This document shows positions 1 to 34,357 of a stretch of 34,357 nt of DNA, one piece after another. A model generated the notes under the pieces. That model was not told where the DNA came from and searched no databases. It saw only the letters and a program-made list of their open reading frames with translations. Where the stretch lies: positions 1-34,357 of the forward strand of contig BTVJ01000079.1 in the NCBI GenBank assembly GCA_045863395.1, read 5' to 3'. Position 1 is the stretch's first letter. Each line of letters opens with the position of its first letter. A program made the translations under genes and the position numbers. Source of the stretch: Myxococcales bacterium (lineage in GTDB: Bacteria > Myxococcota_A > UBA9042 > JABWCM01 > BTVJ01).

Positions 1-76
1 GGCCGTCGCTTCGAGCGAAGTGGCCGTCGCTTCGAGCGAAGTGGCCGTCGCTTCGAGCGAAGTGGCCGTCGCTTCG
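1..76 (+). repeat. 21-bp coding tandem repeat GTGGCCGTCGCTTCGAGCGAA (VAVASSE), about 3.6 copies, cut by the window edge
   Basis: Units at 1-19 (partial), 20-40, 41-61 and 62-76 (partial), in frame with the first ORF. Confidence 0.95.
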
Positions 77-619
77 GATCGCACCCCTGCGGTACCCGAG
101 CCCTTGACCGCGAAGCCGTCTGCGCCTCCACCGTCCTACCCAGGCGACCGGCTCCGCGCCATGGTGCGGGATCCCGGCACGGTCTACGTCTACTGGGAGC
201 AGGAGGAGCGCGGCGAGGAGGGCTGGGAGGTCGCCGCGTTGGACGCCGACGGGGGCGCCCTGGACTCCTTCCGCACGGATCGGGCCGGCACCAGCGGCTA
301 CCTGAAGGTGCCCCACGGCGCCATTGGCCAGATCCAGCTCCGCCGCGTGCTCCCCGACGGCGTCACGGCCCCCGCTGCTTCCACGTGGCTCGCCGCGCCC
401 CGCTCCACCGTATCTGCGGACACCACCCACCGGTGGGTGGAGGTGGTCCCCGGCGAGCCCGCCGTTCGCGCTGCGGGACCGGAGCGCCTGATTGAGCGGC
501 CTGCTCCCGAGGCCCCGCCGGCTCCCGTCGTTGCCACGCCGCTCGTCGTCGAGGACCTCCCGTGGTCCGGCGACCTCCCGCACCTCCCAAGCTCGCTGCA
601 GGCGCGCCGCGACGCCTGA
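2..619 (+). CDS. DUF4912-like protein, 5'-partial
   Basis: Frame is open from position 2. Motif DRLRAMVRDPGTVYVYWE resembles DUF4912. C-terminal ..PSS and position directly upstream of a GH57 gene fit the known pairing. Confidence 0.7.
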   Translation, partial: AVASSEVAVASSEVAVASSEVAVASDRTPAVPEPLTAKPSAPPPSYPGDRLRAMVRDPGTVYVYWEQEERGEEGWEVAALDADGGALDSFRTDRAGTSGYLKVPHGAIGQIQLRRVLPDGVTAPAASTWLAAPRSTVSADTTHRWVEVVPGEPAVRAAGPERLIERPAPEAPPAPVVATPLVVEDLPWSGDLPHLPSSLQARRDA

Positions 620-637
620 AGCGGCGAAGGAGCCTCC

Positions 638-2266
638 ATGCCTCCCCTGGGTTCGCTGTCCCTGTTGCTGCACGCGCACCTGCCCTTCGTCCGCCACCCC
701 GAACACCCCGACTTCCTGGAAGAGGACTGGCTCTACGAGGCCATCACCGAGACCTACGTGCCGCTGGTGCGCATGATGGAGCGCCTGGACGAGGATGGGG
801 TGGACTTCCGCCTTACGCTGTCCATCACGCCGCCGCTCTGCGAGATGCTGGCCGACCCGCTGCTCCAGGACCGGTACGTGGCGCGCCTCGGGACCCTCGT
901 GGACGTTGCTCAGCAGCAGGAACGCGAGCGGCGCGGCACCCCCTTCGAGGCCGCCGCCGCGGGCGTCGCCCAGGAGCTGCGTGAGACGCACCGCCTCTAC
1001 GTAGACTCCTGGCGGCGGGACCTCCTGGGGGTCCTCCGGCGCTTCAGCGAGAGCGGGCGCCTGGAGCTGGTCGGCTCGGCCGCGACCCACGCCATCCTGC
1101 CGCTGCTCGCCACCGACGAAGGGCGCTGGGCGCAGGTGGCCATCGGGCTCGCCAACCACGAGAGGCACTTCGGGGTGCGTCCCAGGGGGGTGTGGCTCCC
1201 GGAGTGCGCGTTCTCGCCCGGGCTGGAGCGCACCCTGGCCGACGCGGGGGTCCGCTGGTCGACCGTCGAAGCCCACGGGCTCCAGCTCGGCTCGCCCCGG
1301 CCCCGCTATGGCACGGCGCGCCCGGTGCTCACCCCGAGCGGCGTCGCCTTCTTTGGCCGGGACCCGGAGAGCTCCAAGGAGGTCTGGAGCACCGACGAGG
1401 GCTACCCCGGCGACCCCCTGTACCGGGAGTTCTACCGGGACCTTGGCTGGGAGCTCCCGCGGGAGAAGCTCGGCGGGCTGATGCACGCCGACGGCCTGCG
1501 GCGGGCCATCGGGCTCAAGCTCCACCGGGTCACGGGGCGCGTGCCTCTGGAGGACAAGGAGCCCTATGTCCCGGCGTGGGCCGCCGAGCGCGCCGCCTTC
1601 CACGCGGGCGCCTTCGTCACGAGGCGGCAGGCCCAGCTCCGGGGGCTGCGGCAGACACTGGACGTGGAGCCGCACGTCCTGGCGCCCTACGACGCCGAGC
1701 TGTTCGGGCACTGGTGGTACGAGGGGCCCCAGTTCCTGGAGCAGGTGCTACGCCGCGTCGCCAATCCCGCCTCCGGCGTGCGGGCGACCACGCCCGGCCA
1801 GCTCCTCGACGAGGCGCCGGTGCACCAGGTTGCGACGCCGGCCCTGTCGAGCTGGGGCGACAAGGGCTACTTCGAGGTGTGGGTCAACAGCGCCAACGAC
1901 TGGATCTACAAGCACCTGCACCGCGCCGAGGAGCGCATGATCCACCTGGCGGAGCGCTACCCCGATGCGGCGGGCTTGCAGGCCCGCGCTCTCAACCAGG
2001 CGGCCCGCGAGCTGTTGCTGGCGCAGTCCAGCGACTGGGCCTTCATCATGACCAGCCGCACCACCGTCCCCTACGCCGAGCGGCGCACCCGCGAGCACGT
2101 GGCCCGCTTCCACGCGCTGGCGGACGGGTTGGACTCCATCGACGCCGAGGTGCTGGCGGAGCTGGAGTCACGCGACTCGTGCTTCCCCGAGCTGGACTAC
2201 CGGGTGTTCCACCCGGGGCGAGTCTGGTCCCGGGGGACGGGGACCGCCGTAGCCACATCGCTGTGA
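638..2266 (+). CDS. GH57 1,4-alpha-glucan branching enzyme (DUF1957 C-terminus)
   Basis: HAHLPFV, EEDWLYEAITETYVP, GVWLPECAF (nucleophile Glu), APYDAELFGHWW (acid/base Asp), AQSSDWAF. AAGGAG RBS upstream. Confidence 0.95.
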   Translation: MPPLGSLSLLLHAHLPFVRHPEHPDFLEEDWLYEAITETYVPLVRMMERLDEDGVDFRLTLSITPPLCEMLADPLLQDRYVARLGTLVDVAQQQERERRGTPFEAAAAGVAQELRETHRLYVDSWRRDLLGVLRRFSESGRLELVGSAATHAILPLLATDEGRWAQVAIGLANHERHFGVRPRGVWLPECAFSPGLERTLADAGVRWSTVEAHGLQLGSPRPRYGTARPVLTPSGVAFFGRDPESSKEVWSTDEGYPGDPLYREFYRDLGWELPREKLGGLMHADGLRRAIGLKLHRVTGRVPLEDKEPYVPAWAAERAAFHAGAFVTRRQAQLRGLRQTLDVEPHVLAPYDAELFGHWWYEGPQFLEQVLRRVANPASGVRATTPGQLLDEAPVHQVATPALSSWGDKGYFEVWVNSANDWIYKHLHRAEERMIHLAERYPDAAGLQARALNQAARELLLAQSSDWAFIMTSRTTVPYAERRTREHVARFHALADGLDSIDAEVLAELESRDSCFPELDYRVFHPGRVWSRGTGTAVATSL

Positions 2267-2297
2267 CGCCGGCCTCGCGGCCGGGAGAGGAGATCGC

Positions 2298-4472
2298 ATG
2301 ACCCCTTTGATGGAGAAGGCCCAGGACGGCCTGCTCGGCTACGAGACGCTGGCGGAGCGGCTGCCCGACCCCCTGCGCCCCCTGGCGGACCTCGCCTACA
2401 ACCTGTGGTGGACCTGGGACCCCGAGGCCATCCGCCTTCTCCAGAGCATGGCGCCCGACCGCTGGACGGCCAACCAGCACAGCGCCATCCGCATGCTGCG
2501 CGCCGTGTCCGAGGGGCGCCTCGACGAGCTCGCCGGGGACCCCTCCTTCCTCGGGCGCATGAACGAGACCCTGTCTCGGATGCGCGCCTACCTGGGCTCG
2601 GACAGCACCTGGTACGACCGCCTCGGCCGCCCGCTCCCCGACGGGCCCATCGCGTACTTCTCGGCGGAGTACGGCATCCACGAGTGCCTGCCCATCTACT
2701 CCGGTGGCCTCGGCATCCTGGCGGGGGACCACTGCAAGGCGGCGAGCGATCTGGGGCTCCCCTTCGTGGCCGTGGGCCTGCTCTACCGCTATGGGTACGG
2801 GCGCCAGCAGCTCGACCACTGGGGCTGGCAGATGGACGTGTTCGCGGCCAACGACTTCGCGAACCTGCCCGTGCGGCGGGCCAAGGATGCGGAGGGGCGG
2901 CCCATCCACGTCCCGGTGGAGATCCTGGACCGCACCCTGACTGCGCGCGTCTGGACCGCCAGCGTCGGCCGCATCACCCTCTATCTGCTCGACACGGACG
3001 ACCCGCTCAACACGGAGGACGACCGCCGCATCACGGCCCAGCTCTATGGCGGTGACCGGGAGATGCGCATCCAGCAAGAGATCGTGCTCGGAATCGGCGG
3101 CGTCCGCGCCCTGCGCGCCTGCGGCGTCCACCCGGGCGTGTTCCACATGAACGAGGGGCACGCGGCCTTCCTGGGCCTGGAGCGCATCCGGGAGACCATG
3201 CGGGGCGAGGGGGCGTCCTTCGATGACGCGCTGAAGCGGGTCGCGCGAAGGGCGGTGTTCACCACGCACACGCCGGTCCCGGCCGGACACGACTACTTCT
3301 CGCCGGACCGCATCTTCAGCCACTTCGGCGGCTTCTGCAACGAGCTCGGCGTGCCCTTCGACCGCCTGCTGGACGTGGGGCGCCCGGCGGGGGCCACCGG
3401 CGACCAGCCGTTCAACATGACGGTGCTGGCCCTGCGCAGCTCGGCGGCGCGCAACGGCGTGAGCAAGCTCCACGGGGAGGTGAGCCGGCGCATGTTCGCC
3501 GACGTGTTCCCGGGGACCAGCATGCGGCGCGTGCCCATCGGGTCGGTGACCAACGGCGTCCACACTCCGACGTGGCTGGCCCCCGAGCTGCGGGATCTTC
3601 TGGAGAAGTACGCCGGGTCGAGCTGGTGGACGCGCATGACGGACCCGAGCTACTGGAACCGGGTGCTCGCCATCCCCGACGGTGAGCTGTGGGCGGCGCA
3701 CATGGCGCTGAAGGAGCGCCTGGTGCGGGTGGTGCGCTTCCGCGAGAAGGCCCGGCGCGTGCGCCTGGATCTGCCCCCCGAGCAGGTGGCGGCGGCGGAT
3801 CGCCTGCTGGACCCGGCGACCCTCACCTTGGGGTTTGCGCGGCGCTTCGCACCCTACAAGCGGGCGACGCTGCTGCTGCGGGACGTACAGCGGCTGCGAG
3901 GCCTTCTTGGCGACGCGGAGAGGCCCGTTCAGATCGTGTTCGCCGGCAAGAGCCACCCGCAGGACCGGCGCGGCAAGGAGCTGCTCCAGCAGGTGTTCCA
4001 GACCTCCCACGACCCGGGGCTGGCGGGGCGGCTGGTGTTCGTCGAAGACTACGACATGGACCTCGGCCGCACGCTGGTGCAGGGGGTGGACGTGTGGCTC
4101 AACACGCCCCGGCGTCCCCACGAGGCCAGCGGCACGAGCGGCATGAAGGCGGCGATGAACGGCGTGCCCAACTGCAGCATCCTCGACGGGTGGTGGCCCG
4201 AGGGCTTCCGGGGGACCAACGGCTGGGCCATCGGCGAGGAGGGCGAGCAGGCCGACACGGAGCTGCAGGACGCCATGGACTCGGCGAGCCTCTACCAGAT
4301 CCTCGAGCGCCAGGTGGTGCCCCTCTACTATGATCGGGCGCCCGACGGCCTCGCCCACGGGTGGGTGCGGCTCATGAAGGAGGCGATTCGCACCGGCGCG
4401 CCCGTGTTCAACACGAACCGCATGGTCGAGGAGTACTTCACGGACATGTACCTGCCGGTGAGCCGGGGCTGA
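2298..4472 (+). CDS. glgP: alpha-glucan (glycogen/maltodextrin) phosphorylase, GT35
   Basis: LAYNLWWTW, YFSAEYG, YSGGLGILAGD, HMNEGHA, FARRFAPYKR, PLP-lysine motif EASGTSGMKAAMNG. Confidence 0.97.
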   Translation: MTPLMEKAQDGLLGYETLAERLPDPLRPLADLAYNLWWTWDPEAIRLLQSMAPDRWTANQHSAIRMLRAVSEGRLDELAGDPSFLGRMNETLSRMRAYLGSDSTWYDRLGRPLPDGPIAYFSAEYGIHECLPIYSGGLGILAGDHCKAASDLGLPFVAVGLLYRYGYGRQQLDHWGWQMDVFAANDFANLPVRRAKDAEGRPIHVPVEILDRTLTARVWTASVGRITLYLLDTDDPLNTEDDRRITAQLYGGDREMRIQQEIVLGIGGVRALRACGVHPGVFHMNEGHAAFLGLERIRETMRGEGASFDDALKRVARRAVFTTHTPVPAGHDYFSPDRIFSHFGGFCNELGVPFDRLLDVGRPAGATGDQPFNMTVLALRSSAARNGVSKLHGEVSRRMFADVFPGTSMRRVPIGSVTNGVHTPTWLAPELRDLLEKYAGSSWWTRMTDPSYWNRVLAIPDGELWAAHMALKERLVRVVRFREKARRVRLDLPPEQVAAADRLLDPATLTLGFARRFAPYKRATLLLRDVQRLRGLLGDAERPVQIVFAGKSHPQDRRGKELLQQVFQTSHDPGLAGRLVFVEDYDMDLGRTLVQGVDVWLNTPRRPHEASGTSGMKAAMNGVPNCSILDGWWPEGFRGTNGWAIGEEGEQADTELQDAMDSASLYQILERQVVPLYYDRAPDGLAHGWVRLMKEAIRTGAPVFNTNRMVEEYFTDMYLPVSRG

Positions 4473-6634
4473 TGCCGTCTCGCCTGAAGCGCGCGGTTGC
4501 GGACGGCGCTGTCGCCCTGCTGCTGGCGGTGGCGACGCTCGCTGCGCTGCTCGCGACCACCGACATCGGCTTCCCCCGGGACGAGGGCTTCTACTTCCGC
4601 TACGCCGCGGACTACCAGGACTGGTTCGTCCAGGTGGAGGAGGATCTCGACCGGGAGGACGGGTCCATGCCCAGCCTCGGGAAGGACGCCGTGGCCCCCG
4701 TGTGGGCAGGCAACGCGGAGCACCCGCCGCTGGCGAAGATCCTGTTCGGGTACTCGTGGCGGCTGCTTGGCGAGAAGCGACGGCCCGTAGGGCGGGTCGA
4801 TGCCGGTGGCGTCGCGGTCATCGAGCAGACGCGGCCGTCCGAGGGCTTCCGCGTCGGGCAGGACGTCTGGTTTCTGTCGCCAAACCCCCTGGATGCGCCG
4901 CTGCCTGCCATGGAGCGGGTGATCGGGCGGGGGACGGTCGAGGAGCGTCGTGGGAGCGTCGCCCGTGCGCGCATCGTCGATGGGAGCCTGAGCCGGGAGA
5001 CCTTTCGGACCTTGTGCCAGGGTGCGGGCGAGAGGCCAACGACCATGGGCGGCTGCGAGGCGCTGAGCGTGGACGCGGGGCCCCTCGCCGAGACCACCGC
5101 CTTCCGCCTGCCTGCGATGCTGCTCACTGCCCTGCTGGTCGCGGCCATCTACCTGTTCGGTGTGGGCATCATCGGCCGCCTTGGCGCCCTGGTCGCGGCT
5201 CTGGCCTTCATCTTGATGCCCCACACCTTCTTCCACGCCCACCTCACGGCCTTCGACGTCCCCATCGCGGCGATGGTGTTCTTCACGGTCGCCGCCTTCT
5301 GGCGGTCGCTGCGGAGCCGGCTGTGGGCGGTGGCGACGGGTGTCTTGTGGGGGCTCGCCATCCTGACCAAGCACAACGCCCTGTTCCTGCCGGTGGCGCT
5401 CGTCGGGTGGTGGCTCTGCGGCGCGCGGGTCGTGGCTGGTCCGGGGGCGCGTGCGCTGCCTGGGCGCCTGCGCCTCGGGCTGATGGCGCTCGCGGCGGTC
5501 ACCGTGGTCGGAGGCGCAGCCCTCGGAGGCAAGCTGGGCCTCGGGGCGGGGCTCGGCGCCGTGCTGCTCGGGCTGTCTGCGGTGGGGAGGCGCATCGCGC
5601 TCCCGCCCATGCCGCTGGCCTTCGTGACCATGCCCCTCATCGGCTTGCCGCTGTTCGTGGCGCTCTGGCCCCGGCTCTGGTACGACGGCATGGCCAACTT
5701 CCTCTGGTACGTGTCCTTCCACCTGAAGCACGACCACTACATGCAGACCTACTTCGGGCAGGTGCTCGCGTACCCGCCGTTCCCGGTGAGCTTCCCCTTC
5801 GGCATGACCGTCTTCACCATGCCGGTCGTGTTGCTGGCGCTGGGGCTCGCCGGCTCGGCGCTGATGCTCGGCCCGTGGGCGCGGCGGCGCTGGCAGGAGC
5901 GCTCCTCGTGGCTGGCTCCGGCCGACGGTGCGCGGTCCCCTTGGACCTTCGGGGCGCTGCTGGCCGTCAACACCCTCTACCCCATCCTGCTCATCGCGCT
6001 GCCCTCGACGCCGGTCTTCGGCGGCGTCAAGCACTGGCTCCCCGCCATGCCCTTCTTCGCGCTGCTGGCCGGGATCGCGTTCGACCGCATGGCGGGTGCT
6101 CTGGCGGATGCAGCGCGGGTGCGCCGCCCGTGGGTGCGGGGCCTCGTGGCCGCGGCGCTCCTGGCGGTGTGCATGGCGCCCCCGGCCCGGGCGACGCTGC
6201 ACACGTACCGGAACGGCTCCGCATACTACAACGAGCTCATCGGTGGGCTCCCCGGGGCGGCCGACGCGGGGATGCAGCGCCAGTTCTGGGGCTACGCGAC
6301 CCGCCAGGCCATGGACTACCTCAACGAGCACGTCCCCCGCGGTGCGACGGTCTACTTCCACAAGAGCCCCTGGGGCTGCTGGGACCTCTACCGCAAGGAG
6401 GGCCTGCTGCGCTGGGACATCCGCCACGTGGCGGACATCTTCGACGAGGAGGTCATCGTGGGCCGCCTCCGCCAGACTCCCTACGCGGTCTTCCACCACC
6501 AGAAGGACCACGACGACTACGAGCTCTCCATCTGGGAGGCCTACGGCACGGACGCCCCCGTCTGGCAGGCGAGCGAGGACGGCGTCCCCATGCTCAGCGT
6601 GTACCGGAACCCGGCGTGGGGGAGGGCCCCTTGA
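4472..6634 (+). CDS. GT-C fold glycosyltransferase (GT39/ArnT/PMT_2-like), polytopic membrane protein
   Basis: ATG overlaps the glgP stop (TGATG). First TM is followed by RDEGFY, then EHPPLAK, AFRLP, FDVP, LTKHNA and many hydrophobic segments. Confidence 0.85.
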   Translation: MPSRLKRAVADGAVALLLAVATLAALLATTDIGFPRDEGFYFRYAADYQDWFVQVEEDLDREDGSMPSLGKDAVAPVWAGNAEHPPLAKILFGYSWRLLGEKRRPVGRVDAGGVAVIEQTRPSEGFRVGQDVWFLSPNPLDAPLPAMERVIGRGTVEERRGSVARARIVDGSLSRETFRTLCQGAGERPTTMGGCEALSVDAGPLAETTAFRLPAMLLTALLVAAIYLFGVGIIGRLGALVAALAFILMPHTFFHAHLTAFDVPIAAMVFFTVAAFWRSLRSRLWAVATGVLWGLAILTKHNALFLPVALVGWWLCGARVVAGPGARALPGRLRLGLMALAAVTVVGGAALGGKLGLGAGLGAVLLGLSAVGRRIALPPMPLAFVTMPLIGLPLFVALWPRLWYDGMANFLWYVSFHLKHDHYMQTYFGQVLAYPPFPVSFPFGMTVFTMPVVLLALGLAGSALMLGPWARRRWQERSSWLAPADGARSPWTFGALLAVNTLYPILLIALPSTPVFGGVKHWLPAMPFFALLAGIAFDRMAGALADAARVRRPWVRGLVAAALLAVCMAPPARATLHTYRNGSAYYNELIGGLPGAADAGMQRQFWGYATRQAMDYLNEHVPRGATVYFHKSPWGCWDLYRKEGLLRWDIRHVADIFDEEVIVGRLRQTPYAVFHHQKDHDDYELSIWEAYGTDAPVWQASEDGVPMLSVYRNPAWGRAP

Positions 6635-6709
6635 GGGCGACGCTCGGGGGAGGACTGATCGGAGTGTGCCGCGCTGGGCGCGCCTCTGGCCTCAGCGCTC
6701 GAAGCTCGT

Positions 6710-6769
6710 TTGACCGGTAGCCTTGTCGGGGGCCAAGGTAGCCATGTGGAGCACACAGGTGGCCACCTG
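6710..6769 (+). promoter_or_regulatory. probable TA promoter/operator: TTGACC plus three GGTRGCC sites 21 bp apart
   Basis: TTGACC at 6710. GGTAGCC at 6716 and 6737, GGTGGCC at 6758. The last lies inside the perfect palindrome CAGGTGGCCACCTG (6756-6769) next to the RBS. No clear -10. Confidence 0.6.
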
Positions 6770-6779
6770 GAGGTCAGCC

Positions 6780-7058
6780 GTGTCGCAGAGCCGTATTGGA
6801 ATCAAAGAGCTTCGGGACACGCTCAGCGCGACGATCGCCAGGGTCAAGCGCGGTGAGGCGGTGACGGTGACGGAGCGCAACGAGCCCGTCGCCGTGATAC
6901 TTCCTGTCAGAGAGCAGACCTCAGACGACGAGGCGCTCTGGCAGGCCGTCCGAGACGGGATGGTCTCCTGGTCTGGAGGGCACCCCGCCGCGCGCCGGCG
7001 CCGCCCCCTTGGCGCCGGAGAGCCGGTCTCGGCGGCCGTTATGGAGGATCGCGGGTGA
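6780..7058 (+). CDS. Phd/YefM family antitoxin
   Basis: IGIKELRDTLSATIARVKRGEAVTVTERNEPVAVILP is a typical Phd N-terminus. GTG start with GGAGG at 6769-6773. Ends VSAAVMEDRG. Confidence 0.9.
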   Translation: MSQSRIGIKELRDTLSATIARVKRGEAVTVTERNEPVAVILPVREQTSDDEALWQAVRDGMVSWSGGHPAARRRRPLGAGEPVSAAVMEDRG

Positions 7059-7210
7059 CGCCTCGCTCCTGTTACCTCGATACGAGCGCCCTGGTGAAGC
7101 TCTACGTGGACGAAGACCAATCCGAGCATGTCGCCATGATCGTGGGGGGTGCCCCGCGCGTCGCCATCTCGCGACTCGCGTATCCAGCGGAGGGGCTCGG
7201 CATCCAGTGA
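7055..7210 (+). pseudogene. vapC: VapC/PIN toxin remnant (51 aa), probable in-frame internal deletion
   Basis: Not in the ORF track. GTG overlaps the antitoxin stop. Reads MTPRSCYLDTSALVKLYVDEDQSEHVAMIVGGAPRVAISRLAYPAEGLGIQ*, a PIN N-terminus only. Confidence 0.85.
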
Positions 7211-7464
7211 AGACCGGGCCTGGCTGACGGCGGGCAATCGCACTGCCAACCTTCGATTCCAGCACGAGTCCGGGATTGTCCCACAGAGTGAGCGAGGCGG
7301 CCGGGAGCCGTCTGCGAGGGGGCCGCAAGGGGCCGGCGAACGGTACCTGAAGGCGCGACGTCAAGCCGAGGGCGGCGACCAGGCGCCGCTCCCTTGAGAC
7401 CGGCAGTGTCCAGCTTGAAGATCGGGTGGTCACGCACCGCAACAGCCCGGAGACGTCAGAAACG

Positions 7465-7866
7465 TCAACGTGGCTCTGAGAGCGCGGCCGCCAAGTCGGT
7501 CTGGGAGAAGTCATTCCCCTTGAACAGCAGCGGGTGGCCAGACGCCTTGGCGAGGGCGTACGAAAAGCAGTCACCGAAGTTCAACTTCGCAGGGTGGCGC
7601 CCTTTGCCGAACAGCGCGAAGGCCTCGCGGGCGAGGCGGGCGTGCTCCACGGTGACAGGTACCACTTCGATCTGCGACTCCCGCAGGAGCTCGTCGAGCT
7701 TCCGCGCTCCTGGCTCACCGTGACGCGCGAACAGGACAAGCCCCGTCTCCACGACCGAGGCCGCAGAGACGAGGCACACCGGGTCGCTCGCAATGGCACC
7801 CGCCAAGGCCCCGGCCTCCTCCTCCTGCTCGAGGATCGCCACAAGGGCGGATGTGTCGATGACCAT
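7465..7866 (-). CDS. vapC: VapC PIN toxin (VapC30/Rv0624-like)
   Basis: [12 protein letters not shown]...VETGLV...FGKGRHPAKLNFGDCFSYALAK...LLFKGNDFSQTD. ATG overlaps the antitoxin stop. Confidence 0.95.
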   Translation of the reverse strand: MVIDTSALVAILEQEEEAGALAGAIASDPVCLVSAASVVETGLVLFARHGEPGARKLDELLRESQIEVVPVTVEHARLAREAFALFGKGRHPAKLNFGDCFSYALAKASGHPLLFKGNDFSQTDLAAALSEPR

Positions 7867-8120
7867 CACGTCGGCAGGCCGCTCTCGTCGTAGCCAAGGA
7901 TCTCGTCGGGCGCTCGGTCGTCGAGCAACGGCAGGCTGGCGCACTGCCGACCGATCTCCATGAGGCGCTCGGCCAATGGCCGGTTGTCCCGCTGGGCCCG
8001 CTTCCGTGCGAGCCGCTCCCGCAGCGACAGCACGACCGCCTCGGTGAGGCTCTCGCCCGTCAACGCGGCAAGCTCTCGGGCCAGCTTGTCGGCTTCGTCG
8101 TTCTTGATGCTAAGCGCCAT
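7866..8120 (-). CDS. vapB: VapB antitoxin (VapB30/Rv0623-like)
   Basis: [29 protein letters not shown]...[12 protein letters not shown], recognisably the Rv0623 family. Confidence 0.93.
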
Positions 8121-8130
8121 CCCACCGTCC

Positions 8131-8177
8131 TCTATAGAACCACGACCCCATTCTATAAGCCCGAGGGTCCTTGTCCA
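8131..8177 (-). promoter_or_regulatory. probable vapBC promoter and operator
   Basis: Minus strand reads TGGACA-16-TAGAAT. Inverted repeat TATAGAA (8133-8139) / TTCTATA (8151-8157) overlaps the -10. AT-rich spot in GC-rich DNA. Confidence 0.6.
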
Positions 8178-8307
8178 GAAGCGCTCGGAGCGGACCCCTT
8201 CGCGGCGGCGTCAGCCCACCGGCTCGGGGATGGGCTCAGTCCAGTGGGCGCCGCGGGGACTGGCGACAGGCCAGGCATGGGAGCCCCTGGCGGCTCAGGC
8301 GGGGAGT

Positions 8308-9219
8308 TCACTCGCGAACGGAGTCAAGCGCCCACGTCTGCGGCCACCGCTTCTCCCACCGTGGAAGGCAGAGCAGGTCGTCGCGGGCGAGGAGCTCGGA
8401 GACGGCCCCGTAGAGGCGGCGCTCCTCGGGGGACGACCGGAAGCGCTCGGTGAGGGAGCGCCGGCTGGTGTACTGGATGCAGGGCAGCACGGAGCGGCGC
8501 AGCGTGCGGCTGGAGACGCCGCGGAGGCGCTCACGCAGGGCGGCGAGGTCGGGGCGGCCCTTCACGAAGCGGGCCTTGAAGGCATCCACGTCGCCGAAGA
8601 CGTGGGGGTCGAGCACGCTGACGAGCCCGTAGAGCTCGAGGAGCGAGCTCTGGAGCGGGGTGGCGGTCAGCAGCAGCTTGGGGGCCGCCGAGAGCGCGGA
8701 CAGCAGCGCGGCGGACTGGCGGCTGTCGCTCTTCCAGGCGTTGCGCAGGCCGTGCGCCTCGTCGAAGACCACGAGGTCCCAGGGTACGGCGGCGAGGTCC
8801 GAGGCGCGGCGCGCCGCATAGGGGTATGAGGCGACCGCCACGGCGGGCACGTCGAAGGGGTTGGCGTCGGCGCGCCCTTCCACCAGGCGGACGGGCAGGC
8901 CGAACTTGGACTCCAGCTCGGAGCACCACTGCTTGCGGATGGCGGCGGGGCAGACCACGAGGAGCCGGCGGCGGCGCTCGGCCCACCGCTGGCAGAGCAC
9001 GAGGGCCGCCTCGATGGTCTTGCCGAGGCCCACCTCGTCGGCGAGCAGCCGGCCACTCTCGGCGGTGGCGCGGAGCCCGAACAGGGCGGCCTCGATCTGG
9101 TGCGGGTTCAGGTCGACGCGGGCGTCGAGCAGGGCGGAGCCGAGGGCCTCGACCTCCCCCGAGACCTCCCGGCGCCGCAGCTCCAGCGCTCCATAGCGCG
9201 CGTGGTACGCGGTGCTCAT
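8308..9219 (-). pseudogene. SNF2-family helicase, N-terminal ATPase lobe only (303 aa, truncated)
   Basis: VDLNPHQIEAA, LLADEVGLGKTIEA (motif I), VFDEAH (II), LTATP (III). Stops shortly after ..DDLLCLP with no helicase-C motifs, and I saw no continuation in other frames. Confidence 0.8.
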
Positions 9220-9266
9220 CGCCCGGTTGCAGCATGCGGCCGCCCGCCCGGTCATCGGCGGAGTGG

Positions 9267-9619
9267 GAACCGTCGGGACGGCGCTGACGGGAGGGGCCGG
9301 GGAACGGTCCCCACCGTTCGCCGAGACGGTCAACCTGCCATATACAACGGTCCCCACCGTTCCCGGGAGACGCTCGGGGAACGGTCCCCACCGTTACAGA
9401 GGGGGACCGACGGCGTCTGGAACGGTTCGAGGAACGGTGGGGACCCTTCGCGGAGGGCGTTGGTGGTCGGGCGGAACGGCCCCCACCGTTCGCGGAGGGC
9501 GTTGGTGGTCTTGTGGAACGGTCCCAGCCGTTCGTGGAGGGCGTTCGCAGTCTCTTGGAACGGCCCCCACCGTTCTGCAGGGGGCCCCGAAGGGCCACGC
9601 GCAACCGTGGAGACTGTTC
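9267..9619. repeat. array of palindromic repeats GAACGGT-CCCC-ACCGTTC, 42-bp period in the core
   Basis: Copies start at 9302, 9345, 9379, 9432 (inverted, GGGG loop), 9474, 9516 and 9558. Degenerate copies at 9267 and 9602, half-site at 9420. Confidence 0.92.
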
Positions 9620-9773
9620 GGAGCGCTGCCGGGTTTGTCCCCGAGCGTCACTCGAGATGGGTACTTGCCATTTCGGCTGCACCAACGCATGGTCGGCGAC
9701 CAGCGACAAAGACGGAGCGGCGGGCGGGTCCCTGGGGTAGGGGACGGGCGCCGCTCGACACAGGAGGCGGTCC

Positions 9774-10592
9774 ATGACGACGGATGCGGCGGAGCTGGAC
9801 TACACGCCCGCGCGGGGCGAGGCGGCGCTGGCGGCGGTGCGGGAGGCGGCGGAGGCTCTCGCGCCCGGGGACGTGCAGCGCATCTCGGCGGGGCTCCTGA
9901 ACGCCGGCCTCCGCGCCATCGGGGTGGCGCGGCGGGTCATCGGCGACGAGGCGCTGGCGGCGCGGTTCGAGCGGCTGCCGCCTGATGAGCTCTCGCCGGA
10001 GCACCTCGCGCGCCTCTCTGACCTGGGGTGGGCGGCCGTGCATCTGCATCAGCAGGCTCTGCGGGCGGAAGCTGTGGCGACGAGCGCAAAGCTGCCCGTG
10101 AAACTGGTGGAGGAGGCAGTCTCCCGGCGGTCGCGCATGCTCGCCGCCGCCACCTACTATCTCGGCGACCTGCCGGAGACCGGGGCGGAGATCGCCTCCA
10201 TCCGGTCAGGGGGCGGGCACACGGACCTGGCCCTCGACCTGCAGCGGCTCGCGGTCCTTTACGACGCGCACCGCTCCGTGCTCGAGAGTGACAAGAAGTA
10301 TTGGCGCGCGACGGACGCCAGCGACGCGCGACGCGACGGCGACGAGATTCTCGAGACCATCGCCGGCACCCGGCTCCCGGGCATGCCCGCTGACCTCCCC
10401 GAGCGCGTCTTCACCCTGCTGCGGGTGAGCTACGGCGAGGTCCGGTCCGCGGCCCTCTGGCTCCTTCGGGGCGAGCCCGGGGCGTTGGACGGCTTCCCGT
10501 CGCTCCACGCGGTGGACTCCAAGCCCAAGGCGGCCCCGAAGCCTGCCCCGGCTCCTGCCCCCACCCCCGCGGAGCAGCCCGCCCTGGCCTGA
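9774..10592 (+). CDS. hypothetical protein, likely all-alpha, with Pro/Ala tail
   Basis: AGGAGG RBS, GC3-biased codons, amphipathic helical pattern, motif EIASIRSGGGHTDLALDLQRLA. No TM segment or catalytic motif recognised. Confidence 0.85.
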   Translation: MTTDAAELDYTPARGEAALAAVREAAEALAPGDVQRISAGLLNAGLRAIGVARRVIGDEALAARFERLPPDELSPEHLARLSDLGWAAVHLHQQALRAEAVATSAKLPVKLVEEAVSRRSRMLAAATYYLGDLPETGAEIASIRSGGGHTDLALDLQRLAVLYDAHRSVLESDKKYWRATDASDARRDGDEILETIAGTRLPGMPADLPERVFTLLRVSYGEVRSAALWLLRGEPGALDGFPSLHAVDSKPKAAPKPAPAPAPTPAEQPALA

Positions 10593-10716
10593 CCGGCGGC
10601 CTGGTGCCGAGCGGTCTCCCTGGCTCAGCCACAGCGCGCTCCTCCGCAGCGCGTCGGCGCCGCAGGCGGACCATCTCCGCGGCAGGACCCCTCGTCCAAG
10701 CGTCGTGGCGCCGGGG

Positions 10717-12360
10717 TCAGCCCGCCGGGAACAGCGACTGCATGCGCATGGCGAGGGAGATGTCCCCCGCGATCTTCGCGCGGCCCGTCGTGAAGAGGAG
10801 CATGCCGTTGAGGCGGCCGTTGACCATCTCCACATAGTCGCCGGCGCCAACGGTGAGCGTCACATTCGGGCTCGGGTGGGGTCCCTCTGCGACCGTGAGA
10901 GCCCCGTGCTGGACCACGGCGTGCCACGTACCTCCACCGTTGCCCGTGATGTCCCATTGGAATACGGCGTCGAGGCCGATGCTCGCGGACGCCACGAAGC
11001 GGGCGGGGAGCGTCTCGAAGTAGTCGGAGACGCTCGAAGCCGCCGGCCGGACCTTCCTGGGAGGCGATGGCGTCGATTCCGGCGCAGTCGTTCCTCGCGA
11101 CGGAGCCACCTGTTGCGGAGCCACCTGCGCTTCCGCGACGCTGTGGAACGCCCCAGCCGTCTCGGCACCGTCGGACGGGCGAACAACGAGGCCGCGCATC
11201 GACTGCACGGCACCGACGACCCGGTCTCTGAGCCCCAGGACCTCCGCCTGGACTCGACCCAGGCTCCATCGGCTGCCGGGCCCCCCGTGGTCAGGCGCCG
11301 TCTGTCCAGCGGCTCGCGACGACCCCTCATCATGGCCAGGCCCCTCGGCTCCGGCTCGCGCCGGCCCCTCCTCGTGACCCGGCGCCTCCGCGCCTTCGAC
11401 GGCACCGGCGGGCTCCTCGTAGAACTGCCGCGCCCACCGGCGAAAGGTGGAGAAGCCGCGCTCCCCGGCGGCCAGCACGGGACGCTCCAGGTAGGCCTTG
11501 CGCTCCCAGATCGGGAAGTCCCGCGGGATGTCGGCCACGAACGAGCGATAGAAGATCTCCGCCAGCTCCTCGGTGCGCTCCGCGTCGTCGAGGCGGCGCA
11601 TCTCCACTCCGACGCGTATGGCGATGCGCTCCCCGTCGATGGGCGTCGCGTAGAGCCGCTCCCGCGCCTCCAGCCCCACGTTCAGCACCCGCGTCGTGAT
11701 CAGGAGCACCCCCAGGCCATGGCATGCGAACGTGTTCTCGACCTGGCTGTCGATGCCGGGCATGCCGATGACCTCGCCCGGGGCCAGAAACCCGACGACG
11801 GTCGTCAGCGTCGCCCCGTCCGGCGTCGTCGGCTGCACCAGGCTCGGCTCCCTCATCCGGTGCACCGGGCCGAAGTGCGCCCAATCGACGCTGTTCTCCA
11901 GCACCTCCTGCACGTGGGTGGAGACCGTCCACTCCACCGTCCGCGTGCTGGACCAGCCCGCCTCGTCCAGCGCGGGGATCTCGAAGGAGGGATCCACGTC
12001 CGGCTCGCTCCACGCCAGGATCACTCCGTTCTGCTCCTTCACGGGCGTGGTCTGGATGCGCGCCCTCCCCGGCACCTTCGCGGCGTATGGCACCTCGACG
12101 CACCGCCCCTGTCCGTCCCACCGCCAGCCGTGAAACGGGCACTGGACCGTGTCGCCCTGCACAGTCCCGTCACCCAGGTGGGCACCGAGGTGCCCACAGT
12201 GCGGATCGAGGGCCGAGACAACGCCGGAAGCACCGCGGAGCAACAGCAGCTCCCGCCCGAAGGCGCGAACCGTTCGCAAGGACGCCGGTGGCACCTCGCT
12301 CGAGAAGGCGACGGCGTACCAGCTCCTGGGAACAGCGGACATCGGATAGCGCGAGCTCAC
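10717..12360 (-). CDS. Rieske oxygenase (KshA/Neverland-like) fused to a C-terminal SCP2 sterol-binding domain
   Basis: GTG at 12360 with AGGAGG. Rieske ligands CGHLGA..CPFHGW, iron site ENSVDWAHFGPVH, DFPIWERKAY. SCP2 segment FQWDITGNGGGTW...GRLNGMLLFTTGRAKIAGDISLAM. Confidence 0.88.
   Translation of the reverse strand: MSSRYPMSAVPRSWYAVAFSSEVPPASLRTVRAFGRELLLLRGASGVVSALDPHCGHLGAHLGDGTVQGDTVQCPFHGWRWDGQGRCVEVPYAAKVPGRARIQTTPVKEQNGVILAWSEPDVDPSFEIPALDEAGWSSTRTVEWTVSTHVQEVLENSVDWAHFGPVHRMREPSLVQPTTPDGATLTTVVGFLAPGEVIGMPGIDSQVENTFACHGLGVLLITTRVLNVGLEARERLYATPIDGERIAIRVGVEMRRLDDAERTEELAEIFYRSFVADIPRDFPIWERKAYLERPVLAAGERGFSTFRRWARQFYEEPAGAVEGAEAPGHEEGPARAGAEGPGHDEGSSRAAGQTAPDHGGPGSRWSLGRVQAEVLGLRDRVVGAVQSMRGLVVRPSDGAETAGAFHSVAEAQVAPQQVAPSRGTTAPESTPSPPRKVRPAASSVSDYFETLPARFVASASIGLDAVFQWDITGNGGGTWHAVVQHGALTVAEGPHPSPNVTLTVGAGDYVEMVNGRLNGMLLFTTGRAKIAGDISLAMRMQSLFPAG
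11269..11394 (-). repeat. three degenerate 42-bp (14-aa) repeats in the Rieske-SCP2 linker
   Basis: GAEAPGHEEGPARA / GAEGPGHDEGSSRA / AGQTAPDHGGPGSR. Confidence 0.7.
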
Positions 12361-12611
12361 GGGCACCTCCTGGTCGTCATCCCCAGGATGCGGGTCCGTG
12401 GCAGGGGGAGTCAATCGCCAAGGACTCGAACGCCAGTCCAGAATCGCGTTGCCTTTCAGGGACATACGAGTCGATTCGGCGCCGCAGGACAGAGAGAGCG
12501 GATCGCGGCGCGCACTCCGTCCGGCCCCCGCGCTGCGCGCTCCCCCGGCGCAGGCCGGCTCGGCGCTCGGCGCGTTGACGCCCACGTCCCGCCCCTCTAG
12601 GCTCAGTCGCG

Positions 12612-15497
12612 ATGGACGCCTCTCCTCCCAGTCCGGGTGCGCGCGGCAGGCAGGCGCTGGTGTTCGTCGGACTCACCGGGCTTGCTGCCGTCGCCAACCT
12701 GGCTCCTCTCACGGTCTTCTACCGGGTCGACTTCCTGCTCGGCAGCATCGCGACCATGGTGGTCGCGCGCCTCTTCGGGGGAGTGGCGGCGGCCGCCTGC
12801 GCCACCGCCGCCTCGGTCCGGGTCTGCGCCGCGGCGGAGGACCCCTTCGCGTTGCTCTTGTATGTGGGGGAGGCCGCCGTCGTGGGGCGGGCGCTGCGAC
12901 GGACCCGGTCCGGGCTGGTGCTGATCGACGCGGGCTACTGGGTCGCGGTCGGGATGCCGTTGGCCTGGCTGTCCTATCGCTTCGTTGCGGATCTCTCGGC
13001 CTCGGGGGCGCTCCTCGTCGCGCTCAAGCTGGGGGTCAACGGCCTCGTCAACGCCGTTGTAGCAAGCATCTTCGGGCGCTTGCCGGGCCTTCGCCGATGG
13101 CTGTCCCTCCCGGAGCATCGCGCCTCCGTGTCACTCCACCAGCGCCTGTTCAACCTGCTTGTGGCGCTCGTGTTGCTCCCTTCATCGATCCTGGTGTCCC
13201 TCTCGGGCCGTGAGCGGGTCGCGACCATCGAGCGCGACGCGGTGGCCAGCCTCTCCCAGCTTGGCGCCGCCGTCGTCGCTCAGGTGCAGGACTGGCGCAT
13301 TCGGCACGAGCGCGTCATCCACTCATTGGCCGATACGGCGGGGGAGGAGCTCCCCAGCCTTCAGGACATCCAGCACCGGCTCCGCACCCTGGTGCTGTCC
13401 TCCGCCGACTTCCGGAACATGTACGTGGCCGATGAGCGGGGCATCGCCCTCGCTTACTACCCTCCCATCAACCACCGGGGCGAGCCCACCGTTGGCCTCG
13501 ACTTCTCTGACCGCTCCTACTTCAAGCACGTCTTGGAGACCCGGGCGGCGGTGATCTCCAACGTCCTCCTCGGGCGCGGCGCCATCTTCACCCCCATCGT
13601 GGTGTACGGCGCGCCTGTGGTGGTCGCTGGGCGCCTTGCGGGCGTCGCGGTGGGCGCCGTGGACCTGGCACCCGTCGCCCAGATGCTTCGACCTTACGCG
13701 GTCCACGCCGGCGACCGAGTCACCATCGTGGACGGGGAGAGCCGCATCGTCGCCAGCAGCGTTGCCAGTTGGCATCCGATGACCTGGTTCGTCGACCGGC
13801 GCCAGGGCGTCCTGCGGACCATGGACCGCGACACGTGGGTCTGGGCCCCACCGACGTCCATGGCCCTGGCGATGGTCCGGTGGGAGGGCGCGGTCTTCGT
13901 CCAGGAGCATGCCATCCCGGGCCTCGACGCGTGGAAGGTCGTCGTCGAGCTCCAGATGGGCCCCATCGTCGAGGAGCTGGACAGGAGCCTCATCGCCTAC
14001 CTGTCCGGCGCTTGGGGGCTCGGCTTGCTGGCCCTCCTGGTCGCCCACACTGCCAGCCGATGGTTCGCGCGGCCGATCCGCCTCCTCGGTGAGGTGACCA
14101 CCGACCTCCCGGACCGGCTCATCGGGGGGGGAGCCGTCTCCTGGCCCCACGCGTCGACCGAGGAGCTGGACAGCCTGGTGACGAACTTCCAGACGATGGC
14201 GGCGGCCGTGGAGCAGCAGGTGCGGGCGTTGCAGGAGCAGTCCCGGCTGCTGGCGCTGGCCAACGACGACCTGCGGGACGAGATGGCCGAGCGCAGGCGC
14301 CTGGAGGAGCGTGTGCGCCAGGCCCAGAAGATGCAGGCGGTCGGCACGCTGGCCGCTGGAATTGCACACGAGTTCAACAACCTGCTCGCCATGATCCTCG
14401 GCTGGGCTGCGCTGGTGCGAGCCGACCTCACGCCCGGCTCCAGCGCCGCGCGCCGCATCGCCGAGGTGGAGGCGGCGGGCCTGCGCGCCCGGGATCTGGT
14501 CCAGCAGATCCTCCTGTTCAGCCGCCAGCAGGAGCGGGTCAAGGTGCCCGTTGCGCTCGGGCCCCTCGTGCAGGACACGGTGCGGCTCCTGAGGACGACG
14601 CTGCCGTCCACGGTGGATCTGCGGGCCCGTGTCACCTTGGGGGACGTCACGGTGCTCGGGGATCCCACGGAGCTCCAGCAGGTGCTCATGAACCTGGCCC
14701 TCAATGCGGAGCACGCGATGCGCCCCGATGGTGGAACCCTGGAGGTGGAGCTGGACGTCGCCCCGTTGCGGGAGCCGATGGCCGCCTCGCCGGCGCCGAT
14801 CCCCGCAGGAGACTGGGTCAGGCTTCGCGTCCGCGACAGCGGCCACGGGATGGACGCGGAGCTGGTCGGCCGCATCTTCGAGCCCTTCTTCACGACGAAG
14901 CCCCAAGGCGAGGGGACGGGGATGGGGTTGTCCGTGGTCCACGGCATCGTCACCGGGCTCGGGGGCGCCATCGCTGTGTGGAGCGAGCCCGGCCTCGGGA
15001 CTTGCATGGACGTCTACCTGCCCCGAGGCGATGGTCTGTCGCCGGTCGGCGAACCCGTTCCTCCGCGGAACAGCCGCGGGAGCGAGCGCGTGCTGTTCGT
15101 GGACGACGAGCCCGCGCTGGCCCTGCTCGGGCGGGAGATGCTGGAGGCGCTGGGGTACTCGGTGGCGTCCTTCACGAGCAGCGCCGAGGCGCTGCGGGTC
15201 TTCGGCGCTGACCCGGGGGCGTTCGATGTACTCGTCACGGACCAGACCATGCCCGAGCTGACCGGGGACGCTTTGATCCGCGCCGCGCGGGCCATGCGTC
15301 CCGAGCTCCCAGCCATCATCTGCACGGGCTACAGCCACACCCTCTCGCCCGAGGCGGCCCTGGACCAGGGCATCGACGCCTTCCTCTACAAGCCGCTCGT
15401 CGCCGAGGACCTGGGAGCCGCCATCCGCGAGGCAGTTGGACGGAGGGGCAGGCGGTCTCACATCTCGCTGTCTGGCGCGCCGGAAAATGAGACGTGA
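12612..15497 (+). CDS. hybrid sensor histidine kinase (multi-TM N-terminus, dCache, HAMP-like, HisKA, HATPase, receiver)
   Basis: GLDFSDRSYF (dCache), GIAHEFNNLL (H box), QVLMNLALNA, DSGHGMD, FEPFFTTK, GTGMGL, receiver VDDE..TDQTMP..KP. Confidence 0.93.
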   Translation: MDASPPSPGARGRQALVFVGLTGLAAVANLAPLTVFYRVDFLLGSIATMVVARLFGGVAAAACATAASVRVCAAAEDPFALLLYVGEAAVVGRALRRTRSGLVLIDAGYWVAVGMPLAWLSYRFVADLSASGALLVALKLGVNGLVNAVVASIFGRLPGLRRWLSLPEHRASVSLHQRLFNLLVALVLLPSSILVSLSGRERVATIERDAVASLSQLGAAVVAQVQDWRIRHERVIHSLADTAGEELPSLQDIQHRLRTLVLSSADFRNMYVADERGIALAYYPPINHRGEPTVGLDFSDRSYFKHVLETRAAVISNVLLGRGAIFTPIVVYGAPVVVAGRLAGVAVGAVDLAPVAQMLRPYAVHAGDRVTIVDGESRIVASSVASWHPMTWFVDRRQGVLRTMDRDTWVWAPPTSMALAMVRWEGAVFVQEHAIPGLDAWKVVVELQMGPIVEELDRSLIAYLSGAWGLGLLALLVAHTASRWFARPIRLLGEVTTDLPDRLIGGGAVSWPHASTEELDSLVTNFQTMAAAVEQQVRALQEQSRLLALANDDLRDEMAERRRLEERVRQAQKMQAVGTLAAGIAHEFNNLLAMILGWAALVRADLTPGSSAARRIAEVEAAGLRARDLVQQILLFSRQQERVKVPVALGPLVQDTVRLLRTTLPSTVDLRARVTLGDVTVLGDPTELQQVLMNLALNAEHAMRPDGGTLEVELDVAPLREPMAASPAPIPAGDWVRLRVRDSGHGMDAELVGRIFEPFFTTKPQGEGTGMGLSVVHGIVTGLGGAIAVWSEPGLGTCMDVYLPRGDGLSPVGEPVPPRNSRGSERVLFVDDEPALALLGREMLEALGYSVASFTSSAEALRVFGADPGAFDVLVTDQTMPELTGDALIRAARAMRPELPAIICTGYSHTLSPEAALDQGIDAFLYKPLVAEDLGAAIREAVGRRGRRSHISLSGAPENET

Positions 15498-15511
15498 GAC
15501 CGCTCGGCCCC

Positions 15512-16648
15512 CTACCAGCTTACGGCGTCGAAGCAGACGCGGCGCCAGTAGGTGTTATCGGCGCGGATCTCGAAGGTGACGTCCGCGGTCCCCGGGGAGG
15601 TGTCCACGTGCATCTCGTGCCACGAGAAGTCCCCGCGGGGCATCGTCGCCTCCCACACCACGTCTCCTTCGACCAGCGCGCGGAAGCTGACGGGGCTGCC
15701 GTTGTCCTGGCGGACCGTCCAGAGCGTGAGGCCGACGCCTCCGCTCAGCACGGTGCCTAGCGTGACGGCCGGGTAGCGGATGCGCAGCACGCCGCCGTCG
15801 GGGAAGGCGTGGGCCCAGATGCAGCTCCGGCGCGTGTCGCCGACCTCGGTCATGCGCTCCCGGACCTCGGTCCACCAGCGGCCGTCGCAGGTGTGGCGAT
15901 CACTGGACCAGCGGCAGGTCATGCGCGGGCCGCCCGGCGTGGTGCGCTCCACGTGCGCGTCGGCGAGCGCGGCGCGGAAGTCCGTGGCCGGCGTCACGTT
16001 GACCGTGGCGCGCTGGACGACCAGGTTCGGGGCTGAGAGCAGCGTCTCCGGCTCCGACAGGATGGGCGGAAGGTCGGTGGCGGGGCGCCCGACGATGAAC
16101 ACGCGCCTGAACCGCGCCACATCGGACGGGACCAGCGGCGCAGAGTGCAGCACGAAACGCCCCCGCGGGAGCCCCCGCTCCATGGCGACGCGCTCCAGCT
16201 CGGCCCAGCTTGCCGCGGCCCACGTGGGGTTGACCCACACCGCGTCGCCCGGCTGGAGCTGCTCCGCGAGCACGTCCACGGCTGCCTCCCAGCTCGCCGC
16301 CGGCGGCACGGAGGCCTCGATGGCCAGCTCGGCCAGCCATGACGCGACGGCGATCACAGGGATCAGGAGCCACAGCCACGCGCGGCGGCCCGCACCTGGC
16401 GTGCCCGCGCCTGGCGCCGTCGCGGGGACGGCGGCGGGTGCGCCCTGGGCGTCGGGCATGGCGGTCTCCGGCGTCCCCGGCTCCAGGGCTGCCTCCTCCT
16501 GACCCAGCGCCTCCCCTGCGTGGAGTGCATCGGCGCCCGCCTCCGCATCGACGGCGGATGGCGCCTGCTCCGCGGTCTGCTCTGCCGTCCGCCCTGGGAT
16601 CTGCTCGATGGACGGCTCCGGCGGCACCCGCTCCTCGGGCCCGCTCAT
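15512..16648 (-). CDS. hypothetical membrane-anchored protein with a beta-rich C-terminal domain
   Basis: ATG at 16648 overlaps the TPR gene stop (ATGA). Acidic Pro/Ala N-terminus, one TM segment (AWLWLLIPVIAVASWL), Trp/Cys-rich beta-type C-terminus. Confidence 0.75.
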   Translation of the reverse strand: MSGPEERVPPEPSIEQIPGRTAEQTAEQAPSAVDAEAGADALHAGEALGQEEAALEPGTPETAMPDAQGAPAAVPATAPGAGTPGAGRRAWLWLLIPVIAVASWLAELAIEASVPPAASWEAAVDVLAEQLQPGDAVWVNPTWAAASWAELERVAMERGLPRGRFVLHSAPLVPSDVARFRRVFIVGRPATDLPPILSEPETLLSAPNLVVQRATVNVTPATDFRAALADAHVERTTPGGPRMTCRWSSDRHTCDGRWWTEVRERMTEVGDTRRSCIWAHAFPDGGVLRIRYPAVTLGTVLSGGVGLTLWTVRQDNGSPVSFRALVEGDVVWEATMPRGDFSWHEMHVDTSPGTADVTFEIRADNTYWRRVCFDAVSW

Positions 16649-18198
16649 CGCCCCACCTTGGCGCGGGCGCGGCCGGCCCACTCGCTCTGCACGCCGGCCT
16701 CGTCCGCCAGGCTCGCTGCGGCCTCGAAGTGCTTCTTCGCCACGGCCGGCTTCTTGAGCCGCTCCGCCTGGAGCCCCGCCTGGAAGCCGATTCGCACGCG
16801 CTCCGCGGCCTCGCCCTCGCCGGTCTTGAGCGCCCGCTCGTAGCGATCGAGCGCCTCCTTGGCCTTGCCCATGGTCCCGTAGAGGTCCCCCACTCGCGCC
16901 AGCAGCGTTGCGCGCCGCTCGCCATAGGCCTTGATGTGCAGGTCGAGCAGCTCCGCCGCCTCGGGCAGCCGGTTGTCCTGGAGCAGGAGGTCCGCGGCGG
17001 CCAGCAGCGCCTCGGGAGCGTCGTCCTCCTTGGGGAAGCTCCGGGCGAAGCGGCTCCAGAGCGCGATGGCGTCGTCCACGAGCCGCTTCTCGTTGGCGAT
17101 CTGTCCGGCCATCAGCAGCGCCTTGGGCACGAGCTCGCTCTTGGGCCACCCGTCGATGACGCCCTTGTAGGCGGCGAGCGCTTCATCGTCGCGCCCGAGC
17201 TTGCGCAGGCAGTACGCCCGGTTGAACAGCGCTCGCGGCGCATCGGGGCCCTTGGGGTCGGCAGCGACGAGCGCCGCCAGCTCGCCCTCGGCCTCCGCCC
17301 ACCGTTCGGCCTCCAGGAGCTTCATGACGCGCCCGAAGCCCGCGTTGACGGCGCTCCTGCTCAGCTTGTCCCGGAAGGCCGCCGTCGCCGCCGGGGTGGC
17401 CAGCTCCGCGGCCTTCAGCCTCTCGATGACCGCCAGGTATGCGTCCCAGTCGCCACGCGCCCGGGGGCCCTCCATCAGCTCTTCTGCCGCGGCCTCGGCC
17501 ACGTCTGTCGCCGGGCGCCACCGGAACACCTTCTCGAACAGTGGCGCGGCCTCGTCCTTGCGCCCGTAGGCAGCCAGCAGATCGGCCAGCAGGTAGACCA
17601 CGCGCGCCCGCACCTCCGGGTCCGGGTCGAAGCGCTCGTGATCGCTCACGAAATACCGCATCGCCTCCACCTGCTTCGCCACGGGGTCGGGCATGGGCAG
17701 CGTCCGCCCCCGCTCCGCCGCCTCCGCCCGTTCGGCGTCGGTCGGGCGCCGGGACCCGCCCTTCGCCTGCACCGCCTCCAGCAGCGCCTTGGCCGTGTGG
17801 ACCGCGCACAGGGCCGCCTCCGCGCGGTCCGCCACGGCGGGCTCCTGGTCACGGAGCTTGCTGCACGTCACGAGCGCCGCCTCGTCGTCGCCCATGTCCC
17901 GCTGGGCGCGGGCCTTTGCCAGCTTCGCCGTCGCAGCGCGCGGATCGTCCTTGAACGACTCGCTGAAGCGCTCGTACAGCTCGATGGCCTCCTCGAACAG
18001 GGCGCGGACCTCGTCAGCCGGCATCTGCCCGATGGCCCTGTGGGTGCGCGCCAGCTCGTGCTGGGTCGCGGCCTCGCCCAGCATGGCGTCCGGCGACGCG
18101 GCGGCGGGCTCGTCGTCACCCGTGGTGAAGTCCATGGTCTCCTGGGCGGCGGCCAGGGAGGACCAGAGGAGCAGGCTGAACGTCGCGATCATCTTCAT
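16645..18198 (-). CDS. secreted tetratricopeptide-repeat protein
   Basis: Signal peptide MKMIATFSLLLWSSLAAA. YfiO/CpoB-like TPR units such as APRALFNRAYCLRKLGRDDEALAAYKGVIDGWPKS. Confidence 0.88.
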   Translation of the reverse strand: MKMIATFSLLLWSSLAAAQETMDFTTGDDEPAAASPDAMLGEAATQHELARTHRAIGQMPADEVRALFEEAIELYERFSESFKDDPRAATAKLAKARAQRDMGDDEAALVTCSKLRDQEPAVADRAEAALCAVHTAKALLEAVQAKGGSRRPTDAERAEAAERGRTLPMPDPVAKQVEAMRYFVSDHERFDPDPEVRARVVYLLADLLAAYGRKDEAAPLFEKVFRWRPATDVAEAAAEELMEGPRARGDWDAYLAVIERLKAAELATPAATAAFRDKLSRSAVNAGFGRVMKLLEAERWAEAEGELAALVAADPKGPDAPRALFNRAYCLRKLGRDDEALAAYKGVIDGWPKSELVPKALLMAGQIANEKRLVDDAIALWSRFARSFPKEDDAPEALLAAADLLLQDNRLPEAAELLDLHIKAYGERRATLLARVGDLYGTMGKAKEALDRYERALKTGEGEAAERVRIGFQAGLQAERLKKPAVAKKHFEAAASLADEAGVQSEWAGRARAKVGR

Positions 18199-18292
18199 GG
18201 GGTGGGCATCCTAGCCTGCTTTGTGCGCCCTATCCAGGAGCACCGAAGTCTGAGGCTGACAGCACACGCACGGGGCGCTATGTTCGCCCGAC

Positions 18293-19363
18293 ATGACCGG
18301 CAACCTCGCCTGCCCCCGCTGCAAGCGTCCCCTCGGGGAGCGCACCGAGTGCCCCTTCGACGCGTGGCCCGCGATCCCTGCTGGCGCGCTGGCGCCCGAC
18401 GACCCCATGCAAGGCGAGGTCGTCGCCCGCCGCTACCAGGTCCTTCACGCCATCGGCCACGGCGGCATGGGCACGGTGTATTCCGCGTGGGATCTGGATG
18501 CCGGCGCGGAGGTCGCGCTCAAGGTCATCCGCTGGGACACGGGGCGTGATCCGGCCCTCATCGCGCGCTTCCGGCGCGAGGTGTCCGCCACCCAGCGACT
18601 CGTGCACCCCAACGTCGTCCGGCTCCTTGACTCGGGCCGCACCACGTCCGGCTACCTCTACATCGCCATGGAGCGGCTCGTCGGCTGCACCTTGGCCGAG
18701 CACATCCGCGCCGAGGCACCCATGCCCGGCGACCGGGCGGCGCGGCTGCTGGTGCCCGTGTGCGACGCCCTGGAGGCGGCCCACGGGCTCGGCCTCGTCC
18801 ACCGTGACCTCAAGCCTGCCAACATCTTCCTGGCGCGCACCGACGGTCCCGAGCACCTGGTCAAGCTGCTCGACTTCGGCATCGCACGCGCCATGGACCA
18901 CGACCCCGTGGACGACGCCATCTGCGGCGGGCTCGTCGTCGGGACCGTCAGCTACGTCGCCCCGGAGCAGGCGCGCAGGGAGCCCGTCGATGGCCGGACG
19001 GACCTTTACGCCATCGGGATCCTGCTCTTCGAGCTGCTGACGGGTCGCACTCCGTTCACCCGCGCCGCCCCGCTGGAGACCCTGCGCGCCCACGTGATGG
19101 AGCCGCCGCCGTCGCCGCGCAGCCTCGCGCCCGCCCACGTGACCCCCGAGCTGGAGCGCCTGTGCCTGGAGCTGCTCGCGAAGGCCCCGGACGACCGCCC
19201 CGCCACGGCCGCCGAGGTGCGCCGGCGCCTGACGGCTGCTGTGCGCCCGGAGGTCGTGGTGGCGCCCGAGGCTCACCCCCCCCAGTCCCGTCGCCTGCGC
19301 CGGGCGCTGCTCGCCGTGGCCGTCGCAACCATTGCTGCGGCCATTCTGCGCCTCGCCTGCTGA
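18293..19363 (+). CDS. Hanks-type Ser/Thr protein kinase
   Basis: IGHGGMGTVY, VALK, HRDLKPAN, DFG, YVAPEQ, DLYAIG. N-terminal CPRC..CPFD ribbon and C-terminal hydrophobic helix. Confidence 0.95.
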   Translation: MTGNLACPRCKRPLGERTECPFDAWPAIPAGALAPDDPMQGEVVARRYQVLHAIGHGGMGTVYSAWDLDAGAEVALKVIRWDTGRDPALIARFRREVSATQRLVHPNVVRLLDSGRTTSGYLYIAMERLVGCTLAEHIRAEAPMPGDRAARLLVPVCDALEAAHGLGLVHRDLKPANIFLARTDGPEHLVKLLDFGIARAMDHDPVDDAICGGLVVGTVSYVAPEQARREPVDGRTDLYAIGILLFELLTGRTPFTRAAPLETLRAHVMEPPPSPRSLAPAHVTPELERLCLELLAKAPDDRPATAAEVRRRLTAAVRPEVVVAPEAHPPQSRRLRRALLAVAVATIAAAILRLAC

Positions 19364-19365
19364 CT

Positions 19366-20115
19366 CTACTGGACCACGTCCCCGCACAGGGTCGGGCAAT
19401 ACCCGTCCTGGGGTGGGCAGCCCCCGTGGATTGGGAAGTACTGGGCCTGCTGGACCCGGTTGCCGCTCTCGCACTTGCAGTCGTAGGCGCAGGGGGCGTC
19501 GCACAGGTGCAGCGGGTCCTGGCAGCTCCCCAGCGACTGGAGGCACCCCACATCGTTGAGCGTCACCTTCGCCGCGGACTTCAGGCAGTTCGCCACGCAG
19601 CCCTCCATGCCCGCCGTGAGGGTCTGGGGGCAGTACGCTGCCAGCACCTGGCACATCTGGGTGCAGGTGCCCGGGTCGTTGCCCGCGGTATAGGGCTGCT
19701 TGGCCGGGTCGAGGGCGGCGGGCTGCTCCGGTGGGTCCGTGTTCTCGAGGGTCAGGGTGCACTTGTCCGTCTCCCAGCCTTCGACTGCGCAGCTCCCCTC
19801 CGCCTTGGCGTAGAGCGACCCCTCCACGAACGCCAGGGAGCAGTCGAACGCCGTGTTGATGCCCTCGAGGGTGAACGCCATGGCGTCTCGGCTCACCGTG
19901 CCTTGCGCCTCCTTCGTGAACCCCTCGACCGCGCCGGTGAACGCGCAGCCGTCCTGCGAGAGCTCCCCCCACGCGCCCTTGGGGAAGCAGGTGCCGATCA
20001 CGACCTTCCAGGGGCCGGACACGGCGGGGCAGACGTCCGTGGTGGCGCCCGCGGGGGTCTGGTCGAGGATCTGACAGCCGGTGAGGACCATGGCGATGAG
20101 GGCAACGGCGCGCAT
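19366..20115 (-). CDS. Cys-rich lipoprotein
   Basis: MRAVALIAMVLTG-C lipobox, 21 Cys counted, GC3-biased codons. Confidence 0.85.
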   Translation of the reverse strand: MRAVALIAMVLTGCQILDQTPAGATTDVCPAVSGPWKVVIGTCFPKGAWGELSQDGCAFTGAVEGFTKEAQGTVSRDAMAFTLEGINTAFDCSLAFVEGSLYAKAEGSCAVEGWETDKCTLTLENTDPPEQPAALDPAKQPYTAGNDPGTCTQMCQVLAAYCPQTLTAGMEGCVANCLKSAAKVTLNDVGCLQSLGSCQDPLHLCDAPCAYDCKCESGNRVQQAQYFPIHGGCPPQDGYCPTLCGDVVQ

Positions 20116-20252
20116 GGCGCAGACTCTGGCGAGCGCGAGGGCTGGCGTCAAGGGCGCGGGAATGAAGCGCCCCTACGTCGCACTTGCTCTGCACGCCGCG
20201 ACGCGCTATACGGGCCGGCTGGCGTACAACCCACCACTTGGAGGACCGCGCG

Positions 20253-22301
20253 TTGAAGAAGGAGACCGCCATTATCAGCGTGATTGCCGTCGCGGTAGTC
20301 GCGTTCATGCTCGGACGCCTCAGCGTGGACACCGCCACGCCGTCGAAGGCGCCGACAGAGACCGTCAAACAGGCCGCGGACAAGCAGGCCGCCGTCGTCC
20401 AGGGGGCACCCGTCGGGGCCGCCGGAGCCCAGGGCGGGACGGCGGCCGCGCAGCCCACCCAGCCCGCTCAGCCCACAGGCCAGCCCGCTGGGTCCGTGGG
20501 CCTCGCCGGCATGCCCTGGAAGGGCGCGGCGAACCCGAAGGTCGTCATCATCGAGGTCAGCGAGTTCCAGTGCCCATTCTGCTCCCGCGTCGGGCCGACG
20601 CTGAAGCAGATCGTCGAGGCGTGGCCCAACGACGTCCGCGTCTACTTCATGCACAACCCCTTGGGCTTCCACCCCAACGCCATGCCGGCCGCCAAGGCGA
20701 GCGTCGCCGCCCACCGCCAGGGCAAGTTCTGGGAGTTCCACGACCTGGCGTTCGCCAACCAGCGTGAGCTGAGCGACGCCAACTACCTCAAGTGGGCCCA
20801 GGAGCTGGGGCTCGACGTGGAGAAGTTCAAGAAGGACATGGCGGACCCGGCGGTGCAGACCGAGGTGGAGCGCCAGCAGAAGGTGGCGGTGGCCCTCGGT
20901 GCCCGTGGCACGCCCGGCTTCTTCATCAACGGCGAGCTCTTCAGCGGCGCCCAGCCCTTCGAGAAGTTCAAGGAGGTCATCGAGAAGCAGCTCGCGGCGG
21001 CCAACGCCAAGGGCGGCGACTGGGTGGCGGTGGCCAAGGAGTCCCACCAGCAGGGCGCGAACTTCGAGAACTGGGTCGTCAAGGGCGGCGTGCCGTCTGC
21101 GGACGCAGCACCGCCGGCCCCGAGCCGCGACGCGGCGCAGCCCCAGCGCCCGCCGGCGGACCCGACGGTCTGGAAGGTGGCCGTCACGGAGGCCGACCCC
21201 CACAAGGGCAAGCTCGACGCGCTGGTCAAGGTCGTGGTCTTCAGCGAGTTCCAGTGCCCCTTCTGCTCGCGGATCAAGCCGGCGTTCGACCAGATCGAGA
21301 AGACCTACGGAGAGGACGTGGCCATCGTCTTCAAGCACAACCCGCTCCCCTTCCACAAGGACGCCCCGGCCGCCGCCCACGCAGCCTGGGCCGCCCAGCA
21401 GCAGGGCAAGTTCTGGGAGATGCACGACAAGCTCTTCGCCAATCAGCAGACCCTCGACGAGGCGAGCCTGGAGAAGTACGCCACGGAGATCGGTCTCGGG
21501 CTCGCCAAGTGGAAGCTCGACAAGGACTCGCCGGCCGCCAAGGCCAAGGTGGACGCCGACCAGAAGCTGGCCGCCGAGGTCAGCGCCCAGGGCACGCCCA
21601 ACTCCTACATCAACGGCCGCCAGGTGACCGGGGCCCAGCCCTTCGAGGCCTTCAAGGCGGTGATCGACGAGGAGCTGGCCAAGGCGAAGGCGCTGGTGGA
21701 CGGGGGCACGCCGCGGGCGAAGGTCTACGATGAGGCCATCAAGAAGGGCAAGATCTTCAAGCCCCTCGACGACACGGCCCACGAGCTGGACTACAAGGAC
21801 TCGCCGATCCTCGGCAAGCCCGACGCCAAGATCAAGCTCATCGAGTTCAGCGACCTGGAGTGCCCGTACTGCGGGCGCGTCGGGCCGGTCCTCAAGCAGG
21901 TCAAGGAGATGTACGGCGACGACGCGGCCATCGTCTTCAAGCACTTCCCGCTGTCCTTCCACAAGGCCGCGATGCCCGCGGCGGAGGCCGCCATGGCGGC
22001 CATGGAGCAGGGCAAGTTCTGGGAGTTCTCCGACAAGGCCTTCGAGAACCAGAAGGAGCTGACCCCCGAGAACTTCGAGAAGTGGGCCACGGAGCTCGGT
22101 CTCGACCTGGGCAAGTTCAAGGCGTCCATCGAGAGCGGCAAGTGGAAGGACAAGATCCAGCGTGACATGGCGGAGGGCGGCAAGGCTGGCGTCCGGGGGA
22201 CCCCGTCCCTCTACATCAACGGTCGCAAGTTCGAGCCCTCGGGCGGCATGAACCCGCAGACCTTCAAGGCGGTCATCGACTCCGAGATCCTCGGAAAGTA
22301 A
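20253..22301 (+). CDS. membrane-anchored protein with three DsbA-type thioredoxin domains
   Basis: TTG start with GGAGG and an N-terminal TM segment. SEFQCPFC, SEFQCPFC and SDLECPYC, each with QGKFWE and a GTP cis-Pro loop. Confidence 0.93.
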   Translation: MKKETAIISVIAVAVVAFMLGRLSVDTATPSKAPTETVKQAADKQAAVVQGAPVGAAGAQGGTAAAQPTQPAQPTGQPAGSVGLAGMPWKGAANPKVVIIEVSEFQCPFCSRVGPTLKQIVEAWPNDVRVYFMHNPLGFHPNAMPAAKASVAAHRQGKFWEFHDLAFANQRELSDANYLKWAQELGLDVEKFKKDMADPAVQTEVERQQKVAVALGARGTPGFFINGELFSGAQPFEKFKEVIEKQLAAANAKGGDWVAVAKESHQQGANFENWVVKGGVPSADAAPPAPSRDAAQPQRPPADPTVWKVAVTEADPHKGKLDALVKVVVFSEFQCPFCSRIKPAFDQIEKTYGEDVAIVFKHNPLPFHKDAPAAAHAAWAAQQQGKFWEMHDKLFANQQTLDEASLEKYATEIGLGLAKWKLDKDSPAAKAKVDADQKLAAEVSAQGTPNSYINGRQVTGAQPFEAFKAVIDEELAKAKALVDGGTPRAKVYDEAIKKGKIFKPLDDTAHELDYKDSPILGKPDAKIKLIEFSDLECPYCGRVGPVLKQVKEMYGDDAAIVFKHFPLSFHKAAMPAAEAAMAAMEQGKFWEFSDKAFENQKELTPENFEKWATELGLDLGKFKASIESGKWKDKIQRDMAEGGKAGVRGTPSLYINGRKFEPSGGMNPQTFKAVIDSEILGK

Positions 22302-22350
22302 GCCCACGCCGAGTCCTCCCGGCGCCCCGCGCGCCCCCTGCCCTCCACCC

Positions 22351-22400
22351 TTGACGCAACCCCGCTCCTGGGGCGAACCTTTGCGCCGGCCCGTTGTCAG
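22351..22400 (+). promoter_or_regulatory. candidate ECF-sigma autoregulatory promoter
   Basis: GAACCT at 22375, with AAC 17 nt before GTC (22396), upstream of the ECF gene. TTGACG also at 22351. Confidence 0.5.
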
Positions 22401-22432
22401 CCGTCGGGCCTTTTGCGCCGAGGTGCCCCCGC

Positions 22433-23047
22433 GTGTTGCCCCAGTACGACGACCGCTTCATCGCGCGCCTGAAGCGCCAGGACGAGCGAGCCTTCAACCA
22501 GCTCGTCCTGGACTACCAGCACCGGGTCTACACGTTCGTGCTGCGGATGCTCGGGTCCCAGGAGGAGGCGCGGGACGTGGCGCAGGACGTGTTCGTGGCC
22601 ATCTTCGTCGCCTTGCCCCGGTTTCGATCCGAGAGCAAGCTGTCGACGTGGATCTTCCGCATCGCCACCAACCACGTGCGCAACCGGGTCAAGTACCTGT
22701 CGCGGCGGGCTGCGGGGCGGCGGCAGGAGCTGTCGGAGGTCATCGAGCCCGAGGACTTCGGCGGCGACGTCATGAACCGGCCGGCGCGGCCGGACCGGGC
22801 CTTGGAGGGCTCGGAGCTCGAGGGCTTCCTGCAGCAGGAGATCGCCGCGCTGGACCCGGATCAGCGCGAGCTGCTCGTGCTGCGGGACGTACAGGATCTC
22901 TCGTATCAGGAGATCCAGGACATCACGGGGCTGCCCGAGGGGACGGTGAAGAGCCGAATCCACCGGGCGCGCCTCGCGCTGAAGGAGCGGGTCGACGCGT
23001 TCCTGGCAGGGCGTGAAGACAGCGTCGCCACGAGAAAGAGCGGGTAG
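22433..23047 (+). CDS. ECF RNA polymerase sigma factor (RpoE/SigW-like)
   Basis: DERAFNQLV, EARDVAQDVF, FRSESKLSTWIFRIATN (region 2), LSYQEI..GLPEGTVKSRIHRAR (region 4). Start GTG 22433 or TTG 22436. Confidence 0.93.
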   Translation: MLPQYDDRFIARLKRQDERAFNQLVLDYQHRVYTFVLRMLGSQEEARDVAQDVFVAIFVALPRFRSESKLSTWIFRIATNHVRNRVKYLSRRAAGRRQELSEVIEPEDFGGDVMNRPARPDRALEGSELEGFLQQEIAALDPDQRELLVLRDVQDLSYQEIQDITGLPEGTVKSRIHRARLALKERVDAFLAGREDSVATRKSG

Positions 23048-23057
23048 AGGAGGTCCC

Positions 23058-23636
23058 ATGCAGGAGACGCACACGAGGGATGACGAGCGGTTCCTGGATC
23101 TGCTCGACGGCGGTCTGCCGGACGAGGAGGCGGACGCGCTGCGGGAGGCGCTCCAGCGGGACCCGGGGCTTGGCCAGGCCTGGGATGGGTACAAGGGGCT
23201 CGTCGGGACGCTGCGGAGCCTGCGGCCCGAGGAGGCGCCCCCGGAGTTCCTGCACCTGGTGCAGCAGCGCATCCGTCGCAAGACGCGGGGGCGCTTCTAC
23301 GGCCCCGTGCCCGGGGCCGGCGGCTTCCCCTATCAGGCGGCGGTCTCGGTCGTGCTCCTCGCCATCATGATGGCCATCTACCTGCTCGGTCACCCCACGG
23401 AGGAGACGCCGCGGCTTGTCGACCCGGCTGCGCTGCGCGCGCTGCCTGCGGGGATGGCCGACGCGGTGGGGCTGGCCGGCGGGACCATGAACGGGGCCAC
23501 CGACCGCTGCGGCGGGCGCCACGAGATCACGCTGCCGGCGGCGGCGGTGGACGGCATCGCGCGGCGCTTCGACCAGGTGGGCCTCGATCCCGTCGGCGGG
23601 GGCGATCCCGCGCGCCTGTGTGTCACCCTCAAGTAG
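23058..23636 (+). CDS. putative transmembrane anti-sigma factor
   Basis: Directly after the ECF gene with GAGGAGG RBS. LLDGGLPDEEADALREAL anti-sigma-like N-terminus and one TM segment. Confidence 0.8.
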   Translation: MQETHTRDDERFLDLLDGGLPDEEADALREALQRDPGLGQAWDGYKGLVGTLRSLRPEEAPPEFLHLVQQRIRRKTRGRFYGPVPGAGGFPYQAAVSVVLLAIMMAIYLLGHPTEETPRLVDPAALRALPAGMADAVGLAGGTMNGATDRCGGRHEITLPAAAVDGIARRFDQVGLDPVGGGDPARLCVTLK

Positions 23637-23726
23637 ATCTGGCCTCGCGGCCCTCCCCCGGACTACCCTGTGGCCTCTGTGACTCGGACCGCCTCCCGCC
23701 TGGCGGTTGCTCCCTCCGGAGGACCC

Positions 23727-25355
23727 ATGCGCATCCTGCTCGCCCTCTCTCTGGCGCTGCTCCCCTCGGTGGTGGCTGCCCACGGCATCTACGGCCACAT
23801 GCACGTCACCGGCTGGGCCATCGAGAACCTGCCCGACGGGGAGCTCAAGGACTTCTTCTCGGACCCGGAGGTCTTCAACGCCGCCATCTTCGGGGCGGCG
23901 TTCACGGACTCGGGGTACTGGGAGAAGGACCCCGCCAAGGAGGACGCCGCCCGCGCCTACGGGGAGCACACCCACTGGGAGCCGTTCATCGAGGACTTCG
24001 TGAGCTGGGTGATGCTCAACGACCCGCCGCCCTGGGTGGACCAGGAGTCGCGGCTGCGGGTGGCCTTCATGATGGGGTGCGCCTCCCACGGCATGCAGGA
24101 CGAGATCTTCGACTCCCTGTTCCTGCACCAGGTGGAGCACAAGGACACGGGCTCCCAGGACAACGCCGACCCGGGGACCGACGGCTTCCTGGCGCTGGAC
24201 GGGCACATCCGCTTCATGCCGGACCCATACATCCCCATGGACACGCTGCTCGAGCTGTACGCGGTGCTGCCCGAGGGCATCACCGAGGGGATCATCACCC
24301 ACGCGGTGGGGCTCATGACCACCGTGTACGTCAACGACACCATCGGGCCTGCCGTGGCCGCCTCGCTTGGCGAGGCCTACGAGGCGGAGCTGCCGTGGAC
24401 GCGGCTCCACTACCTGGACCCGGAGGTGCCCGGGAGCCTGCGGGCCGAGATCTTTCCCACCATGCGCTACATGGAGGCGCTGTGGAAGCGGCTGCACGGG
24501 GCCCTGGGGCCGGAGGACGTGGTGATCTGGACCTTCCCGGATCCACCGCGGCGCCTCTACGGGGTGGACGCCACGTCGCCAGACCCGTGGGTGACGTTCA
24601 TCTACGGGGTGGGGGTGGGGAAGGGCTCCGTGCAGACCGTGTGGACCGCCGACGCGGGAGAGGCTGCGGTCCCCTACCAGCAGGTGGGGACCCGGTGGGG
24701 GGCGGACTGGACGCGGCTCCACCGGCTCCAGCCCACCGCCAGCCTGGAGCCGGGGGCCTGGTACACGGTGCTGTGGGGCGGCGGCACGCGCATCGACGGT
24801 GGCGCGGTGGGTGACGTGACCCTCCACTTCCAGGCGCCGTGCGCGGTGGAGGGCGACGCGGCGTGCCCGGACCTGGGGCCGCTGCCCGTGGCGAGCATCG
24901 ACCCGCCGGACGCCGGTGGGTGGGCGGATGCGGGGACGGACGCCGGTGGTGGGGACGCCGGCGGAGACGCCGGCGGGGACGCCGGTGGGGACGCCGGTGG
25001 GGACGCCGGTGGGGACGCCGGTGGGGACAGCGGTGGGGACAACGGTGGGGTGGACGCCGGCACGCCGGACGGTGGAGGGGACGTTGGCGCCGGTGGTGGC
25101 GGCCCTGGTGGGGACGCCGCGGGTGGCGACAGCGGTGGGGGCGGAGGCGGTGGTGCCGGAGGAGGGTCTCCCGACACGGTAGCGTCGGGTGGTGGGGAGG
25201 CCGGGAGCGGTGGCGGCGGCGCTGCGGACGCGGGGCGCGCGCCCGGGAGCGGCTCGGGCGGGGGGTGCAGCACCGCTCCGACGACCGGACTCCCGCCGTC
25301 GCTTCCACTGCTGGCGGCGGTCGTGCTCCTCGCCTGGTCGCGGCGCCGCTGCTGA
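23727..25355 (+). CDS. secreted Zn-dependent phospholipase C/GPI-PLD-like protein with Ig-like domain, Gly/Asp linker and MYXO-CTERM
   Basis: Signal peptide then HGIYGH. GAAFTDSGY, HTHWEPF, VAFMMGCASHGMQD. LQPTASLEPGAWYTV is Big_5-like. C-terminus GGGCS..LLAAVVLLAWSRRR. Confidence 0.82.
   Translation: MRILLALSLALLPSVVAAHGIYGHMHVTGWAIENLPDGELKDFFSDPEVFNAAIFGAAFTDSGYWEKDPAKEDAARAYGEHTHWEPFIEDFVSWVMLNDPPPWVDQESRLRVAFMMGCASHGMQDEIFDSLFLHQVEHKDTGSQDNADPGTDGFLALDGHIRFMPDPYIPMDTLLELYAVLPEGITEGIITHAVGLMTTVYVNDTIGPAVAASLGEAYEAELPWTRLHYLDPEVPGSLRAEIFPTMRYMEALWKRLHGALGPEDVVIWTFPDPPRRLYGVDATSPDPWVTFIYGVGVGKGSVQTVWTADAGEAAVPYQQVGTRWGADWTRLHRLQPTASLEPGAWYTVLWGGGTRIDGGAVGDVTLHFQAPCAVEGDAACPDLGPLPVASIDPPDAGGWADAGTDAGGGDAGGDAGGDAGGDAGGDAGGDAGGDSGGDNGGVDAGTPDGGGDVGAGGGGPGGDAAGGDSGGGGGGGAGGGSPDTVASGGGEAGSGGGGAADAGRAPGSGSGGGCSTAPTTGLPPSLPLLAAVVLLAWSRRRC
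24951..25046 (+). repeat. 12-bp coding tandem repeat GGGGACGCCGGY (GDAG), 8 copies
   Basis: Eight consecutive units; the last two read GDSG and GDNG. Confidence 0.92.
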
Positions 25356-25375
25356 CCCCACGGATACCTGCGGAG

Positions 25376-27955
25376 TCAGCGCGCTCCGGCAACGCAGCGC
25401 GCGGTCGCGGCCAGATCCTCAACCCGCAGCAGCCACACCGCCACGCTGCCGTCGGCGCCCGTCGTCGCCGCGAGTCGCCCGTCGCTCGAAATGGCCACGC
25501 TGGACACGTCGTCCGGGTGGTCGCCCAGATGCACGCCCACCGGGTCGGTCACCTCCAGGTCCCACGACCACACTCCGTGGGCGCGATCTCCCGTCACGAG
25601 CCGCGACGACCCCGCGAAGGCGGCCGCCAGGATGGGGCCGCGCGGGCCATTCAGTGGGTGGATGAGCACGCCGGGGGCCCCCGCCGGAAAGTCGCCGTCC
25701 TCCCCCGCGGGCGTGAAGGTCGCCAGATCCACCCCGCGCAGGTCGAGCAGGAGCGCCTCGGCCTCCGTAGCCCACAGGGCCCGGCGCCCGTCGGCGCTCG
25801 CCGCAAACGCCGTGGGCTGGATGTTCGCCGGGTCGTACCAGGTGCGCAGCAGGAGCGGCGCCTCGGTGAAGGGCGCCCGCCGCGGGTCCAGGACCGCTAC
25901 GCCGGGCTTCCCCGTCATGCGGTGGCCGGAGGCGATCTGCGCCAGCATCACGCCGCCCGCAGTGAACGCCACGTCCGCGACGGTGGACCCGTAGAGCTCC
26001 TCGGCCTCCACGGGGCGGCTTCGGCGCGCCAGGTCCCACAACAAGAGGCCATGGCCGGCGATGGCGAGCCAGCGGCCGCCAGGGTCGAAGCGCAGCCGCG
26101 GCGGGCTCCCCCCTGCGTCCGGGAGCGGGTGGACCAGCGGCGGCTTGCCGGAGCGTCGGTCCCACAGCGCGAGGGTGGTGGCCCCCCCCACGGAGAGCCA
26201 GCGGCCATCGGGGCTCGCCGCCACCGCCCGGGGCCGCTCGGGCAGGGACAGCGCCGTCGAGGTCGGGGGGGCCGTCGTCAGGTCCCAGACGCGGGAGTCG
26301 CCGCCCGACAGCGTGATGGCGACGCGCTCGTCCAGCCACGCAGCTCCAGTGGTGGCCAACGCCTCCTCGGGCATCAGCGGGCATGGACCCTCCAACCCGT
26401 GCAAGCGCAACAGGCGCAGCCCGCCGCCTGCGACCGCGAGGGTCCCTGGCGTCGGCAGTGACGCAGCCGTCCCCAGGCGCGCCGACCACGGGCTGGCGCC
26501 GCCGCCCAGCGTGCCGAGGGGCCACTGGCGAACGCCGTCCGAGGCGAGGGTCAGCGCGATGGGGGCGCCCGGGACCGTCGCGACGTCGATCACCGGTGCC
26601 TCGTGCCCCGACAAGCGGATGGGTGCGCCCGTCGCTGCGGGCTCCCACACCAAGGCCGTCCGATCGTCCGCCCCCGACAGGAGCCAGCGCGAGAAGCCGC
26701 GGGGGCCGAGCGCCCGCACGGCGCCGGAGTGGCCGTCGAGCAGGGTGGGGGAGGCCGCCTCTCCTCGCGCGCGCGCCCCGAGCGCAGCGGCGGTCCACAG
26801 CTCGACGCGGTCCCGGTCGGTGCACGTCGGGCAGTGGTCAGGGCGGCCCCGATCTGCGACCAGGGCGAGCGCCGCTCCCCCTTGGGCGAGGGCCGCCGGC
26901 AGGGGCGCCGGCATCGCCCGGCCCCAGAGCGGGGAGCGCAGCACGCCGAGATCCCCGGCGTCGCCAGTGGGGTCTTCCGTCGGCGCCGCGCTCGTCGTGC
27001 GCGCCACGGCGACCCCGGTGTCTCCGTCGATGGCGACGACGAGGTTGGCCGGCTGGTTCACCGCCACGTCCAGCGGCCCGAAGGTGCCACGGGCCAGGGG
27101 GAGGGTCTCCACCCGCAGGGGCTCCCCGAGGTGGAGCGCCTGCATGCGTCCGTCGTCCAACCCCAGGAGGGCGAGCTCGCCGCTCGGGTCCAGGCCCACG
27201 TGCCATGTGGAGCTGCCGCTGTGCGCCACCTGCTCGTGCAGCGCGCGGCCGTCCACGAGGCGCCAGGCGCGCAGGACGTCCCCCGCGGCCATCACCACCG
27301 CCTTGTCGGGAGCCACGCCCACCACCACGCCGTCTCCAGCCCCGAGCGGGCGCGCCTCGCTGTCGTTCGCGAGCCACACCGTGCCTGCCCGGTCGACGGC
27401 GCGCGTGGCCACGACCCAACCCGCACCCGCGGCCGCGGCGAACCGCGTCTCGCCCGGACCGGGGAGGTGGATGACGCGGACCCTCGGAGACTCCTCGTCC
27501 AGGTCGACGAGCCACGCGCCGGCGGCGTGGGCGCCGGCGAGCCACCGCTCCACCGGGGCCGCCCGCGGCACCCCGAGGGGCGGCGCGTCCCGCGCAGCCC
27601 GCCGCGAGGCGCCGGGCCCCACCGGGACGAGCCGCACGGGGCCGTCCACCTCCGGCGCAATGGCCGCCCAGCGGCGCCCCACCGCGACGAAGGCGCCACG
27701 GTCCATCCCGTCGCCCACCGGTTGCCCCCCCACCGCCGCGAGCAGCCGCCGCAGCGCACCCTCTGCGGAGCGGAGGCCGCCCGGGTCTCCCGCCGCTCGG
27801 AAGGCATCGGCGGCGTCCGCGGCGAGGCGCAGCGCCGTCTGTGGGTGACCGGCCGCGTCCGGCGCGAGGAGCAGCGCGCGGCCGTGTCCCGGAGGCTCGT
27901 CCGCGGACGCCTCCGCCCCGAGGGCCACGGCCAGCGCCAGCAGCGCGCATCGCAC
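25376..27955 (-). CDS. WD40-repeat protein with predicted signal peptide
   Basis: GHSGAV..LSGADDRTALVW, GHEAPV, DHPDDVSSVAISSDGRLAATTGADGSVAVW. GTG start after AGGAGA. N-terminus MRCALLALAVALGAEASA. Confidence 0.8.
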   Translation of the reverse strand: MRCALLALAVALGAEASADEPPGHGRALLLAPDAAGHPQTALRLAADAADAFRAAGDPGGLRSAEGALRRLLAAVGGQPVGDGMDRGAFVAVGRRWAAIAPEVDGPVRLVPVGPGASRRAARDAPPLGVPRAAPVERWLAGAHAAGAWLVDLDEESPRVRVIHLPGPGETRFAAAAGAGWVVATRAVDRAGTVWLANDSEARPLGAGDGVVVGVAPDKAVVMAAGDVLRAWRLVDGRALHEQVAHSGSSTWHVGLDPSGELALLGLDDGRMQALHLGEPLRVETLPLARGTFGPLDVAVNQPANLVVAIDGDTGVAVARTTSAAPTEDPTGDAGDLGVLRSPLWGRAMPAPLPAALAQGGAALALVADRGRPDHCPTCTDRDRVELWTAAALGARARGEAASPTLLDGHSGAVRALGPRGFSRWLLSGADDRTALVWEPAATGAPIRLSGHEAPVIDVATVPGAPIALTLASDGVRQWPLGTLGGGASPWSARLGTAASLPTPGTLAVAGGGLRLLRLHGLEGPCPLMPEEALATTGAAWLDERVAITLSGGDSRVWDLTTAPPTSTALSLPERPRAVAASPDGRWLSVGGATTLALWDRRSGKPPLVHPLPDAGGSPPRLRFDPGGRWLAIAGHGLLLWDLARRSRPVEAEELYGSTVADVAFTAGGVMLAQIASGHRMTGKPGVAVLDPRRAPFTEAPLLLRTWYDPANIQPTAFAASADGRRALWATEAEALLLDLRGVDLATFTPAGEDGDFPAGAPGVLIHPLNGPRGPILAAAFAGSSRLVTGDRAHGVWSWDLEVTDPVGVHLGDHPDDVSSVAISSDGRLAATTGADGSVAVWLLRVEDLAATARCVAGAR

Positions 27956-27966
27956 CACTGCATCTC

Positions 27967-28389
27967 CTACTTCAGCGGGTTCTCCACCCGGAGCCCCTCG
28001 ATGCGCTGCCCGTCGCCGAGATCCTCCGACAAGAGCACGGTCGCCTGCGACCTCACGGCGGCGGTGACAATCAGAGCGTCCCAGAAGGACAGGCGATGTG
28101 CCGCCTCCACCCGAGTCGCCTCCAGCACGTCCGAGGCGGTGATGGGCCAGACCGGCCAAGCGGTGTAGGCCTTGAGCACCGTCCTGGCACGAGCGCGGTC
28201 GAGCGGGGTGCGCAGCTTCCGCGTGGCGTTGACGTAGAACTCCTGGAGAACCTGGGTGCTGAGCGCACCGGTGCGCTGGCCCCAGAGGTGCCTCAAGACC
28301 TCCCGCGCGAGGCTGTGTTTGTCGCCCGCGTCGACGTCGTAGGCGTAGAGGAGGATGTTCGTGTCAATGAATGTAAGCTCAGTGGTCAT
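27967..28389 (-). CDS. vapC: PIN-domain (VapC-type) toxin
   Basis: FIDTNILLYAYD, STQVLQEFYVN, LSFWDALIV, LLSEDL, VENP. Confidence 0.93.
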   Translation of the reverse strand: MTTELTFIDTNILLYAYDVDAGDKHSLAREVLRHLWGQRTGALSTQVLQEFYVNATRKLRTPLDRARARTVLKAYTAWPVWPITASDVLEATRVEAAHRLSFWDALIVTAAVRSQATVLLSEDLGDGQRIEGLRVENPLK

Positions 28390-28618
28390 GTGCCGCGTCG
28401 CGAGACAGGTACGGGGGACCACCCAGCGGCAGACCCCGGTCCAGATCGGACAGCGCCTGCTCCATGGCGGCCCCGTAAGCGTCCTCGGCCTGAGCCAGCT
28501 TCTCGATGGAGCTGGACACCAGGGCGCTGATGGACGTCCCGCGGCGTGCCGCGAGCACTCGCGCCTTCTGGAGCACTGCCTTGTCGAGTCGGACCGTGAT
28601 GTTCTGCGTCTCTGACAT
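28379..28618 (-). CDS. ribbon-helix-helix antitoxin (DUF6364/CopG-like)
   Basis: QNITVRLDKAVLQKARVLAARRGTSISALV, ends SRDAAHDH, overlaps the PIN gene start. Confidence 0.88.
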   Translation of the reverse strand: MSETQNITVRLDKAVLQKARVLAARRGTSISALVSSSIEKLAQAEDAYGAAMEQALSDLDRGLPLGGPPYLSRDAAHDH

Positions 28619-28627
28619 GAGCGACCC

Positions 28628-28665
28628 CGTGCTGCACGTGTAGCACGCAGGGCAGGGGGACGCAA
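28628..28665 (-). promoter_or_regulatory. probable TA promoter with palindromic operator
   Basis: Minus strand reads TTGCGT-17-TACACG. Near-perfect 20-bp palindrome CGTGCTGCACGTGTAGCACG (28628-28647) covers the -10. Confidence 0.65.
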
Positions 28666-28779
28666 GCCCCAGCGTGACCACTCATTGATGCTGCGTGTCA
28701 CGAGTCACGCCGGGGCGAGGGCACGGACTTGGTCCGCTGGCCGTGTCGCTGGGTTCGCCGCGTGCGACAAGGCTGGGGC

Positions 28780-31218
28780 TCACAGCAGGTTCACGGGGTC
28801 GACGTCCACCGCCACCGTGCCCGCGAGGTTGCGCTCGTCGATGAAGGCGTCGAGCCAGCCAAGGAGCCCGTGCAGGCGTTGGCGGTGGCGGCTCTTGATG
28901 AGGATCTGGAGCCGCACCTTGTTCTTGATCTTCTGGATGGGGGCCCAGGCGGGGCCCAGGATCCACACGGACGGAACCACCTCGCCGGGCTCGACCGCCA
29001 GGGACTGGAGGCGCGAGAAGAGCTCACGGCCCAGGGCCTCCGCGCGCCTCTCGTCGCTGTCGGTGATGCGCACCATGCACACGTGGCAGAAGGGGGGGTA
29101 GTCGCGGACGCGGCGGACGGGGAGCTCGGAGGCCACGAACGCGCCCCAGTCGTGGGTCAGCGCGGCGACCAGCGCGTGGTGGGCGGGGTCGAAGGTCTGG
29201 ATCAGGACGCGGCCGGGCAGGTCGCCGCGCCCCGCGCGCCCCGCCACCTGGGTCAGGAGCTGGAAGGTGCGCTCGCTGGCGCGGAAGTCGGGGAACTTCA
29301 GGCCCTGGTCCGCCAGCAGGACCCCGACCAGCGTCACGCCGGGGAAGTCGTGGCCCTTCGCGACCATCTGGGTGCCGACCAGGACCTGGATCTCGCGGCG
29401 GCGGAAGGCGGCGAGCAGCGTGTTCAGCGCTGCGCCCCGGGTCGTGTCGCGGTCCATGCGCGCGACCGAGACGCCGGGCAGGAGCGCCTCCACGTCCTCC
29501 TGCACCCGCTCCGTGCCGAAGCCGACGGGCTCCAGGCCCTCGGTGGCGCACGCGGGGCAGTGGGTCGGGCGCGCGATGGCGTGGCCGCAGTAGTGGCAGC
29601 GCAGGGTCCGCAGGCGCTGAGAGAAGGAGAGCGAGATGGAGCAGCTCGGGCACTCGGGGATGAAACCGCACTCCCCGCAGACCACGAAGGAGGAGAAGCC
29701 GCGCCGGTTGAGGAACAGGATCGCCTGCTCACCGCGCGCAGCGGTCTCCGCCAGCGCCGCGGCCAGCGGCGCGGCCAGCAGGCCGTGGGGTCCGCAGCGC
29801 CTCGCCTTGCGGAGATCGACGAGCTGCACCGCCGGCAGCGGGCTCGCGTTGGCCCGGTTGCGCATGACCAGGCGCTCCAGGCGGCCGGTCAGGGCGTTGT
29901 GGTGCGACTCCAGGGACGGGGTCGCGGAGCCGAGCACCACCGGGCAGCCCGACAGGGTCCCCCGCACGAGCGCCAGGTCGCGGGCGTGGTAGCGCGGGCG
30001 CTCCTCCTGCTTGAAGCTGGTCTCGTGCTCCTCATCGACGACGACGACGCCCAAGGAGCGCACCGGCGCGAAGATGGCGGAGCGGGCCCCGACCACCACG
30101 TCCAGGTCCCCCCGCGCGATGCGCACCCACTGATCGAGGCGCTCCCCGTCGCTCAGCGCGCTGTGGAGCACGGCGATGCGCCCGCCGAAGCGCGCGCGGA
30201 ACCGGGCGACGAGCTGCGGCGTGAGCGCGATCTCTGGCACCAGCACGATGGCGCCGCGCCCCCGGTCCAGCGCGGCGGCGATGAGCCGCAGGTAGACCTC
30301 GGTCTTGCCGCTGCCCGTCACTCCATGCAGCAGGAAGCCCCGGTAGCCCGTGTCCAGGGCCTCCGTGACGCGCGCGACGACTGGCGCCTGGTCCGGCGTC
30401 AGGGGGGGCGGGGTCGCCGCCGCCTCTCCGCCCGCGTCGTCCTCGGCGGGAGCCCGGAAGACGCGGACCTCTTCTACGTGGACGGCCCCGGCCGCCTCCA
30501 GGCGCTCCAGGTTGGGGCGCGCCGCCTTGAAGCGCCGGTTGAGCTCCCGCACCGGCACGGGCTCGTCCGGCGGGGCCGCGCGGATGGCGGCCAGGATCTC
30601 CAGGTCTTTGGGGGTCAGGCGCCCCGCCGGCTCGCCCAGCGGCCGGGCGACCCTCTCCAGGCGGGGCTTCACCGCCGGCTCCGCCAGCTCCCAGGTGAGA
30701 GTCAGGAGCCCACGGTGGTGCAGGTCCAGGGCGCGCGCCGCCGGCGCGTCTGCGCGGGCGAGCAGCGCCGGGAGCGGCAGCGGGCCCCCTTCCAAGCTGG
30801 CCAGCAGGCGCCGGTCCCGGCCGTCGAGCTGGTCGAGCACGGCGCCGAGGCGCTCGCGCCCCACGTCGGTCAGGGTGGCGGTGCGCACGTCCTCGGCGCG
30901 CTGGCCCGCAGGCAGCGCCGCCCGGATCACCTCGCCCAGGGACTCGTGGTAGTACCCGGCGATCCACCGGAAGAACCGCAGCATGGGCTCATCGAACTGG
31001 GGCTCGTCGAGCACGTCGGCCAGCGGTCTCGGCTCAATCCCTGCTGGCCTCGGCACGTCCAGCGCCACCAGCCACCCTTGGAGCCGTCGCGGCCCGAAGG
31101 GCGCCAGGACCCGGGCGCCGACCTGCGCAGCCTCCCGCAACGTGGGAGGCACCTCGTAGGTGAACGCTTGCCGCAAGGGCAGCGGCAGCGCGACTTCGGC
31201 GAAGGTCGGGGGGCTCAT
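28780..31218 (-). CDS. priA: primosomal protein N' (replication restart helicase)
   Basis: AEVALPLP..FTY, GVTGSGKTEVY, VPEIALTPQ, DEEH, LGSATPSLES, four CxxC pairs, QVAGRAGR, VDVDP. Confidence 0.97.
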   Translation of the reverse strand: MSPPTFAEVALPLPLRQAFTYEVPPTLREAAQVGARVLAPFGPRRLQGWLVALDVPRPAGIEPRPLADVLDEPQFDEPMLRFFRWIAGYYHESLGEVIRAALPAGQRAEDVRTATLTDVGRERLGAVLDQLDGRDRRLLASLEGGPLPLPALLARADAPAARALDLHHRGLLTLTWELAEPAVKPRLERVARPLGEPAGRLTPKDLEILAAIRAAPPDEPVPVRELNRRFKAARPNLERLEAAGAVHVEEVRVFRAPAEDDAGGEAAATPPPLTPDQAPVVARVTEALDTGYRGFLLHGVTGSGKTEVYLRLIAAALDRGRGAIVLVPEIALTPQLVARFRARFGGRIAVLHSALSDGERLDQWVRIARGDLDVVVGARSAIFAPVRSLGVVVVDEEHETSFKQEERPRYHARDLALVRGTLSGCPVVLGSATPSLESHHNALTGRLERLVMRNRANASPLPAVQLVDLRKARRCGPHGLLAAPLAAALAETAARGEQAILFLNRRGFSSFVVCGECGFIPECPSCSISLSFSQRLRTLRCHYCGHAIARPTHCPACATEGLEPVGFGTERVQEDVEALLPGVSVARMDRDTTRGAALNTLLAAFRRREIQVLVGTQMVAKGHDFPGVTLVGVLLADQGLKFPDFRASERTFQLLTQVAGRAGRGDLPGRVLIQTFDPAHHALVAALTHDWGAFVASELPVRRVRDYPPFCHVCMVRITDSDERRAEALGRELFSRLQSLAVEPGEVVPSVWILGPAWAPIQKIKNKVRLQILIKSRHRQRLHGLLGWLDAFIDERNLAGTVAVDVDPVNLL

Positions 31219-31331
31219 CGGGACCCATTGTGCCCGCCGGGCCGTCCGTGTCCAGCGTGGGCGTTGGCGGCGCGCAGGGGGGGAGCTCATGCCGTTGCGG
31301 TTACCGTGCCCGGGTCCAGGAATACGGGCTT

Positions 31332-31350
31332 GTTGAAAATGGCTATCATT
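31332..31350 (+). promoter_or_regulatory. Fur box upstream of feoAB
   Basis: TGAAAAT-G-GCTATCA (31334-31348) matches 11 of 14 positions of TGATAAT-N-ATTATCA. AT-rich and upstream of iron uptake genes. Confidence 0.75.
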
Positions 31351-31391
31351 TGTGCTTCAATTCGGACATGAAGGTGTGATAAGAGGGCCCC

Positions 31392-31754
31392 ATGAACCGG
31401 ACGCACCAGTCGCTCGATCAACTGACCCTTGGGGGGGTCGCCACTGTGCTCCGGGTGGAGGGGGACGACCCCATCGCCCGGCGCCTCCAGGACCTGGGGT
31501 TCTGGCCCGGGACCGTCGTCCACGCGGTCCGCAGGGCGCCCCTCGGAGACCCGGTGCAGTACAACCTGCGGGGCTTCCGGCTCGCGCTCCGCCGGGACGA
31601 GGCCAGCCGCATCCACGTCGAGGCCTCCGGGCTGGCGGCGGTGTCCGGCGCGAATCACGTCTCATCGCGGCGCCCGTCGCTGAGTGACTCCATCAGGGCC
31701 TTCCTCGGCCTGTCCCGTCCGGCGCCCGTCCCCGCGAGCCGAGAGACGCGGTGA
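31392..31754 (+). CDS. feoA: ferrous iron transport protein A
   Basis: RRLQDLGFWPGT..RAPLGDPVQYNLRGFRLALRRDEA. Has a C-terminal extension of about 40 aa. Confidence 0.95.
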   Translation: MNRTHQSLDQLTLGGVATVLRVEGDDPIARRLQDLGFWPGTVVHAVRRAPLGDPVQYNLRGFRLALRRDEASRIHVEASGLAAVSGANHVSSRRPSLSDSIRAFLGLSRPAPVPASRETR

Positions 31755-33730
31755 AGCCCCTTCGCAGTCCTGCCTCCGACGCCGGCGTCCGGCGGACGGT
31801 CACCGTCGTGCTCGCCGGGCGCCAGAACGCGGGCAAGACCAGCGTCCTGATGCACCTGACCGGCTCGGCCCAGCGCCCGGTCAACTTCCCCGGGTCGTCG
31901 GTCGAGCGCGCCGAGAGCTCGGTGATTGTGGGTGATACGCGCCTGCGTGGCGTGGACCTGCCCGGGATTGGCTCGCTGAGCGCCATCAGCCGCGACGAGG
32001 CGCTCGCCATCGGGTTCCTGCACGGGGAGACGGGGGACAAGGCCGACGTGCTCTGCGCCGTCATGGACGCGGCCAAGCTGACCGTCGAGCTCCACCTCCT
32101 GGCCAAGCTGATGCGCCTCGGCGTCCCTGTGGTCGTCGCGCTGACCAAGAACGACGTCGCCCGCGCCGAGGGGCGCGCGGTCGATGCCACCGCCCTCCAG
32201 GCGGCGGTCGGTGTCCCGGTCTGGGAGGTCAACGCGCTGAGCGGCGAGGGGATGGAGGCGCTGCGGGACGGGATCCTCGCCGCGGCCGCCACCGCCCCGC
32301 CGGCGCCTCTCACGGCCGACCCGGACGTCATCGCCCGCGCCGTCCAGGCGGAGCCGGGGGCCGGCGCGCGCTCGGTCACGGACCGCATCGACCAGGTGCT
32401 GCTCCACCCCTGGCTCGGGCTGCCCATCGTGGCGCTCGTCATGTTCGGGGTGTTCCAGCTCATCTTCGCGGGCGCCGACCCCTTCATCGGGCTCATCGAG
32501 CAGGGGCAGGGCGCGCTGGCAGAGCGGGTGGCGGGCCTCATCCCTGCGGGCGCCCTCCAGTCCCTGGTCATCGACGGCGTGATCAACGGCCTCGGGTCCA
32601 TCGTGGTGTTCCTGCCGCAGATCATCCTGCTCATGACCCTGGTCGCCCTCCTCGAGGCGTCGGGCTACATGGCGCGGGCGGCGTTTCTGCTGGATCGGGT
32701 CCTGCGGCGCTTCGGGCTGTCCGGTCGCAGCTTCGTGCCCATGGTCAGCGCCTTCGCCTGCGCGGTGCCGGCCGTGCTCTCGACGCGCATCATCGACAAC
32801 GAGCGGGACCGCCTGGCCACCATGGTCGTGCTGCCGCTGATGTCCTGCTCGGCGCGGCTGCCGATCTACGTGGTGCTCATCGGGGCCTTCTTCCCGGTGC
32901 GCTGGGCGGGGCTCGTGCTCTTCGGCATGTACTCGCTCGGCATCGTCATCGCGGTGCTCGTCGCGTGGGCGCTGCGGCGGAGCGCGCTGCGCGGGGCCCA
33001 CTCGGCGCTGATGATGGAGCTGCCTGCCTACCAGCGGCCGAGCGGCCGCGTCGTGTTCGCGCAGGTGCGCTCGGCGGTCCGGGAGTTCATGGTGCTCGCC
33101 GGCACGGTGATCTTCGCGACGGCGGTCCTGATCTGGGCGCTGTCGTATTATCCTCGTCCGGCCGGGATCCACGCGGCCTTCGAGGAGCGGCGCGAGGCCG
33201 TCGTCGCGGCAGCCCAACAGAACGCCGACGAGCAGCTCGCGGCCATCGACAACGCGGAGCGGGCCGCCTACCTGGAGCAGAGCTGGCTCGCGGGCATGGG
33301 CAAGGCGGTCCAGCCCGTCTTCGAGCCGGCGGGCTTCGACTGGCGCATCACGGTGGGCATCCTGTCGGCCTTCCCCGCGCGGGAGCTGGTGCTGCCGACC
33401 CTCGGCGTCCTCTACAGCGTCGGCGACGTGGACCCGGGCGCATACGACGTCGCCTCGCTGGAGGGCGGCGGTGAGCCCGACGGCCTCCGCGACATGCTGC
33501 GCGCGTCGGTGCGCCCGGACGGGAGCCGGTCGTTCACGCCGCTCGTCGCCCTCGGCGTCATGGTCTTCTTCGCCCTGTGCAGCCAGTGCATGGGCACGCT
33601 GGCCGCCATCCGGCGTGAGTCTCGCTCCTGGCGGTGGCCGCTGTTCACCTTTGCGTACATGACCGTCCTCGCTTGGGTGGCCGCCGTCGCGGTCTTCCAG
33701 GTGGGCTCGGCGTTGGGGTTCGGCACATGA
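31751..33730 (+). CDS. feoB: ferrous iron transport protein B
   Basis: GRQNAGKT, NFPGSSVE, DLPG, LEASGYMARAAF, MSCSARLP, MELPAY, GFDWR, CSQC. Confidence 0.96.
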   Translation: MKPLRSPASDAGVRRTVTVVLAGRQNAGKTSVLMHLTGSAQRPVNFPGSSVERAESSVIVGDTRLRGVDLPGIGSLSAISRDEALAIGFLHGETGDKADVLCAVMDAAKLTVELHLLAKLMRLGVPVVVALTKNDVARAEGRAVDATALQAAVGVPVWEVNALSGEGMEALRDGILAAAATAPPAPLTADPDVIARAVQAEPGAGARSVTDRIDQVLLHPWLGLPIVALVMFGVFQLIFAGADPFIGLIEQGQGALAERVAGLIPAGALQSLVIDGVINGLGSIVVFLPQIILLMTLVALLEASGYMARAAFLLDRVLRRFGLSGRSFVPMVSAFACAVPAVLSTRIIDNERDRLATMVVLPLMSCSARLPIYVVLIGAFFPVRWAGLVLFGMYSLGIVIAVLVAWALRRSALRGAHSALMMELPAYQRPSGRVVFAQVRSAVREFMVLAGTVIFATAVLIWALSYYPRPAGIHAAFEERREAVVAAAQQNADEQLAAIDNAERAAYLEQSWLAGMGKAVQPVFEPAGFDWRITVGILSAFPARELVLPTLGVLYSVGDVDPGAYDVASLEGGGEPDGLRDMLRASVRPDGSRSFTPLVALGVMVFFALCSQCMGTLAAIRRESRSWRWPLFTFAYMTVLAWVAAVAVFQVGSALGFGT

Positions 33731-33882
33731 GCGGCTGGCACCTCACCTGGCAGGACCCGGTCGCCCTCCTCGTCGCGCTCGCCTGCCTCGCCCTGGCGTG
33801 GTGGGTTCGGCGGCGGTTCAGGCGTACCGGATGCGCGGCGTGTCCCGCGCGCACGGGGGCGCGCTCCTTTGCGAGGCGATGA
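33727..33882 (+). CDS. FeoB-associated Cys-rich small membrane protein (51 aa)
   Basis: ATG overlaps the feoB stop. One TM segment, then RRRFRRTGCAACP. Confidence 0.75.
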   Translation: MSGWHLTWQDPVALLVALACLALAWWVRRRFRRTGCAACPARTGARSFARR

Positions 33883-34077
33883 CGGCGCGGATCGCGGGAC
33901 AGGTTGGGCGCGCCGGGCGCACTTCGGTCAGGCGAAGTTGCGCCGGGGTACGGCGAGGCGCTAAGTTCTCCCTCGAGTTGGCGCTCACTCCCCCCACAGC
34001 GATACGCTTCGTCTACCGAGATCCGGGAGGGCACAGGGGGAGATCGCGCGTGCTCAGAGTCTGCAAAGGAGTCCCAG

Positions 34078-34357
34078 ATGACCACGCTCTCTCGCTCGCT
34101 GCTGGCACGCTGCATCCGCCTCGTCACGACGCTTGGTCTCTGCGTTGGAGTCGCAGCCATGAACGCAGGGTGCGCCGGAGACTCCGGTGACGCTGGCGCC
34201 GGCCTGGACTCTCAGGCCGGCGCCGACACTTCCGTGGCGGACACGGGAGGTGGCGTCGACACGCTCGCCGGCCTGGACACCGCGATTGACACGGGCGGCA
34301 CGGACACGGGCGGCACGGACACGGGCGGCACGGACACGGGCGGCACGGACACGGGCG
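34078..34357 (+). CDS. lipoprotein with DTGGT repeats, 3'-partial
   Basis: Not in the ORF track (no stop in window). AAGGAG RBS. MTTLSRSLLARCIRLVTTLGLCVGVAAMNAG-CAGDSGD...(DTGGT)n. Confidence 0.75.
   Translation, partial: MTTLSRSLLARCIRLVTTLGLCVGVAAMNAGCAGDSGDAGAGLDSQAGADTSVADTGGGVDTLAGLDTAIDTGGTDTGGTDTGGTDTGGTDTG
34288..34357 (+). repeat. 15-bp coding tandem repeat GACACGGGCGGCACG, at least 4.6 copies
   Basis: Perfect units from 34288 to the window end. Confidence 0.95.

Follow-up and report, generated by a model that had tools for sequence, protein, structure and literature searches.

The F-plasmid site sopC consists of 12 repeats of 43 bp, each containing a 16-bp inverted repeat that is bound by SopB, as described in the accessible part of PMC3177203. 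On that account, sopC/SopB (a type Ia ParABS pair) resembles the module analyzed here, in which dyad-bearing units of about 43 bp likewise adjoin the gene for a protein that presumably binds them. The partition-type feature of tandem dyad repeats at a period of about 43 bp is present. Unlike sopC, the present module is chromosomal and multicopy, its repeat differs per locus, and some of its arrays are built of 21-bp units without a dyad; unlike the binding of sopC by SopB, binding of the array by the protein family in question (the P0001 family) is putative. No ParB match was found in 89 family members (Pfam, NCBIfam), the structure model of P0001 is all-helical and lacks strands, and no ParA-type ATPase occurs among the 148 nearest-neighbour open reading frames (ORFs) of the family, two loci having a HerA-type ATPase instead.

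In type III toxin-antitoxin (TA) systems, e.g., ToxIN and AbiQ, the array acts as RNA and is placed between the promoter and the gene for the toxin, an RNase built on a beta-sheet core. As in the present case, these systems combine a short tandem array with a single gene and are often located in defence regions. They differ in that the array studied here lies outside the predicted promoter or after the gene and in that the protein model is all-helical; no ToxN/AbiQ-family match for the P0001 family was obtained in Pfam or PADLOC. Loci of DUF6261 (PF19775) are similar to those of the P0001 family in array period and layout; unlike at DUF6261 loci, nearly half of the P0001-family arrays lie downstream of the gene. 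The NCBIfam family NF052641 (PQLLE), which has no described function, showed weak similarity to 12 of the 89 members (best E 2.2e-7), and membership was rejected, as the displayed scores stayed below the 80-bit cut-off and P0001 itself gave no match. Arrays were present at two of ten PQLLE-type loci, one of them already counted in the main set.

Intergenic tandem repeats of similar period also occur in P. gingivalis MITEs, namely 464/PgRS with 41-nt and BrickBuilt with 23-nt repeats, according to the available text of PMC4596501. These elements are dispersed and multicopy with one repeat sequence, and that text does not link them to a gene family; hagB and hagC are not named in the main text of that source. 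The gene and array described below form a real two-part module whose parts travel together and which is apparently undescribed: no published description was found in the literature searched, beyond which lie most subscription and older papers as well as supplements.

The array and its neighbours in the window

The window, i.e., the whole 34,357-nt stretch of Myxococcales DNA that was analyzed, contains the following features around the array (coordinates, strand, description, and basis):

6744..7210, plus strand: Phd/YefM antitoxin with a short VapC-like remnant behind it, a neighbour (Pfam for the antitoxin, by eye for the remnant)
7465..8120, minus strand: intact pair of VapB (Rv0623-like) and VapC (PIN), a neighbour outside the module (Pfam)
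8308..9219, minus strand: truncated 5' part of a DrmD-like SNF2 helicase gene, 303 aa (Pfam/DrmD model, own-genome copies)
9302..9575, no strand: dyad array of seven units of 16-18 bp with core AACGG-N6-CCGTT (sequence)
9665..9693, plus strand: predicted sigma-70-type promoter of the 272-aa gene, TTGCCA-17-CATGGT (simple consensus scan)
9762..9767, plus strand: ribosome-binding site AGGAGG (sequence)
9774..10592, plus strand: 272-aa predicted all-helical protein, P0001 (AlphaFold2, family searches)

The original prediction had described a 554-bp gap between two divergent genes, largely filled by about nine palindromic repeats, and the gap was confirmed at 9220-9773, between the ATG of the SNF2 gene (9219, minus strand) and that of the 272-aa gene (9774, plus strand). 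Clear dyads lie at 9303, 9346, 9380, 9433, 9475, 9517, and 9559, with consecutive spacings of 43, 34, 53, 42, 42, and 42 bp, and the fourth has an inverted centre and one mismatch. Seven dyads were observed in the gap against a mean of 0.63 expected, and none of 100 shuffles reached seven. Two further degenerate copies are visible by eye near 9267 and 9602, so the count of about nine holds as seven clear and two degenerate units; "largely filled" was somewhat overstated, since the clear dyads cover 274 bp, i.e., about half of the gap. Inverted units are often found inside or at the end of arrays (window 9433-9448; also locus L044), and these would permit long hairpins or cruciforms.

The 272-aa gene is intact and has no Pfam match, and the strong ribosome-binding site that had been predicted is the AGGAGG listed above. 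Its predicted promoter lies between the array and the gene, and both paralogues in the same genome have a similar site. An Rfam search of the window gave no match. Metatranscriptome contigs cover the gene and array thinly, with strand and level not readable from the contigs; one 293-nt contig covers 9165-9457 at a depth of 6.6, similar to its neighbours. In metagenomes, an exact 18-mer of the repeat had 21 matches, none within an array or near a homologue; these were rejected as related loci and ascribed to chance, as all 21 were solitary.

The helicase fragment matches the DrmD model (868 positions) from position 22 to 288, in agreement with the earlier reading that it is cut after its first lobe; its likeness to the copy on contig C14 stops at residue 290, and the last 13 residues are unrelated. 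Two adjacent TA loci had also been proposed. The VapBC locus is intact, and the other consists of the Phd antitoxin itself (6744-7058) with a 51-codon remnant downstream, which is taken here to be VapC-like from a PIN motif seen by eye and which has no Pfam match. The window further contains a third TA-like pair (27967-28681, minus strand) of a DUF6364 antitoxin-like and a PIN-domain gene, and a long ORF (10717-12585, minus strand) that joins Rieske, KshA C-terminal, and SCP-2 sterol-transfer domains in a single frame. Tandem repeats occur at 1-76 (21 bp), 24948-25050 (12 bp), and 34288-34357 (15 bp); those at the contig ends (1-76 and 34288-34357) probably caused the assembly breaks, and the 21-bp repeat of 1-76 also terminates contig C122. 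As stated in the original prediction, no cas, transposase, or integrase family was detected, the Pfam scan covering 72 reading frames in a window with 173 ORFs of at least 70 aa.

Copies in the same genome

When up to two mismatches are allowed, the dyad 16-mer is found 21 times in 8.77 Mb, in three clusters of seven (contigs C79, C14, and C3), each of which adjoins a paralogue of the 272-aa gene with 86-88% identity. The repeat is thus confined to the paralogous loci; scattering over the genome, which the original prediction had named as contrary to its proposal, was not seen. The spacers between the dyads are copies of one another and are common to the three loci. On the right, all three copies stop sharply at the stop codon, and on the left they end raggedly within the SNF2 gene.

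The helicase 5' end is found at all three array loci, and a fourth piece lies on contig C102 without a matching array. All four copies are broken (303 aa, 404 aa, 36 aa plus a frameshifted piece, and 168 aa). C14 and C3 have a common block of up to about 9 kb with a type II methyltransferase and a restriction-enzyme fragment, and a type III restriction gene lies at the far end of the C14 block. In both, about 700 bp lie between the array and the promoter, holding a remnant that reads by eye as MazF-like and has no Pfam match. From these findings, the helicase is best interpreted as what is left of a decayed and duplicated defence block, and its position beside the array is likely that of a co-duplicated passenger that is incidental to the module. 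The proposal that the SNF2 gene is a module partner was rejected, the gene being broken in four of four copies and not being a conserved neighbour among the 148 ORFs scanned beside homologues.

The genome also contains many repeats with lags of 69-78 bp (more than 200 segments).

The 272-aa protein and its family

The AlphaFold2 model of P0001 is all-helical and without strands (pLDDT 94.8, pTM 0.79), with a central four-helix bundle at residues of about 98-193 and a Pro/Ala-rich tail, and P0001 has no significant match in Pfam, NCBIfam, PADLOC, or PDB sequences; the description as an unknown helical protein therefore stands. Foldseek of the model against the PDB gave a best E of 0.42. In VIA-align, the best match was 6n63 (Z 8.5 over 93 residues, rmsd 3.2), which is in the generic range for helical bundles, and only the central bundle matches solved structures, at such generic scores. 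The bundle aligns weakly with Avd of diversity-generating retroelements (DGR; 8ub7_B, Z 5.8, 96 residues, rmsd 3.9). DGR Avd is an RNA-binding protein. Neither a DNA-binding motif or fold nor a transposase, integrase, or nuclease motif or fold was recognized in P0001 by Pfam, Foldseek, or VIA-align.

The family comprises 4,930 clusters at 50% identity with E up to 0.001, or 642 at 1e-30, as counted from a 16-sequence profile. Among 401 genomes of the phylum, presumably Myxococcota judging from Atlas matches, 38 gave family matches, with at most six candidates scored per genome, and a full search of two genomes gave 10 and 19 matches. Conserved residues include a G-x-G turn and several Asp, Arg, and Tyr, and the family is acidic (median pI 5.7). 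No relative was detected in viral contigs, nor by tblastn in a phage collection or a plasmid collection (plasmids were searched with homologue P0019).

Linkage of array and gene across homologues

Tandem arrays, i.e., with a lag of 39-45, 61-65, or 82-88 bp within 1.5 kb of the homologue, flank 57 of 90 clear homologues, a count that takes in 12 loci from three genomes where the pattern first appeared. The 90 were obtained from 99 fetched loci, of which one gave no match and eight scored below 40 (two of these with arrays). Arrays were present at 50 of the 75 loci having both flanks of at least 600 bp, and at 11 of 16 more distant held-out homologues, one of them (L169) doubtful; kin are not independent in the homologue, held-out, or pair counts. 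By the criterion used for held-out homologues, arrays lie beside 10 of 300 random own-genome genes. The flank scans (57/90 and 11/16 versus 10/300) thus bear out the claim that array and protein form one unit, and homologues do not generally lack arrays, with about a third (33/90 and 5/16) having none that is detectable.

In an open scan of lags from 8 to 110 bp, 59 arrays were found in 172 flanks, and the best lag was 21-22, 40-45, 63, or 82-85 bp in 51 of these. A helical turn of DNA measures 10.5 bp, and the array lags are close to whole multiples of it. Because the unit walker tolerated at most 2 bases of slip, its spacing table does not count as separate evidence for the period. Arrays have 2-12 units (median 5), and a coding repeat was excluded because exact unit lengths of 41, 43, and 44 bp occur.

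Among the 57 arrays, 31 lie upstream and 26 downstream of the gene, and the side is not clustered on a quick tree (15 changes versus 17 when shuffled). In one genome (G377), two paralogues with 76% identity (L036 and L063) have partly similar repeats, downstream of the gene in one case and upstream with reversed orientation in the other, which looks like a flip of the gene relative to the array.

No fixed partner gene occurs among the 148 nearest-neighbour ORFs, and the suggestion that the module controls one particular defence gene was not supported. Roughly two dozen of them are of TA, restriction, or other defence type (PIN, RhuM, Mrr, AbiEii-type ATPase, type I/III restriction, HerA, Schlafen, and Cas4-Cas1), and many others are housekeeping genes; any enrichment of defence types is an impression from these neighbours. 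At two loci (L078, G134:C661; L095, G092:C145), a HerA/DUF87 ATPase gene directly follows the homologue and the array lies upstream, and at L045 (G186:C1) the homologue lies immediately 5' of a Cas4-Cas1 gene.

Repeat sequence, dyads, promoters, and folding

Five of the 57 arrays (coding-like, distant, or cut) were omitted from the analyses of repeat similarity and dyads. The repeat sequence is common to seven of seven protein pairs with more than 70% identity and to none of four pairs at 50-70% (52-62% identical), and below 50% only a faint trend between repeat and protein similarity was seen (rho 0.13). The expectation that the repeat tracks protein phylogeny was therefore upheld above 70% identity and failed at 50-70%.

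Of 33 arrays with at least four units and dyad arms of at least 5, 19 have a centre of 0-2 bases. In 21 of the 33, conservation is higher in the dyad arms than elsewhere in the unit (0.86 versus 0.80), and in the other 12 it is not; since the consensus served to define the dyad, there is a bias toward this result. No dyad is present in the arrays of L049, L080, and L104, and 21-22-bp direct repeats occur among the held-out loci as well. In a few homologous arrays the spacers have diverged.

Most upstream arrays end 5' of a predicted TTGAC-type promoter-like site, and the array is therefore no constant part of the mRNA. Many downstream arrays begin no more than about 100 bp past the stop codon. 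Neither strand folds better across the arrays (29 of 57), and some arrays show no folding in the folding scan.

Proposed protein binding to phased DNA and alternative readings

The period, the dyads, the independence of side and strand, and the private repeats in multicopy families would together be explained by binding of double-stranded DNA. In this simplest and best of the readings, given about even odds, the protein binds, or coats, its own phased array in this form. One protein unit would occupy each repeat, a spacing of two or four helical turns would align the bound proteins on one face of the helix, and the protein may oligomerize along the array. Fast repeat turnover could keep the multiple paralogues of a genome specific for their own arrays. 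The complex would most likely store the protein or organize or control nearby accessory DNA, often of defence or TA type; its purpose is the weakest step of this explanation. Several observations speak against DNA binding by the protein: the family is acidic and has no recognized motif, a third of the homologues are array-less, several arrays have no dyad, and the arms are not more conserved in 12 of 33. Furthermore, repeats that are unrelated at 52-62% protein identity demand a very fast change of specificity, and other helical genes of the same genome have arrays too, so that another protein could be the reader.

The arrays might be read by another factor (a general nucleoid or regulatory protein, or another array-linked helical family) or act through DNA shape alone, with the protein having a separate job for which it needs no more than such a cis element close by. 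This is regarded as unlikely. It would suit an acidic protein without a recognized binding motif, a repeat that is free in sequence and fixed in period, and the occurrence of such arrays in several families without detectable sequence kinship. A private repeat per locus would hardly be recognizable by one general reader, however, the dyad arms tend to outdo the spacers in conservation, and most own-genome non-coding arrays of this period that are not at contig ends adjoin a helical orphan gene.

Alternatively, the array may be transcribed, its RNA repeat units binding the protein as antitoxin, scaffold, or guide in a type III TA- or TIGR-like manner. The 554-nt gap folds better than its shuffles (z -2.97), the many downstream arrays near a stop codon would be co-transcribed, and the weak alignment of the bundle to the RNA-binding Avd fits as well. 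This reading is nevertheless judged quite improbable, given that most upstream arrays lie 5' of the promoter-like site, that folding shows no strand preference, that many dyads are loopless and some arrays do not fold, that the helical-turn period has no obvious reason in RNA, and that the window spacers, as mutual copies across three loci, provide no unique guides. The phased-DNA reading fits better than the RNA-hairpin reading, and dyad centres of 0-2 bases are as in protein-bound DNA dyads.

It is likewise doubtful, and given a small probability, that array and gene form a small mobile or recombinogenic cassette in which the array marks an end or recombination site, the cassette dragging pieces of neighbouring DNA along. 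Such a cassette would account for the sharp right end and ragged left ends of the three own-genome copies and for the patchy and multicopy distribution of the family, and a P. gingivalis MITE holds 41-nt tandem repeats (accessible text of PMC4596501). In the protein, though, nothing of transposase, integrase, or nuclease type was recognized at the level of motif or fold, the C14/C3 block of up to about 9 kb is not a fixed short unit, and the phage and plasmid collections gave no tblastn match.

Assignment to known classes was rejected for I) a CRISPR- or TIGR-Tas-like array, as the window spacers are copied between paralogous loci; II) REP-RAYT/MITE, as the 21 copies lie in three clusters and the protein has no transposase family match; and III) DISARM, as the truncated DrmD-like gene scores 225.7 bits where the cut-off is 950 and the Pfam-scanned ORFs of the window include no drmABC. 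For the family, Pfam gave no Cas or Nop-domain match and no such fold is among the matches listed by Foldseek or VIA-align, a result that leaves some probability for a protein of this type.

Arrays beside other helical families and significance

DUF6261-type genes were found in 22 of 301 genomes of the same phylum, and arrays of like period are present at 12 of 30 DUF6261-type loci, with one more at 32 bp (three turns); the count leaves out L144, a microsatellite, and L146, which is of low complexity. PF19775 did not exceed the Pfam cut-off in any of the 89 P0001-family members or anywhere in the P0001 genome, and hhalign between the two families gave a non-significant probability of 0.4%, no better than reversed controls. 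The order and length of the helices are similar in the models of both, their bundles align to the same structures (2gsc, 2rld, and 8ub7_B; Z 5.8-8.4), and the Atlas lead from P0001 to DUF6261 scored 0.80. From these models, common ancestry of the P0001 family and DUF6261 appears plausible.

Array-linked genes without a Pfam match, from at least three further families, were found at the following own-genome positions (basis: Pfam):

C41:2115-3346
C57:42006-42999
C9:165589-166145
C51:46530-47333
C126:9208-10264
C73:1761-2900

Each of them adjoins a non-coding array of 21-22 or 42-43 bp. The gene on C73 is a fourth, distant homologue (E 5e-9), that on C126 is DUF6261-related (Atlas 0.96), and C41/C57 and C9/C51 represent two more Pfam-less families. 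Away from contig ends, most own-genome non-coding arrays of this period adjoin a helical orphan gene.

For the P0001 family, with its approximately 4,900 clusters and without a Pfam model, a solved relative, or a function, a first handle is gained, namely a predictable cognate DNA element that is readable beside the gene in array-bearing members. Binding can therefore be tested directly, and nature supplies dozens of orthogonal pairs of protein and array for this. Should the proteins indeed read repeats that change so freely, they would represent a new type of DNA reader whose specificity shifts fast. Beyond DUF6261, this study adds a second and much larger family, the independence of the array from side, variants that are not palindromic, and an estimate of how fast the repeats turn over. 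The like rule in DUF6261 and other helical families suggests that a class of phased nucleoprotein modules has been overlooked across phyla. More speculatively, and with a low probability, there may be a large multi-family class of proteins with private DNA tracks in which Avd-like bundles polymerize on phased arrays and the array is a DNA antitoxin or sentinel. Array loss or displacement during phage attack would then release an effector, and the repeat code would be rewritten faster than the protein; if true, this would be a defence or addiction system with a DNA array as antidote.

Other repeat-bearing sites were noted as well. At four contig ends of the same genome, such arrays occur with no helical gene in view. 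C117 and C53 carry one different repeat, one copy of which lies beside a gene that resembles, by eye, a Y1 (REP-associated) transposase. At C31:75688-76551, a DUF6261-type alignment match (E 4e-14) is followed downstream by a degenerate palindromic tract below the array threshold. Elsewhere (L141, G052:C1), a DUF6261-type gene adjoins a CRISPR-type array.
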